Shown: positions 1-64,000, numbered from the stretch's first letter. The stretch is DNA of 64,000 bases from Candidatus Entotheonellaceae bacterium (GCA_965238075.1 OZ250173.1:1920001-1984000), one strand, 5' to 3'. The notes: generated from the letters alone by a model not told the origin. Numbers and translations are program-made.

Positions 1-736
1 TGCACAGGTCCGGGATGCGCATTTCGAGGGTCGGGAAGCGCCCGCTGGGCCGCACGTCCCACCACAGCTCGGTGCTGTCGCGGATAATGCCGCAGCGCAC
101 CAGCACACCGACGTGGCGTTGAAATTCGCCGTAACTTTCAAACAACTCCGGCAGCCCGGTGCGCGGCAATTCGTCCCACACCGCGAGGCGGTACGACTTC
201 AGCCCGGTGTCGCGTCCCTGCCAGAACGGCGATGAGGTGCTGAGGGCGAGAAAGTGGGGCAGCACGTAGCTCACCTGGCCGATGAAATCGTTCCGCATCT
301 CGTCGCCGTCGAGGCCAACGTGCACGTGCATGCCGCTGATCAGCAGGCGCCGCGCCACCTCCTGCATTTGCGCGGTGAGGCTGTCGTAGCGTTCCTTGCG
401 GGTGCGCTGAATCTCCAGCGGCTGCGCGAACGGGTGGGTGGAGGCGGCGATGATCTCGAAGCCGTACTCGCGTACCACGTCCGAGACACCGCGGCGCAGG
501 CGCACGAGCTCGGCCCGTCCCTCCTGCACGGTGCCGCAGACGCGCGTGCCGATCTCGATCTGGCACTGCATGAGTTCGGTGGTGACCTGCTCGCCGAGCC
601 GCTCGCTGCACTTCTGCATCATGTCCGGCGGGGCTTCGTGAATGAGGTCGCGCGTCTCGCGGTCGACGACGAGATACTCCTCTTCGATGCCCATGGTGAA
701 TGGGAGGTCCGGGTAGGGTGCGGACTTACTGCTCAT
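1..736 (-). CDS. Carboxylate-amine ligase / glutamate--cysteine ligase (GCS2, YbdK family), 3' end runs off the window
   Basis: Manual minus-strand translation MSSKSAPYPDLPFTMGIEEEY...GMHVHVG...ALSTSSPFWQGRDTG...WWDVRPS..PTLEMRI; GGGAG RBS upstream. Confidence 0.9.
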   Translation of the reverse strand, partial: MSSKSAPYPDLPFTMGIEEEYLVVDRETRDLIHEAPPDMMQKCSERLGEQVTTELMQCQIEIGTRVCGTVQEGRAELVRLRRGVSDVVREYGFEIIAASTHPFAQPLEIQRTRKERYDSLTAQMQEVARRLLISGMHVHVGLDGDEMRNDFIGQVSYVLPHFLALSTSSPFWQGRDTGLKSYRLAVWDELPRTGLPELFESYGEFQRHVGVLVRCGIIRDSTELWWDVRPSGRFPTLEMRIPDLC

Positions 737-752
737 CCGATGTCTCCCTGGA

Positions 753-1934
753 TCACGCCGCGCTAACGATGTCTTGGGCGATCAGTGCGTCGATCTGCGC
801 CGCGTCGTAGCCGTGCTCGCGGAGGATGGCCGCCGTGTGCTCGCCGAGGTGCGGGGCGTGCAGCGGGTTGTCGGGATCGTAGGGGCCGACGCCGGCCGTG
901 TTGGCCAGGGGCATGGTGCCGATGTCGGGATGCTCGAACCACGTCAGGGCGCCGCTGTCGGCGGCCTGCGGGTGCGCCATGAAATCGCTGTACGTGTTGA
1001 TTCGCTCGTGCAGCAGCCCCCCGGCCGCCAAGCGCTCGCACCAGGTGTCGGATGACTGCCGGGCGATGGCTTCGCGGATGACCGGCTCCAGCGTGGCGCG
1101 CCGCTCCTCGCGCTGCACCACCGTCTTGTAGTCCGGGTGATCGCGGAACTCGGCCAGGCCGAGGATGTCGCACAGAACGGGGAAGTTGTGGTCGTGCAGG
1201 CAGATGACGTTGATAAAGCCGTCGGTGGTGGCAAAAATACCGGTCGGGTAGATGCCCAGCGGGCGCTCCGAGCCGAGCAGGTGCTCGCTGGCCAGGCTCA
1301 TGTTGTAAAGCGACGCCGCGCCGCGCAGCAGGCTGTTATCGATATGGCATCCCTCGCCCGCGGTCTGCCGCGCCCACAGGGCGGCTTGCATGGCTTGCAG
1401 GTTATACAGCGACGTGGCCAGATCGATGATCGGCACCCCGGCGCGGTGCGGGATGTTGTCGGGGCCGCGGTTGACCGACATGAAGCCCGAAAATGCCTGC
1501 AGCACGCCGTCGGTGGCGGGGCGCTCGCGCAGCGGCCCTTCCTGCCCGAAGCCGGACACCGACAGGTAGATGACGCGCGGGTTGAGGTCGGCAACCACTT
1601 TGTAGCCGAGCCCGAGGCGCTCGATGACGCCGGGCCGGAAGCCCTCCATGAAGATGTCCGCCTCGGCTGCGAGCTGGCGCACGATCGCCACGCCCTGGGT
1701 GGTTTTCAGGTCCACCACGATGCTGCGCTTGCCGAGGTTGGCGATGACGAACGAGGGCGTCATGTCGCCGAACGGCCCGTCCTTGCCCTTGGGGCGCATC
1801 CAGTCGCCGCGCTGCGGTTCGACCTTGATCACGTCGGCTCCCTGCTGAGACAGCAGTGCCGAGGCGTAGGGGCCGGCAATGCCCTGGCTCAGGTCGAGCA
1901 CCTTGACGCCGGCGTATGGCTTGGCATAGCTCAC
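753..1934 (-). CDS. CoA transferase family III (CaiB/BaiF)
   Basis: VKVLDLSQGIAGP, GADVIKVEP, NLGKRS, EGFRPG, SGFGQEGP motifs; GTG start after AAGGAGG. Confidence 0.92.
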   Translation of the reverse strand: MSYAKPYAGVKVLDLSQGIAGPYASALLSQQGADVIKVEPQRGDWMRPKGKDGPFGDMTPSFVIANLGKRSIVVDLKTTQGVAIVRQLAAEADIFMEGFRPGVIERLGLGYKVVADLNPRVIYLSVSGFGQEGPLRERPATDGVLQAFSGFMSVNRGPDNIPHRAGVPIIDLATSLYNLQAMQAALWARQTAGEGCHIDNSLLRGAASLYNMSLASEHLLGSERPLGIYPTGIFATTDGFINVICLHDHNFPVLCDILGLAEFRDHPDYKTVVQREERRATLEPVIREAIARQSSDTWCERLAAGGLLHERINTYSDFMAHPQAADSGALTWFEHPDIGTMPLANTAGVGPYDPDNPLHAPHLGEHTAAILREHGYDAAQIDALIAQDIVSAA

Positions 1935-1944
1935 GGGTTCCTCC

Positions 1945-2901
1945 TTACGACGCCACCTGCGGCAGGATGTCGGCGCAGCGCTCGAGCTGGCCGATCTGAT
2001 CCGGGCAGGCGAAGCGGATGACGATGGTTTGCGCGCCGGCCGCAACAAAGTCCCTCAGCCAAGTGATGCAGGTATCGGGCGTGCCGTAGCAGAAGCTCAT
2101 CATGCGGCCAATCACGTCGTAGGGGGCGTTGTAATAGCCCTCGGCGAACGCCTTCGTTTCCCGCTCGGCCTGGGCTGCGTCGTCGTTGATGTTGAGGGTG
2201 GTATACACGCAGCGGTGCAGTTCCTGGGGGTCGCGTCCGGCCTCGCGGGCGAAGCCGTCCAGTTGCTGCGATTGCTCGGCGAATATCTGCGGCGACAAGG
2301 GATTGGGGTACCAGCCGTCGCCGAGGCGCGCCACGCGGCGCAGGGCGTTATCGACCGAGCCGGCGATCCACATCGGGATGCCGGAGGCGTTGTACGGGCG
2401 CAGGCCGAGGCTGACGTCTTGCAACTGGAAATGGCGCCCGTTGAAGGTGACGCTGGGCTCGCGCCACAGGCGGCGCATGAGGGTCACGGTTTCCTCGAAA
2501 ATGCCCAGGCGGTGGTCGATGGAGACGCCGCAGGCCGCGAACTCGGCGCGCACCGCGGGCATCTTGGCGGCAATGCCGAGGCCGAGGATGAGACGGCCCT
2601 CGCTGAGCAGATCGAGGTTGGCGGCCTCGTTGGCCATGACGACCGGATGGCGCAGCGCCGGCAGCAGCACCGCAGTGCCCACTTTGACGCGCCGGGCGCG
2701 GGCGGCGACGGCCGCCAGGGTGGTGAAGGCTTCCAGGCGCGGCCGCGCGAGGATGCTGTCGCCCGCCCAAACCGAGTCGAAGTTCAGCGCTTCGGCGCGT
2801 TCGGCCAGGTCGATGATCCCGCTCACGTCGGGGGTTGACTGGTTCATGACGAGCTCGCGGGTCGGCAGCAGAAAGCCGTAGGAAACCGCAGAATCGGGCA
2901 T
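1945..2901 (-). CDS. LLM-class flavin (probably F420)-dependent oxidoreductase
   Basis: AERAEALNFDSVWAGDS, GTAVLLPALRHP, GRLILGLG, ARLGDGW; start placed after AAAAGGAG. Confidence 0.88.
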   Translation of the reverse strand: MPDSAVSYGFLLPTRELVMNQSTPDVSGIIDLAERAEALNFDSVWAGDSILARPRLEAFTTLAAVAARARRVKVGTAVLLPALRHPVVMANEAANLDLLSEGRLILGLGIAAKMPAVRAEFAACGVSIDHRLGIFEETVTLMRRLWREPSVTFNGRHFQLQDVSLGLRPYNASGIPMWIAGSVDNALRRVARLGDGWYPNPLSPQIFAEQSQQLDGFAREAGRDPQELHRCVYTTLNINDDAAQAERETKAFAEGYYNAPYDVIGRMMSFCYGTPDTCITWLRDFVAAGAQTIVIRFACPDQIGQLERCADILPQVAS

Positions 2902-3132
2902 TCTGAAAAACTCCTTTTGGGCCATTTATGTGGAGAGGGTGGTGCCGTAGAACGGGCGCGCATCGTAGCAGATTGTCCGCAGCGCCTCCACCGCGTGCTG
3001 CCGGGAACGACGGTGAGGGGGAAAGCCGCAGTGAGACACGACCCGCTGACGGCGCCCGGCTATCGACAGGACCGGGCCCTGTGATACCATTCCCGCCGAC
3101 GCCATCGCACAACCTCTCACCCAGGAATTCTT

Positions 3133-4116
3133 ATGAATACCAATCGTTCTGCCGTATGGGCCTTGGCCGGCGTTGCCGTGGGATTCGGCCTGCCGATTGT
3201 GGCGCTTATCGGCCTCATTCTCGCGGTGGGACTCGGCGCCGCGCAACTCACCGGCGGCGCCATGCCGTCTGCCGCCCGCTACACACAGATTTCCGGGCCG
3301 GAAAGCGGGCCGGCGATAGCGGTGCTCGACGTTGCCGGACCCATCGTCAGCGGCAGCAGGTCGTCGTTTGAAACCCGCGCCGTAGCGGCCTCGGGCGACC
3401 TCGTGCCGCTGATCCGCCGCGCCGCGCGCAACCCGGACGTCGCCGTGCTGGTGCTGCGCCTCAACAGCCCCGGCGGCTCGGTCGTGGGCTCGGACGAAAT
3501 CTACCACGCCCTGCGCGAGACGCAGAAGCCCGTGGTGGCGTTCCTGCAGGAGGTGGCCGCTTCCGGGGCGTACTACATCAGCATGGCCGCCGGGCACATC
3601 GTTGCCAACCCGAACTCGCTCACCGGCTCGATCGGCGTCATCGGCCAGTTTCCCAACGCCGAGGCGCTGATGGAAAAGATCGGCGTGCAGGTCACCACCA
3701 TCAAATCCGGCAAATCCAAGGACATCGGTAACCCGTTCCGGGCCATGAGTGACGAGGAGCAGGGCATTTTTCAGGACATCGTGGACGAGACCTACGCGCG
3801 CTTCGTGGACATTGTGGCGCGCGGCCGCAACCTGCCGGAGGACGAGGTGCGCGAGTTGGCCGACGGCCGCATCTATACCGGCCAGAAGGCCCTGGAACTG
3901 GGCCTGGTGGACGCCCTCGGCTACCAGCAGGACGCCATCGACGCCGCTGCCCGGCTGGGCAACATTGACGGCGAGCCGCGCGTGTTACATTACCGCCGGC
4001 GGGGCGGCTTCCTTGACCTGATCGGCGCCAGCGGCTGGATCGCCGGCGCGGCGTCGCCGCGACGCTGGCTCAGACGCCTAATGGCGCCGTCCTTGGAATA
4101 CCGCTGGGAGCCGTGA
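3133..4116 (+). CDS. sppA: Signal peptide peptidase SppA (S49, 36K type)
   Basis: N-terminal TM; LNSPGGSV, AASGAYY, TGSIGVI, DGRIYTG..A...GLVD motifs. Confidence 0.92.
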   Translation: MNTNRSAVWALAGVAVGFGLPIVALIGLILAVGLGAAQLTGGAMPSAARYTQISGPESGPAIAVLDVAGPIVSGSRSSFETRAVAASGDLVPLIRRAARNPDVAVLVLRLNSPGGSVVGSDEIYHALRETQKPVVAFLQEVAASGAYYISMAAGHIVANPNSLTGSIGVIGQFPNAEALMEKIGVQVTTIKSGKSKDIGNPFRAMSDEEQGIFQDIVDETYARFVDIVARGRNLPEDEVRELADGRIYTGQKALELGLVDALGYQQDAIDAAARLGNIDGEPRVLHYRRRGGFLDLIGASGWIAGAASPRRWLRRLMAPSLEYRWEP

Positions 4117-4183
4117 GCTTCGCAAACGCGATCCGATGTCTTCCCTTCGATAAACGTACCCGAGCCCCATTAGGAGACAGCCC

Positions 4184-5557
4184 ATGACGGCCAGCAGCAA
4201 GCACGACATGACGATTGAGCAGGAGTACGCGGCGCGCTTTCCGCAGTCGCAGCAGTTGCACCGCGAGGCGGCGGCGCACCTGCCCGGCGGCGTCACGCAC
4301 ATGGCGCGGTCGTTCGAGCCGTTTCCGATCTACGTCGACCGCTGCGTCGGGCCGTACAAGTGGGACGTGGACGGCAACCGCTACATCGACTACTGGACCG
4401 GCCACGGCGCCATGCTGCTGGGGCACGCCCACCCCGCAGTGGTCGAGGCGATCCAGGAGCAGGCGGCCAAGGGCACGCACGCCGGGGGCAGCACGCGGCG
4501 CGAGATCGAGTGGGCGCAACTGATCATGGATATGGTGCCGTGCGCCGAGTCGGTGAAATTCACCAGCTCCGGCACCGAGGCGACCCTGCTGGCCCTGCGC
4601 GCGGCGCGGGCGGCAACCGGCAAGAGCAAGATCATCAAATTCGAGGGGCATTTTCACGGCTGGCACGACTACGTGGCTTGCGGCGTCGTGGAGCCGTTTG
4701 ACGTGCCGCTGTCGGCCGGCATCCCGGAGGCGGTGCAGGACACGGTCATCTTGGTGCCGTTCAACGATCCCGACGCCTTGAACGCGGCGCTGGACACCTC
4801 GGACGACATCGCCGCGGTGATCGCCGAGCCGGGCGGCTCTTACGACGACACGGTGCCGTCCAACCCGGCCTTTCTCGCCCATCTGCGGGCCGAGACGGCG
4901 CGCCGCGGCGTGGTGCTGATTTTCGATGAGGTGGTGACAGGCTTTCGCTACGCAGTCGGCGGTGCGCAGGAGTATTTCGATATCATGCCGGACATGACGA
5001 CGTTGGCCAAGGTGATGGCCGGCGGGCTGAACGGCGGCGCAGTGGTCGGACGGCGGGACATCATGGCGGTGTTCGAGCCCACGGCGGATGCGCATTGGAA
5101 CCGTTACCAGATGGTGCCGCATCCGGGGACCTTCAACGCCAATCCGCTTTCCGCCGCGGCCGGCGTTGCGGCCCTCCAGATCATCGCCAGCGGCGCGCCC
5201 ACCAATCACGCTCAGGAAATGATGGACCTGATGAAGCGCGGCTTCAACGAGGTGCTCACCCGCCGCGGCGTGCCGGGTTGTGCCTACGGGCGCGCCTCGA
5301 TCTTCAAGACGTACATCGGCGCCGCGGCGCCGCGCCTCACCCGCCTCGATTTCAGCAACCTCAAGGACGACACCGCCACCCTGCTGCGCGGCACGCCCCT
5401 CACCCCCCTGCTGCGCAAGGGCATGCTGCTCAACGGCGTCGATATGATGCGCGCCGCCGGCTTCCTCTCAGCCGCCCATACCCCCGAAATCGTTGAGGAA
5501 ACGGTGCAGGCGTTTGATCGCACCCTGGCCCGCATGCAGGCGGAGGGCGCGGTGTAG
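4184..5557 (+). CDS. Class III PLP aminotransferase, glutamate-1-semialdehyde aminomutase-like
   Basis: WDVDGNRYID, SSGTEAT, KFEGHFHG, LIFDEVVTGFR, LAKVMAGG, GTFNANP. Confidence 0.88.
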   Translation: MTASSKHDMTIEQEYAARFPQSQQLHREAAAHLPGGVTHMARSFEPFPIYVDRCVGPYKWDVDGNRYIDYWTGHGAMLLGHAHPAVVEAIQEQAAKGTHAGGSTRREIEWAQLIMDMVPCAESVKFTSSGTEATLLALRAARAATGKSKIIKFEGHFHGWHDYVACGVVEPFDVPLSAGIPEAVQDTVILVPFNDPDALNAALDTSDDIAAVIAEPGGSYDDTVPSNPAFLAHLRAETARRGVVLIFDEVVTGFRYAVGGAQEYFDIMPDMTTLAKVMAGGLNGGAVVGRRDIMAVFEPTADAHWNRYQMVPHPGTFNANPLSAAAGVAALQIIASGAPTNHAQEMMDLMKRGFNEVLTRRGVPGCAYGRASIFKTYIGAAAPRLTRLDFSNLKDDTATLLRGTPLTPLLRKGMLLNGVDMMRAAGFLSAAHTPEIVEETVQAFDRTLARMQAEGAV

Positions 5558-5574
5558 GCCGGGTTGGCGTTGCG

Positions 5575-5679
5575 CAAGCCGCCGCATCCCGGCGGGATCG
5601 TGAAACGACAATGCTTAGAACCCTTGGGCCTGTCCGTAACGCGGGCTGCCGAGGGGTTGGGCGTGGCACAGCAAACGCT
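5575..5679 (+). pseudogene. Orphan 5' fragment of higA
   Basis: Near-identical to 29640-29745 ([29 protein letters not shown]); no start codon, truncated. Confidence 0.85.
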
Positions 5680-5873
5680 AACCCATTGCCCAACGCCCCT
5701 TTCCCCGCTTCTCAATACTTGAGGGCAATCTGAGCGGACGCCCAGCGGGTGTCTTGGCCTTTGAACACGTCGCCGCCGTCATATAGGCGTAGCCGAAAAA
5801 AGCGACCAATGGTCGCCAATGCGGTAGCTCACCACCACGTCCGCTTCCATTCGCGAATAAGCCGAAAACCCCT

Positions 5874-6737
5874 TCAACCGACCCCGTGGCTGCTGCCGTA
5901 CCCGTTGCTGGACAACGGCTGCCAGCTCGCCAGATGCTCTGCCCGCGGGCGGTGGATTTCGATGCGCAGCGGATGGCACGTCGAAGCGTCGCTGGAGTGG
6001 CCGGTACCGCAATCGCCGCCCGGACAGCTGGACAGCGCCGCCAGCAGATCGATTTCGGCGAACAGCTCGATGAAATCCCCCGCCCGCGAAGGGCTCGCCT
6101 TCATGAAGTACTGGTTCGTGTCGCGCGTGTAGCCGGTACACATGAAGACATTGACCACGTCGTGCACATGCGTTTCGGCCTCGGCGAGCGGCAGGTTCCT
6201 CGCCGCGGCCAGGGCTCGAGTGAGATTCGAATGGCAGCAATAATGGTAGTTGCCGCCCGTCAGCAGAAAATTCGTGTAGGGATCGCAGCGGGTGCCGATG
6301 ACGTCATGCACGCCGGCGCCGAACTCGTCGATGCCGTACCAGTCCAGGGTATCGTGGGTGATGGTCGCCATCGGGCGCAGCCATGGAAAGGTGCTCCACA
6401 GCCGGTCACCGGTGCTGACGTGGGTCGCGTGCAGGGCACGGGTCTTGCCGCTGTAGAACCGCTCGCGGAGGTCGGAGGCGTTCCACAGGTTCAGGTCGCC
6501 GACCTGCGAGCCTTCGGCGGTGATGATGCGAAACAGATGTCCGGCCGGGACCTCGAATGCCCGTGCATCGCGAGGCGGCACGGTCAACTCCTGCACCAGG
6601 GTGAGGTCGCTTCGAACCGTCTCGTAGAACGTCCGATCGAACGGTGGAAGTCTGTCCAGGGTGTAGACCGTCACGGGTTCGATCGCCCGCCGAGCAGCCG
6701 CGTCGGCAGGTTCGGGATTCTGCGCTGCAATTGCCAT
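5874..6737 (-). CDS. DUF1989 / urea carboxylase-associated family protein
   Basis: QVGDLNLWN, HDVIGTRCDPY, CCHSNL, HDVVNVFMCTG, SSCPGGDC. Confidence 0.88.
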   Translation of the reverse strand: MAIAAQNPEPADAAARRAIEPVTVYTLDRLPPFDRTFYETVRSDLTLVQELTVPPRDARAFEVPAGHLFRIITAEGSQVGDLNLWNASDLRERFYSGKTRALHATHVSTGDRLWSTFPWLRPMATITHDTLDWYGIDEFGAGVHDVIGTRCDPYTNFLLTGGNYHYCCHSNLTRALAAARNLPLAEAETHVHDVVNVFMCTGYTRDTNQYFMKASPSRAGDFIELFAEIDLLAALSSCPGGDCGTGHSSDASTCHPLRIEIHRPRAEHLASWQPLSSNGYGSSHGVG

Positions 6738-6822
6738 GGTTTGCTCCGGTTACTCGATGTGGCACGCCCGGGGGCCACGAGGAAGAGTAGCGCTACGGCG
6801 TGCTCCGACCGCTACCACTGCG

Positions 6823-6973
6823 AGGGGAGTACCAAAAAGCGTGGGACATTCAGGGGCGCACGGTTCAGGTTCGGACGCTCTGTCCCAGATACCTTCGGTC
6901 CTTGGTGCCGCGGCTCGAATTTCTCTTACCCACACAGATCCGTACTCCCGCCCCCACTTTTTGGTACTCTCCT
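6823..6973. mobile_element. Putative MITE (~150 bp) with ~21-bp terminal inverted repeats
   Basis: AGGGGAGTACCAAAAAGCGTGGG (6823-6845) vs reverse complement of 6953-6973, AGGAGAGTACCAAAAAGTGGG; no ORF inside; no TSD seen. Confidence 0.7.
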
Positions 6974-7044
6974 ATGACCTGAGATTGACCCAGGACTTCC
7001 TGGGGCATCGCGACCCCACACCCGCCAAGAAAGCAAGAGGTACA

Positions 7045-7221
7045 GGACATGTCGAGAACACTGATTTCCTCGTTTCCGACCGCGGCCTGGTTCCCCGAGC
7101 GCTGGCGTGTGTCGGCAGCTATTTGCGCGACATTCGTCCTGCGGCGACGATGATGGTAGCAGGCTTGATCGAAGAGGAGATGAAGATCGAGATCGAGTTG
7201 ACGGCACTTCGCCAAAGTTGA
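7045..7221 (+). pseudogene. RidA/YjgF family C-terminal fragment
   Basis: ...LRDIRPAATMMVAGLIEEEMKIEIELTA; N-terminus missing. Confidence 0.75.
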
Positions 7222-7318
7222 CCTGTCCCAACCCGAGGCCATCTGGCCCAAGACGAGCCGGCAACGTAAGTCCAAGTATTTGCCATGTCGGGTACAAACC
7301 AAGCTGAGGACAAAGGCA

Positions 7319-8143
7319 ATGAGATTCTTGAAGAATGTGGGTAAGCACGGGCTGCTGGGACTGTGCATCGTCATCGGGGTCATCGTTTGCAGCAACACGA
7401 GCGGCATGTCTCAGGGTGATGCCGAGGGCGGCGCGACAGCATCGGCTATGGAATCAATGCCAATCGGATGCAGCCGCGGACACGACATCAGGCCCGGAGA
7501 TGCCTGCGCATGGACGCTCGAGGGAGATGAGGTCGAGATTCATGCCGCGATGGACGGCTGCGCTCAGGTGAGCTTGAGGAAGGTTGGGCAATCCGATCCC
7601 GAGCCTGGACCTCGGCTGTGCCCGGGAGGCTCGGACTATTCCAAGCGCGGTCTTTCTGAAGCGCACGCCGGCGAGACGATTGTCGCGTCAGCCATGGACG
7701 CACCGATGTGTGGGATGATCTCGATCTCAGGCCTCAGTGTCGACTTCAATGGTACCGATATCCACATATGGCCGGGACTGGACCTGAACCAACTGGTCGT
7801 GCACTGGAACGGCGCGCACTGGTCCGTGAAGGAGACGCCGAGCCAGGAATGGATCCATCCGAGGCGTGTTGTCGAAGTGCCTGCCTGCCAGCCCGGACAG
7901 CGCCTGAGATCGAATGACGTCTGTCGTTACGAAGGACACGTTGCCGTGATCGGCCGCCAAGGCAACCGGGTCGACGTGTGGGAAAATGGCAAGGATCAGC
8001 CGGAGAGGTGGGTGGTAGATCCGAATGGGTCCTGCTACGTCATGGCGTCCATGAGCGCTCGTTCCTTTTCATCGCTCGCGTTCGCGGGTCTCCGCCTGAT
8101 TTGGGATGACGCCGAAAGTACGTGGACAGTCGTCGCGCCGTGA
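7319..8143 (+). CDS. Secreted/membrane-anchored cysteine-rich hypothetical protein with two internal repeats
   Basis: Hydrophobic N-terminus; repeats CSRGHDIRPGDAC / CQPGQRLRSNDVC. Confidence 0.6.
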   Translation: MRFLKNVGKHGLLGLCIVIGVIVCSNTSGMSQGDAEGGATASAMESMPIGCSRGHDIRPGDACAWTLEGDEVEIHAAMDGCAQVSLRKVGQSDPEPGPRLCPGGSDYSKRGLSEAHAGETIVASAMDAPMCGMISISGLSVDFNGTDIHIWPGLDLNQLVVHWNGAHWSVKETPSQEWIHPRRVVEVPACQPGQRLRSNDVCRYEGHVAVIGRQGNRVDVWENGKDQPERWVVDPNGSCYVMASMSARSFSSLAFAGLRLIWDDAESTWTVVAP

Positions 8144-8147
8144 TCGA

Positions 8148-8204
8148 CCGGTTGGACAGGGCAAGCAGAGCGCGGAGTTGGCTAACAGTGCTGTTCCGCT
8201 GCCG
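8148..8204 (+). repeat. ~57-bp dispersed repeat, copy 1
   Basis: Differs from copy 2 (18943-18999) at two positions. Confidence 0.85.
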
Positions 8205-8809
8205 CAACGGGAGTCGCGAGCCCCGACCGCTCGATCTCGCCGTGACGCGGGCGAGGCTTCGGGGGCTACGGGCTGCGGCTTTCCTTGCGCTATGCCTTCT
8301 GAGACGAAGGACGGGACGGATAGAGATCGACCGGACGCTGTTCATGACGGCCTCCGGCCGCGATGTCGACTACCAGGGGCGTCATCGCAAGGTTTGTACC
8401 CAGAATTACCCTTCAGGGGGGGCAGTACGACGTGACAAGGGGCAAAAACGGCCCCCTGTGGGGAATGTCCGTCGACTTTGGCCCCAGGAATTCGGTCAGG
8501 TCTTCGCCTCCAGAGAGGCAACCCCGGCCTTTTGTCCCTGTCGTCCCAAATTCCCCCGCCTCACTCCGCCCGGGCAGCTTGTGAGGGCCTCCTGAGGGTC
8601 TGCGATCCGGACCGTGGTCAGCCCCGCTTTCAGCGCTTTGCGCCGCGGAATCTCCCACTTACACCCCACCCAGGGCCTGATAGTCGTCCTTTCAGGCCTT
8701 TTCCGTCCCACCCTTTTGAGGCAAGGTCTACGTCCTTATTAGGGGTGGAGATTTTGCGGTGGGACGCCGATCGCGACTGCCGTTTGGTCCAGCAACGGCG
8801 CGGATCCAA

Positions 8810-8838
8810 CTTTTACATAATGGGGCCTTATCAGAAGT
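8810..8838 (-). other. dif-like XerC/XerD site (7-bp spacer)
   Basis: Minus strand ACTTCTGATAA-GGCCCCA-TTATGTAAAAG. Confidence 0.55.
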
Positions 8839-8917
8839 GAATTGAATCACGATCACGAAGCGTCGACCCGAGGGCACTCGTCTACGTAGAACTTCCGCCG
8901 GACCTGCCGGTTCCCCC

Positions 8918-9480
8918 TGACCGGCCCCCATGGAGTGGTCCAGCCCGAATGTTAGTTCATAGACAGTGTCGGCTCCAATGAATACCTGACAGGGCTTGTT
9001 AGAACACCCTGGATTGGCCACAGACCGTCAGGCTGCCGGGTTGCCCGCTCAGCCAACGCCGGCACCACCACTTCCGGCGCCGGCGATCGATAGCCAAGCG
9101 AGCCATGCGGCCTCACCCTGCTGTAGTGCCGACGTCAACTCTCAATCACGACCTGTGCCTCCCGCAACGTGTAGAAGATCTCACCATTCAGTAGCTCGTC
9201 ACGCAGCCGCGCATTGAAACTCTCCACATAGCCGTTCTCCCATGAACTGCCAGGCGCAATGTAGGCCGTCCTGGCACCCAGCGCGGCGATCCACTCTTGC
9301 ACGGCTTGGGCGATGAACTCCGGACCATTGTCGGAGTGGATGTACCCCGGCACACCCCGCAGCATGAACAACTCCGACAGCAGCTCGATGACGTCGACTG
9401 ACTTGAGCCGCCGCGCCACCGCATGGCAAGACATTCACGCGTGTACTCGTCAACCAAGTTGAGCACGGCAATGCCCGCTC
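8918..9480 (-). mobile_element. Truncated IS3-family element (3' part of orfB plus terminal IR)
   Basis: [27 protein letters not shown] integrase core; IR TGACCGGCCCCCATGGAGTGGTCCA at 8918. Confidence 0.9.
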
Positions 9481-9502
9481 CGGTCATCGACCAGGACGGC
9501 TT

Positions 9503-10261
9503 CTACTGCGCCACCCAGCCGCCGTCCACGACGAGCTCGCTGCCCGTCACGAAGCGGGACTCGTCGGAGGCCAGGTAGAGAACGGCGTAACCCACGTCGT
9601 CGGGCTGGCCGAATCTACCGAGCGGTACCCGCGACAGCATCGACTGGTAGGCGTTGGGGTCGGACCGCCGCCTTTCGTTCATGGGTGTAGCGATCGGACC
9701 GGGATGAACGGAGTTGACCCGTATACCCTCTTTGGCGTACTGAAGGGCGGTCAATTTGGTCAAGGTGCGCACTGCGCCTTTCGAAGCCTGATATTGCGGG
9801 GTGCTATCGATCGCACCCACCAGCCCATATTGGGAGGAAATGTTAATGATGGAGCCGCCTCCTGAGTTGCGCATCTCCGGTATGGCCACCTTGGTCCCCA
9901 GAAATACGCCCTTGGCGTTGATGTCCATTACCCTGTCCCAGTCTGCCTCGGAGGTTTCTTCCACCAAGCTGCTAACGACGCTGATGCCGGCGTTGTTGAC
10001 CAGGACGTGCAGCCCGCCGAAGCGGGACGTGGTGACAGCGACGGCTTCGTGCCAATTGGCCTCGCTGGTCACGTCCAGGTGAACGAAGACGCAGGCCCCG
10101 CCGCTTTCGTTAATCTCAGCCTCCACTTGGCGGCCTTGGTCGTCCAGGACGTCGCCAATTGCGACCTTGGCGCCTTCCTTGGCGAACAGTCGAGCCTCGG
10201 CGGCGCCCATGCCGCGAGCACCGCCACTGATGAATGCTACCTTCCCGTCAAGTCTGCCCAT
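9503..10261 (-). CDS. SDR family oxidoreductase (3-alpha/20-beta-HSD or cyclopentanol dehydrogenase-like)
   Basis: SGGARGMG, NNAG, YQASKG, VNSVHPG, VVDGG. Confidence 0.92.
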   Translation of the reverse strand: MGRLDGKVAFISGGARGMGAAEARLFAKEGAKVAIGDVLDDQGRQVEAEINESGGACVFVHLDVTSEANWHEAVAVTTSRFGGLHVLVNNAGISVVSSLVEETSEADWDRVMDINAKGVFLGTKVAIPEMRNSGGGSIINISSQYGLVGAIDSTPQYQASKGAVRTLTKLTALQYAKEGIRVNSVHPGPIATPMNERRRSDPNAYQSMLSRVPLGRFGQPDDVGYAVLYLASDESRFVTGSELVVDGGWVAQ

Positions 10262-10423
10262 TGTGAACCCCTCAAAAGAAAGCGCTTGATTGTATCCGTT
10301 CGGACCGGTGCTCAGCTTTGCAGCAAGGCCACACGGGTAGCTTCGTAGCCGGAGCCGTTTTCCACCACGTCCACTTCCACCGCGGTGCCATGGTTGTCAA
10401 GCGTCCGCGCGGCTTCGCCGGGC

Positions 10424-11670
10424 TGATCGGCCCCCACGGAGTGGTCCAGTCCGAATGTTAGTTCATAGCCAGTGTCGGCTCCAATGAATACCTGACAGGG
10501 CTTGACAGAACACCCCGGATTGGCCACAGACCGCCAGGCTGCCCAAGTGGCCAGCCAGCCATCGCAGGCACCACGACCTCCGGCGAAGGCGCCCGGTAGC
10601 CAAGCGAGGCATGCGGCCTCACCCTGTTGTAGTGCCGTCGCCAACTCTCAATCACAACCTGTGCCTCCCGCAGCGTGTAGAAGATCTCACCATTGAGCAG
10701 CTCGTCACGCAACCGCGCATTGAAACTCTCGACATAGCCGTTCTCCCACGGACTGCCAGGCGTGATGTAGGCCGTCTTGGCACCGAGCGCGGCAACTCAT
10801 CCTTGCACAGCCTCAGCGATGAACTCCGGACCATTGTCGGAGCGGATATACCTCGGCACACCGCGCAAGATGAACAACTCCGCCAACATCTCGATGACAT
10901 CGACAGATTTGAGCCGGCGCGCCACCCGCATGGCGAGACATTCGCGGGTGAACTCATCGACGGCGTTGAGCATCCGGTACTTGCGCCCGTCATGGCTGCG
11001 GTCCCGGGCGAAGTCATAGCTCCACACATGGTTTACATGCTCGACTCGCAAACGCATGCACGAGCCGTCGGCGAGCCACAGGCGCCGACGCTTGGGTTGT
11101 TTGGCCGGCACCTTGAGCCCCGCACGCCGCCAGATGCGCTCGACCCGCTTGTCGTTGACCACCCAGCCGGCCTCAACACGCAGCAACTCGGCGATCTTGC
11201 GATAGCCGTAGCGGCCATAGGACCGGGCCAGGGTGATGATGTCTTCGGTCAGGCGGGCCTCATCATGACGCCCCTGCGGCGGCTTGCGCTGCGTCGAACG
11301 GTGCTGTCCGAGTGCCCGGCAGGCACGGCGCTCCGAGACACCCAGTTGGTCTCGGATATGCTCGACACAGAGACGGCGGCGTGCGGGGGCTCAGAAGTTT
11401 CCCCGTGCGGCCTCCTGCAAGATGACGTTGTCCAGGGTCAGGTCGGATACGGCGCGGCGCAGGCGGGCGTTTTCGGTTTCGAGTTCCTTGAGGCGTTTGA
11501 CCTGACTGATCTTGAGGCCGCCGAACTCCTGTCGCCAGCGATAGATGCACGTCGACCTAGCGGAGCTTCGCTACAATCTCTTCTGGCTTGTATCGCTTCT
11601 TTGGCATGATGGTCCTCCTGTATGCTCTTCACACAACATCAGGATGGACCACTTCAAGGGGGGCGGGTCA
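10424..11670 (-). mobile_element. IS3-family insertion sequence, full length but inactivated
   Basis: Terminal IRs TGATCGGCCCCCACGGAGTGGTCCA and TGACCCGCCCCCCTTGAAGTGGTCCA; orfA has an in-frame TAG and a deletion; orfB (WSYDF, RSDNGPEF) is frameshifted. Confidence 0.92.
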
Positions 11671-11743
11671 GTGCGGCATCAGCACTACGACGACGAGGAT
11701 TTAGACCCCCGGCCCGTCGCGTCCTAGGTCCAGGAGGGAAGAA

Positions 11744-12193
11744 ATGGCTATGGGTGAGAGACGTACTGTGACAATTGACCAATGTTGCCTGATTGACCTA
11801 GAGGAGCATCGTCCTGACGCTCGCTATGTTGAAGCCCTGATAGATGCCTGGAGGTGCGGACGAATTGACTTGGCTGTGTGCGCAATAGGCGCCACGGAAA
11901 ACACGAAAGACTACTTCCCGGTGGAAACTTACGATGGCTTTAGGCAGCGATTAAGGAACATCGGTTTGGGGGATGTACCCGAGATTCTTCCCTTCGCTCG
12001 TTGGGGCCTGTTCTTTTGGGGCCACGCATTATGGGGCGACGACCAGACGAAAGACCTGGAAAGAAGAATATGGGAGGTCCTCTTTCCTAATTGCGAGTGG
12101 AAGCCAGAATTTAACCGGACACATGCCGGCGAGCCTGCGGCGACCTTTCCCCTTGGGTCGACAGAAGGGGGCGGCCTGATTGGCGATTTCTGA
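11744..12193 (+). pseudogene. PIN-like domain protein, apparently C-terminally truncated
   Basis: N-terminal TIDQCCLIDLEE resembles PIN beta1-D motif; distal acidic FVTxD motif absent; AGGAGG RBS. Confidence 0.5.
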
Positions 12194-12207
12194 AATGGCT
12201 TCTGAAT

Positions 12208-13488
12208 TCACTTCTCGAACGTTCGCATCACTCGAAAGCCGATCTTGGAGGAGTGCTCGTCGGGCACATTCGCGTGACGGCGGCCAGAACGATTATCCAG
12301 CGGTTTATCCTTCCAGGAGCCGCCACGCACGACACGCCTGGCGCAATTTCCGGTACCCCACGCCCGACCGTCTTCGGGCGCCCCATTGTAATGGCTGTTA
12401 TAGCAGTCCAGTGTCCACTCACTGGCATTTCCATGTATATCGTGGAGACCAAAGGCATTCGCCTCAAAAGACCCCACTTCCAGCGTTCGCCCCCTATATA
12501 TATCTGAAGTGAGAACGCCGCTACGGCGCCAATCGTATCGCCCGTCATAGTTGGCCTGTTCAGACGTGATTGACTGGCCTGTGTGAAACAGGGTCGTCGT
12601 GTTGGCTCTCGCCACGTATTCCCACTCCGACTCGCTCGGTAGTCGGTAATCCATACCCGTCCGGCCAGACAGCCAGTCTGTATACGTCTTCGCTTCATGC
12701 CAGGTCACGTGGGTGACGGGTCGCTTCCCGTTTCTCGGCCCCTTATGCCTGTCGAGGGTAATAGAACTGCAGCCGCCTTCGTTGACACAGGCATCCCACT
12801 CCGCAAGAGTGACCTCATATGCGCCGACGGCAAATGAATAGGAAATTTCCACGGCATGCCTTGGTTCTTCATTAACCTTAGCGTCTTTTTCCGAGGGTCC
12901 CGAACCCATAAAGAACTTGCCCGGCGGTATTGAAGCCATTTCGGGACAGTGATCATCGCAGTCTCGAAATGAAACGGGACCCCGCAACAGCAACCCGACT
13001 GATTCTTGGCTGAGGAAACCCGTCTGCGTCTCACCGCGAGACTTCTGCCAGCAGCTTATTGCGCCGCGCGTCCGTGCATCAAATAACAGGGCGACCTCTT
13101 CACTGGGTTCGCATCCGGATTGCGCCAAATGATATTTGATCCAACGAATTTGCCAGCGCTCCAGATTCAGCTCTGCCTCTTTGACTTTTGCGATGTCGCT
13201 TTCAAGAATGATTTTCAGCTTCTGCAATATCTCTCCCTGTCTCTCACCGGCAGCGACAAGAAGCTGCTTCGTGACCGTCATGCGTTCCCGGTTGTCTTCG
13301 GCCTGTTGCTTCAGCAGGTTCGCCTGCTCTCTCAGTTCCTCTACTTCGATGTCAATATCAGCCAAGCGATTTCGTATGGTGAAGAAGTTGACCACCTGGA
13401 ACGCAACCAGGATGAGGACCGTCAAAAGGACTGCGAGGACTAATGGATTCCGCAAGGAAAATGCACCAGGATCTTGGCCTTCACGCAC
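12208..13488 (-). CDS. Membrane-anchored FGE-sulfatase (SUMF1/C-type-lectin fold) domain protein with coiled coil and PG-binding-like segment
   Basis: TM; coiled coil; FDARTRGAISCWQ...TG; FRDCDDHCPEM, YRLPSESEWEY, NAFGLHDIHGN, RGGSW, IGFRV. Confidence 0.88.
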   Translation of the reverse strand: MREGQDPGAFSLRNPLVLAVLLTVLILVAFQVVNFFTIRNRLADIDIEVEELREQANLLKQQAEDNRERMTVTKQLLVAAGERQGEILQKLKIILESDIAKVKEAELNLERWQIRWIKYHLAQSGCEPSEEVALLFDARTRGAISCWQKSRGETQTGFLSQESVGLLLRGPVSFRDCDDHCPEMASIPPGKFFMGSGPSEKDAKVNEEPRHAVEISYSFAVGAYEVTLAEWDACVNEGGCSSITLDRHKGPRNGKRPVTHVTWHEAKTYTDWLSGRTGMDYRLPSESEWEYVARANTTTLFHTGQSITSEQANYDGRYDWRRSGVLTSDIYRGRTLEVGSFEANAFGLHDIHGNASEWTLDCYNSHYNGAPEDGRAWGTGNCARRVVRGGSWKDKPLDNRSGRRHANVPDEHSSKIGFRVMRTFEK

Positions 13489-13621
13489 TAGCTTCTCCTT
13501 TCTCGTTGGCGTCTGAAAATTGAAGCAATACCCAAGGGAAGTCGATCAAGTGCCAGACACGTACGGCGACCGGTACAGTAAACAGGCTGAAGGCGCCAAT
13601 CCGGACGGGGGCAAGCAGGGC

Positions 13622-13870
13622 TGACCCAGCCCCTTGAATCCGGGCCGCGGTGCTGTAGAGTCCATTGGAGTTGGGAGAATGGGTTCTATGAAGCGCCGAT
13701 TCACGGACCAACAGATCATCGGCATGATCCGGGAGCAAGAAGGGGGATTGAAGACCTCCGAGGTTTTCCGCAAGTATGGTACCAGCGACGCTACCTTCTA
13801 CAAGTACAAAGCCATGTTCGGCGGTATGACCGTGTCGGATGCAAGGAAGCTAAGGGCTCTGGATGTCCTC
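13622..13870 (+). mobile_element. IS3-family left end with truncated orfA
   Basis: Starts TGACCCAGCCCC; MKRRFTDQQIIGMIREQE...SDATFYKYKAMFGGM. Confidence 0.85.
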
Positions 13871-13899
13871 TTACTCTTCTAGACTAACGAACAGATCGG

Positions 13900-14589
13900 A
13901 TGGTTTCAATGGGCCTGCATACAACTCTACAAGCCTTTGCCAACACTGTGACAGCCAAAATGGCACAGGTGACACCTGGCTCGCCAGAAGACCAGATACG
14001 CGCCCCATTTGAGACCTTCATAGCCGCTGCCGCCCAGGCTTTGGGCTGGAACGTCGTCTGCACGGGTGAAACGCCCCTGCCCGACCGCCTCGGGCGCCCG
14101 GATTACGCCGTTCATCTCAACCAATTACTGGCTGGATATGTCGAACTCAAGGCCCCCGGCGTCGGCGCCACCGCCAGTCGGTTCAAGGGGCGTAACCGAG
14201 ACCAGTTCATTCGCTTCTCAGTCATCCCGAACCTTCTCTACACCGACGGCAATGAATGGGCGCTTTACCGAGACGGCCAGCTTGTGGACCGGGTTGTTCA
14301 TCTGTCGGGCGATGTTATGGCTGACGGCAGTAAGGCCGCCACGCTCCATGACGCACATGCTGTCGAACGCCTGTTGCGCGACTTCCTCTCGTGGCAGCCG
14401 TTTATCCCCACCGACCACACGGGCAAGATCGACCTCCAGGGCTTTGCCGCAATGGTGGCCCCGTTGTGCCGCATGTTGCGTGACGACGTGACCGAAGCCC
14501 TCAAGCGCCCGGCTTCGTCCCTGGTACAACTGGCGCAGGACTAGCGGCAACTGCTCTTCCCGGATGCCTCGGACGATCAGTTTGCCGAT
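13900..14589 (+). pseudogene. N-terminal fragment of a type ISP / N-6 DNA methylase restriction-modification enzyme
   Basis: PEDQIRAP, GRPDYAV, GYVELKAPG, LYTDGNEW; TAG at 14542 replaces the expected W, and the frame continues RQLLFPDASDDQFAD until interrupted. Confidence 0.8.
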
Positions 14590-16063
14590 ACACCTACCTG
14601 CCGAGCGGCGGCCCCATCCCGCTGCACCGCTATCGCAAGCCGCGTGCGTCGGCGACCCAGCAACGCGCTGACCGCATCGGTGACTTGGCCCGCAAGCTGT
14701 CAGTGCCGCGGGCGGCCCTGAGCGGGGTGGACGATAGCCTGGCGCGCGCTGCCGACGCGGTGCCGCTGCGCCGCCAACCCTTTGTCGACCCCGACCCTTA
14801 TGGACAGTTCACCTATGGCGGCCGCCTCGAGGCGCTGCGCGGCGTCTCAGACCTGCTGCATCGGCCCTTGACGCGTCTGGCCGAGGACGACCTCGACTTC
14901 ATCAACGCGCTCGTGGAGCGCACCCTCGACAAGGCCGCCATCGAGCAAGCCGTCCTTGAGCGGTTTCTGCCGAAACGGCCCGCCGCAAGCAAGGAGAACG
15001 CGCGATGCTGAATGCCGAAATCATGGCGCGATACGCGCTGGCGAAGGACTGGCGCAGTGCGGGATTCTATGAGACCGAAAACCACCGTCAGATCGGGCGG
15101 ACGGTGCGCGCCGGCCTCGGCGCCGGTCGCCTAATTGCCATCACCGGCCCGATTGGCGTCGGCAAGACCGTCTTCCTGCATCGTTTGCAGGACGAGATCG
15201 CCAGTGAGAAGAAGGTGGTGGTGGCCGAGAGCCTGTCGGTCGACACCAACCGGACCACCGTGCCGACGCTGATCGCTGCCCTGTTCTACGATCTGTCACG
15301 CGAAAAGGAGCTGAAGATCCCCACCCAGGGCGAAAAGCGCGAACGCGAGCTGCGAAAGCTCGTGCTGCGCGGCGGCAAGCCGGTCGCCCTGTTCATCGAT
15401 GAAGCCCATGGTCTGCATAGCAGAAACCTGAACGGACTCAAGCGGCTGATGGAGGTGATCGCCCGTGGCGGCGGCAGCCTGTCCGTGGTGCTGATCGGGC
15501 ATCCGAAGCTGCGCAACGACCTGCGCCGTCCGACCATGGAGGAGATCGGCCACCGCACCGACATCCTGTCCTTTGAGGGCCTCGGTGAGGACGCGCCCGC
15601 CTACCTGGACTGGCTGCTCGCCGAGTGCACCGAGGCGGACACCGACGTCGATGCCCTGATCGAGCCCGCGGCCCTGGACCTGATGGCACTCCGACTGACC
15701 ACGCCGCTGCAGTTTGCCGAGCACCTCAACCGTGCCTTTGAGGCCGGCTTCCGCACCGGCCAGAAGCCGATCACCGCCGAGATTGTCGCCGCCACGCTGG
15801 CGCCTGATTTTGACGACCTCGAACCGCGGCTGACCCGCCAGGGCTATTCCGTCAAGGTGCTGGCTGACCAGTTCCATGCCAAGCCCAGTGAGATCCGCCG
15901 TTTCCTGGGCGGCCAACTCGACGCCGGTCGTACCCGGGAGCTTGCCGACCGGATGCGCGCTGTCGGGCTGGCCGTGTGACGCGCGCCGTCTGTTCGCACG
16001 GCGACGGTTTCAGTCTCAATAATGTGAGCCGAAAACGGCGATGATCTTGTCTGTAAAGTGTCA
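14590..16063 (+). mobile_element. Remnant of IS481-like transposase + ExeA-family ATPase element
   Basis: GGPIPLHRYRK transposase C-terminus (14590-15011) coupled to an AAA ATPase; element ends ...GTAAAGTGTCA. Confidence 0.7.
15005..15979 (+). CDS. ExeA/TniB-like AAA ATPase with C-terminal HTH (transposon helper)
   Basis: Walker A GPIGVGKT, Walker B LFIDEAH, LIGHPKL. Confidence 0.85.
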   Translation: MLNAEIMARYALAKDWRSAGFYETENHRQIGRTVRAGLGAGRLIAITGPIGVGKTVFLHRLQDEIASEKKVVVAESLSVDTNRTTVPTLIAALFYDLSREKELKIPTQGEKRERELRKLVLRGGKPVALFIDEAHGLHSRNLNGLKRLMEVIARGGGSLSVVLIGHPKLRNDLRRPTMEEIGHRTDILSFEGLGEDAPAYLDWLLAECTEADTDVDALIEPAALDLMALRLTTPLQFAEHLNRAFEAGFRTGQKPITAEIVAATLAPDFDDLEPRLTRQGYSVKVLADQFHAKPSEIRRFLGGQLDAGRTRELADRMRAVGLAV

Positions 16064-17260
16064 CCAGTCCGAGGCATGAACGCCCCGGAGAGGTAGCGGT
16101 GGTCGGACCGTCATGATCTGGGTCGACTGGGGCCGTGCTTGAGTGGGGTCGCCACCGCCCTTCCCAGTGTCCTGAATGGTTACATGAGCATCAAGGCTCG
16201 CATGACAAGAACAGGAGAGGAAGGATGACGGATCATATCCTTGGCGTTGACATCTCGAAAGCCAACCTGGCCGTCCATCTCGTCCCGACAGGCGAAACCC
16301 AGCAATTCGCTAACAACACCGTCGGCTTCCGCCGCCTTATCGCTTGGCTCCGGGGTCGCCCCGTAGGCCGCGTGGTCTACGAGCCCACGGGAGCTTGGCA
16401 TCGAGATTTCGAGCGAGTGCTTGGCAACGCCGGCTTGCCCCTGTCACGAGTCAATCCGTTGCAGGCACGGCGTTTTGCGCAAGCACTGGGGCAAAAGGCC
16501 AAGACAGATGCTGTTGACGCCCGGATCTTGGCGGCAATGGGCCAAGTGCTTGACCTGCCCCGCTCCAGACCACCCTCGCAGTGGCAGACTGAACTCCGGG
16601 AGCTGCACACAGCTCGACTGGCACTGGCCAAGGATCGAACGGCAACGCTGAACCGCCAGAAACAGGCGCGCGTCCCCTTGCTCAAGCGTCAATGCGCAAG
16701 CCGTCTGCGGCATATCGAGCGCCAACTCAAAGCCCTTGAGGCCGAGATGGCAAAGCACGTCAAGGCCGATCCTGCGCAAGCGCGGGCGTTCGAGATACTG
16801 AACTCGATCCCGGGAATCTCGGTCATCACCGCCGTCGCCGTGCTCTCGGAGCTCCCGGAGATTGGCTCGCTCGACCCCAAGGCCGCGGCCAGTCTGGCCG
16901 GCCTGGCGCCAGTCACGCGGCAATCCGGCACCTGGCAAGGGCACAGCTTCGTCCAAGGGGGCCGGCGAAGGCTGCGCCAGGCGCTCTACATGCCGGCTGT
17001 CTCAGCGATCTCATGTAACCCTGACCTGGCCCGGAAGTATCGCCAGCTCTGCCAGGCCGGCAAGCCGCCGAAGGTGGCGATCACCGCTGTCATGCGCAAG
17101 CTCTTGCTGCTTGCCAATGCGCTGATTGCCCAGGATAGAATTTGGGCAGCCACTCCGCCAACGTGTGCGTAAGCCCGGCCACGGCGCAGAGCGACGCTCG
17201 GCCCACCTTGAAACGGGCTCACCGGAGGAACAACATATCGCGTTGACAACAGGGTTACTC
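16064..17260 (+). mobile_element. IS110-family element
   Basis: ~160-bp structured non-coding left end, recombinase gene, right end TTGACAACAGGGTTACTC. Confidence 0.85.
16225..17172 (+). CDS. IS110 DEDD recombinase/transposase, intact
   Basis: GVDISK, YEPTG, KTDAVDA, SIPGI, RQSG, RQALYM, AVMRKL. Confidence 0.95.
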   Translation: MTDHILGVDISKANLAVHLVPTGETQQFANNTVGFRRLIAWLRGRPVGRVVYEPTGAWHRDFERVLGNAGLPLSRVNPLQARRFAQALGQKAKTDAVDARILAAMGQVLDLPRSRPPSQWQTELRELHTARLALAKDRTATLNRQKQARVPLLKRQCASRLRHIERQLKALEAEMAKHVKADPAQARAFEILNSIPGISVITAVAVLSELPEIGSLDPKAAASLAGLAPVTRQSGTWQGHSFVQGGRRRLRQALYMPAVSAISCNPDLARKYRQLCQAGKPPKVAITAVMRKLLLLANALIAQDRIWAATPPTCA

Positions 17261-17551
17261 AAGCCGCCACAGGTAGGGGACCGGAGATGCCGTTGTCTGC
17301 CGTTACGTAACGCTTGGTATTGGCTACTGAGCCAGTATCTCGGGAGGTGAAGTAGCGACAGCTTGCGCTGTGAGTGAGCTGTGAGTGGGAGGAGCAACAT
17401 GTCGTATTGACAACATGGTTACTCAAGCCCGACGGCCGATAATCTCAGGTCGCTACAGGTAGGGGTGTGCAGCAAGACTTTGCTGAAGCCGTGAAGTGGT
17501 TTCGCAAGGCGGTTGAGCAAGGCCTCGACCCAAGTACAACCTAGGCGTCGC

Positions 17552-17737
17552 ATGGCGCGGGGTGTACCGCATGACTTCGTCGAGGCAACGAAATGGTACC
17601 GCAACGCAGCTGAGCAGGGCTTCGCCAAAGCGCAATACAATGTGAAAAATGGCGCGGGGTGTACCGCATGACTTCGTCGAGGCAACGAAATGGTACCGCA
17701 ACGCAGCTGAGCAGGGCTTCGCCAAAGCGCAATACAA
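17552..17737 (+). repeat. Exact 89-bp tandem duplication (period 97 bp) of a Sel1 repeat
   Basis: 17552-17640 identical to 17649-17737. Confidence 0.9.
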
Positions 17738-18167
17738 CTTGGGCGTCCTGTATGACAATGGCCCGGGGGACTTACCGGAGGACAATGCCGAGGAAGTAAA
17801 GTGGTACCGCAAGGCCGCCGAACAGGGAGTCGCCTTAGCGCAGAGCAATCTGGGCCTTATGTATGCCAAGGGCGAGGGCGTGGAGCAGAATTATGTCGAA
17901 GCCGTGAAATTGTACCGTAAGGCGGCCGAACAGGGCGTTGCTTTAGGACAACACAATCTGGGACTTATGTATAACCTTGGCGAGGGTGTGCCACAGGACG
18001 ACGTTCAGGCCTACGCTTGGTTCAATACCGCTGCCGCTCAAGGGAACGAACTTGCCAAGGAAAATAAGGAGCGCGTCGCTGAGTCCATGACCCGCGAAGG
18101 ACGCGCCCGCGCACAAGAACTTGCGCGCCAGTACTGGGAAGCCTACGTGCTGCCTTTCCGAAACTGA
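17649..18167 (+). CDS. Sel1/TPR repeat protein; 5' part broken, with degenerate repeats from ~17463
   Basis: Repeated WYRKAAEQG..AQ.NLG.MY..GEGV. Confidence 0.88.
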   Translation: MARGVPHDFVEATKWYRNAAEQGFAKAQYNLGVLYDNGPGDLPEDNAEEVKWYRKAAEQGVALAQSNLGLMYAKGEGVEQNYVEAVKLYRKAAEQGVALGQHNLGLMYNLGEGVPQDDVQAYAWFNTAAAQGNELAKENKERVAESMTREGRARAQELARQYWEAYVLPFRN

Positions 18168-18235
18168 CCCACGCGGCCCTGCGGCAGTAACATAACGCAT
18201 CCGAACCAGCCAGCCGCCCCTCCGGGCGGGGTTAT

Positions 18236-18371
18236 CGAAGGCGATCTGGCCTTACGGAAGTTGTCAGTAACCACTATCCAGCCGCCCCTCCGGGACATTC
18301 TCCGGAGGGGCTTTTTTACGTCCGAAGGCGACATATCTGGCCTTATCGGAAGTTGTCAGGTAACCACTATC
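18236..18371. repeat. Tandem direct repeat carrying a dif-like site and GC hairpins
   Basis: CGAAGGCGA(CATA)TCTGGCCTTA(T)CGGAAGTTGTCAG(G)TAACCACTATC at 18236-18278 and 18323-18371, each preceded by CAGCCGCCCCTCCGGG; second hairpin followed by a T-run. Confidence 0.8.
18326..18353 (-). other. dif-like XerC/XerD site
   Basis: Minus strand ACTTCCGATAA-GGCCAG-ATATGTCGCCT (11-6-11). Confidence 0.6.
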
Positions 18372-18403
18372 TGGACGGGAGGTAAGCCGAAATCATGGCC
18401 GGT

Positions 18404-18610
18404 TCAACGGACACTCGTGGCCTCGGGCTCGCGATCGGGCCGTCGGGTCGGACGCCTGGCCAACTCGCCACTGCAATTGGGGCAGGTGGCATCCATCGAG
18501 GTTGTGCACCTCGGGCAGAAGGTGCACTCGTAGGAACAAATGAACGCCTCCGACACATGCGTCAGCGGCGCGTGACACCTTTCGCACTCCGTTCTCATCT
18601 CCAGCGCCAT
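18404..18610 (-). CDS. DUF1272 domain small cysteine-rich protein
   Basis: MALEMRTECERC...ICSYECTFC..C.....CPNCSGEL..RP; AGGAG RBS. Confidence 0.88.
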   Translation of the reverse strand: MALEMRTECERCHAPLTHVSEAFICSYECTFCPRCTTSMDATCPNCSGELARRPTRRPDREPEATSVR

Positions 18611-18737
18611 CTCCGTAACATGCTCCTACACGAGGCAGCGTCAAGCTGCCGACCCTGAGCGAGTGACCGCCGATCCTGCCGGCGATGCCGCCAACAGAGG
18701 GATAAGCCCAAGCTTGCGGCAGGGCGAGGTGAGGCAA

Positions 18738-18765
18738 AGGCTACATAAAACAGCTTATCGGAAAT
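18738..18765 (-). other. dif-like XerC/XerD site
   Basis: Minus strand ATTTCCGATAA-GCTGTT-TTATGTAGCCT (11-6-11). Confidence 0.65.
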
Positions 18766-18955
18766 GGCCGCACAAGCTGAATCCAGACCAACCACAACCC
18801 TGGCCAAGATCAAGGAATGGTTCGCACTCGCCAGCCTCATAGTGGTCCTTGCAGGCGGTATCGCCGCCGGTCTGCTCGGCGGCATGAAACTCGTGATCGC
18901 GCCCCTGCAGTCAGATATCCGGGCCATCCACAGCCGTCTCGACCGGATGGACAGG
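18764..18955 (+). pseudogene. TM + coiled-coil protein fragment, truncated at the 57-bp repeat
   Basis: WFALASLIVVLAGG...APLQSDIRAIHSRLDRMD; same architecture as 38729-39145. Confidence 0.5.
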
Positions 18956-18999
18956 GCAAGCAGAGTGCGGAGTTGGCTAACAGTGCTGTTCCGCTGCCC
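18943..18999 (+). repeat. ~57-bp dispersed repeat, copy 2
   Basis: Matches 8148-8204. Confidence 0.85.
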
Positions 19000-19035
19000 C
19001 AGGCGACTGGTTCATACCTCCAAGGGCGCAACACC

Positions 19036-19824
19036 CTACAGGCTCATGCCGCCATCCAGAAAAAGGGTCTGTCCGGTCATGTAATCGGACGCGGCCGACG
19101 CGAGATAGAGCGCCAGATAGCCCACCTCGCGCAGTTCGCCGGGGCGTGTCAAGGGCACCCTGCGCGCCGCCATGTCCTTGGCTCGCTGCATCCCGTCGTC
19201 GCCGACCGTCACCGGATCGGGGAAAATGCCCGGCGCGATACTGTTCACGTGCACCCCATACGGCGCCCATTCGAGCGCCTGCGCCCGCGTAAAGCCGGAC
19301 AAGCCCGTCTTAGCAATTGAGTACACCACCATGTCGCCGCCGCCTTGCCGGGCGGTCCAGGACGAAATGTTGATCACCTTGCCCGATCGGCGCTCCAGCA
19401 TGTGCGGCCCGACGGCGCGGGTGCACAGGATCGCCTCGGTGAGATTGACGTCCATAACGCGGTTCAGTTCCTCGTCGGTCAAGGCAGCCGTTTCTTGCCC
19501 GGGCAGGGCCACCAGCGGCTTGTAAATGGCGTCACCCAGATTATTGATCAGAACGTCAATCCGCCCAAAGGTCTCCATGACCAGGTCGATCGCCTGTTGC
19601 ACACCGTCGGTGTTGGTGACGTCCGCGATCACCGGTACCACCTTGCGGCCGCTGGCTTCGGCGATCTCGGCCGCAACGCCCTCGACGTAGCGCGGGGTCA
19701 GCGAGTTGATCGCCACATCGGCGCCGGCCTCGGCGAGCACCCGGGCGATGCCCTTGCCGATGCCCCGCCCCGCTCCGGTAATGAAAACCACTTTGTCGGT
19801 CACATCAAAAGCTTCTGGAAGCAT
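19036..19824 (-). CDS. SDR family oxidoreductase
   Basis: TGAGRGIG, YSIAKTG, VNSIAPG, LDGG. Confidence 0.92.
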   Translation of the reverse strand: MLPEAFDVTDKVVFITGAGRGIGKGIARVLAEAGADVAINSLTPRYVEGVAAEIAEASGRKVVPVIADVTNTDGVQQAIDLVMETFGRIDVLINNLGDAIYKPLVALPGQETAALTDEELNRVMDVNLTEAILCTRAVGPHMLERRSGKVINISSWTARQGGGDMVVYSIAKTGLSGFTRAQALEWAPYGVHVNSIAPGIFPDPVTVGDDGMQRAKDMAARRVPLTRPGELREVGYLALYLASAASDYMTGQTLFLDGGMSL

Positions 19825-19876
19825 GATTCAATTCCTTGAAGGTGGGTGTTGCCGATCCGTCGCACGGCTACTCGCC

Positions 19877-20860
19877 CTACGGCATCAGGATGGTTGAGCC
19901 TGTGGTCTTGCGCGCTTCCAGGTCGGCGTGGGCCTGTGCCGTATCGCTCAACTTGTACCGCTGATTGATCTCGACTTTCAAAACACCGTCGGCGATCAAG
20001 CCGAAAAGCTCCGCGGCGTTGCGCGCTCGAACCTCGGGGTCCTTCACGAAGAAATACAGGCCGCCGCGTGTCACGTTTTGCGCTTTCATCGCCAGACGGG
20101 CGGTATTCAGCAGCGGCGCCGGCCCCGAGGATTGGCCATAGGAAACCATCCAGCCGCGTGCGGCCAACACATCGATGCCTTTATCAAACGTGTCCTTGCC
20201 GACGGCGTCATAAATGACATTGGCGCCTTTTCCTTGCGTGAGATCGAGCACCGCGTCGCCGAAATCAACCTCGCGATAAAGGATCGGGTGATCGCATCCG
20301 TGAGCCTGAGCCAAGGCGGCTTTTTCTTTGGTTCCCACCGTGCCGATTACGGTTGCGCCCAGATGCTTCGCCCATTGGCAAAGCAGCAGCCCGACACCGC
20401 CGGCGGCGGCATGGACCAGCGCTGTGTCTCCGGGTTTCACCTTATAGAGGTCGCGCACCAGATAATGCGCCGTCAGGCCCTGGAGCGTCGAGGCCGCGGC
20501 GATCTCTTCGGTCGTCCTGCCATCCAGTTTAATCAGGTGATTGGCGCCGATCAGCCGTTGTTCGGAATAGCTGCCGCGCACCATGCAATAGGAAACGCGG
20601 TCGCCGGCAGCAAAACCGGCCACCTCAGGCCCGACCGCATCGATCACGCCGGCGCCTTCCATGCCCAAGGCGACGGGCAGGTCGTTCATCGGATAGCCGC
20701 CGGATCGTTGTTGGATGTCGATATAGTTCAGGCCGACTGCGGTATGACGGAGGCGGACCTCACCGGCACCCGGATCGCCGACCGATACGTCCTCCCAACG
20801 CATGACTTCGGCCCCGCCCGTCTCGTGAATACGGATCGCTTTAACAGTCATTTCGGTCAA
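19877..20860 (-). CDS. qor: NADPH:quinone oxidoreductase (zeta-crystallin/MDR family)
   Basis: GLNYID, GMEGAG, HAAAGGVG, YGQSSG, RKTTGS. Confidence 0.9.
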   Translation of the reverse strand: MTEMTVKAIRIHETGGAEVMRWEDVSVGDPGAGEVRLRHTAVGLNYIDIQQRSGGYPMNDLPVALGMEGAGVIDAVGPEVAGFAAGDRVSYCMVRGSYSEQRLIGANHLIKLDGRTTEEIAAASTLQGLTAHYLVRDLYKVKPGDTALVHAAAGGVGLLLCQWAKHLGATVIGTVGTKEKAALAQAHGCDHPILYREVDFGDAVLDLTQGKGANVIYDAVGKDTFDKGIDVLAARGWMVSYGQSSGPAPLLNTARLAMKAQNVTRGGLYFFVKDPEVRARNAAELFGLIADGVLKVEINQRYKLSDTAQAHADLEARKTTGSTILMP

Positions 20861-20878
20861 GGTACTTCCTCCCCCACC

Positions 20879-21175
20879 TCACTGGATTAATCGTAACTGA
20901 CAACGCGGCGAACCGAACCGGCGACGGGCCGGTTGCATCACGTCTACTTGGCGCCCGTTGGCCGGATCTTTTTCCCGGCTGATGATTCGCCGCGTTTCAA
21001 GTCGACTCAGCCGGTCGGACAGCACGTTGGTCGAAATGCCTTCACCGGCATCCAGGAAGTCCTGAAACCGGGTAGAGCCGCGAAACATCAAGTCGCGGAT
21101 AATCAATAACGACCAGCGATCCCCGAAGACGCCGAGCGCAAACCGAATTGGGCATTGATTGGGTTCGTAAATCAT
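20879..21175 (-). pseudogene. HxlR-family winged-helix regulator, C-terminus degenerate
   Basis: CPIRFALGVFGDRWSLLIIRDL...GISTNVLSDRL; lacks the Y.LT.KG wing tail. Confidence 0.7.
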
Positions 21176-21301
21176 GTGCTAGCGTACCGGCTTTGGAATC
21201 ACTTGCAAATAACAATTGGCTCTCACACACTACGGGCAAACATGTCAACGCCCAAGGGCAACGGCCACGTCATGATCACTCAAGACCATAGAGAGGCAGC
21301 G

Positions 21302-22192
21302 ATGAGCAAGCAGGCAGTTACATTTTATTCCCAGGGCTGCAAGCTGATGGGCGATCTCTACCGCCCGGACAATCTCGGCGGCGGCGAGACGCGGGCGGGG
21401 ATTTTGCTGTGCCACGGCTATACGGGCGTGAAAGATCTCTATCTGCCGGACAATGCGGCGGCGCTGGTTGCGGAAGGCTATGTCGTGCTCGCGTTCGACT
21501 ACAAGGGCTGGGGCGAGAGTGAAGGGCCGAAGAGCCACCTCAATCCGCACGGGCGTGTCGCCGATGCGCAAGCCGCGCTCACCTTTCTCGCCCTGCAGCC
21601 GGAGGTCGACGCGGATCGCCTTGGCGTGTACGGCACGAGCTATGGCGGCGCCACGGTGGTGTGGCTCGCCGCAGTCGATGAGCGCGTCAAATGCATGGTC
21701 TCGGTGGTCGGTGTCGGCCACGGCAAGCGCTGGATGCGCAGCGTCCGCCGGCCCGACGAATGGTTCGACCTGCTGGAGCAAAACGTCACCGATCGCGATC
21801 GCCGCCTGCGCACCGGCGAGTCAACCTATGTCGACCGAAGCGCCGTGCTGCTGCCGGACCGCCAATCGCTCGAACTTGCCACCGCGGCGCGCCGCGACAA
21901 CCCGACGGCGGTCAGCACCTTGCCCTTCGACTATGTCGACGACACGCTCGTATTCAACCCTGAATGGGTGGTCGACAAGATCGCGCCGCGCGCCGCGCTG
22001 TTCATCACCAGCGACCAGGATCGTCTGGTGCCGCCGGAAGAGTCGATCGCCCTGTACGAGCGCGCCGGTGAGCCCAAGAAACTCGTGACCCTCAAAGGCT
22101 ACGGCCATTACGAAGTCTATAGCGAGCCCGCCTTCTCCGAAGTGATGCGCGAAACCATAGCCTGGTACCAACGCTACGTGCCGGCGCGGTAG
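21302..22192 (+). CDS. Alpha/beta-fold hydrolase
   Basis: LCHGY, FDYKGWGESEG, GTSYGG nucleophile elbow, D and H triad residues. Confidence 0.9.
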   Translation: MSKQAVTFYSQGCKLMGDLYRPDNLGGGETRAGILLCHGYTGVKDLYLPDNAAALVAEGYVVLAFDYKGWGESEGPKSHLNPHGRVADAQAALTFLALQPEVDADRLGVYGTSYGGATVVWLAAVDERVKCMVSVVGVGHGKRWMRSVRRPDEWFDLLEQNVTDRDRRLRTGESTYVDRSAVLLPDRQSLELATAARRDNPTAVSTLPFDYVDDTLVFNPEWVVDKIAPRAALFITSDQDRLVPPEESIALYERAGEPKKLVTLKGYGHYEVYSEPAFSEVMRETIAWYQRYVPAR

Positions 22193-22316
22193 GCCGCGCT
22201 GCTAAACCTCTCGGGCCATTGATCAGGCTCATTGGGGAGTACCAAGCGGTCTACCGATTCGTCTGGCATCGGATGGCACCGTGTTTTGACCTCCGAATCA
22301 GGTGAGGGTTTCTTCA

Positions 22317-22946
22317 ATGGACAATGTCACGGTCGTCGATCATCCCCTGGTCCAGCACAAGCTGTCCCTCATGCGCCGAAAGGAAACCGATACCGCGCGG
22401 TTTCGGCTGCTCCTTCGTGAGATCTCCCTGTTACTTGGCTATGAAGTGACCCGCGATCTCGCAACTGAGACCCGCAAGATCCAGACGCCGCTTTCGGAGA
22501 CGCACGCGCCATTTCTGACGGGCAAGAAGCTCGTCCTTATCTCCATCCTGCGGGCGGGAAATGGGCTGCTGGAGGGGATGCTCGACCTCATCCCTTCGGC
22601 CCGTGTTGGGCATGTGGGGCTCTATCGCGATCCGCAGACGCTGGCAGCAATGGAATACTATTTCAAGGTGCCAGAGGATCTCGAGGACCGTGCGGTGATC
22701 GTCCTCGATCCCATGCTGGCGACAGGAAACTCGGCAATCGCCGCGGTGGCCAGGCTCAAGGAGGCGAACGCACGCCATATCAAGATGCTCTGTCTGCTTG
22801 CGGCGCCGGAGGGCATCGAGGCCTTCCACGCAGTCCACCCCGAGGTGGCGATTTTCGCCGCCGCCGTTGACGAACAGCTCAACGACCACGGATACATCAT
22901 TCCGGGGATCGGGGACGCTGGTGACAGGCTGTACGGCACCAAGTGA
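22317..22946 (+). CDS. upp: Uracil phosphoribosyltransferase
   Basis: [33 protein letters not shown]. Confidence 0.97.
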
Positions 22947-22964
22947 TCCATCCTCGGGGGCTGA

Positions 22965-23080
22965 TCTCTTCATGATCGACTGGATCATGAACCCCGACAC
23001 GCGGCGGCGCGCTCAGGTCGGACTGAACAAGGGTGAGGACCATCACGCCCTCAAACGCGCCATCGCCCTGGGGCGGCGCC
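22965..23080 (+). pseudogene. Tn3-family transposase internal fragment
   Basis: LFMIDWIMNPDTRRRAQVGLNKGEDHHALKRAI matches the conserved TnpA LNKGE..HAL.RA segment. Confidence 0.75.
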
Positions 23081-23243
23081 GATTCCGGGTACGCCGTCGT
23101 GTAGCGGGTTGTGCCAAGCCGGAAGGAGTCGGAAGGGGCGCGGATTTGAGTCTGGGGAGATATCGACGTCATCGCTGCCTTCCGCTGACTGATTCCGTGT
23201 GTGTCGTTCGGATGCGGGGAATCTTGCGAATCGAGGACTGAAG

Positions 23244-23831
23244 ATGACTCGGACACGTTGCAGCTGGGTGAACGATGATTCGCTCTACGTTGCTTATCAC
23301 GACGAGGAATGGGGGGTCCCGGTCCGCGACGACCGCGGACTCTACGAGATGCTGGTGCTCGAGGGCGCGCAGGCCGGCCTGAGCTGGTACACCATTCTGA
23401 AGAAGCGCGAGGCGTACCGGCGCGCCTTCGACGGGTTCGATCCGGACCGCATCGCGCGCTACGACGACAAGAAAATCGCATCGCTCCTCGAAGACCCAGG
23501 TATCGTGCGCAACCGCCTCAAGGTACAGGCCGCGATTGGCAATGCGCGCGCGTGGTTGGATGTGCGCGAGTCGGGCATTCGGTTCTCGGAATTCCTGTGG
23601 GCGTTCAGCGGCGGCGCGCCCGTCGTCAACGCCTGGCGTCGGCTCGAAGATGTCCCCGCCGCGACGCCGGTCTCCGAGGCGATGAGCAGAGCGCTCAAGG
23701 CCCGCGAATTCCGCTTCGTCGGTCCCACCATCTGCTACGCCTTCATGCAGGCCGTGGGGATGGTGAACGATCACGTTACCTCGTGCTTTCGCTGGCAGGA
23801 ATGCAAGGGGCTGATGGAGAATGCGCATTGA
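23244..23831 (+). CDS. tag: DNA-3-methyladenine glycosylase I
   Basis: RCSW, YHDEEWG, LEGAQAGLSW, IVRNRLK, FVGPTICYAFMQAVGMVNDH. Confidence 0.96.
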   Translation: MTRTRCSWVNDDSLYVAYHDEEWGVPVRDDRGLYEMLVLEGAQAGLSWYTILKKREAYRRAFDGFDPDRIARYDDKKIASLLEDPGIVRNRLKVQAAIGNARAWLDVRESGIRFSEFLWAFSGGAPVVNAWRRLEDVPAATPVSEAMSRALKAREFRFVGPTICYAFMQAVGMVNDHVTSCFRWQECKGLMENAH

Positions 23832-23915
23832 GGGGAGTACCAGAACGTACACCTTAACCGAGCCGCCAGGATGTCCAAAACACCGGGCTCAACCCCGCGT
23901 TCGGGTCGGCGGGGG

Positions 23916-25289
23916 TCAGAACTCCCAGCGCAAGCGCATTCCCACGCCGTTCACCGTACCGCCTTCCTGGTTCCCCTGTTCGTCCAGATTGTCGACTTCG
24001 GCATGAACATAGTTCAACGACAAACGGACATAGGGGTTGAAATACCAGTTCAACGCCAGAGAGACATTGTTGCTGACGCCGCCGCGCACCCCGCCCACGA
24101 GGTCGTCAACTTCGTCGTCGAGATCGATATGGCTGACGCGTGCCGCGACCTCAAACGCACCCCAGCCGCCGCTGCCCCACGGATCGAACTCGCGATGCGG
24201 CGCCACACGCCAGAACGAGCCGAGGCGCTGATAGTAATTGCGCGACTCACCGGTCAGGAAATAACTGCCAAGCAGGTAGTATCCGTTGAACGACAGGTCG
24301 GGATAGGCGGCGCCACCCGGCCCGTTGTCGCGGTCGATGCCGAGGCGCTGAAGCTCGCCCTGAAACGACCACCGCCCGTAGACGCCGGCGAGCTCAAGCG
24401 ACGTGTAATGGAAGCTGTCAACATACCCGATACGGCCCGTGTCCACGACGAAGCCCTCCTCATCGATGCGGAGTTCCGGGCGCGCTTTGAACTGCTCACC
24501 GCCGCTGGCCTCCCCTTTCAATAGGGTGGGTTTGCGCCAATAGCCTGCGACTCCGAAGTGAAGCGCCTTCGTTCGCTCGACGATGGGGGCGTAGCTGACG
24601 CGGCCATGCACGCCATAGCCTTCCCGATCACCACCCATCTCCTTGACGGGCACGCTCCAGACGCCAAGCCGAATGTTGTGATGGGCGCCGCGGTGTGATA
24701 CCGAGGCACCGAGCGAGGGCGTGCCCGGCGCGTAGCCGAGCGCGCCCGAGGCCATCGACTCCTCCATGAACGAGCGGATGCCGCGTGCCGCGTCGAGGGG
24801 CGATGCGATGTTGTGTTGGCCGACTCTTATCCACCAGGGGTCGAAGCCGCGGTAGATGACCACGGCGGAACGCAGGCCGTCGCTGAAACGGTCGTCGCGA
24901 TCAGTGAAGTTCCACGACCCGAAGACAATGAAGTCCTTGTAGAGCAGCGCGTTGGCGATCAGGATCGCGCGCCGGTCGCGCACGCCGTCTTCAAGATTGT
25001 CGATTGAGGTGCCGCCGCGCGTGCCCGACTTCCCATAGTGCCCGGCATCGAAGTCGAGCAGCAAACCGGCGCCGACGCTGATATTCCCGTCGCGGCTGGT
25101 ATAGCGTGGCAGCGGGCCGAAGAACGCCCTCTCCGGGTCGTAGGCGCGGGTACCGGCGCCTGCGAGCGCCTTGTCTTTGACGGCTTCTTCCCGGTCTGCC
25201 GGTGCAGCTTGTTCCGGCGCTGCGGCAGACACCGCAACGAGCGATACCATGACCAGGGCGGCCATGAAGATGACGCATTTATACGACAC
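23916..25289 (-). CDS. OprO/OprP-family phosphate-selective-type porin
   Basis: Signal peptide; ARPE, SYFLTGESRNY, GAFEVAARVS, LNWY.NP, C-terminal F. Confidence 0.85.
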   Translation of the reverse strand: MSYKCVIFMAALVMVSLVAVSAAAPEQAAPADREEAVKDKALAGAGTRAYDPERAFFGPLPRYTSRDGNISVGAGLLLDFDAGHYGKSGTRGGTSIDNLEDGVRDRRAILIANALLYKDFIVFGSWNFTDRDDRFSDGLRSAVVIYRGFDPWWIRVGQHNIASPLDAARGIRSFMEESMASGALGYAPGTPSLGASVSHRGAHHNIRLGVWSVPVKEMGGDREGYGVHGRVSYAPIVERTKALHFGVAGYWRKPTLLKGEASGGEQFKARPELRIDEEGFVVDTGRIGYVDSFHYTSLELAGVYGRWSFQGELQRLGIDRDNGPGGAAYPDLSFNGYYLLGSYFLTGESRNYYQRLGSFWRVAPHREFDPWGSGGWGAFEVAARVSHIDLDDEVDDLVGGVRGGVSNNVSLALNWYFNPYVRLSLNYVHAEVDNLDEQGNQEGGTVNGVGMRLRWEF

Positions 25290-25717
25290 GTGTTCGAATC
25301 CTTTCTCGATGGATGGCGTTGCGGTTTCACCTCTGCAGTGAAGCGGACCGAGTGCGTGTCTTGCAGTTATCCTTGATCGGGCGACCGGACGGCCACCCTG
25401 CGTCTGACTACTTGAGCGCTGGCGGAAAGGTTGAGCCGCGGTTGTAGAGCGTCTTGTGCGGGCATAGCAGACAGGTGCATGGCGCCACATCAAGCCGTAA
25501 CGGATAGCGTGAATGATACCACTGAACCCCTATAGGGGCAGTGCGCCACCGGTCGGCAACGGGCAGTCTCAAGCGAACAGCCAAATTTTCCTGACAAGGC
25601 TCCGCTATCATGGCGCACATCACGAAGCGTCGTTTGCGGAAGGGCGCGAAAATCACAAGAACAGTTTTGCCAGGTGTTTGAAGAGAACACAAAATTGAAC
25701 GGGAGGCCGGGGGACAC

Positions 25718-26471
25718 ATGGGAAGGCTACTTGAAGGACATATCGCGGTGGTGACCGGGGCGGGATCGGGCATCGGCCGAGCGATCGCCAAGGGCTACGC
25801 CGCGGAAGGCGCGCGGGTGATGGCCGCCGACATCAACGAGGACGGGGCGAGGGAGACCGCCGCGATGATCACCGAGGCCGGCGGCACGGCCGTCAGCGGT
25901 GCCCTCGACGTAACCAACCGCGCTTCCTGCGCGGCGCTGGCAGAGACGGTCGAGCGACAGCTCGGCGCGGCATCGGTACTGGTCAACAATGCCGGCATCG
26001 TGCGATGCGAGACGATTTCGGCCCCCAACGCGGATGCCGATTGGGACGCGGTTATGGCCGTCAACGCGACCGGCGTGTACAACGTGACCAAGGCGTTCCT
26101 CGAGGCGCTGAAACAGACCAAGGGACGGATCGTCAATATCGGCTCAATCCAGAGCCAGGTGCACACTGGCAACGCCGCTGTCTATACCGTGGCCAAGCAC
26201 GGCGTACTCGGTTTGACCCGTGCGTTGGCGGCGGAGTTGGGACCGGACGGCATTCGGGTCAACGCCATCGGGCCCGGTCTGATCCGCACGCCGCTCAACG
26301 CCGAGATTCGGGCGAATCCGGATATTGCGGCGCGGTTCCTGCGCCGCACGCCGCTCGGCCGTGCCGGCGAGCCGGAAGACATTGCCGGCCCAGCGATCTT
26401 CCTGGCGTCCGGCCTGTCGGCTTTTGTGACGGGGGTGCTTCGCCGTGGATGGCGGGTATCTGACGCTTTAA
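25718..26471 (+). CDS. SDR family oxidoreductase with a frameshift near the 3' end
   Basis: TGAGSGIG, NNAG, YTVAKHG; terminal AVDGGYLTL* lies in another frame after ~26440. Confidence 0.85.
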
Positions 26472-26671
26472 CGCTGGCCGAAGGCGGCATTCGCCATCAA
26501 CCCGCATCATCCGCCTCGTCGTAGCGCGACAGAAGGACTCGATCTGCAGCTGCGGGAACGCCGCGCCGGCCCAACATTTCCAGGCTTTTGCCGCAAAACG
26601 GCCCTCCCGGTGGAGATCAGCCTACCGTTGCGAATTTACATGACATACCTGCACGGCGCGTCTCGCCGCGC

Positions 26672-28465
26672 CTAACGGCCGGCCGGCAGAATGCCGATCG
26701 CGCGGCCTGGGCCGCCGTGGTTGTTCTCGATCTTCGGATTGAGGAACACGTAGAACGCGCCCTTCGCCGGCAGTTGGCCCACGCCCGTCAGGTACTCGGT
26801 GAAAATCATGCCCTCGTTGGCCGCGGCCCAGTAGGTGAATGCCCGCTCCTTCGGATCGACCGAGCCGGCCGACGGCGCGTCGATGGCGACGTGGCGGACC
26901 CCCTTGCCGGCGAGGTACTGGATGGTCTCCGGCGTCACCGCCGCCCAGCCTTCCATCTGACCGTCCAACGGCGCTTTGAGCGCCCGTTCCAGGCGGTTGC
27001 GCAGCATCGGACGGAAATGGGCGTCGGTATGGCCGGTCTGGAAGATCACGACCTCGCCAGCCTTGAGGTTGCCATGCGCCAACTCATGCGCCCTGACCAC
27101 GTCGACGGTAATCGCGGGCGACGCCGGCCAATCTTCTTGGCTGGTCGAGCCGGAGAGGTTCTGCACGTTGATGACGCGCGCCGGGCCCATCATCTGGCTG
27201 ACCGGCACCTTGTCCGAGGTCATGTCGGTAACCTTGATCTGGCCGTACTTGCCCTCGAACTCCTCGGCCCAGGTGCGGACCTCCGGTGCGTAGTCGGCCA
27301 CGCTGAAGCCGGCGGGCAGGCCATAATGCGCCGGCGGCGAGATATGGGTGCCGGTGCGCGAGTCCATGATCTGTGAGTTCACCCAATACTGCGCGTAGCC
27401 GTCATAGCCGTTCACCGGCTCGATGCGGAAGAACGGGAAGGCGAAGTTGCCGACGCCCGCACCCAGCCAATAGACAGGCAGGTCGTCGCCGTTGAGGACC
27501 GACAGGTCAACCACGCGCTGTGCCTTGATGGCCCGTGACAACTCGGCCGCGAGCGCGACGTCGGTGATCGCCGCCGCGCGGGTCTGTACGGTCGGCGTGT
27601 TCTGGATCTTGACCGGCAGCGCGATGAACACGGAGCCGTCGGGGACCTTGTCCAGGTTTAACAACCCCTCCACGTCGACGCCGCCATGCTTGAACACGCC
27701 AAGATGGCTTTCGATCGCCTTGAAGGTCTCCGTACGGTAGCTCTGGGGGCCGCCCCATTCATAGTCCGGCGGGCCAAAGGCGCCAATGCTCGGGCTGTCC
27801 AGCCCGACCAGCGCCACTCCCTTACCGCCGACATAGTCGGACGTGTCGAAGTTCGGGGCCGGCCAGGCCGGCGCCTTGCCAAGCAGCACGTCGATCTGTG
27901 GCCGGTCCGGCGATTGATCGGGCGCACCGCGCTTGTCGTTGTAGCTGCTCCAGTAGATCACCGCATCGCCGCGCGTCAAGTCGCGACCGAGCGCTTGCTC
28001 GGCCTGCTTGACCATGTCCACGGTGAAGATCGGGCTCTGTCCGTTCGGCGCCTGATCGTAGATACTGCGACCGTCGATCTTGACCACCTCGCCGACCAGT
28101 TGCCAAGCCGGCAGCTTGTCGCAGGTCAGGAAGCCCCAATAGCCGGCGTTCGGCAGGCCCGAGTCCTGATGGGCCATCATGTGCGGCGGGCAATCGAGCT
28201 GAGTTGCCGTGTCGTTGTCAACGATGATCAGATCGGCGGTGTACGGGCTCGACCCATGCCGGATATAGGGAAAGATCACCGGCCGGTGGTGCCGCTGCCC
28301 GCCCGGCCAGTTCTGTTTAAGTGACATCGAGATGGTCGGCGAAAGATCGATCACCGATCCCGGCTCCGGAACCTTGTACTGAGCGGCCGCGACTCCCGAC
28401 GCGATATACCAGACGATTGCGGCGGCGCAGATAGCGCCGAATGTGTTGTGTCGCTTTTGCATCAC
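26672..28465 (-). CDS. Secreted tandem cyclase-family (kynurenine formamidase-like) protein
   Basis: Signal peptide; two domains each with VIDLS/VVDLS, T..T(Q/H)...PxH, DSPS/DAPS and E.L motifs. Confidence 0.8.
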   Translation of the reverse strand: MMQKRHNTFGAICAAAIVWYIASGVAAAQYKVPEPGSVIDLSPTISMSLKQNWPGGQRHHRPVIFPYIRHGSSPYTADLIIVDNDTATQLDCPPHMMAHQDSGLPNAGYWGFLTCDKLPAWQLVGEVVKIDGRSIYDQAPNGQSPIFTVDMVKQAEQALGRDLTRGDAVIYWSSYNDKRGAPDQSPDRPQIDVLLGKAPAWPAPNFDTSDYVGGKGVALVGLDSPSIGAFGPPDYEWGGPQSYRTETFKAIESHLGVFKHGGVDVEGLLNLDKVPDGSVFIALPVKIQNTPTVQTRAAAITDVALAAELSRAIKAQRVVDLSVLNGDDLPVYWLGAGVGNFAFPFFRIEPVNGYDGYAQYWVNSQIMDSRTGTHISPPAHYGLPAGFSVADYAPEVRTWAEEFEGKYGQIKVTDMTSDKVPVSQMMGPARVINVQNLSGSTSQEDWPASPAITVDVVRAHELAHGNLKAGEVVIFQTGHTDAHFRPMLRNRLERALKAPLDGQMEGWAAVTPETIQYLAGKGVRHVAIDAPSAGSVDPKERAFTYWAAANEGMIFTEYLTGVGQLPAKGAFYVFLNPKIENNHGGPGRAIGILPAGR

Positions 28466-28795
28466 GTGTCTCCCCTTCGGTTTTCGCCTCGGTTGCGAGG
28501 CTGTCTATCGTCTTGGCCCTGCCTTTGCCAAGCACGGCCAGCGAAGCGGCCGTCCTGCAAGGCGGCGACCCTAACTAAATCCGATCGATCGGAATCTGAT
28601 CTCAAAGGACGACGATCACTTAAACAGTGTATCGGAATCGAAGCGTCATGGGAATGAGCGGCGCGCGGGCCGTTTTCGCAGGCCAAAATGCCGGATTTGG
28701 GCGTGTCAGCCCCGCATCGGGCCGACTTCGGGGCCGCGAGCGGCTGCGCGACCGCCGCTTGGTTCCCGCCGCCGCCCCAGGGAGGGCTGGTGAGG

Positions 28796-29011
28796 TCAGT
28801 TGCCTTCGGCGTAGTCCTGGAAGGTCTGGCCCATGTCGGGTGGAACGTCGCCCACTCCGTGGGATCCGAAGTGATGCTCCCCCAGCCACATGGCCTCGAA
28901 GCCAAGCTCCTCGGCCAGGATGGTCTGCTGTCTGAGGTTGTCCAGCAAATTCGCAGCGTTCGTGGCGTCTTCCGCGGATGCCGCCACCGTGGTAAACGCC
29001 GCAAACTTCAT
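28796..29011 (-). pseudogene. LLM oxidoreductase N-terminal fragment
   Basis: LAEELGFEAMWLGEHHF then ends at 71 aa. Confidence 0.8.
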
Positions 29012-29060
29012 CTTGAGACCTCTCTACGGATTCATTCAACCCCTTCCGCATGACCTCCTA

Positions 29061-29234
29061 TTATCGGGTTCCGCCGTGCTTGTGCCAGTTCGTAGACACA
29101 CCCGCTTTGCCGTTCAACAGACGCGACAACGTTCCGCGGTCGCAACCCAAACGAGTCGCTGTCTCGGTGACGTTCCAGCCAACCTCTTCCATGCTCTCAC
29201 GGATCAGTTCATCCAGATGCGGCGGGTTCAGCAT
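29061..29234 (-). pseudogene. HigA-family antitoxin with internal deletion
   Basis: MLNPPHLDELIRESMEEVGWNVTETATRLGCDRGTLSRLLNGKAGVS joined out of frame to YELAQARR. Confidence 0.8.
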
Positions 29235-29338
29235 AGGAGCTACACGTTCGCTATCGTTACTGCTCCTAGGCGAAAGCCTCTTTCATGTTATCACCACCGA
29301 CAATTGTCAACCGACAGGCGACATGATAGAGTCGCGCC

Positions 29339-29617
29339 ATGGTTATGTTGTTTCGTTATTGCGGCCTCAAGGCTCTCTACGATGGCAGGACAACACGGCG
29401 TGTGGCGCCAGATCATGTCCGCAAGTTGCTGGATATATTAGCGGCCCTTGACCGTAGTCGAGGGCCGGAAGGCATGGACTTGCCGGGATTCAGACTGCAT
29501 GAGTTGAGGGGCCGGCTGAAGGGTCATTACGCGGTGTCGGTGTCAGGAAACTGGCGGGTGACCTTCCGATTCGAGGACGGGTCGGCCGTTGATGTCGATT
29601 ATGTGGACTACCATTGA
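29339..29617 (+). CDS. higB: HigB (RelE-family) toxin
   Basis: [28 protein letters not shown]...VDYVDYH. Confidence 0.9.
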
Positions 29618-29628
29618 GGAGATTGAGC

Positions 29629-29916
29629 ATGGCCATGCACAACCCGCCGCATCCCGGCGGAATCGTGAAGCGGCAATGCTTGGAGCCCTTGGGCCTATCT
29701 GTGACGCGGGCTGCCGAGGGATTGGGTGTGACTCGGCAAGCCCTCTCCGAGCTTCTGAATGGCAGGACGGGAATTTCAGTCGAGATGGCGATCCGTTTGT
29801 CGAAGGCGTTCGGGTCGACTCCGGAGACGTGGCTCGGCATGCAACTGGCCTACGACCTGTGGCAGGCGCGTGACCGTGCCGAACAGATAAAGGTTGAGCG
29901 TTTCGTCGTGGCCTGA
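29629..29916 (+). CDS. higA: HigA antitoxin
   Basis: MHNPPHPG...[20 protein letters not shown]...IS.EMAIRL. Confidence 0.93.
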
Positions 29917-30041
29917 GTTCGCGGTTTGCTGATAAACGGTCGGCATGAGAGGCTCGGAGGCAAAATTTCGTGTGACAACTTGGTGTGTGTTGGGTTAAGA
30001 GCATTCTCCCATGCGGTCAAACCATAAAGAGATAAGCCTCA

Positions 30042-31309
30042 TCAATCCCACCTCGTTTCTATGCCAAAAGAGTTATCTGGAAAGTGTTTCTCGAATACCG
30101 ACATCGCTGCTTTTACCGCCGCTTCCGCTAACGCTAGAGCTTGGTCATTCCTCCAGCCAAGGCCACCGATACTCTCAACATAGCACCCAGTTCCCGGAAC
30201 TACCCTCCCTGCTCTCAATTTCAGTAGCGCTGACACGAGAGGAGACCGAGCATCGCGGACTACCAGATGTGCCCAGCCTGCCACATCGGCCACATGATCG
30301 TCGGCCGTACGTCGAGCTGATTCCAAGAGTGCTTGCGCCGCACTGTCAGCCGCTAACTGTGCCTCTGCAAGTACACGCCGCGCTTTTTCGGTGAGCTGTA
30401 GTGATGCCGTTGGACGAACAAAGTTCTGAATTTGTACCGCCGGGACATCTTCCAGTCTCAAAGGTTTCCCTTCGCTATTAGGTGGATCCATATCCAATCG
30501 GTCAAGGGCAATTACAGACGTAGCTTCCAGTGTTTTTCTACAAAACAGATGGTCAAAATCATTTGCACCGGTATCGTGCAATTCTTGCAACCTATCGAGC
30601 ACACGTTCTGCTTCCGTCGAATCAGGTACAACGACAAATACGCGCGAGAATGAGAATGGCTCCTCGAACAACCAGATTGGGAGTCCCGGACAAGAGCATT
30701 GATCCTCATGATCAACCCAACGCCATTCTCGTTCGTGTGACCAGTCGATTAGCCGCTCTGGATCCTGCGGACATGGCAACGTACCTAAACTGTTCGGTAT
30801 CGTCGATTCCGCAGGCGGGAGCCAGATAGCGAGGCCATCCCCTATTGAATGGGCGCTTCAGCTTACGTTCAACATGCCTGCCGGAAAGACCATATATTAC
30901 AGGCCGACCTCCGGCCGCAAAAAGTTCCCTCTTTAAGATTCCAACCGCGTAAGTTCTTACGGAATCGTTGCTCCGTTGCTTGGCATACTTTACAAGCTCG
31001 TACAGGGGCATTTCCGTGAAGCATACAGCCGCCCGTGGGCCATAGACGGTTGGACGACCATTCCTAAATGCCCAACTGGCTCGGATGTGCCCGTCAGTGA
31101 TGATCTTTAACAACACCTGTAATGCATCCAAGTCGGGAGGGTAGTCGGCCATCACTGATTCTCCACGAATCGAATCTGGATCCGTTGTAACGGTCGAAAT
31201 CGATCATCTGATCCGTCGGTTCCGAATCGGGATTGTAGTTATGGATGAAATGCAAAGCCCATTCGCTTAGGTCCTGTCGCATTGAGTTCAAGTTAAAGCC
31301 GCTAGGCAT
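30042..31309 (-). pseudogene. DUF4427 / AbiGi-like protein split by two frameshifts
   Basis: RQDLSEWALHF | LLKIITDGHI..SW, VCFTEMPL, GGRPVIYG, QFRYV | DWSHEREWRW across three frames. Confidence 0.7.
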
Positions 31310-31425
31310 TGTTATGCCTCCTCTTCGCAACTACTCTGTGTTGGCCACTCGCATCCGATGAATCCGTTTTCTTCTGCCTGATTATTTGGAAGTGAGATTC
31401 TATAGGTCAGAGCAGCTAACGATTA

Positions 31426-31929
31426 TCAGGTAATCCCTGCAGACCCCAAGACGAATCTTGCTCCCTCCCGACGCAGCATTGCGTAAGGGGTTACGCAGCG
31501 CAGGCCGAGACCGATGCAGGCATTTGGAATCTTGATTTTCCGAGTCGTATCGGCGGGAACTTCGTGGCTGACGATGGCGCAGCCGTACGCCAGCGCGTGG
31601 GCGACAAGCCAGTAATCAGCAACCTGAAGAAACGTGGCAACGGCGGCGGGTTCATAGCCTTGGTTGTTCGCCCAATGACTGACAGTGCGAAGAGCGGGCA
31701 CCACCGTGTCGTCCGGTCTCAGAAAGAAGCCATCGCCACGGGCTTCGGCCCAGTCCTTCAACTCGTCCGCACCCCTGTACAGTTCGTCTGCAACCTTCTC
31801 GATACTGGCCACTTTTCCGGTAAGGTTTTGCTTATCCAGCCAATCCCAAAACGCCGGACAGAAATCGAAGCCGTAATGCAGGTTTTTGGCTTGGATAAAG
31901 ACGTTCGCATCGAGAAGGTAATCGGTCAT
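31426..31929 (-). CDS. DUF4411 family PIN-like protein
   Basis: YLLDANVFIQAKN..Y.FDFCPAFW, ADYWLVAHA, KIKIPNAC. Confidence 0.9.
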   Translation of the reverse strand: MTDYLLDANVFIQAKNLHYGFDFCPAFWDWLDKQNLTGKVASIEKVADELYRGADELKDWAEARGDGFFLRPDDTVVPALRTVSHWANNQGYEPAAVATFLQVADYWLVAHALAYGCAIVSHEVPADTTRKIKIPNACIGLGLRCVTPYAMLRREGARFVLGSAGIT

Positions 31930-33083
31930 CCCATCATCCCGACTTCCCGGCCAAGGTTGTTGAACGTCTCCGTCTTGGAGATCCCGAGCATCCGGAAGGC
32001 GTCACGATAGAGCGTCTGGCCTTCCAGCGTGCTGGCCACCAATGCACGGGCAAATCGGGGGCTTACGCGGGCCAGGGTGGTACGGTAAAAATCGCCGCCG
32101 CGGTCGCCACTTCGCGTAAGCGCCTTCGCCTTCAACAGTTCAGATTCCTGCGTCCATGCCGAGTCGAAGGAAGGGCGATCCAGCCGGTTCGCATCGAGAA
32201 GGCGCCGCAGGATGACCAAGGTGCTCACTTTGAAAGCCCGTGCCAAGCGCGGTACCGAGGCAAACGGTTCTTCATCGCGCAGTTCGGTGCGCAGGTCGGC
32301 AAGAGGCACCAGCAGCTCAGCCGCAACGGCGTTGCACCAGACTTCTTCCGGCCGAAAACCTTGCCAGGACTCTGCCCCCATGTTCGACAACGCCGACTCT
32401 CCGAGCCAAAGATGCGCGAGTTCATGCGCGAGCGTGAACATCTGCGCCGCCTTTGTGTCCGACCCATTGATGAAGATTAACGGCGCGAGGGGGTCGGAGA
32501 GGGCAAAGCCGCGAAACTCGATGGGATCGAGGCGTCGGCTCGTATTGCTCATCACAATCCCGCTGGTCATGACGAGTACGCCGGCCTCGTCCGCTTGCCG
32601 GATGAACAGTCTCAGCGCATCGGTCCATGTTGGGCACTCTCGTCGGGCGTCGAAATCGAAGCCGAGGGCTTCCCGCATGCGGGCTGCAACGCCCGCTGGC
32701 TGCATGTCAATCGTAGCGCTGCCGACGAAGTCGAGTTCCGGTTCCTGCGCAACGCGAAGGAAATCGCGGTACCAGCTCTGCCGTTCCTGGCAGACGTAGA
32801 TCATGTCCAGGAGGTCCGGGCTCGGGCGTGTCACGGTTTGCCCGGCCAAAGTGCGGAAATCGGGGATAGGAACCGACTCCTCCGGGGGCTTCGTGAGGAA
32901 CAGGTAGCCGACTGGTACGTGGACGGTACGGGCGAAGGCTTCCACCTGCTTCAAAGTAGGCTGGATGTCCCCGTTTTCCCACTCAGCCAGTTTCCTGAAC
33001 TTGTGGATCAAGGAATCCTGCGTCAGCCCGGCACGCTTTCGCGCCCAACTCAAAAGTTCGCTGTGGACGGGAACACGAGTCAT
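31926..33083 (-). CDS. XRE-HTH + ImmA/IrrE metallopeptidase
   Basis: N-terminal HTH (WENG..QPT), FTLAHELAHLW HExxH, EVWCNAVAAELLVP. Confidence 0.92.
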   Translation of the reverse strand: MTRVPVHSELLSWARKRAGLTQDSLIHKFRKLAEWENGDIQPTLKQVEAFARTVHVPVGYLFLTKPPEESVPIPDFRTLAGQTVTRPSPDLLDMIYVCQERQSWYRDFLRVAQEPELDFVGSATIDMQPAGVAARMREALGFDFDARRECPTWTDALRLFIRQADEAGVLVMTSGIVMSNTSRRLDPIEFRGFALSDPLAPLIFINGSDTKAAQMFTLAHELAHLWLGESALSNMGAESWQGFRPEEVWCNAVAAELLVPLADLRTELRDEEPFASVPRLARAFKVSTLVILRRLLDANRLDRPSFDSAWTQESELLKAKALTRSGDRGGDFYRTTLARVSPRFARALVASTLEGQTLYRDAFRMLGISKTETFNNLGREVGMMG

Positions 33084-33160
33084 ACGACGGTCTCCACTTC
33101 ATGCGTCGCATTTGGACGTCGGGCGATACTAATCGCGCGCACTAACTCGCCGGACACGCC

Positions 33161-33571
33161 TCACACCGCCTTGACGAACAGCACCAGCCCCAGGATGGCG
33201 ACGGCGACGTAGGCCGTCAGAACCGCGGCGCCGGGGTAGTCCTTGGCGAGCCGCTGGCCGAAGAACAGGCAGAGCAGCGCCAGCAGCGCCAGCTCAAGCC
33301 CGGCGATGGCGAGCCCGCTGCCCGCGCCGGTCAGCAGAAGGATGAACCCGACGGCGCAGCAAAGGCCGGTGACGGTTTCCAGGACGGCGATGACCCAGAA
33401 CATCAGCGGCACCATGTTGCCTAGCGGGCTGGCGGCAAAATGGCCGCCGAGGAAATCCAGATTGCCCTGGCTGTCAAGGAGCTTGTCGACCGCCGATTGC
33501 AGGAACGCAATCGCAAAAAATGCCATTACCGCCAATTGCCCGAACCACAAAGGTTCTATAAACCGATCCAC
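33161..33571 (-). CDS. DoxX-like membrane protein
   Basis: FLQS..DK, LFFGQRLAKDY.GA; four hydrophobic segments. Confidence 0.75.
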   Translation of the reverse strand: MDRFIEPLWFGQLAVMAFFAIAFLQSAVDKLLDSQGNLDFLGGHFAASPLGNMVPLMFWVIAVLETVTGLCCAVGFILLLTGAGSGLAIAGLELALLALLCLFFGQRLAKDYPGAAVLTAYVAVAILGLVLFVKAV

Positions 33572-33612
33572 GTTTGTCCCCTTCCCATTGGCAGACTCGC
33601 CTCGCCGTTACC

Positions 33613-34557
33613 TTACACCGACACGCCGGGCCGTACGTCGCTGGCAAAACGGTCCATGACACGCTGCATTTCGGCAATGTCCGACGTCATGATGTCGAAC
33701 ACCATATGGCTGACGCCGCAATCGGCATACCGCGCGATGTCGTCTTGGATGGCGGCGGGGCTGCCGGTGAGCGGCCGGCGGTCGGTCCCGGTGTCGTCGG
33801 CAAAGACGATGGGGCCGCGGAACGAGATGGTCACGTCCTGCGGGTTGCGGCCTGCTCGGCCGGCTTCATCGCGCAGCCGCGCCACCGCGGTCTTCATTTC
33901 GTCGGGCGTCAGGTTGGCGGGCGGGCGCAGGCCGATGGGATGCCAGCCGTCGCCCAAGCGGGCGGCGCGGCGGATGGCCGGGCCGGTGTGGCCGCCGATC
34001 CAGATAGGCGGGTGCGGGCGGCGCACCGGGCGCGGCGCGAAGCCGATGTTGTCGAAGCGCACGTGCTCGCCGTTGAAGCTGGGGGCGTCGTCGGTCCACA
34101 GGGTGCGGAAGACGCGGATGTATTCATCGCTGACGGCGCCGCGCTGCCGGAAGGTGTCCAGGCCGAGCGCCACGAACTCCTCCTCCATCCAGCCGACGCC
34201 GACGCCGAGGATGACCCGCCCGCCCGACAGGGTGTCGAGGGTGGAGACGATCTTGGCGGTCAGCAGCGCGTTGCGGTAGGGCAGAATGAGTACGCTGGTG
34301 CCGAGCTGTACGCGCGTCGTGCACGCCGCCAGCCAGGTCAGGGTGGTTAACGGCTCGTAGTAATCCTGCTCCGGCGCGGCGGGAAAGGCGCCGTTCGGGT
34401 CGTACGGGTAGAACGACTCGATCTGCTGCGGCACGATGATGTGATCGCTCACCCAGATCGAGTCCAAACCTACCGTCTCGGCATGCTGCGCGAGCAGCCG
34501 CAAGTTGTCCGTCGTGGTCATCGCTCCCCGGCTGGGAAGGCTTACCCCAAACTCCAT
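33613..34557 (-). CDS. LLM-class F420-dependent oxidoreductase
   Basis: WVSDHI, GTSVLILPYRN, GVGVGWMEEEF, PPIWIGG, GDGWHP; GAGGGAG RBS. Confidence 0.9.
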   Translation of the reverse strand: MEFGVSLPSRGAMTTTDNLRLLAQHAETVGLDSIWVSDHIIVPQQIESFYPYDPNGAFPAAPEQDYYEPLTTLTWLAACTTRVQLGTSVLILPYRNALLTAKIVSTLDTLSGGRVILGVGVGWMEEEFVALGLDTFRQRGAVSDEYIRVFRTLWTDDAPSFNGEHVRFDNIGFAPRPVRRPHPPIWIGGHTGPAIRRAARLGDGWHPIGLRPPANLTPDEMKTAVARLRDEAGRAGRNPQDVTISFRGPIVFADDTGTDRRPLTGSPAAIQDDIARYADCGVSHMVFDIMTSDIAEMQRVMDRFASDVRPGVSV

Positions 34558-34725
34558 TTGTGAATCTCCCTCGTGTTCGGTTGCATGCGGCGTGCGGCCC
34601 GCCCGCGGCTGGCGTCGCCGGGCCGCTTTGTAGCACGACATGCCGCCTTGGGGCAACATGACCGCCGTCTTGTTGCCCCCCATAAACTCCGCTACACTGC
34701 CCGCCACCCCATATCGGCAAGCAAC

Positions 34726-34755
34726 GTAGGTCGGATTAGCGCAGCGTAATCCGAC
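34726..34755 (+). repeat. GTAG-type REP palindrome
   Basis: GTAG-GTCGGATTA-GCGCAGCG-TAATCCGAC; degenerate relative at 5554-5583. Confidence 0.75.
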
Positions 34756-34789
34756 TTCCTCGGCGCCCCTTTCGAGAGGAACCAAACCC

Positions 34790-36199
34790 ATGGACATCAA
34801 CACCGCCATTGCGGATCTGGAAGCCATCGTCGGCCCGCAGCACGTCCTCGCGTCGCGCGCCGAACGCGCCGTGTACGGCTACGACGCCTCGGTGTTTCGC
34901 GGCACCGAGCTGCTGGCGGTGGTGCTGCCGACGACGGCCGAGCAGATCTCGCGCCTGGTCGTGTGGTGCCGGGATCACGGCGTGCCGTACGTGGCGCGCG
35001 GCGCCGGCACCGGCATCAGCGGCGGGGCCATCCCCACCCACGGCGGTGTGGTCATCGAATTGGCCCTCATGAACCAGGTGCTGGAGGTCGATCTGGCCAA
35101 CCGTCTGGCCGTCGTGCAGCCCGGTGTGGTCAACCAGGACCTCAAGCAACGCGTGCGCGAGCACGGCTACGCCTACACCTACGTGCCCGACCCCGGCAGC
35201 CAGGTGGTCTCGACCATCGGCGGCAACGTGGCCACCAACGCCGGCGGCATGCACTGCCTGAAGTACGGCATCACCGGCAACCACATCCTCGGGCTGGAGA
35301 TGGTGCTGCCCGACGGCGACATCGTGACCGTGGGCGGCAAGGCGGTGGATCAGCCGGGCGCCGACCTCACCGGGCTGTTGGTCGGTTCGGAGGGCACCCT
35401 CGGGATCGTCACCAAGATCATCGTGCGCCTGTTGCAAATGCCCGAGGCGGTCACCACCCACCTGGCGCTGTTCAAAACCGTGGACGACGCGGCCAACACG
35501 GTCTCCGGCATCATCAGTTCCGGGCTGCTGCCGGCTGCCATGGAGCTGCTGGACAAGTCGATCATGCAGGCGGTGGACAAGGCGGTGCACATCGGCTTCC
35601 CGGCGCAGGCCGGTGCGGCCCTGATTATCGAGCTGGACGGCTTCAGCGAGGATATGGCCCGCAACGCCGACCGGGTGGCAGAAATCTGCAAGATGCACGA
35701 CGTCATTTCCATTGAGACCGAGGAGGGTATCGAGGCAGGCCAGCGGCTGTGGCTGTGCCGCCGGGCGGCCTTCGGCGCCATGGCGCGGCTCGATACGGAC
35801 GTCTACATCGTCGACGGCTGCGTGCCGCGCACCCAATTGCCCGAGGCGCTGCGGCGCGTGACGGCCATCGCCGAGCGCTACGATCTGCTGATCGTCAACG
35901 TGGCGCACGCCGGCGACGGCAACCTGCACCCGTCGATTCCCTTCAGCAAGCGCCGCGCCGGCGACATCGAACGGGTGCTAAAGGCCGGGCGCGAAATCCT
36001 GGAAGCGTGCGTCGAGCTCGGCGGCAGCATCACCGGTGAGCACGGCGTCGGCATGGAAAAGCAGAACGAAATGACCCTGATGTTCACCCCCGCCGAGCTG
36101 CAGGTCATGCGGCGCATCAAGCTCGCCCACGACCCCGACGACCTGTGCAATCCCAAGAAAATCTTCCCGCTCAGCATGCTGGCCGAGGCCGCCTCATGA
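34790..36199 (+). CDS. glcD: Glycolate oxidase subunit GlcD-like FAD-linked oxidase
   Basis: RGAGTGISGG, PDPGS, TIGGNVATNAGG, HAGDGNLHP, GEHGVG.EK, NP.KI. Confidence 0.88.
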   Translation: MDINTAIADLEAIVGPQHVLASRAERAVYGYDASVFRGTELLAVVLPTTAEQISRLVVWCRDHGVPYVARGAGTGISGGAIPTHGGVVIELALMNQVLEVDLANRLAVVQPGVVNQDLKQRVREHGYAYTYVPDPGSQVVSTIGGNVATNAGGMHCLKYGITGNHILGLEMVLPDGDIVTVGGKAVDQPGADLTGLLVGSEGTLGIVTKIIVRLLQMPEAVTTHLALFKTVDDAANTVSGIISSGLLPAAMELLDKSIMQAVDKAVHIGFPAQAGAALIIELDGFSEDMARNADRVAEICKMHDVISIETEEGIEAGQRLWLCRRAAFGAMARLDTDVYIVDGCVPRTQLPEALRRVTAIAERYDLLIVNVAHAGDGNLHPSIPFSKRRAGDIERVLKAGREILEACVELGGSITGEHGVGMEKQNEMTLMFTPAELQVMRRIKLAHDPDDLCNPKKIFPLSMLAEAAS

Positions 36200-37545
36200 C
36201 GTCCTCCCCGACGGCCCTGCACAATCGTTTGACGGCCCTGCTTGGTGCTGAGAACGCCTGGATGGACGAGCCGGCAACCGCCGGCTACGCCGTGGCGTTG
36301 CGGCGTCCGGCGGTCGTGGCGGCACCGTGTACGGCCGAGCAGGTCGCCGCGGTTCTGGAACTCGCATCGCGCGAAAAGCTGGGCGTGGTGCCGTGGGGAC
36401 GCGGCACGCAGATGCACCTGGGACCGCCGCCGGCTGAATACGACGTGGCGCTGTCGCTGCAGCACCTGGCCCGCGTGCTGGAGTACGACAGCGCCAATCT
36501 GACGCTGATCGCCGAGGCCGGGTTGGCGCTGCGTGAGGTGTATCGGCTGACCCTCCCGGGGCGTCAATTCCTGCCGCTGGGCTATCCGGGCAGCGAGGCC
36601 AGCCTGGGCGGCCTGCTGGCGACCAACACCAGCGGCGTCAAGCGGTTGCGCTACGGCGGTATGCGAGACCTGTTGCTGGGCATCCGGGTGGCGCTGCCGG
36701 AAGGCGAATTGCTGCGCTACGGCGGGCGGGTGGTGAAAAATGTCGCCGGCTACGACATGTGCAAGCTGTACATTGGCTCGCTGGGCGCATTCGGCGTGGT
36801 GACGGAAGTGACGTTTCGCCTGGCGATGCTGCCGGAGGACGAACGCCTGCTGGTTGCCGCGTTTCCGACCCTGGCGCAGGGCATGGCCGCGGCAACCGCG
36901 GTGCGCAGCGCGGCGCTGTTGCCGTCCACCGTCGCGCTGGTTTCGTCGGCGGGGTGGGCGGATTCCTTGCCGATTGGTTTGCAACCGGGGCAGGCGGCGT
37001 TGCTGGTTCACGTGGACGGCTCGCACGAATCGGTGCAGCGCCAGATTGCCGAGGGCGAGGCAATTTGTACGTCGCATGGAGCCGTGGAAGCCGTCACACT
37101 GAGTGGCGAGGCGCTGATGACGATGTGGGAGTGGCAGGAGGTGTGGCGGACGTCTTCGCCCGATCCGTCGTTGTTGCAGGTGCGCGTTGGGGTGCCGCCG
37201 TCCAGCGTGGAAACGGCGCTCGACCTGCTGGACAAGGTGCCGAGGTTCTGCCGAGGGCCTGTCATGTGGCTGGCGGACGCCGGTATCGGCTCGGTGACCG
37301 CCCGGCTGCCGCTCGATGAGCCGGCGGACGACTTGACAGCGCAGGTGCAAGCGTGGCTGGGTGGGATTCGATCGCGGCTCGATGACCAACAGGGGTTTGC
37401 CGTGGTGGAGTCGGCGCCGGAAGCCTTGATCGCCCAACTCGATGTTTGGGGCACCTCGCCGGGCGTGGGCCTTCTGAAGCGGTACAAGAGCCGATTCGAT
37501 CCCCAGGGCGTGTTGAATCGCGGGCGCTACGTGGGCGGGCTGTGA
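36196..37545 (+). CDS. glcE: Glycolate oxidase GlcE-like FAD-binding subunit
   Basis: GGRVVKNVAGYD..KL..GS.G, FDP.GVLN.GR; ATGA overlap with glcD. Confidence 0.85.
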   Translation: MTSSPTALHNRLTALLGAENAWMDEPATAGYAVALRRPAVVAAPCTAEQVAAVLELASREKLGVVPWGRGTQMHLGPPPAEYDVALSLQHLARVLEYDSANLTLIAEAGLALREVYRLTLPGRQFLPLGYPGSEASLGGLLATNTSGVKRLRYGGMRDLLLGIRVALPEGELLRYGGRVVKNVAGYDMCKLYIGSLGAFGVVTEVTFRLAMLPEDERLLVAAFPTLAQGMAAATAVRSAALLPSTVALVSSAGWADSLPIGLQPGQAALLVHVDGSHESVQRQIAEGEAICTSHGAVEAVTLSGEALMTMWEWQEVWRTSSPDPSLLQVRVGVPPSSVETALDLLDKVPRFCRGPVMWLADAGIGSVTARLPLDEPADDLTAQVQAWLGGIRSRLDDQQGFAVVESAPEALIAQLDVWGTSPGVGLLKRYKSRFDPQGVLNRGRYVGGL

Positions 37546-37555
37546 GGTGCCGTCG

Positions 37556-38713
37556 TTACCAGAGGCGGTCGGACGCCAGCTTGGCGCCCTCGCTGAGGGT
37601 GCGGAGCTTGGCCCACACGACCAGGGGCGCGACGTTCTCCGAACCGGCAAACGTTCCGAAGCCGCAATCGGTCGAGGCGATCACCCGGCTGCGATCCCCC
37701 ACCACCTCTACGGCCTGCACGATGCGGTTGGCCACCACTTCCGGATGCTCCACGTAATTCACCGTTGAATCAATGACGCCCGGCAGCAGCAGCATGCCGT
37801 CCGGCAGCGGGTGCTGCCTGAAGACGCGGCTTTCGTGCTGGTGCCGCGGGTTGGCGAGCTCGATGGACAAGGCGCCGACGCGCGCGCCGTACAGAAGCGG
37901 CAGGATATCTTCCAGCGCCACGTCGTGGACGTGCGGTCCGTCGTAGTTGCCCCAGCAGACGTGCAGGCGGATGCGCTCGGGCGGGATGTTGCGTATCGCT
38001 TGGTTGATGGCTTCGACGTGCAACTCGACCATTTCCTGGAAGCGCCGTAGGGATTCGTTCTGGAAAAAGTACGTCCGCTCCATGGCCAGATCGAGGCAGT
38101 CGATCTGCAGGATCAGCCCCTTAGCGTGGATCAGCTCGTACTCCTTGCGCATCTGCTCGGCGAGGGCGAGGACATAGCGCTCGTGCGACTCGTAGTGGGC
38201 GTTCAGCAGCGTGGTGGCGATGATGCCGGGCGAGGCCGCGGTCATGAAGTGCTCGGTGAATGAACGCGGCGCCTGCGCGGCGCTGCGCAGAAAGACGGCG
38301 CACTCGTTTTCCGCGGCGCTCAGATCAGTGTAGTGCACCTCGGCAAGCGCCTGCGGGGCGTTGAAAATCTTGGCGGCGCTGCGGCGGCGGGCCTTGATGA
38401 TGGCCGCGTAGTCCGGGAAGTCCTGCCAATCCTGCGGCTGCGGCCGGGCGCTCTCGCCGCCGAAGCCCTGCATGCGTTGCGCCACATAGGTCTGAAAGCC
38501 CACGCGTGGCTGCTCGCCGTCGTTGCCGATGTCGATGCCCGCTTCCAACTGCCCGCGCACCACCTCATCGACTGCCGCTTCGACCTGCCGTTGCAAGTCC
38601 GCCTCGTCGATGGCCTCGCCGCGTTCCTGCCTGATGAGCAGGTCGGCCAGCGGCCGGGGCCGCGGCAGGCTGCCGACGTGGGTTGTCAGAATCCGTTGTT
38701 CGCTGGTTTGCAT
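37556..38713 (-). CDS. Cobalamin-independent methionine synthase II family protein
   Basis: THVGSLPRP, DGEQ, HVCWGNY, PGVID, STDCGF. Confidence 0.9.
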   Translation of the reverse strand: MQTSEQRILTTHVGSLPRPRPLADLLIRQERGEAIDEADLQRQVEAAVDEVVRGQLEAGIDIGNDGEQPRVGFQTYVAQRMQGFGGESARPQPQDWQDFPDYAAIIKARRRSAAKIFNAPQALAEVHYTDLSAAENECAVFLRSAAQAPRSFTEHFMTAASPGIIATTLLNAHYESHERYVLALAEQMRKEYELIHAKGLILQIDCLDLAMERTYFFQNESLRRFQEMVELHVEAINQAIRNIPPERIRLHVCWGNYDGPHVHDVALEDILPLLYGARVGALSIELANPRHQHESRVFRQHPLPDGMLLLPGVIDSTVNYVEHPEVVANRIVQAVEVVGDRSRVIASTDCGFGTFAGSENVAPLVVWAKLRTLSEGAKLASDRLW

Positions 38714-38728
38714 GGTTCCCTCTGGTTG

Positions 38729-39145
38729 TCAGGGTGAGGGCACATCGGCGGTTTGCAACTGTTCCATGATGGCGTCGATCCGTCCTTCGTTTCGGGAGAC
38801 GCGCTCGCTGAGCGTGCGTAGTTCCGAGACGTCCTTGGCGAGGTCTTCGATGCGCCTGTCCTGGGCGTCAAAGCGCTGATCGACTGCATCGAAGCGTTGG
38901 TTGATGTACTTGTCCTGAGCGTCGAAGCGCTTGTCCTGAGCATCGAAGCGGGCGTTCATCTCTGCTTTGAGGTCGTCGATGCGCTTACCTTGAGCATCGA
39001 TGTGCTGGTTGATCTCTCGTCTCAACGCTTCGAAGTTCTGGTTTGATTGATTGCGGAGGGGGGTGACGACAAAGAATTGCAGGAAGGTGAGGAGTGCTCC
39101 GATAGCAATGAATCCGCCGCCGTTGACTTTCAGCCAAGTCCACAT
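38729..39145 (-). CDS. TM + heptad-repeat coiled-coil hypothetical protein
   Basis: Repeated RFDAQDK heptads; GGAGG RBS. Confidence 0.75.
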   Translation of the reverse strand: MWTWLKVNGGGFIAIGALLTFLQFFVVTPLRNQSNQNFEALRREINQHIDAQGKRIDDLKAEMNARFDAQDKRFDAQDKYINQRFDAVDQRFDAQDRRIEDLAKDVSELRTLSERVSRNEGRIDAIMEQLQTADVPSP

Positions 39146-39354
39146 GATGTTCGACCTCCAGGGTCGTGGAGTTTGAAAAATTGTACCACAGGTTGAGAGC
39201 ATGGCGGTTTGGTTGGCACGCGGCATGGCGGCCTTTGGTGGAAGACCGTGTGCGACGGAATTTTTTGTGCAAAGCTATCAATGTCATCCCACAGTCACCT
39301 GGCTAATTCCATCATCTATCGTTCAACGATATCGTTGGCACGGAGGATCCCGGC

Positions 39355-40116
39355 ATGAAGAAAATTCTCATCACCGGCATGAGCGGGCTGATCGGCGGCC
39401 TGCTCAGGCGGCATCTAGAGGCGCGCGGCGGCTATGACCTCAGCGCCCTGAACCGGAAGCCGGTCGACGGGGTGCGCTGTTTTCAGGCCGACATCGCCGA
39501 TGCGGAGGCCATCAAACCCGCTTTTGCCGGGCAAGACGTGGTGGTGCACTTGGCGGCGTATCTCGGCAGCGACGATTGGGAGGGGCAGTTGGCGGGCAAC
39601 GTCATCGGCACCTACAACGTGTTCGAGGCGGCGCGGCTGGCTGGTGTGAAGCGGGTGGTGTTTGCCAGCAGCGGCAACGCGGTGCGCGGCTTCGAGCAGG
39701 TGGCGCCGTATGCGGCGATTGCCGCCGGGCGGTACGACGAGGTGCCGGAGGGGTTCGCGCGCGTGACGCACGAGATGGCGTGGCCCAGCGGCATTTACGG
39801 AGCGGCCAAGATATGGGGTGAGGTGCTGGGCCGCCATTTTGCCGACGCCTACGGCCTATCGGTGCTGTGCGTGCGCATCGGCATGGTGCGCAAGGCGAAT
39901 CGCCCGCAGCAGCCGCGCGATTATTCCATCTATCTCAGCCACCGCGACGTGGTGCAAATCCTGACGCAGTGCATCGAGGCGCCGGACGACTTGCGATACG
40001 ACGTGTTTCTGGCCACCTCGAACAACAAGTGGGGATACCGGGATCTTGAGCACCCGCGGCAGGTGCTCGGCTACGTGCCGCAGGATTCCGCCGACACGTT
40101 CGGGGAAGAGTCATAA
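39355..40116 (+). CDS. NAD-dependent epimerase/dehydratase (uronate dehydrogenase-like)
   Basis: ITGMSGLIG, VHLAA, FASS, YGAAK. Confidence 0.88.
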   Translation: MKKILITGMSGLIGGLLRRHLEARGGYDLSALNRKPVDGVRCFQADIADAEAIKPAFAGQDVVVHLAAYLGSDDWEGQLAGNVIGTYNVFEAARLAGVKRVVFASSGNAVRGFEQVAPYAAIAAGRYDEVPEGFARVTHEMAWPSGIYGAAKIWGEVLGRHFADAYGLSVLCVRIGMVRKANRPQQPRDYSIYLSHRDVVQILTQCIEAPDDLRYDVFLATSNNKWGYRDLEHPRQVLGYVPQDSADTFGEES

Positions 40117-40118
40117 AA

Positions 40119-41576
40119 TCAGCGTTTCCAGAAGTCCGGCACGAACAGAACCAGCAGGGTGAAGATCTCCAGCCGCCCCAGCAACATGGCGACGCACATC
40201 GCCCACTTCGACACGGTGCCGATGCCGTCGTAGTGGCTCCCCACCTCCCAGAAACCGTGCCCCAGATTGTTCAGGCATGCCGCCACCGCGGCAAAGGCCG
40301 ACAGCAGGTCCAGACCGTCGACCGTCAGCACCAGCATCATCAGCGCAAAGCAGGCCGCGTAAATGGCGAAGAAGCCCCACATCGCCTCGAGGACTTTGTC
40401 CGGCAGGGCCGACTTGCCGACCCGAATGACGAAAATGCCGTTGGGGTGAATGAGCCGCTGGATTTCCCGCAGGGCATGTTTGACCAGCAGGATGATGCGA
40501 ATGACCTTCACGCCGCCGGCCGTCGACCCCGTGCAACCGCCGATGAAGCTCGCGAACAGCAGAATCAGGACCAGTGCTGACGGCCACTGTTCGTAAGCCG
40601 TGGCGCTGAAGCCTGCCGTGATGCCGATGGATACCGCATGGAACACCGCGTAATGCCAAGCCTCGCCGACGTCATAGGCGCCGACGTAAACCAGGCCGAC
40701 GAAGCTGTAAACGGCCACCACGCCGAGGATGATCAGGTACACTTTCCATTCCGGATCTTCCGTGTATGGCGACCCATGACGGCGGTGCAGGGCCAGGTAG
40801 TGCAGCGAAAATTTCGTGCCCGAAATCAGCATGAAGACGACGCAGATCAGTTCAATGGTGGCGCTGTTGAAGTGGCCGATGCTGTCGTCGTGGGTCGAGA
40901 AGCCGCCGAGGGCGACGGTCGAGAAGCTGTGGCCGATGGCGTCGAACAGGCTCATGCCGGCCAGCCAGTAGGCGGCGGCGCAGGCGAAGGTCAGGCCGAA
41001 ATAGATGTACCATAGTGTCTTGGCCGTTTCGGCGATGCGCGGCGTCAGCTTGGCGTCCTTGACCGGGCCGGGGATTTCGGCGCGGTAGAGCTGCATGCCG
41101 CCGACGCCGAGCATGGGCAGCACGGCCACCGCCAACACGATGATGCCCATGCCGCCCAGCCACTGCAGGAGTTGGCGGTAGAACAGCAGGGCGTGCGGCA
41201 TGGTGTCGAGGCCGCTCAGCACCGTGGCACCGGTGGTGGTGAGGCCGGAAAAGGACTCGAACACTGCGTTGGTAAACGAAATGCCCAGCCCCGGCATGGC
41301 ATAGAACGGCAGGGCGCCGAAGAGGCTGAGCACCGTCCAGAACAGCACTACGATGAGGAAGCCGTCGCGCACCCGCAATTCCTGGCGGTGCGGGCGATAT
41401 ATCTGCCACAGCAGCAGGCCGGTGATGAGTGTGATGGCGAAGGACAGGACGAACGATCCGGCGCCGCCGTCCCGGTAGATGAGAGCGACGATCACCGGCG
41501 GTATCATCGTGAGGCTGAACACGGCCAGCAGGATGCCGACGACGCGGAGGATGGTTTTACCTTGCATGCTCAGCAC
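40119..41576 (-). CDS. trkH: TrkH potassium uptake protein
   Basis: [46 protein letters not shown]. Confidence 0.95.
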
Positions 41577-41600
41577 TCATGGGCGTCTGGGGTATTGCTG

Positions 41601-41639
41601 CTCCCTCTTCGCCTGGTGGGAGAGGGCTGGGGTGAGGGG
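41601..41639. repeat. Intergenic CCCTCACCCC..CCCTCTCCC-type palindromic repeat
   Basis: CTCCCTCTTCGCCTGGTGGGAGAGGGCTGGGGTGAGGGG. Confidence 0.55.
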
Positions 41640-41752
41640 AAATTCTAACGTGAGACACGACGTAGTTTTGTCAACGATGCGGGAATTGTAGTCGCAGGGC
41701 TTGCAGGGGGTCAAATGCAGCGGGCGCTGGCCCGGCGTTCTGTCAGAACGGC

Positions 41753-41781
41753 TTGCGCCTCACTCTGTAAACCACTATAAA
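41753..41781 (+). promoter_or_regulatory. Putative sigma70 promoter
   Basis: TTGCGC-17bp-TATAAA upstream of the Ldh-family gene. Confidence 0.5.
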
Positions 41782-41842
41782 AGTTGGCCAGTTTCAAACA
41801 TACCCTGCCGTCCAAACACCACCTGAGCTAAAGGAGGCCCTC

Positions 41843-42901
41843 GTGCCAACATTCGCTGCGCCGGACCTGCAACGTCTGACCGAAGAAGTCTTTCACGCCG
41901 TCGGATTTCCGCGCGAGGAGGCCGCGACGATCGCCGACATCATGGTACAGGCCAATCTGGCGGGGCACGATTCACACGGCGTCATTCACATCCCGGGCTA
42001 CGTCGGGCGCATTCGCAGCGGCGATGTGCGGCCGGGAGCGGCGGTGGAAACCGTGCACGAGACGTCGACGACGGCCGTGCTGGACGGCCATTTCACCATG
42101 GGGCACGTGGCGGCTAGCAAGGCGATGCAGTTGGCCATCAACAAGGCGCGGGAGCACGCCATCGCGGCCGTCGGGGTGCACAACCTCAACCACATTGGCC
42201 GCCTCGGCGCCTACCCGTTGATGGCCGCCGAGGCCGGCATGGGCGCCATCGTCACGGCGTCCGCCGGTGGCGCCGGCAAGCTGGTCACGCCGTTCCTGGG
42301 CATGCAGCCCCGGCTGGCCACCAACCCTATCGCCATGGCCTTCCCCAACCCGGCTGGCGCGCCGCTGCTGCTCGACATGGCCACGTCGGCTGCGGCGGCC
42401 GGCAAAATTCGCCTGATGCTGAACCGCGGGCACGAGACCGGCACGGGCTGGATCATCAACAAAGACGGCCAGCCGACCCGCGATCCGGCGGACTTCTACG
42501 CCGGCGGCATGGCGCTGCCCCTGGGCGGCGACCAGGGCCACAAGGGCTACGGCCTGGCGGTCATGGTGGAAGTGCTCTCCGGCATCCTGGCGCGCACCGG
42601 AACCGCGGCCAAGGACCGGCAGGACCTCAACAACGGCACCTTCATGATCGTCATCGATATCGCCGCCTTTCTGCCCCTGGAGCAGTTTCACGCCGAAATG
42701 GCCGAGTTGGTCGATTATCTGCACGACACGCTGCCGGCGCCCGGACAGGAGGGCGTTCTGGTGCCGGGCGAATACGAAGCGCGCAACGAGGCCGCCCGCC
42801 GCCGCGACGGCATCCCCGTCGAGGACGAGACGTGGCGTCAGATTTGCGACAGCGTGGAAGAGCTTGGAATCGCCTCTGCCCTGCCCACCGCGCTTGCCTG
42901 A
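41843..42901 (+). CDS. Ldh/Mdh type-2 (malate/L-lactate/sulfolactate dehydrogenase family) oxidoreductase
   Basis: GHDSHG, HIGRLG, TNPIA, DMATS, HKGYGL, VPGE. Confidence 0.9.
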   Translation: MPTFAAPDLQRLTEEVFHAVGFPREEAATIADIMVQANLAGHDSHGVIHIPGYVGRIRSGDVRPGAAVETVHETSTTAVLDGHFTMGHVAASKAMQLAINKAREHAIAAVGVHNLNHIGRLGAYPLMAAEAGMGAIVTASAGGAGKLVTPFLGMQPRLATNPIAMAFPNPAGAPLLLDMATSAAAAGKIRLMLNRGHETGTGWIINKDGQPTRDPADFYAGGMALPLGGDQGHKGYGLAVMVEVLSGILARTGTAAKDRQDLNNGTFMIVIDIAAFLPLEQFHAEMAELVDYLHDTLPAPGQEGVLVPGEYEARNEAARRRDGIPVEDETWRQICDSVEELGIASALPTALA

Positions 42902-43026
42902 CGGCGCACCGCCGTTTTTGCGTTGCGGTGCGTTCGTATGCGAGAATACGCGGCACGCAGCGCGCCTTGTCTGGACGTTACGGGATGGGCGCGTGATCCG
43001 GTTTCAGCAAGTAATGGGAGGTGATT

Positions 43027-43779
43027 ATGTCCGGTCATTCAAAATGGTCGAGTATCAAGCACAAAAAGGCCATGGTGGATGCACGCCGTGGCAAGATGTT
43101 CACCAAACTGATCCGCGAGCTGGTGTCAGCCGCCCGCGCCGCAGGGGGCGATCCGAACACCAACCCGCGGCTGCGTACCGCGGTGGCCTCGGCCAAGGGC
43201 GCCAACATGCCGGCCGATACCATTCAGCGCGCCATCCAGAAGGGCACCGGCGACACCGCGGGCGAGACGTACGAGGAAGTGACCTATGAGGGCTACGGCG
43301 CCGGCGGCGTGGCGGTTTTGGTCGACACGCTGACCGACAACAAGAACCGCACGGTCGCCGAAATTCGCCACCTGTTCGCCAAGCACGGCGGCGGCATGGG
43401 CGAGAACGGCTGCGTCGCGTGGATGTTCCAGCGGCAGGGTTTTTTGACGCTCGACGCCGGCAGCATTGACGAAGACGCCCTCCTTGAGATCGTCCTGGAG
43501 GCCGGCGGAGACGACGTCAGAACGGAAAACGACCTGTACGAAATCCTGACCGCACCGGAGGTCTTCGAGGATGTGCGCAGCTCGCTTGAGGCGCAGGGCC
43601 TGACGCCCGAGGTGGCGGAGGTCACCATGCTGCCGCAGTCGACCGTGACGATCGAGGGCAAGCAGGCCGAGCAGGTCATCCGCCTGATGGAGGCGCTGGA
43701 CGACCAGGACGACGTGCGGCGCGCCTACGCCAACTTCGACATTCCCGACGAGGTCATGGCCGCGTTGGCGGCCTCGTAA
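43027..43779 (+). CDS. yebC: YebC/PmpR family protein
   Basis: MSGHSKWSSIKHKK, YEGYG.GG, TDNKNRT. Confidence 0.97.
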   Translation: MSGHSKWSSIKHKKAMVDARRGKMFTKLIRELVSAARAAGGDPNTNPRLRTAVASAKGANMPADTIQRAIQKGTGDTAGETYEEVTYEGYGAGGVAVLVDTLTDNKNRTVAEIRHLFAKHGGGMGENGCVAWMFQRQGFLTLDAGSIDEDALLEIVLEAGGDDVRTENDLYEILTAPEVFEDVRSSLEAQGLTPEVAEVTMLPQSTVTIEGKQAEQVIRLMEALDDQDDVRRAYANFDIPDEVMAALAAS

Positions 43780-43818
43780 CCCACGCCTCACGAATGGGCC
43801 GCAGCGACGGGGGACAGC

Positions 43819-44310
43819 GTGCGTGTGGTAGGCATTGACCCAGGATCGTTGGTTACCGGCTTCGGCGTCGTCGAGCACGACGCCACTGGCATGCGGGCGC
43901 TTACCTGGGGTGCTGTGCGCACACCGGCCCGGCGGCCGCTGGAAGTGCGGCTCAAACATATTTACGAGGGGTTGTCGGAGGTCATCCAGGTTTGGCAGCC
44001 CGAGGCCGCCGTGGTGGAAAAGGTCTTCTTCGCCAAGAACGCCAAGGCCGCCCTGACGCTGGGCCAGGCGCGCGGCGTGGCCCTGCTGACCGTTGCCAAT
44101 GCCGCGGTGCCGCTGGTGGAGTATTCGGCCCTGGAGATCAAGCAGGCCGTCGTTGGCTACGGCCGTGCGGCCAAGGAACAAGTCCAGCACATGGTTCGTG
44201 TGCTTCTGAACCTCCCGACCGTCCCCCGACCCGCTGACGCGGCCGACGCCCTGGCCGCTGCCATTTGCTACCTGCACAGCCACGAATGGCAGAGAAAACT
44301 GGCGCCATGA
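43819..44310 (+). CDS. ruvC: Holliday junction resolvase
   Basis: GIDPG, EKVF, GQARG, GYGRA.KEQV, DAADALA. Confidence 0.97.
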   Translation: MRVVGIDPGSLVTGFGVVEHDATGMRALTWGAVRTPARRPLEVRLKHIYEGLSEVIQVWQPEAAVVEKVFFAKNAKAALTLGQARGVALLTVANAAVPLVEYSALEIKQAVVGYGRAAKEQVQHMVRVLLNLPTVPRPADAADALAAAICYLHSHEWQRKLAP

Positions 44311-44912
44311 TCGTGCTTCTGCAAGGCCTCCTGATGGACAAAACGGTTGAGCACGCGGTGATCGACGTGCATGGCGTCGGCTATCAGGCGGATATTCCCT
44401 TGTCCACCTACTACGTGCTGCCGGGTGTGGGTGAGAGCGTTACGCTGCGCACCACCATGTACGTGCGCGAAGACGCCATGCGGCTGTACGGCTTTGCCAC
44501 CGAGGCAGAGCGCAGCCTCTTCGAGATACTCATCACGGTGTCGTCGATCGGCCCGCGCCTGGCGCTCAATATGCTGTCCAGCATTCCCGCGGGCGACCTG
44601 CAGGCGTGCATCGCCCAGGCGGAGGTGTCCAGGCTGCAAACCATTCCCGGCATCGGCCGCAAAACCGCTGAACGCGTCGTCCTCGAATTGCAGGAAAAGA
44701 TCGTCAAGCTCGACATGGCGCCGTCCGGGCTGCCGCGCGGGTCGGTCCCGGCGGATGAGCAAGTGGTGGGCGACGTGGTGTCGGCTTTGCTCAATCTGGG
44801 ATACAAGCGCAACGAGGCGCAGCGTGCCGTGCAGGCCGTGCGCAGGGAGCGGGATGGGCGGCCGGTGCTGGAAACCCTCCTGAAGGATACGCTGCAACGG
44901 CTGGCAACTTAG
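44307..44912 (+). CDS. ruvA: Holliday junction branch migration protein
   Basis: GVGY, VREDA..LYGF, IPGIG.KTAER, AL..LGY. Confidence 0.97.
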   Translation: MIVLLQGLLMDKTVEHAVIDVHGVGYQADIPLSTYYVLPGVGESVTLRTTMYVREDAMRLYGFATEAERSLFEILITVSSIGPRLALNMLSSIPAGDLQACIAQAEVSRLQTIPGIGRKTAERVVLELQEKIVKLDMAPSGLPRGSVPADEQVVGDVVSALLNLGYKRNEAQRAVQAVRRERDGRPVLETLLKDTLQRLAT

Positions 44913-44926
44913 CTTAGGGGTGCAGG

Positions 44927-45946
44927 GTGATAGAGCGCATTGTGGATCGAACCCAGGATTCCGAGGAAAACCTCCTCGAAGTCAGTCTGCGTCCGATTGC
45001 GCTTGAGGACTACGTCGGGCAGGCGCAAAGCAAGGAAAATCTCCGCATTCTGATCGAGGCCGCCCGGCAGCGGGACGATGCGATTGACCATATTCTCTTC
45101 TGCGGGCCGCCCGGTCTCGGCAAGACCACCCTGGCGCACATCATCGCCAACGAGATGCAGGTCAACGTCAAGACCACCTCGGGGCCGATTCTGGAACGGC
45201 CCGGCGACCTGGCTGCTATCCTCACCAATCTGCAGCATGGCGACGTGTTTTTCATCGACGAGATGCACCGCTTGTCGCACGTCATCGAGGAAGTGCTGTA
45301 TCCCGCCATGGAAGACTTTCAGCTCGACATCATCATCGGGCAGGGACCAAGCGCCCGGACGATCAAGCTGAGCCTGCCGCGCTTCACCCTCGTCGGCGCC
45401 ACCACGCGGGCGGGGCTGTTGACCTCGCCGTTGCGCGACCGGTTCGGCGTGGTGATGCGGCTGGATTTTTATACGCAGGAGGAGTTGCAGGTAATTCTGC
45501 GCCGCTCCGCCGACCTGTTGCGGGTGGGCATCGACCAGGAGGGCACCGTCGAGATCGCCCGCCGCTCGCGCGGCACGCCGCGGGTGGCGAACCGCTTGCT
45601 CAAGCGGGTGCGTGATTACGCGCAGGTGCGGGCGGATGGGTTCATTACCTGCGAGGTGGCTGCCCAGGCCCTGAAACTTCTCGACGTCGACGCTCTGGGA
45701 CTGGACAAAATGGACCGGCAGCTTCTGGAAGCGATTATCGACAAGTTTGGCGGTGGCCCGGTGGGTCTGGAAACGCTTTCCGCCGTCCTCAACGAGGAGA
45801 AGGACACCATCGAGGACGTGTATGAGCCGTTCCTGATTCAGGAGGGCTACCTCAAACGCACCCCGCGCGGGCGTACTGCGACCCCTCTGGCTTATCGTCA
45901 CTTGCGGCGCCAGCTCGCAACCGATGGTCAGACCCGCTTGCTGTAA
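44927..45946 (+). CDS. ruvB: Holliday junction branch migration helicase
   Basis: [27 protein letters not shown]. Confidence 0.98.
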
Positions 45947-45956
45947 TACGCCTGCC

Positions 45957-46997
45957 ATGCACCTGCGCGACTTCGATTTCACCCTGCCAGCCGAATTGAT
46001 CGCCCAAGCGCCCGCCGCCAAGCGGGACGGCTCGCGCCTGATGGTCGTCGACCGGCAGCAGCGCAGTATCCGGCACGACGGTTTTGCCAACGTCGGCAAC
46101 TACCTGAGCGCCGGGGACGTGCTGGTGGTGAATGACACCAAGGTGATTCCGGCGCGCTTGCGAGGCCGTAAGGTCGGCACCGGCGGCAGTGTAGAGGTAC
46201 TGCTGCTTCACGAGGTCAGCCCCGGGGCATGGGAAGTGCTGCTGAAGCCCGCCGCCAAGGCGCCGACCGGCACGGCGGTGGAATTCGGCGATGGGACGTT
46301 GCGGGGACGTGTTGGGGAGCGGACGGAGAATGGGGCGGCTATCCTGCACTTTACGCCGCCCGACGTGTTGCCGGTGCTTGCCGAGTTCGGGGAAGTGCCG
46401 CTGCCGCCCTATATCAAACGGCAGCAGCCGACGGAGAGCCGGGAATTCGATCTGGAACGCTACCAGACGGTGTATGCCTGCCATCCCGGCGCGGTGGCGG
46501 CGCCGACCGCCGGCCTGCATTTCACGCCGGAGTTGCTGGCCGATCTGGAGCGGCAGGGGGTCCAGCGGGCGACGCTCACGCTTCACGTGGGGTGGGGGAC
46601 GTTCCAGCCGCTGCGCAGCGACGCCATTGAACAGCATCGCATGGGCGCGGAACGCTACCAACTGGCGGCGTCCGAGGCCGAACGCATTGAGCGTGCCCGC
46701 GAATTGGGTCACCGGGTGGTGGCGGTGGGAACCACGACGACACGGACGCTGGAAACTATTGGACAAGAAATAGGGGGGGTACACGCCGCTAGCGGATGGT
46801 CGGAACTCTTTATCAAGCCCGGGCATCGTTTTCGCGTCATCGATGCCCTGATCACCAATTTTCACCTGCCGCGCTCAACGCTCTTTATGCTGGTGTGTGC
46901 GTTTGCCGGCCGCAATCTCATGCTCGAAGCCTACCAGAAAGCCATTGCCAACCAATATCGCTTCTACAGCTACGGCGATGCCATGCTCGTCATTTGA
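45957..46997 (+). CDS. queA: tRNA preQ1 S-adenosylmethionine ribosyltransferase-isomerase
   Basis: PLPPYI, YQTVYA, AAPTAGLHF, TNFHLP.ST, YRFYSYGDAM. Confidence 0.97.
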   Translation: MHLRDFDFTLPAELIAQAPAAKRDGSRLMVVDRQQRSIRHDGFANVGNYLSAGDVLVVNDTKVIPARLRGRKVGTGGSVEVLLLHEVSPGAWEVLLKPAAKAPTGTAVEFGDGTLRGRVGERTENGAAILHFTPPDVLPVLAEFGEVPLPPYIKRQQPTESREFDLERYQTVYACHPGAVAAPTAGLHFTPELLADLERQGVQRATLTLHVGWGTFQPLRSDAIEQHRMGAERYQLAASEAERIERARELGHRVVAVGTTTTRTLETIGQEIGGVHAASGWSELFIKPGHRFRVIDALITNFHLPRSTLFMLVCAFAGRNLMLEAYQKAIANQYRFYSYGDAMLVI

Positions 46998-47012
46998 GCC
47001 TGCCCGACTTTG

Positions 47013-47294
47013 TTAGTCGTCGCCGTTGACGACGTCCTTGAAAAACTTGCCTGACTTGAACCGCACCACCCGCCGGGCCGGTATTTCGGCTTCCTTACCC
47101 GTTTTGGGATTCCGCCCGAGACGCGCGTGCTTTTCGCGCACCTGAAAGGTGCCGAAACGCCGCAGAACGACCGACTCACCCCGACACAGGCTCTCCTTCA
47201 ACTCGTCGAGGATCGCGTCCACGGCCTCTTCGGCTTTTACCTTTGTAATGTCGGTTTCATCGGCGATACGATTGACAATTTCGACTTTCCTCAT
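47013..47294 (-). CDS. HU/IHF family DNA-binding protein
   Basis: FGTF..REK..R.GRNPKTG. Confidence 0.93.
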   Translation of the reverse strand: MRKVEIVNRIADETDITKVKAEEAVDAILDELKESLCRGESVVLRRFGTFQVREKHARLGRNPKTGKEAEIPARRVVRFKSGKFFKDVVNGDD

Positions 47295-47439
47295 AGGCTG
47301 GCGCTCCCGGATTCGGGTGTGAGGGGCGGTGAGACAACGCGCGGTTCTGCTGTCTGCGGGCAGGTGGAAGTCGTTGAATATCAGATTCTGCCGCCTGAAT
47401 CAAGAACGCCGGAACCGTTTGGCCAGGTACTGATCGTGC

Positions 47440-48630
47440 TCAGGGCCTGGGCGGCGCCTGCCCCAGCCGCTGCACCGGCGTTGCCACGGACAGGGTGAGC
47501 GCCCGCCAGAGCCGCGCCACGGCGCGGGCGATGCGGGTAAACAGCGAGGTGCGCTGCGTCACGCTGGCCGTTTCGCCGCTCAGGGAGGCAAACTCGCGCA
47601 GGAGCTCCTCTTGGCGCTCGGTGAGACGGGTGGGGGTGCGCACCACGACGTGCGCGATCTGATCGCCGCGTCCGCCACCGCGCACGTGCGGCACGCCGCA
47701 GCCGCGCAGGGTCAGGGTGCCGCGGGTCTGGGTGCCGCGTGGGATGGTGAGGGTCTTGGGCCCAAACAGCGACGGGACTTCCACGTCCGCGCCCAGGGCG
47801 GCTTGGGAGAACGAGATCGTCACCTCGCAATGTACGTTGACACCATCACGCTCGAAGATGTCGTGCGGCGCCACGTGCACCACCACGTACAGGTCGCCCG
47901 GCGGCCCGCCGTTGGTGCCCTCCTCGCCCTCGCCGGTGAGACGCAGGCGGGAGTTTTCGTCCATGCCGGGCGGAATCTTCACCGACAGCTTCTTGGGCGT
48001 TTGCACCAGCCCCAGCCCCCGGCACTCGGGGCACGGGTCGGTAATCACCACGCCTTGGCCGCGGCAGTGCGGACACGTGGTGCGCATGGCGAAAAAGCCC
48101 TGCCGCCGTTCCACCTGTCCCATGCCGCCGCAGGTTCCGCACGTGGTGGGCTGCGTGCCCGGTGCGGTGCGCTTGCCCAGGCACTGGATGCAGGTCTCGG
48201 TCTTGTCGAATTCCAGCATCTTCTCGGTACCGGAAACGACTTCTTCCAGGGTGGTCTGAACGTCGTAGCGCAGGTCCGCGCCGGCGCGGGCCGCCGGGCG
48301 TCCGCCTCGGCGTCCGCTGCCGCCAAAGCCGAACAGTTCTTCGAAAATGCTGCCGAAGCTGGAGAAGACGTCCTCGGCGCCGCCAAAGCCCTGAAAGCCC
48401 GCGCCCTGCAGGCCGTCGTGACCGTAGCGGTCATACAGGCTGCGCTTTTCGGGGTCGTTCAGCACGTCGTAGGCTTCCGCCGCTTCTTTGAATTTCTCCT
48501 CAGCCTTGGGGTCGTCCGGGTTGCGGTCCGGGTGGTATTTCAAAGCCAGTCTGCGATAGTTTTTTTTCAATTCATCCTCGCTCGCATCGCGCGACACGTC
48601 GAGGATTTCGTAATAATCCCGTTTGACCAT
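47440..48630 (-). CDS. dnaJ: Chaperone DnaJ (class A)
   Basis: HPD J-domain, G/F region, four CxxCxG repeats. Confidence 0.96.
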
Positions 48631-48641
48631 GGCGTTGTACC

Positions 48642-48959
48642 TTATGTCGAAGCCGGATTGCGTGAGTTGCCCGGCGCCTCGCGCATGGCCAGCAGGGCGC
48701 GCGTTTCTTCCTGCGCGGCGCGGAGCTTGCGCAGCAGGTCCATGATGATCGTCACGCCCGCCAGATTGACCCCCATCTCGCGCGTCAGGTTCAGAATCGT
48801 ACTGAGGTGGTCAATGTCCCGGCGCGTGTAAAGCCGCGTGTTGCCCGCCGAGCGTTCTGGGTGCAGCAGCCCTTCGCGTTCGTACAGGCGCAGGGTCTGC
48901 GGGTGCACGTTGAACATGTTGGCGACGGCGCTGATGGTGAAGTATTCCTTGCCGGGCAT
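48642..48959 (-). CDS. hspR: MerR-family heat-shock repressor HspR
   Basis: ISAVA....[22 protein letters not shown]...GVNLAGV. Confidence 0.9.
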
Positions 48960-48962
48960 GGC

Positions 48963-49868
48963 CTACCACCTCTTGGCGCGCGGTTGCATGGGATTGTGGG
49001 CGCTGAACTCTTCCAATAGCTCCCGCGAGCGGTCGTCCAGCGTCTCCGGCAGCACGACGTGCACGCGCACATACTGGTTGCCGCGCTCATTGCCTTGCCG
49101 GTTCGGCGCCCCTTTGCCGCGCAAGCGGAAGCGACGGCCATTCTGCGTGCCGGGCGGCAGCGTCATGGAAGTGGGGCCGTCGATGGTGGGCACCTCGATT
49201 TTGGCGCCCAGGATGGCCTCGGCGAGCGTCACCGGCACCTCGCACTCGATGTCATTGCCGCGGCGCTCGAAGTAGGCGTGCGGCTTGACCCGTATGACGA
49301 CGTATAGATCGCCCGGCGGCGCGCCCGCGGTTCCGGCGCCGCCTTTGCCAGCGATGCGTATCTTGGAGCCGGTGTCGACGCCCGGCGGGATTTTGACCTG
49401 CCGCCGCTCGACGCTGCCATCCCGGTGGGTCAGCTTGATGCGGGTCGTGGTACCGCGCAGGGCGTCCTCGAAGGGGATTTCCAGGGTCTGCTCAACGTCC
49501 TGCCCGCGCTGAGGCATCGGCCCGGCACGTCCCCCGCCGCCAGCGAACAAGTCGTCAAAAATGGCGCCGAACCCCTCGGCGAAGCCCCCGCCTGAGCCAA
49601 AGATGTCGCGGATGTTGCCGGTATGAAAGCCGCCGCCGCCCATGTCAAACGCTTGGTGCCCGAAACGGTCGTATTTCGTGCGGCTCTCGGCGTTGCCCAA
49701 CACCTCGTAAGCCTCGGATATCTCCTTGAATTTCTGCTCGGCAGCAGCGTCTCCCGGGTTGACGTCCGGGTGATATTGGCGAGCCAGACGGCGGTAGGCC
49801 TGCTTGATCTCTTTTTCGGAGGCGTCCCGTTTGACATTGAGGGTCTGGTAGTAGTCCTGCTTGGCCAT
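48963..49868 (-). CDS. Class B DnaJ/CbpA-like chaperone
   Basis: HPD J-domain, no Zn finger, C-terminal substrate-binding domain. Confidence 0.92.
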   Translation of the reverse strand: MAKQDYYQTLNVKRDASEKEIKQAYRRLARQYHPDVNPGDAAAEQKFKEISEAYEVLGNAESRTKYDRFGHQAFDMGGGGFHTGNIRDIFGSGGGFAEGFGAIFDDLFAGGGGRAGPMPQRGQDVEQTLEIPFEDALRGTTTRIKLTHRDGSVERRQVKIPPGVDTGSKIRIAGKGGAGTAGAPPGDLYVVIRVKPHAYFERRGNDIECEVPVTLAEAILGAKIEVPTIDGPTSMTLPPGTQNGRRFRLRGKGAPNRQGNERGNQYVRVHVVLPETLDDRSRELLEEFSAHNPMQPRAKRW

Positions 49869-49941
49869 GGGCCACGTTCCTTCCAGGCTTGGCGCGGGTG
49901 ATGAGGATGAGGGGTGGAAGCTAAGAGCTGAGCGGAGAGTG

Positions 49942-49971
49942 ACTATAATATGTGAGTCTAAACATGTCAAC
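49942..49971 (-). promoter_or_regulatory. Sigma70 promoter with overlapping HAIR-like HspR operator
   Basis: Minus strand TTGACA-17bp-TATAGT; GTTGACA-N7-ACTCACA vs HAIR consensus CTTGAGT-N7-ACTCAAG. Confidence 0.75.
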
Positions 49972-50003
49972 CTTGCAATGCTTCGCGCAGCAAGGCCGGG
50001 TGG

Positions 50004-50897
50004 TCAGTTTGCCAGGGGCGATACTGTCAGGCGGGACGGCTTTTCGATTTCCATGAAGATGGCGCCGCCTTTGAAGATGCGCACGTCGCCGGTGGATTCG
50101 GAGATGACGATGGCGACGGCCTCGGTGACGGAGGTGATGCCGGCGGCGGCGACGTGGCGGGAACCCAAGCCCTGGGGCAGATCGACGGTGGATTCCAGGG
50201 CGGCGTTGAGGTGGCGGCCGGCGGAGGTCACCTCGCCGTCTTCGCGGATGACGAAGGCGCCGTCGAGGGCGGAGAACTCCTTCAGGGTTTCACGCAGTTG
50301 CGGGTTGAGTACGTTGCGCTCCTCGGCGGGATAGCCCTGGAACGGGTTGAAGATGGTTTGACGCGAGAACTGCATCACCTTGTCGTGGTCGCCCACCACG
50401 AAGGTGGCGCCCACCGGCTTGCCCTCACGCCCCTGGCTGGCCAGTTCCACCGCGAGATTCAACAGCGCCTCGAAAACCGCGGAGGGGATGTGACCCGCGA
50501 TGTCCGACACGTTCGTGGAGATGAGCAACTCCCGTTCCTTGCCGATGTCGAGCACGACGATGCAGTCGAGGAAGCCGAAAAGCGACGATCCGGTCAGGCA
50601 GACGATCTTGTCGCCTTCGGTGACGTGGCCCTCGGACAGCGCCATGACCACGGCGAGCTTGATCTGTCCCATGCGGGTGAGTGGAAAGGGCGGCAGGCGC
50701 AGGGTGGCGGAGACCTCCGCGCTGGGCTCGGTGCGGCTTGCCGAGTGGGTGATCAGGATGATGTCGGTGGCGTCCAGCATGCCGCTGGGGATAGGGTAGT
50801 CCTGAATGGCGTCCGCGTAGACAAACAGGGCTTTGGCGCCGATTTCGTTGGCGATGACGCAGGCTGATTCGACGATAACGTTATTGAGGGAACGCAT
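50004..50897 (-). CDS. Diadenylate cyclase, DacZ-like (PK_C-like N-domain + DAC/DisA_N domain)
   Basis: GREGKPVG, LDGAF, GLGSRH.AAA, ISESTG. Confidence 0.88.
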   Translation of the reverse strand: MRSLNNVIVESACVIANEIGAKALFVYADAIQDYPIPSGMLDATDIILITHSASRTEPSAEVSATLRLPPFPLTRMGQIKLAVVMALSEGHVTEGDKIVCLTGSSLFGFLDCIVVLDIGKERELLISTNVSDIAGHIPSAVFEALLNLAVELASQGREGKPVGATFVVGDHDKVMQFSRQTIFNPFQGYPAEERNVLNPQLRETLKEFSALDGAFVIREDGEVTSAGRHLNAALESTVDLPQGLGSRHVAAAGITSVTEAVAIVISESTGDVRIFKGGAIFMEIEKPSRLTVSPLAN

Positions 50898-51073
50898 ATC
50901 CGCCTCACAGGACAACAAGCCGATGCTTGGGACGACATACATTTTTGTTGGGACAGTGTAGCCAAATCGGCGACTGCCTGTCAAAAGACGATTGCCCCGC
51001 CTGTGCTATAGTGCTAACGCTTGTTTCAACGGGGTGTCATCAAACAATCCACCATGTCGCAGAGAAACCGCCT

Positions 51074-53119
51074 ATGACGACGCAGCACGCCTCCGCTTCC
51101 CTCCGCCGCCGGCGCAACATCGGCATTATTTCGCATATCGACGCCGGCAAGACGACCGTGACGGAACGCATCCTCTATTACACGGGCCTGACGCACAAGC
51201 TCGGCGAGGTGCATGACGGGCAGGCGGTGATGGATTGGATGCAACAGGAGCGCGAACGCGGCATCACGATCAGCGCGGCGGCGACGACGTGCGACTGGCG
51301 GCGGCACCAGATCACCATCATCGACACGCCCGGGCACGTCGATTTCACCATCGAGGTGGAGCGTTCGCTGCGTGTTCTGGATGGGGCGGTGGCGATCTTC
51401 GCGGCGGTGGAAGGGGTGCAGCCGCAATCCGAATCGGTGTGGTATCAGGCGGACCGTTATCGGGTGCCGCGTTTGGCGTTCATCAACAAAATGGACCGGC
51501 TGGGAGCGGATTACGAGCGCGTGCTGCAGGATATCCGGGATACTCTGGGCGCCTCGCCGCTGCTGCTGCAACTGCCCCTGGGAACGGAAGAGCACTTTCA
51601 GGGGATCATCGACCTGGTTGACATGCAATGCGTGACCTGGCATGCCGACGATGCCGGAATGACGCCGGAGACGGGCGCCATTCCGCCGCAATTTGAGGCG
51701 GCGGCACAGGCGCAGCGGACCGCCTTGCTGGAAACGGTGGCCGAGCACGATGACGACTTGCTGGAACGGTACCTGGCCGGTGAGCCGCTGGACGCCGAAG
51801 CGATTCGCAACGCGGTGCGGAGGAGCACCCTATCCGGTGCCCTCGTGCCGGTGCTCTTGGGCTCCGGGCTGCACAACAAGGGCATCCAGCCGCTTCTGGA
51901 CGCCATCGTGTGGTATTTGCCGTCGCCTGTTGACGTGCCGTCGATTGCCGGCGTCGAGCCGGCGTCGGAAACCACCGTCGAACGCCATAACGACCCGAAC
52001 GAACCGCTGGCGGCGCTTGCCTTCAAGGTCTCGCTGGACCAGGGCCGCCGACTCACTTATCTGCGGCTCTACGCCGGCTGCCTCGAGGCCGGCACGCAGA
52101 TCTACAATCCCAGAACCGGCACAAACGAGCGGGTGGCGCGTCTGCTGCGCATGCATGCGAACAAACGCCAGCGCCTGGACCGAGCGCAGGCCGGGGACAT
52201 CGTGGCCGCCACCGGGTTGAAGGACGCGACGACCGGCGACACCCTGTGCGACCCCGCGCATCCTATCCGCTTCGAGGCCATCGTCTGCCCGGAACCGGTG
52301 ATCAATCTGGCCGTGGAACCGATGACCAACGCTGAGCAGGACAAGTTGCAGTTCGCCCTTGAGAAGCTTGTTGCTGAGGACCCGACCCTGCAGGTGCAGT
52401 TCGATGAGGAGCGGGGACACACTATTTTGTCGGGCATGGGTGAGTTGCACCTGGAGGTGCTCATCCGCCGTCTGTCAGATGAATTTCAGTTGAACGTCAG
52501 TGTGGGGAAACCGCAGGTCGTCTATCGCGAGACCATTCAGGGCGAGGCGGAATGTTCGGAGGCCTTCGACAGGGAAATTGCCGGCAAGCGCCAGTTTGCC
52601 GAGGTTACGCTGGCCGTCGCGCCCGCTGCTTCCGGTGCCGGCCTTGAATTTGCCGGTACGTTGTCGGAAGACGCCGACGCGCCCGCGGAGATGATTGGCG
52701 CCGTGCGGCAGGGCGTTCTTGACGCCGCGTCGTCAGGGGTGATGCAAGGCTATCCGGTGGTCGACGTGCGCGTTGAACCGCGCCGCCTGGTCTGCCGGGT
52801 CGACAGCACCCCGCTGGCCTTTCAGGTCGCCGCCGGACAAGCCTTTCACCGTGCTTTGGAAGCGGCGCAACCCGTCCTGCTCGAGCCGGTGATGAGCCTC
52901 GAAATTCTGATTCCCGAGGCGTTTGTCGGCAGCGTCATCAGCGGTCTGCAGAGCCGCCGCGGCGTTGTCGAAGGCATCGAAAGCCAGGGTCTTCAGCACG
53001 TGCTGCGCGCCCTCGTTCCGCTTGCCGAAACCTTCGGCTACACGACGGATCTGCGTTCCGCCAGCCAAGGCCGCGGCACCTTCAGCATGCAGTTTGCGCA
53101 CTACGCGCCGGCGCCGTAA
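51074..53119 (+). CDS. fusA: Elongation factor G paralogue
   Basis: HIDAGKTT, RGITI, DTPGHVDF, NKMD, GMGELHL, LRS.SQGRG; not in a str operon. Confidence 0.93.
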   Translation: MTTQHASASLRRRRNIGIISHIDAGKTTVTERILYYTGLTHKLGEVHDGQAVMDWMQQERERGITISAAATTCDWRRHQITIIDTPGHVDFTIEVERSLRVLDGAVAIFAAVEGVQPQSESVWYQADRYRVPRLAFINKMDRLGADYERVLQDIRDTLGASPLLLQLPLGTEEHFQGIIDLVDMQCVTWHADDAGMTPETGAIPPQFEAAAQAQRTALLETVAEHDDDLLERYLAGEPLDAEAIRNAVRRSTLSGALVPVLLGSGLHNKGIQPLLDAIVWYLPSPVDVPSIAGVEPASETTVERHNDPNEPLAALAFKVSLDQGRRLTYLRLYAGCLEAGTQIYNPRTGTNERVARLLRMHANKRQRLDRAQAGDIVAATGLKDATTGDTLCDPAHPIRFEAIVCPEPVINLAVEPMTNAEQDKLQFALEKLVAEDPTLQVQFDEERGHTILSGMGELHLEVLIRRLSDEFQLNVSVGKPQVVYRETIQGEAECSEAFDREIAGKRQFAEVTLAVAPAASGAGLEFAGTLSEDADAPAEMIGAVRQGVLDAASSGVMQGYPVVDVRVEPRRLVCRVDSTPLAFQVAAGQAFHRALEAAQPVLLEPVMSLEILIPEAFVGSVISGLQSRRGVVEGIESQGLQHVLRALVPLAETFGYTTDLRSASQGRGTFSMQFAHYAPAP

Positions 53120-53706
53120 CCCGTCGACCGCAGCAGGGCCATCGTCCGCTCCAACGGCAGGCCCACGACATTGTTGTAGCACCCTTCCAAAGCCGCCACG
53201 AATTGTCCGCCGATACCTTGAACGGCGTAGGCGCCAGCCTTGTCGAACGGCTCCCCCGTGGCGATATACGCTTCAATATCCGCGGCGTGCAAGGTGTGAA
53301 AACGTACCCGCGTGCTCACGACGTCGTACTGCGTCATGCCTCGGTTATGGTGCACGACGGCGATGCCGGTCATCACCGTGTGCTCACGCCCGCTGAGGCG
53401 GCTCAGCATGTCGCGCGCCGCGGCGGCGTCGGCCGGCTTGCCGAGGATGTGCTGGTCGAGGACGACAACGGTATCCGCGCCCAGCACCCAGGCAGAGGGG
53501 AATTGCTCAGCCAGTTGTTCGGCCTTCGTCCGGGCCAGACGTACGACATAGGCTTCGGGCGGCTCCGCGGCGTGGTGTCGTTCGTCGATATGTGCCGGCA
53601 TGACGCTGAACGGCAGCTCAAGCGCTGTCAGGAGTTCACGTCGTCGTGGGGAAGCCGAGGCGAGGATCAGGGTGGGGCAAGGGCTGACGTCCGTATCCGA
53701 GGCCAT
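53101..53706 (-). CDS. maf: Maf family nucleoside triphosphate pyrophosphatase
   Basis: LILASASPRR, GADTVV, GKP, DKAGAY, NVVGLP. Confidence 0.95.
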   Translation of the reverse strand: MASDTDVSPCPTLILASASPRRRELLTALELPFSVMPAHIDERHHAAEPPEAYVVRLARTKAEQLAEQFPSAWVLGADTVVVLDQHILGKPADAAAARDMLSRLSGREHTVMTGIAVVHHNRGMTQYDVVSTRVRFHTLHAADIEAYIATGEPFDKAGAYAVQGIGGQFVAALEGCYNNVVGLPLERTMALLRSTGYGAGA

Positions 53707-53723
53707 GGTCGTCCGGTCTGCCG

Positions 53724-54698
53724 TTATACGTCGCGGGTGGTGACGTAATCCGCGATGGCGTACAGCGTGTCCATGGCTGTGCAGGGTGCGAAGGATTCGA
53801 TCTGTTGCTTGGCCTGATCGACGTGTTCCTGCGCCTTGGCAAGGGTGGATTTCAGGGTGTCGTACTTGTGCAGGAGGGCGGTTACCTGCCGCGGGACTGC
53901 CTCGTCGTCGGACCCATTATTTACGTAATCGGTAACGAACTGAGACTCCTCGGGGCTGGCTTGTTGCAGCAACGAAATGATCGGCAGGGTGATCTTGCCC
54001 TCTTTGAGGTCGTTGTGCACCGGCTTGCCGAGCTTGTCGGCGGGGGCGACGAAATCCAGCGTGTCGTCGGTCATTTGGAAAGCCATCCCCAGGTGGTGCC
54101 CGAACGCCTCGACTTTGGCGCGTCGCTGCGGTGAGATGCCGCCGATGATCGCCCCGATTTTGCAACTTGCCGCAAACAGCGAGGCCGTTTTGAGAGCGAT
54201 AATGCGGTAATACTCCGCCTCGCTGATGCCCAGGTCGCGCTGCTTCAGTGTTTCGATCACTTGCCCCTTGGCCATCTCGACGGTCACGTCGGACACTGTT
54301 TCCATAACCAGATGGTCCTTGTCGGCCAGGGCCAGCGACATCGCCTTGGCGTAGAGGTAATCGCCGATCAGGATGGAGATTTCGTTGCCCCAAAGCGAGT
54401 GCACCGTGGGATTGCCGCGCCGCAACTCGGCGTGGTCCATGACGTCGTCGTGCAACAGGGTGGCGGTGTGGATGAACTCAATGACGGTGCTGAGGTCATA
54501 CATGCGCGGACCGGCGTAACTGCACAGGCGAGCCGACAGGATGAGCAGTGCCGGGCGGATGCGCTTGCCGCCGCTGGACAGGACGTATTGCGCGGTCTCT
54601 GAGATGAAGGGAACGTCGGAATCCAGATGCTTGGCGATGGCCGTTTCAACCCGCTGCAAGTCGGCTTCGACGAAGCGCCGCATTTCCTTATATAGCAT
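53724..54698 (-). CDS. Polyprenyl (octaprenyl-type) diphosphate synthase
   Basis: GGKRIRP, LHDDVMD, RRG, KTA, FQMTDD, GKITLP. Confidence 0.93.
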   Translation of the reverse strand: MLYKEMRRFVEADLQRVETAIAKHLDSDVPFISETAQYVLSSGGKRIRPALLILSARLCSYAGPRMYDLSTVIEFIHTATLLHDDVMDHAELRRGNPTVHSLWGNEISILIGDYLYAKAMSLALADKDHLVMETVSDVTVEMAKGQVIETLKQRDLGISEAEYYRIIALKTASLFAASCKIGAIIGGISPQRRAKVEAFGHHLGMAFQMTDDTLDFVAPADKLGKPVHNDLKEGKITLPIISLLQQASPEESQFVTDYVNNGSDDEAVPRQVTALLHKYDTLKSTLAKAQEHVDQAKQQIESFAPCTAMDTLYAIADYVTTRDV

Positions 54699-54910
54699 GA
54701 TATAGCACGAGCTCCACACTTTTCAGCACGGGGATGGGGGGATTTGCAGAGGGGCCAACTCTAGAAGTATCTGCCCTTGGTGTCAAGCCGCCGGCCCGCC
54801 TCAGGATCACGGTGGGTATGGTATACTGGCCACCCTCAATTCAATTGCCAAAACAGCCCGCGGCGGCCCCCCGTGGCGGGCTGAAAACAACACACGCTGG
54901 TGGACAAGTC

Positions 54911-56443
54911 ATGGTGTTGGCCAAGGTGCTCAGCAGCACCCTGTTGGGCGTTGACGCCCATCGCGTTGAGGTGGAGGTCGACCTGGCCAACGGCCTGCCG
55001 ATGTTTACCACGGTGGGGCTGCCCGACGCCTCGGTGCGCGAGAGCCGCGACCGCGTTAAGGCGGCCATGGCCAACTGCGGCTTTCCCTTCCCGCTGCGGC
55101 GCATCACCGTGAATCTGGCCCCGGCGCATCTGCGCAAGGCGGGCACGGCCTTTGACCTGCCGATTGCCCTGGGTGTGCTGCAGGCGGCAGGGTACATCCA
55201 GTCCGGGATGCTCTCTCGCTATCAGGTTGTCGGCGAGTTGTCGCTTGATGGTCGCGTCAAGGCCATCGCTGGCGCCCTGCCGATGGCGGTCGGGGCGCTG
55301 GAATCGGGTGTGGACGGCATGGTGGTGCCGCTTGAGAACGCCGCCGAGGCGGCGGTGGTCGAAGCCGTGCCGGTGTTCGGGGTCGAGACTCTGGCGCAGG
55401 CGATCGGTTTCTTCAACGGTACCGAGTCCCTGTCCCGCACGGTCAGCGACGTCAACGCTTTGTTCGAGGACAAGGCGGTTTATGCGGAGGACTTGGCCGA
55501 CGTCAAAGGCCAGCAGCACGTCAAGCGCGCCCTGGAAGTCGCCGCTGCCGGTGCCCACAACATGCTGTTGATCGGCCCGCCCGGCTCCGGCAAATCGTTG
55601 ATGGCGCGCCGCCTGCCCTCCATCCTGCCCGACATGGAACTGACGGAGGCGATCGAAACGTCGAAGATCCACAGCATCGCCGGCCTGCTGCGCCGCGACC
55701 AGGCCCTCGTCGCCACGCGTCCCTTCCGTTCCCCCCACCACTCGACATCCGATGCGGGGCTGATCGGCGGCGGCACGATTCCGGGGCCGGGAGAGGTCAG
55801 CCTCGCGCACAACGGCGTGCTGTTCCTTGATGAGCTGCCCGAATTTCGCCGCAGCGTGCTGGAGGTGTTGCGGCAGCCGCTGGAAGACGCGCAGGTGACC
55901 ATCGCCCGCGCCTCCATGTCCCTGACGTTCCCGGCCCGCTTCATGCTGGCGGCGGCGATGAATCCTTGCCCATGCGGCTACAGCACCGACCCGCAGCGTG
56001 CCTGCCACTGCTCGGCGCAGCAGCTGCAACGTTACACCAGCCGAATTTCCGGCCCCCTCCTGGACCGGATTGACATCCATATCGAGGTGCCGCCCGTGCG
56101 CTATGCCGACCTGGCTTCTTCCGCCGCCGCCGAACCTTCGGCCGCCGTGCGAGCGCGGGTGAACACCGCCCGGCAGCGTCAGCGGGCTCGGTTCGCCGGC
56201 ACTGACATTCCTCACAACGCCGCGATGGGCGTCCGCAACATCCGGCAATACTGCAAGCTCGACGCGGCCGGCGAACGCCTGCTCGAACAGGCGATGCACC
56301 GCTTCGGCCTCAGCGCCAGGGCCCACGACCGCATCCGCAAAGTGGCTCGCACCATCGCCGACCTCGCCGGTGCCGATGCCATCGGCATCGAGCATCTCTC
56401 GGAAGCCGTCCAGTACCGCACCCTTGACCGCCAATCGGGCTGA
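54911..56443 (+). CDS. comM: ComM / YifB Mg-chelatase-like ATPase
   Basis: VGLPD..VRES, GPPGSGKS, PFRSPHH, LDELPEF, NPCPCG. Confidence 0.95.
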   Translation: MVLAKVLSSTLLGVDAHRVEVEVDLANGLPMFTTVGLPDASVRESRDRVKAAMANCGFPFPLRRITVNLAPAHLRKAGTAFDLPIALGVLQAAGYIQSGMLSRYQVVGELSLDGRVKAIAGALPMAVGALESGVDGMVVPLENAAEAAVVEAVPVFGVETLAQAIGFFNGTESLSRTVSDVNALFEDKAVYAEDLADVKGQQHVKRALEVAAAGAHNMLLIGPPGSGKSLMARRLPSILPDMELTEAIETSKIHSIAGLLRRDQALVATRPFRSPHHSTSDAGLIGGGTIPGPGEVSLAHNGVLFLDELPEFRRSVLEVLRQPLEDAQVTIARASMSLTFPARFMLAAAMNPCPCGYSTDPQRACHCSAQQLQRYTSRISGPLLDRIDIHIEVPPVRYADLASSAAAEPSAAVRARVNTARQRQRARFAGTDIPHNAAMGVRNIRQYCKLDAAGERLLEQAMHRFGLSARAHDRIRKVARTIADLAGADAIGIEHLSEAVQYRTLDRQSG

Positions 56444-56595
56444 TCGTGCCCCGATTCAGCCTTCCTTTGCCAGTCGCCCCGATGCCTCCGGCCCGAGGAG
56501 AAACGCCCATGCAGTTCTGCTATACTGTCGCCTCGCCGCACGCCTGAGAGGTATGCGGCATCTTCTCTACCTTTCTCTGAAGATTTGAGGTGCCT

Positions 56596-56886
56596 ATGTT
56601 TGGCATTGGGTTGCCGGAGCTTATTCTGATTTTGGTCTTGGCGCTGCTGGTTTTGGGACCCCAACGTCTGCCAGAGGCCGCCCGCATGCTGGGGCGTGGC
56701 TATGCCTATCTGCGGCAGGCTAGTGAGGAGTTCCAGAACACCATCAAGCAGGACGTTGCGGCCATGGACCGCCAGGAAGACGCGCAGCAGAACAAGGCAG
56801 TCGCTCAAGAAATACGGGAACGCTTTGCCACCGTCCCGGAGGCGCAGACAACCATCAGCCTGACGGAGCAGCCCCAGGATGGTTGA
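56596..56886 (+). CDS. tatB: Twin-arginine translocase TatA/B subunit
   Basis: MFGIGLPEL......LLVLGP.RLPE; upstream of tatC. Confidence 0.85.
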   Translation: MFGIGLPELILILVLALLVLGPQRLPEAARMLGRGYAYLRQASEEFQNTIKQDVAAMDRQEDAQQNKAVAQEIRERFATVPEAQTTISLTEQPQDG

Positions 56887-57634
56887 TACCCCCATGCCGT
56901 TGACGGCACACCTTACGGAGTTGCGGACGCGGCTCTTCTGGAGTGTGGCCGCCCTTACCGTTGGTTTTCTGATCTGTTACGGATTCTCCGATTTTATTGT
57001 CGCGGCAGTGCAGTTCCCTTGGATGCCGATTGGCGAGGGCCTGCACGTGCCGCTGCAGATCATCGCCCCCGCCGAAGCCTTTCTCACGTACCTTAAAGTC
57101 GCCTTCTTCGCCGGGCTGTTCATCGTTTTGCCCGTCATCCTGCACCAGTTGTGGAAATTCGTGGCGCCGGGACTCCTGGAGCACGAGCGCAAGTACACGA
57201 TCCCCTTTCTGGTTGGCTCGACGACGCTGTTCTATGCGGGCGGCGCGTTGTTCTATCTCCTCCTGCCGTTTGTGGTGACCTTCCTCCTCAGCTTCGCCAG
57301 CGACGACATCACCGCGCACCTGTCGGTCGGCTATTACGTCTCCTTCTGCCTGCGGCTGATGATCGCCTTCGGGCTTGTCTTTCAACTGCCCGTCGTGGTG
57401 GTGTTTCTCACCCAGCTCGGTCTGGTCACTTCACGCGGCCTGATCCGGCATTTCCGTTACGCGGTGGTGCTGGCCTTTGTCCTCGCCGCGATTCTGACCC
57501 CGCCGGACCCGATTTCACAGAGCTTCATGGCGCTGCCGACGCTGTTGCTCTATAGCGCCAGCATCCTGGTCGCCAAGCGCATCGAGTCGCGCCGGGCGCG
57601 CGAAGCTGACGATGATGATGACGAGGAGGATTAG
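56879..57634 (+). CDS. tatC: Twin-arginine translocase TatC
   Basis: HLTELR.RL, W.FVAPGL...ER, FQLP, AAILTPPD. Confidence 0.96.
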   Translation: MVDTPMPLTAHLTELRTRLFWSVAALTVGFLICYGFSDFIVAAVQFPWMPIGEGLHVPLQIIAPAEAFLTYLKVAFFAGLFIVLPVILHQLWKFVAPGLLEHERKYTIPFLVGSTTLFYAGGALFYLLLPFVVTFLLSFASDDITAHLSVGYYVSFCLRLMIAFGLVFQLPVVVVFLTQLGLVTSRGLIRHFRYAVVLAFVLAAILTPPDPISQSFMALPTLLLYSASILVAKRIESRRAREADDDDDEED

Positions 57635-57646
57635 GGAGAACCGATC

Positions 57647-58324
57647 ATGGTGGAATCCATGCGCAATATAGACCTGGCAAGTATGAGCAATATCTTCAAG
57701 GAGCGATTTGACAGCCTAATTGAAGGACGCCTCTTCTTCACGATTGAGGAGCCTTTTGAGGACCTGTTGCGCCGCACCGAGGCGCTGCTGGAAGGGCACT
57801 TCGTCCTCACCTCCGGCCTGCACAGTTCGCGCTATATCCAATGCGCCCGCACGCTGCAACATCCGAAGTATGCCGAAGGGTTGGGGGGTTGTCTGGCGGA
57901 CACGTTCCAAGATCAGGCGGTGGATGCGGTCATCTCGCTGGCCGTGGGCGGCCTCATCATCGGGCACGAAACGGCGCGGGCGCTCGGCGTGCGGGCGCTC
58001 TTTGGCGAACGCGAGAACGGTGTGATGACCTTGCGACGGGGATTCGACCTGCAGCCGGCGGAGCGGGTGGTGATCGTCGAGGACGTCATCACCACCGGCG
58101 GTTCGGTGCGCGAGCTGATACGTCTGGTGCAGGAGTTGGAGGGGATTGTGCTGGGCGTCGGAGCCATTCTGGATCGCAGCGGCGGTCAGGTCGACCTGGG
58201 CGTACCGCTGAACGCCTTACTCACCCTGCAGGTACCTACCTATACGCCCGAGGCATGTCCCCTGTGCCAGCAGGGCAGCGCGCCGGTGAAGCCGGGGAGC
58301 CGGCAGCAGGGAGCGGGGGGCTAG
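57647..58324 (+). CDS. pyrE: Orotate phosphoribosyltransferase
   Basis: GHFVLTSG.HS..Y.QC, VEDVITTGGS, CPLC..G...KPGSR; start uncertain. Confidence 0.93.
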   Translation: MVESMRNIDLASMSNIFKERFDSLIEGRLFFTIEEPFEDLLRRTEALLEGHFVLTSGLHSSRYIQCARTLQHPKYAEGLGGCLADTFQDQAVDAVISLAVGGLIIGHETARALGVRALFGERENGVMTLRRGFDLQPAERVVIVEDVITTGGSVRELIRLVQELEGIVLGVGAILDRSGGQVDLGVPLNALLTLQVPTYTPEACPLCQQGSAPVKPGSRQQGAGG

Positions 58325-58436
58325 GGTTTCTGTGGACCTATAAACGGGTTTTGGTTTTTCGTTGAGCCACGCCGCCGGGGCCAAGCGCACTCCCATGTAC
58401 CAGTTGCCGTTGGTCTGCTGGTAAGGGACCTTCCGG

Positions 58437-59387
58437 CTATCGCGCTTCCCGCAAATGTACGTCGGCGGGATCCAAGCCGCAGTGTTCCAACAGCCGTTTG
58501 GTGTTTTGTCTGAGCTGGCGAGCGTTCAGATTCACGTTCACAAACAGCGGCGTCCCCTCGATGCTTTTGGATATTCCAAATGCCTTGCCGGTCGGGTGGG
58601 TCGGCTCAGTGTGTACGCTGTACACTTGCTTGGTCCATCCTATCGGTAGAGTTTCGACGGTGAGCTTCCTCTCTGTATAAAGCTTCTCGACAACACGGGT
58701 AAGTACCTCGTTCCAATAGGTCAATGTCCGTTCGCTTCCATCCCAGAATCGAATGGCCACTGGGTGCCGCTGGCCTGCTGGCGGATTGTATTCGGATAGC
58801 GCAACCCAATTGGACGACGCCGGTGGCGGCGTGGAGGTCTGCTCAACCTGAGCCGGTGTCGGCGCCAGCTGATGATCCTCAACCACTGGTGTGTTAGCCG
58901 CCACGGGTTGGCCAGACGCCAGGTTAGGTCGCCAGAGCAGTAGGAGGTTCAAGGCGCTTTCGTGGGCTGGAGCGTCGGCGATGGAGGCATCCAGGATCCG
59001 TCGCTCCTCCAAGGTTCCCCGCTTGAAAACGTCGTACAGTTCCCAATGGTTTCCATCGGTGATCCCAGCATATTCAATGCCGGACGCATTTGCGTAGTTG
59101 AGCATCTGCATCCAGTGAGAACCCAGCGGCTCGCCCAGCCTCTTGGCTTCCAGGGTGGCGGCCGGCATACCATCAGATCGCAATAGCGCGTAGTCCGCCG
59201 ATTTGTTCCCTACCTTGTACTCTGGCATCACCATCGCCGGGTCGGAAACGTCCCAGCCCAGGGCGCGCAGCAATGGGTCGATCAGCGCCACGCGCGTGCG
59301 TATTTCATTTTCTGCTAGATCAGTGCGATACGACTGCATACGTTCTTTCAGCACTTCAATGCAGCCCACCAAGTCATCAAGCCCCAT
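58437..59387 (-). CDS. HsdR_N-type PD-(D/E)xK nuclease fused to a SeqA-C-like domain
   Basis: E..TR..LIDP.L..LGWD, PEY, DYAL, EAK, TDG..W..Y; Pro-rich linker; C-terminal IEGTPLFVNVNLNA. Confidence 0.75.
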   Translation of the reverse strand: MGLDDLVGCIEVLKERMQSYRTDLAENEIRTRVALIDPLLRALGWDVSDPAMVMPEYKVGNKSADYALLRSDGMPAATLEAKRLGEPLGSHWMQMLNYANASGIEYAGITDGNHWELYDVFKRGTLEERRILDASIADAPAHESALNLLLLWRPNLASGQPVAANTPVVEDHQLAPTPAQVEQTSTPPPASSNWVALSEYNPPAGQRHPVAIRFWDGSERTLTYWNEVLTRVVEKLYTERKLTVETLPIGWTKQVYSVHTEPTHPTGKAFGISKSIEGTPLFVNVNLNARQLRQNTKRLLEHCGLDPADVHLREAR

Positions 59388-59410
59388 TGCCTCCTCCCGT
59401 GGCGTGGCAC

Positions 59411-59824
59411 CTAAGCGTGACGTTGGACAACCGCAATTCCCATTGCCTCCGCCGCCTTGCGCAACCGATGGTCGAGTGTCGCCAAGGGCAGGCTGCGACG
59501 AAAGGCTACTTCCAAATACGCTGCGTCGTAGACGGTCAACTCAAACCGGCGCGCGAGGTCGAGGAGCAGCGATTCGTCGTGTTCGTCGTCAATTGAAAGG
59601 CCTAGGGCGAGACTGTCCGTCAGCGTGTCCGACACCTGTTGCGGAGAAATCCGGCCGCGGCGCTCGTTCATCAGCAGAGCGTTGCGTAACTCGTACCACC
59701 AGATGCGTGGCGTGACCCCACCCTCTTCGGCCACGTGCCGCATGGCGCTGATCGCCGTGGGTTCCTCTGCGTCCCCCATGCACCAGGCAAGGAAAACGGA
59801 ATTGTCGATGACGATGGGCGTCAA
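59411..59824 (-). CDS. vapC: VapC PIN-domain toxin
   Basis: VIDNS, WYE.RNAL, LT.YDAAYLE, LATLD. Confidence 0.92.
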   Translation of the reverse strand: MTPIVIDNSVFLAWCMGDAEEPTAISAMRHVAEEGGVTPRIWWYELRNALLMNERRGRISPQQVSDTLTDSLALGLSIDDEHDESLLLDLARRFELTVYDAAYLEVAFRRSLPLATLDHRLRKAAEAMGIAVVQRHA

Positions 59825-60063
59825 TAGCGGTGCCCCTCGTGAATTGTGGCCATCAATTCCGCCAACGGCGCTTGCTTGAGGTAGCGCCGTCGCTCGACAA
59901 TGCGCGCGGCCGCTTGCTGCGCCCGTTCGCGATCGGCGGTCACGGGAATCAACTGGGCTACGGGTTTGCCGTGCCGCGTAATGGTCAGATGCTCGCCCCG
60001 CGCTACGCGTTCGAGTAGCTGGGACAGATGCGTCTTGGCTTCATAGGCCCCGATCATTTCCAT
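59821..60063 (-). CDS. Phd/YefM antitoxin
   Basis: IGAYEAKTHLS.LLERV..GE...ITRHGKPVA. Confidence 0.93.
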   Translation of the reverse strand: MEMIGAYEAKTHLSQLLERVARGEHLTITRHGKPVAQLIPVTADRERAQQAAARIVERRRYLKQAPLAELMATIHEGHRY

Positions 60064-60327
60064 TCTGCATCTCCAGATTCCAAATTAGACCAGATATTAC
60101 GACCAGTTTATATGAACAGAACAAACATTTCCATGGCGAACACGCATGAATTATTCCTGAAATAGGGCTCGATGTTTCCGCCAAAACACGGCGTTGCTTG
60201 GCTAGGGTAACGTTAAAGGCAGGACGGAATCTGGAGGAAGGTTCGGAAGGAGAGAGTTCCGCTTCAAGAGAGTTGTAATTCTTCCCTCCATTTGTGATGA
60301 GGCGGGCGGCACAGGATCAACAACCTC

Positions 60328-60717
60328 ATGGATTCGGCCCAAAATACCCACGTCGAATTTGAGCGCGTTTGCAAGAGCTACGACGGACGAGTCCAAGTCG
60401 TGCGTACCTGGACTTGACCGTGCGAGACGGGGAGTTTCTGACCTTGCTTGGTGCCTCCGGCTCGGGCAAGACGACCTGCCTGATGATGCTGGCCGGCTTT
60501 GAGGCGCCCACCTCGGGCACCATCCGCATCCGCGGCCGCTCGGTGCACGACCTGCCGCCGCGCCAGCGGGGTATCGGCGTGGTCTTCCAGAACTACGCGC
60601 TGTTTCCGTGAGCAGATCAGCCCGGCGATTCTGGCCGTGGCGATCTTGTTGATCGCTTTTTCTCTGCTGTTCATGCTGAGTGCGGAATGGCCGCGTCGAC
60701 GGGTGAGGGCGGATTAA
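60328..60717 (+). pseudogene. Collapsed polyamine ABC transporter operon (PotA-like 5' end fused to permease 3' end)
   Basis: Frameshifted GASGSGKTT...VFQNYALFP joined at ~60608 to [12 protein letters not shown]. Confidence 0.8.
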
Positions 60718-60916
60718 GGGGGTCTGTAAAGCGGGGTTTTCAACGTTCTTCGGTGGTTAGTTGCTAAGCTGGACCCTTCTTAAGGACAACAGCGGAGGCA
60801 GTCATAGTAACAGTAGGCATACCCGCACGTGCTGAAATCCGGACACGAACAGGCGTCTCTTCACCTTGTACCTCCCCATGACTCAGCCCCGTGAACCGGG
60901 ACCGCGGTGACGCAAC

Positions 60917-63685
60917 TTACGAACACCCGCTGGTGGCGCCACAATTGGGGCACTTGTAGCACGCGCCGCTGCGGGTCATCAGGGCGCCGCAGTCGGCGCA
61001 TGACGGGGCATCTTCCTGCAACCGGAAGTAATAGGGCTCCTCGGTGGTCCCCAAGGGCGTGTGATGGCCGTTCTTTGCTTCCTTGGGCGTAACCGGTTCG
61101 GCAGCCTGCTCCAGGCCGTCCCGGTCGAGAACACCGATTTGGGCGCGTTCGTCCTGATCGAGGAATTTGGATGCGAGCCAGCGGAAGATGTAATCCATCA
61201 CCGACTTGGCGATGGGAATCTCGGTGTTTTGGGTGAACCCGGCTGGCTCGAAGCGCATATGGCTGAACTTGTCGATCAACGCCCGCAGCGGCACGCCGTA
61301 CTGAAATGCCAGTGAAATCGACGTGGCGAAGGCATCCATCAGCCCGGAAATGGTGCTGCCCTCCTTGGCCATGACCAGGAAAATTTCGCCGGGTGTCCCG
61401 TCCTCGAACATGCCGACCGTAATATAGCCTTCATGTCCCGCGATTGAGAACTTGTGGGTGATTGCCGGGCGCTCATCCGGCAGCCGCCGCCGCATGGGTT
61501 TGCTCGGTGCCGCCGCAGTTTTCGGCTCGGCCGCCTTGGTGTTGAGCGGTTGGGTGCGCTTGCAGCCGTCGCGATAGATGGCGACGCACTTGATGCCGAG
61601 GCCCCAGGCGTCGATGTACGCCTGCTCGATGTCGGCGACCGTGGCCTGGTTGGGCACGTTGATTGTCTTCGACACCGACCCCGACAGGAACGGCTGCACC
61701 GCCGCTACCATGCGCAGGTGCCCGCTGTAATGGATCGAGCGGCCCCCGGGCATGGCGGGAAAGGCGCAGTCAAAGACCAGCAGATGGTCTTCCCGGAGGT
61801 CGGGCGCGCCTTCCATGGTGCCGTGCTCGTCAATGTATTGCACGAGGTTGTCGATCTGCTGCGGCGTGTAGCCGAGGCAGGTCAGGGCGCGCGGGACCGT
61901 GTTGTTGACGATCTTCAGCTCGCCGCCGCCGACGAGCTTCTTGTATTTCACCAGCGCCAGGTCGGGCTCGATGCCGGTGGTGTCGCAGTCCATCATGAAC
62001 GCGATGGTGCCGGTGGGTGCCAACAGGGTTACCTGTGCGTTGCGGTAGCCGTGTTGCTTGCCGTGAGCGTAGCACTCGCTCCACACCTGCTGGGCGGCTT
62101 CCTGTAGCGACTGCGGGAGGGATTCGTGCTGCGTGCCGCGGCAACTTTCCTGATGCCTTTTAATCACCTTCAGCATGGGCTTGCGATTGTCCGCGTAACC
62201 GGCGAAGGGTCCTTGCGCAGCGGCGATTTGCGAACTGGTCAGATACGCCTGCCCGGTCATCAGGGCGGTGATGGTGCCCGCATAGGCGCGGCCCGCGTCC
62301 GAGTCGTAGGGCAAGCCGCGGGCCATGAGCAGCGCCCCGAGGTTGGCGTATCCGAGGCCCAGGGTGCGGTAATCATGGCTGTTGCGCTCAATGGCCGGGG
62401 TGGGATAGCTGGCGTGGCCGACGAGGATTTCCTGCGCCAGGATCATCACGTGCACGGTGTGGCGGAAGGCTTCGATGTCGAACGTCCCGTCATCATCGAG
62501 GAATTGCATCAGGTTGAGCGAGGAGAGGTTGCAGGCGCTGTCGTTGATCCAGCAATACTCCGCACACGGGTTCGTGGCCTCCTGGCGTCCGGCGGCGGGG
62601 CACGTGTGCCAGCTATTGATCGTGTCGTCGAACTGAATGCCAGGGTCGCCGCAGGCCCATGTTGCCTCGGCGATCTGTCGCAGCAGGTCGCGGGCTTGGT
62701 AGGTCTTGGCGGGCTCGCCGGAAATGCGGTGGCGGGTCTGCCACTCGTTGTCTTTAGCCACCGCGCGCATGAACGCATCGGACACCCGCACCGAGTTGTT
62801 GGCGTTTTGGAAGCTGACGGTACCGTAGGCGTCGCCGTCGAGGGAGGCGTCGTACCCGGCGTCGATGAGCGCGTGCGCCTTTCGCTCCTCAACGGCCTTG
62901 CAGCGGATGAAGGCTTCGATGTCGGGATGGTCGGCATTGAGGAGCACCATTTTGGCGCTGCGCCGCGTCGTGCCGCCCGACTTGATAGCGCCGGCGGAGG
63001 CGTCTGCGGCCCGCATGAAGGAAAGCGGGCCGGAGGCCGTGCCACCGCCCGAAAGGGATTCGCCGGTGGCCCGCAGGCGAGAGAGATTGACGCCCGACCC
63101 CGATCCGCCCTTGAAGATAATGCCTTCCTGCCGGTACCAATCCAGGATGGCGTGCATGTCGTCGTGCACGGAAATGATGAAGCAGGCACTCGCCTGCGGC
63201 GGTGTGCCCTCCACCCCGATGTTGAACCACACCGGAGAGTTGAACGACGCCTTCTGGTGCAGCAGAACGTGGGTCAACTCATGCGAAAAAATTTCCGCAT
63301 CCTGCTTGCTGGCAAAGTACCCGTCGTCGTCGCCCCAAGTGGTGATGGTGTGCACGACCCGGTCGAGCACCTGGCGCACCGAGCCTTCGCGCCGGGGGGA
63401 ATCGAGCGGTCCGCGGAAATATTTCGAGGCCACCACGTTGGTTGCCAACTGCGACCACGTTTCGGGGAATTCCACGTCACGCTGTTCGAACACCGCACGC
63501 CCATTTTCACCGGTGATCACGGCGTGGCGATTTTCCCACGCCACGGCGTCGTAAGGATGCACGTCGGGACTGGTGAAATAGCGCTGCATCGACAGGCCGG
63601 GAGAGGCGTTCGCAGGCGTCGAGCTCCCGGTAGAAGTTGGATCCGTGGCGGGGAGGGTTGCGGAGGGAGGAGCTGCGCTGGTCAC
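60917..63685 (-). CDS. nrdJ: Class II (B12-dependent) ribonucleotide reductase
   Basis: FNSPVWFN, SACFI, NPCAE, ACNL.S, APTGT, YRDG.K..QPL, C-terminal Zn ribbon. Confidence 0.96.
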   Translation of the reverse strand: MTSAAPPSATLPATDPTSTGSSTPANASPGLSMQRYFTSPDVHPYDAVAWENRHAVITGENGRAVFEQRDVEFPETWSQLATNVVASKYFRGPLDSPRREGSVRQVLDRVVHTITTWGDDDGYFASKQDAEIFSHELTHVLLHQKASFNSPVWFNIGVEGTPPQASACFIISVHDDMHAILDWYRQEGIIFKGGSGSGVNLSRLRATGESLSGGGTASGPLSFMRAADASAGAIKSGGTTRRSAKMVLLNADHPDIEAFIRCKAVEERKAHALIDAGYDASLDGDAYGTVSFQNANNSVRVSDAFMRAVAKDNEWQTRHRISGEPAKTYQARDLLRQIAEATWACGDPGIQFDDTINSWHTCPAAGRQEATNPCAEYCWINDSACNLSSLNLMQFLDDDGTFDIEAFRHTVHVMILAQEILVGHASYPTPAIERNSHDYRTLGLGYANLGALLMARGLPYDSDAGRAYAGTITALMTGQAYLTSSQIAAAQGPFAGYADNRKPMLKVIKRHQESCRGTQHESLPQSLQEAAQQVWSECYAHGKQHGYRNAQVTLLAPTGTIAFMMDCDTTGIEPDLALVKYKKLVGGGELKIVNNTVPRALTCLGYTPQQIDNLVQYIDEHGTMEGAPDLREDHLLVFDCAFPAMPGGRSIHYSGHLRMVAAVQPFLSGSVSKTINVPNQATVADIEQAYIDAWGLGIKCVAIYRDGCKRTQPLNTKAAEPKTAAAPSKPMRRRLPDERPAITHKFSIAGHEGYITVGMFEDGTPGEIFLVMAKEGSTISGLMDAFATSISLAFQYGVPLRALIDKFSHMRFEPAGFTQNTEIPIAKSVMDYIFRWLASKFLDQDERAQIGVLDRDGLEQAAEPVTPKEAKNGHHTPLGTTEEPYYFRLQEDAPSCADCGALMTRSGACYKCPNCGATSGCS

Positions 63686-63825
63686 TGAATTATCCCTTTA
63701 TAAGTCAATAAGTTGCGAACTGTCGGAGGGTGCGGTATGGCCTTGCCGATGCAGGCTTGCTGCATAGAATATGCGTAACAAAACTATCGTGCAAGCTAAA
63801 TTTGCAAATTGCAATAAACGCCTGA

Positions 63826-63999
63826 TCAGTCCATCGTGAGGGGCTGGATTCGTGCCCTTGAACCGGCCCGCAGAAGCCGCCGATGCGGCGGCATGACCAG
63901 TAATCCAAGGGGCTGCGAATCGGCTCGTGACAGGTCGAGCAGATTGTTGAGAAGCGTGGCTTGCCAGCCTTCGGGATCAGGATGCAGGCGGCAGGGAAA
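63826..63999 (-). CDS. 3' end of an upstream CDS entering from outside the window
   Basis: Open frame FPCRLHPDPEGWQATLLNNLL...RIQPLTMD*; product not assignable. Confidence 0.4.
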   Translation of the reverse strand, partial: FPCRLHPDPEGWQATLLNNLLDLSRADSQPLGLLVMPPHRRLLRAGSRARIQPLTMD

Positions 64000-64000
64000 A

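Follow-up and report, generated by a model that had tools for sequence, protein, structure and literature searches.

Xer-mediated recombination acts on a dif-type core, in which two ~11-12 bp arms form an imperfect inverted repeat around a 6-8 bp central region. Phage-like elements at dif are among its known exploiters. IMEXs such as CTX-phi, VGJ-phi and TLC-phi of Vibrio, the gonococcal genetic island and EcloIMEX/EludIMEX lack their own recombinase, use host XerC/XerD to integrate at the chromosomal dif and have dif-like direct repeats on both sides. Successive IMEX integrations give co-oriented tandem arrays, with a good XerD arm at one end and degenerate XerD arms on the element side. Integrons pair an IntI gene and adjacent attI with attC sites; their cassettes share one orientation, enter at one end of the array and are driven by a promoter at the platform.

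Dif modules of Acinetobacter provide a third point of comparison. One report describes 22 dif-like sites on the chromosome, lying in rows termed 'dif module islands', and modules bounded by inverted sites alternating between C/D and D/C (PMC12907356). Toxin-antitoxin genes are also part of the module cargo in two accounts (PMC12907356; PMC11705084). A direct test of Acinetobacter plasmid Xer-site cassettes gave no excision, even from a directly repeated pair, and plasmid cointegrates formed (PMC11705084).

The 64,000-nt stretch of Candidatus Entotheonellaceae DNA analyzed here (the window) contains three sites, A, B and C, with the geometry of a dif-type core (12-nt arms, 6-7 nt spacers). We consider it probable that they constitute one of at least seven recombinase-less cassette arrays that use host XerC/XerD. 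Like IMEXs, these arrays lack a dedicated recombinase and are bounded by directly repeated dif-like sites, in co-oriented tandem with a good XerD arm kept at one end and degenerate XerD arms on the side of the mobile units. In contrast to IMEX integration at dif, the true dif (3.139 Mb) is empty and the arrays lie elsewhere, at seven or more loci. Their units differ as well: they are gene cassettes of 0.4-9 kb that contain neither phage nor replication genes. The arrays feature a conserved 200-nt anchor element, and no XafT-like DUF3653 protein is present.

Sites and cargo in the window

The three dif-like strings named in an earlier, sequence-only reading are present letter for letter on the minus strand (Table 1). 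They share the 10-mer TTCYGATAAG, of which the window has three copies where 0.09 would be expected; three or more copies appeared in 0 of 100 shuffles. The spacers measure 7, 6 and 6 nt for sites A, B and C, and the XerD arm of site A is identical to dif at 10 of 12 positions. Among 116 family sites, a biased sample made up of the host genome (G000) and loci fetched because they hold a pattern hit, spacers are 6 nt (n = 80), 7 nt (n = 30), 5 nt (n = 4) or 8 nt (n = 2) long, and arms match dif at a mean of 10.3/12 positions on the XerC side and 9.7/12 on the XerD side. The longer spacer of site A had been suspected of being a G-run error, which can be dismissed because 30 of the 116 sites share this length and GGCCCCA itself is found again at the genome 450043 site.

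Table 1. Features at the array locus, in window coordinates; those of sites A, B and C include the 12-nt arms.
Feature	Position	Strand	Description
63-bp direct repeat	8144..8206	+	95% identical to 18939-19001; copies bracket whole block
Anchor element	8634..8808	-	~175-200 nt; abuts XerD arm of site A
Site A	8809..8839	-	CACTTCTGATAA-GGCCCCA-TTATGTAAAAGT; anchor site, XerD-side end of array
A-B cargo	8840..18324	.	9.5 kb; GC 60.4% vs 65.3% in left flank; mosaic
IS3 fragments	9135-9434 and 13634-13882		In A-B cargo
SDR	9503-10261		In A-B cargo
ORFs without family	10611-11609 and 11744-12193		In A-B cargo
FGE-sulfatase-type gene	12208-13488		In A-B cargo
Type IIG restriction-methylase, truncated	13900-14544		214-aa N-terminal fragment, in A-B cargo
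AAA_22 ATPase	15005-15979		In A-B cargo
IS110	16135-17172		In A-B cargo
Sel1-repeat gene	17649..18167	+	Final cargo gene, reads toward site B; Pfam Sel1 E = 2e-35
Intrinsic-terminator-like hairpin	18284..18317	+	11-bp stem, 9 G-C pairs, then T run
Site B	18325..18354	-	AACTTCCGATAA-GGCCAG-ATATGTCGCCTT; internal site, recurrent variant XerD arm
Cysteine-rich ORF, 69 aa	18405..18613	-	Between sites B and C
G000-only segment	18616..19016	.	401 bp; carries site C; missing in G001 and G005
Site C	18737..18766	-	CATTTCCGATAA-GCTGTT-TTATGTAGCCTT

Sites A and B do enclose cargo, as had been proposed, but the supposed 9.5-kb island is an IS-riddled mosaic that ends in the Sel1 gene and a terminator rather than one clean cassette. 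Its predicted IS3, FGE, IS110 and Sel1 components were recovered; a 'PIN-like' gene was not found, and the 'type ISP' gene proved to be a type IIG fragment. Neither ORF without family matched Pfam, NCBIfam or PADLOC, and no other arm-like half-site lies inside the cargo apart from a weak XerD-arm-like 12-mer at 14136-14147. The 3' part of the Sel1 gene shares 73% identity with a Sel1 fragment adjoining the site at genome 2654084. Downstream, the hairpin stops 7 nt short of the site B XerD arm; an XerD arm and terminator arranged in this way also open the DUF3187 cassette in three genomes, and the arrangement recurs at 93% identity in the TRAP-locus array of the congener G001. G001 L144:10481 has the spacer and XerD arm of site B as well, joined there to another XerC-side flank.

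The 69-aa ORF between sites B and C has a rubrerythrin-like profile as its sole family match, weak and below cut-off. It is kept in G005 and G001 (window 18406-18615, 95-96% identity), and its start is recognizable in G002, whose locus is site-free. The presence of this small gene in G002, where no site accompanies it, marks it as ancestral at the locus and not a captured cassette. The adjoining segment with site C is single-copy in G000 except for the 63-bp repeat, and a contig of run X2 also connects 18611 to 19017.

The site family, the host dif and the anchor element

A two-arm weight matrix applied to the 3.35-Mb genome at a score of at least 16 returned 28 sites (the same 28 at 20 or above), including A, B and C as minus-strand members, and none in the reversed, non-complemented genome; 21 are the regex hits from which the matrix was built by coordinates, which match by construction, and seven are new. 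Counts at lower cut-offs were 31 versus 3 (at least 14) and 36 versus 8 (at least 12). The genome-wide scan advocated by the sequence-only reading thus places the family far above background. The top score (45.8) belongs to a site with an AT-rich spacer at genome 3139035-3139064, identified as the true dif through conservation and xerD synteny: its 24-mer is identical and single-copy in all six genus genomes, each with xerD ~19.5 kb away, and its position is almost opposite the minimum of the cumulative GC skew. The family consensus is that of this host dif, the derivation of which had also been proposed, and by sequence the three window sites are real copies of this chromosome-resolution site. 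In family members the XerC arm (AACTTCyGATAA) is well kept, the XerD arm varies more, and the two are 6-7 nt apart. No second site accompanies the dif at 3,139,035, and the window sites are 1.2 Mb away.

G000 holds at least seven arrays and several solitary sites. What had been described as a single accumulation zone is therefore one instance of a genome-wide phenomenon, with an anchor and platform structure not visible in the window. In 32 of 34 multi-site clusters all sites point the same way, and 61 of 64 neighboring pairs are same-strand direct repeats, unlike the inverted pairs of the Acinetobacter modules. Intervening cassettes span 0.4-9.5 kb. Cassette GC is low, at 41-51% compared to 62% for the genome, and 29 of the 38 ORFs picked inside G000 arrays are antisense to the sites, i.e. 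pointing away from the anchor. Cassette content includes many candidate phage-defence genes and one 9-kb halogenase-containing biosynthetic set.

The conserved ~200-nt anchor element beside site A is new to this analysis. Each array has an "anchor" end composed of a near-consensus XerD arm and this element, in which an inverted repeat, CCCACCG-N43-GGGTGGG, begins 45 nt from the arm at fixed offsets. An nhmmer profile (alignment A2) searched against the genome matched the copy beside site A at 1928634-1928819 with E = 7.4e-26. G000 contains 14 copies, 13 of them abutting a dif-like site; the element forms the XerD-side terminus of six of the seven arrays and is absent from the true dif. It was found in all five genus genomes with secondary sites, and not in G004 or the 11 genomes of other genera searched. 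The element shows no codon periodicity and no Rfam match, and the anchor elements of L004 and L007 yielded no sigma-70 consensus promoter. A solitary platform of 1.17 kb has neither target duplication nor terminal repeats. The element may serve as an accessory sequence or an expression signal. The Acinetobacter system is plasmid-centred and clinical, and is not known to have an anchor element or a terminal-site rule.

Polymorphism among congeners

Pattern sites number 25 in G003, 18 in G001, eight each in G000 and G002, five in G005 and one, dif only, in G004, with 0-1 in controls. At the window locus, G001 is homologous as far as site A, for which its orthologue is a degenerate site, and unrelated past the XerC arm (local alignment scores of 65.5 for the XerD-side flank and 6.0 for the other side). 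G005 carries two different small cassettes between equivalent boundaries, and in G002 the block is missing, with 8155 joined to 19017 via 149 bp without a site. The search for empty-site alleles suggested earlier thus uncovered both presence/absence and replacement polymorphism ending at sites.

Similar exchanges are apparent elsewhere. At the TRAP locus, G005 retains a 9-kb cassette at 96% identity and has replaced the s2-s5 DNA, with homology stopping at q13155 and restarting at q16184, the edges of those sites. The DUF3187 cassette occupies the MiaB locus in G000, but G001 and G003 carry it in the TRAP array, with 96% identity compared to 87-91% for flanking core DNA; its homology starts exactly at the XerD arm and terminator and ends ~70 nt before the next XerC arm rather than at the arm. 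Cassettes m1.32 and m2.07 are homologous and have both site types in common. Occurrence of the same cassette in different contexts (DUF3187; m1.32/m2.07) is a feature shared with the Acinetobacter modules, as are extra dif-like sites bounding accessory genes and IS with no dedicated recombinase. Comparison of 80-nt flanks (threshold 30; null 99.9th percentile 25.8) over 6555 site pairs revealed 27 pairs sharing only the XerC side, two sharing both sides and 88 sharing only the XerD side, an excess part of which is due to the common anchor element rather than to exchange. Three G003 sites have identical XerC-side flanks (80/80) and three unrelated continuations, all in one MAG population, and many contigs of this MAG terminate near sites.

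Other observations count against Xer-mediated movement, among them the lack of excision in the Acinetobacter test. The empty loci of G002 (window locus), G004 (L004 and L005, both clean) and G005 (solitary anchor 3066948) hold no dif-like site at all; therefore, the first anchor at a locus cannot have arrived by Xer integration into a pre-existing site. Homology of L005 and L003 to more distant congeners stops ~100 nt before the first site, and no flanking sites were detected around DUF6988 cassette homologs in G001 and G005.

Could the arrays be fossil scars, now inert, of past Xer or plasmid-module entry, with homologous recombination, deletion and segment transfer generating the differences between genomes? 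Decay of the A-B block (IS3 fragments, truncated type IIG gene), several degenerate sites such as G001 L139:6932, some homology boundaries 70-100 nt off sites and spacers unlike one another within an array would fit this account, as would the absence of A-to-B or B-to-C deletion or circle junctions among the joints listed from Logan contigs. However, the high identity of the DUF3187 cassette in different arrays relative to core DNA, the shuffled flanks and contig ends of G003, and a site number ranging from 1 to 25 or more across congeners together point to exchange that is recent and still going on; at 30 nt, the sites where it occurs offer too little length for homologous recombination to be efficient. 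We consider inert scars unlikely.

Host recombinases and a model for cassette exchange

XerD (370 bits, cut-off 329.6) and XerC (337.5 bits, cut-off 335.15) are the only intact tyrosine recombinases in G000, which also encodes FtsK with a gamma domain at genome 3107666. The remaining PF00589 matches are one weak match with a stop codon and an invertase-like gene at 376888-377378, which is broken and has the site at 373745 within 3 kb. All five PF00589 matches in the genome fall outside the window, in agreement with the sequence-only reading of no recombinase there, and none lies in any G000 array. No IntI was detected in G000, where Xer proteins scored 112-150 bits against an integron-integrase cut-off of 265. 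The earlier proposal of Xer-mobilized accumulation is supported by the dif consensus, polymorphism at sites and the lack of another intact recombinase, and the arrays most likely use the host enzymes.

We also considered a different recombinase recognizing dif-like sites, either non-resident in G000 or supplied in trans from a plasmid, a phage or the lineage's small tyrosine recombinase. The genome with the most sites, G003, has 23 PF00589 matches including 199-aa recombinases, one of which also occurs in G001, and the broken invertase-like gene lies close to a G000 site. In contrast, G000, G002 and G005 possess arrays without an intact small recombinase, the G001 copy is 11 kb from the nearest pattern site, and the G003 contigs carrying small recombinases have no pattern site. 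Both arms follow the host dif, as Xer exploitation predicts, making an alternative enzyme decidedly unlikely. A dispersed regulatory or structural repeat that is dif-like by convergence, e.g. a protein-binding motif near terminators, is highly improbable: terminators often adjoin sites and the anchor inverted repeat, at its fixed distance, could serve a DNA-binding protein, but the two-arm geometry with 6-7 nt spacers and a consensus equal to the genus-conserved dif argues otherwise, and inter-genome homology breaks at cores and independent assortment of flanks would be left unexplained.

Under the favored model of Xer-mediated exchange, two directly repeated sites would recombine to release a cassette circle with one site, which would enter again at the anchor site, defined by its near-consensus XerD arm followed by the ~200-nt element. 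Exchange would keep the anchor XerD arm and element at the array end, and the XerD arm that the cassette brings along, often with a terminator behind it, would end up at the far side of the cassette. Because the anchor arm and element stay at the array end, arrays would lengthen beside the anchor, in the way that attI is the point of growth in integrons. Xer binding and catalysis at the sites, circular intermediates and entry at the anchor are all what we infer from sequence. Arrays may be stabilized by unlike neighboring spacers (GGCCCCA, GGCCAG, GCTGTT) and by lying far from the terminus, the region in which XerD is activated by FtsK.

The proposed arrays are integron-like in having a reserved entry end, one- or few-gene cassettes of low GC that mostly read away from it, and differences between close relatives. 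Unlike integrons, they lack IntI, are bounded by 30-nt dif-like sites rather than attC hairpins and are small and numerous in each genome instead of single. A more speculative version, which we regard as possible but doubtful, is integrase-free integron-like capture in which small platforms seeded at many loci, each an anchor site with its element, recruit XerC/XerD independently of FtsK and the terminus and so take up, stack and swap cassette circles, with the element licensing recombination away from dif.

Overall, direct repeats, many non-dif loci, the anchor element and an uncultured sponge-associated lineage set these arrays apart from IMEXs and Acinetobacter modules, the closest known systems. 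The mechanism of module movement in Acinetobacter resistance plasmids is still disputed. From the architecture described here, with direct repeats, terminal anchors and co-oriented cassettes that end in terminators, one would predict circles that can be excised and arrays that grow in order. A natural contrast for Xer-site excisability is offered by the spread of site numbers among congeners (1 to 25 or more), by empty loci and by a conserved accessory-like element. If the model is true, genes would be captured in integron fashion by a second route that needs no integrase, and the arrays mark where this lineage keeps its variable genes, among them candidate defence genes and a biosynthetic set.

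The dif-like site family and the chromosomal dif

The three dif-like strings that a sequence-only reading of the window had reported (sites A, B and C) were all recovered on the minus strand as written. A 10-mer common to them occurs three times in the window versus 0.09 expected, and none of 100 shuffles reached three. The genome under study (G000) is a single contig of 3,352,321 bp with 62% GC, of which the window covers bases 1,920,001-1,984,000; a motif-derived regular expression returned 21 sites across the genome. Using a two-arm weight matrix built by coordinates from these 21, the genome-wide scan proposed by that reading gave 28 sites at a score of at least 16 (7 of the 28 independent of matrix building) versus none in the reversed genome, which is not background frequency. 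Under a stricter pattern, the six genus genomes (G000 and five congeners, G001-G005) carry 25 (G003), 18 (G001), 8 (G000), 8 (G002), 5 (G005) and 1 (G004) sites, with 0-1 in controls. The window shuffles, the reversed-genome scan and these congener pattern counts rule out a chance motif. Family-wide spacer lengths also reject sequencing error, suggested earlier as a G-run error, as the source of the 7-nt spacer of site A.

The 24-mer of the top-scoring site is present as one unchanged copy in each of the six genomes, and xerD lies ~19.5 kb from it in all six. The site is positioned roughly opposite the cumulative GC-skew minimum (~1.54 Mb), and an ftsK with a gamma domain lies 31 kb away. This site is the chromosomal dif, and the remaining family sites are copies of it: across 116 sites, the XerC-side arm agrees with dif at 10.3 of 12 positions on average and the XerD-side arm at 9.7 of 12. 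The ftsK, xerD and dif loci all fall inside 32 kb (genome 3107666-3139064), with a genus-conserved xerD-dif distance. Site strand showed no consistent pattern relative to replication direction in G000.

Features of the window, the genome and the fetched loci (L-numbers); window coordinates unless stated otherwise
Feature	Position	Remarks
Site A	8809-8839 (-)	
Site B	18325-18354 (-)	
Site C	18737-18766 (-)	
Element beside site A	8634-8808	
Strong terminator	18284-18317	between Sel1 and site B
63-bp direct repeat	8144-8206 and 18939-19001	copies 95% identical; they enclose the whole block, one just past the 287-aa gene and the other just ahead of the SDR gene
Top-scoring site	genome 3,139,035-3,139,064	matrix scan; AT-rich spacer GTTATA; AT-rich flanks
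Solitary element-bearing sites (n = 5)	genome 148005, 555162, 1560275, 2954717, 3066948	partial element at 1560275
101-aa coiled-coil ORF	L004 4822-5127 (-); genome 3067318-3067456, 3288311-3288454, 3297693-3297884	
Solitary platform	L185 3150-4319 = genome ~3066650-3067818	1.17-kb insertion downstream of a terminator
Small-cassette gene		DUF5677
Small-cassette gene		DUF6988; matches PADLOC PDC-S52
Small-cassette gene		FRG-TPR; matches PDC-S15
Small-cassette gene		PDC-S31-matching family; two copies
Small-cassette gene		DUF3187
Small-cassette gene		Ada-type methyltransferase
9-kb cassette	L007 4097-13127 = genome 3289096-3298126	tryptophan-halogenase-type flavoenzyme, AMP-binding enzyme, O-methyltransferase, alpha/beta hydrolase; ISKra4 insertion inside; G005 copy 96% identical
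Group II intron reverse transcriptase/maturase fragments	L001 3417-5509 (genome ~446400-448500)	in the 4.3-kb module between sites 445778/450043
~150-bp repeat	L005 1765-1916	many copies across G000, G001 and G005 (82-89% identical); looks like a MITE

Array architecture and the anchor element

Sites cluster into arrays that separate gene cassettes. Sites are co-oriented in 32 of 34 clusters of at least two sites and share a strand in 61 of 64 adjacent pairs, these clusters being a non-random sample from G000 and relatives' loci chosen for pattern match. In each array, the XerD arm of one site, the anchor, is close to consensus and leads into a conserved ~200-nt element (alignments A1 and A2). 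Profile searching found 14 copies of this element in G000, 13 abutting the XerD arm of a dif-like site and one a partial orphan, and none at the true dif. The element-bearing site is last on the XerD side in six of the seven G000 arrays, site A among them; others are solitary (Table). The element is present in all five genus genomes with secondary sites, and was found neither in G004 nor in 11 searched genomes of the phylum's other genera.

The element carries an invariant inverted repeat, CCCACCG ... CGGTGGG, with fixed spacing and fixed offsets of 45, 67 or 78 nt, and this fixed-offset repeat is present at 36 of the 116 sites. The element has no codon periodicity, and no sigma-70 consensus promoter was found in the anchor elements of loci L004 and L007. 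A structured RNA is not supported: Rfam returned no family at gathering score for window 1-30000, which includes the element beside site A, RNAalifold recovered the invariant 7-bp stem only, with no covariation, and in most copies shuffled sequences fold as well as the stretch enclosed by the repeat arms (single-sequence z-scores for the element, +0.5 to -3.8). The form of the repeat is compatible with a possible protein-binding site.

An ORF of 101 aa encoding a membrane anchor and a coiled coil follows the element at four of the 13 G000 anchors and is multi-copy in G002; it is absent beside site A, and we reject it as an obligatory anchor partner. At the solitary platform (an anchor locus standing alone) at genome 3066948, the order is 346 bp, site, 200-nt element and coiled-coil ORF remnant, and the whole is missing in the 97%-identical G005. 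Neither target duplication nor terminal repeats were seen there; the L004 junctions share an 8-bp repeat that may or may not be a target duplication.

The window locus and exchange among congeners

Read along the site strand, the window locus begins with the SDR flank, a 401-bp G000-only segment with site C, a 69-aa cysteine-rich ORF and site B, and continues with the terminator and Sel1 (both reversed), 9 kb of cargo studded with IS elements, site A, its anchor element and the 287-aa gene. The earlier picture of a site-bracketed cargo holds, except that the A-B interval is not a single cassette but a mosaic that has decayed, and that the gene between B and C is ancestral at the locus. A site-free stretch of 149 bp, in which the small ORF starts, links window 8155 to 19017 in G002. 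The G001 ortholog of site A is degenerate, with only the XerD-side flank in common, and G005 carries three sites at this position, together with two different small cassettes. Homology to G000 is lost at window 8151-8155 in all five relatives. In the TRAP-transporter array of G001, the spacer and XerD arm of site B are found again, together with ~45 nt from the terminator side, beside a different XerC-side flank, and the A/B spacer pair equals that of genome 445778/450043, in the same order.

Sponge metagenomes of several studies contain DNA of this organism. Among the 15 joints listed from assembled contigs of four such runs over window 6000-21000, with 73 more beyond that list, none links A to B or B to C; joints of ~9.7 kb (10005-10019 / 19711-19756) that could be mistaken for excision are SDR-paralog cross-matches with 24-nt sides. 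Contigs from runs X8 and X1 vary near site B (window 18148-18331 and 18188-18283): one variant has the terminator replaced and a consensus XerD arm, the other an additional dif-like sequence between Sel1 and the terminator. These may represent strains or related species.

Among congeners, both exchanged cassettes and empty loci were found, bearing out the expectation of polymorphism ending at these sites. The 80-nt flanks of the core were compared among 116 sites (6555 pairs; threshold score 30, null 99.9th percentile 25.8): 27 pairs have just the XerC-side flank in common, 88 just that on the XerD side, and two have both. The XerD-side excess partly reflects the shared anchor element, which does not explain the XerC-side cases; three G003 sites have identical XerC-side flanks and three different continuations. 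At the TRAP-transporter locus (L007), both flanks are common to all six genomes and the DNA in between differs; in G005, other cassettes lie between s2 and s5, with homology stopping at q13155 and restarting at q16184, both site edges. A DUF3187 cassette found at the MiaB locus of G000 belongs to the TRAP array in both G001 and G003; its copies are 96% identical, versus 87-91% for flanking core DNA. The XerD arm TyATGTCGCCTT, with terminator-like sequence behind it, marks the exact point at which homology begins in all three genomes, and the preceding XerC arm and spacer differ. Cassettes m1.32 and m2.07, homologous to each other, occupy two loci and have the same pair of site types; one copy is IS-interrupted. 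In G004, dif is the sole site, and the MiaB and HAD loci are cleanly empty.

In G003 (contig C35; L141 3977-5464), the window-locus flank with the 287-aa gene runs into the MiaB-locus flank, with an isolated XerC arm and a complete dif-like site at the junction, as either a large inter-array rearrangement or a MAG assembly chimera. A MAG labelled Candidatus Tectimicrobiota has the same multi-site pattern (loci L036, L045 and L070); the collection searched comprises 17 genomes of the phylum.

Recombinases, a proposed model of integration and cassette cargo

Both XerC and XerD of G000 score above NCBIfam equivalog cut-offs. The window has no tyrosine-recombinase match, in line with the earlier remark that it lacks a recombinase, and further matches in G000 are limited to a broken invertase-like gene (376,888-377,378) and a weak, stop-containing one. 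The broken gene (L013/L014) is a frameshifted invertase-type recombinase 3 kb from dif-like site 373745, with intact 199-aa relatives in G001 and G003. No XafT-like DUF3653 protein was found in G000 (93% complete).

Successive site-specific integrations of circles at one anchor site would yield the observed array pattern: the first site would retain the chromosomal XerC-side flank, the last would retain the XerD arm and element of the anchor, and the intervening variable cassettes would each start with their own XerD arm. We infer host XerC and XerD as the catalysts, because each arm of the sites tracks its counterpart in the host dif, because no other intact tyrosine recombinase was found in G000, G002 or G005, and because Xer exploitation by recombinase-less elements is established in other systems. 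Since the arrays of G000 lie far from the terminus, any activity would, by analogy with E. coli, be FtsK-independent or rarely activated. The empty loci of congeners have no dif-like site whatever; therefore anchors first arrive by another route.

Like these site-free loci, several further observations do not fit the model. The solitary platform at 3066948 lacks insertion hallmarks, some homology ends 70-100 nt away from sites, and no excision junction is among the contig joints listed for the window locus. In addition, Acinetobacter Xer-site cassettes were not excised in a direct test (PMC11705084).

Like IMEXs, the G000 arrays have direct repeats, an array logic and no recombinase of their own; unlike the arrays, IMEXs sit at dif. 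Acinetobacter pdif/dif modules likewise feature many additional dif-like sites and module islands, including a published chromosomal case (PMC12907356), but are bounded by inverted sites, and no counterpart of the anchor element is known to have been described for them. Integrons have a common architecture with these arrays but differ in enzyme and sites. In the open-access literature, supplements aside, we found no description of Xer systems in Tectomicrobia or Entotheonella, nor of integron-like Xer cassettes or directly repeated dif-like sites with this architecture.

Segments bounded by G000 site clusters span 0.36-9.5 kb. The small cassettes have 41-51% GC versus 62% for the genome and carry one or two genes each; by crude ORF picking, 29 of 38 ORFs in the arrays are antisense to the sites. 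PADLOC candidate defence families PDC-S52, PDC-S15 (FRG domain plus TPR) and PDC-S31 occur in cassettes at L007 13377-16190, L002 2477-3109 and L003 4480-4803, and the arrays may be stores of defence genes.
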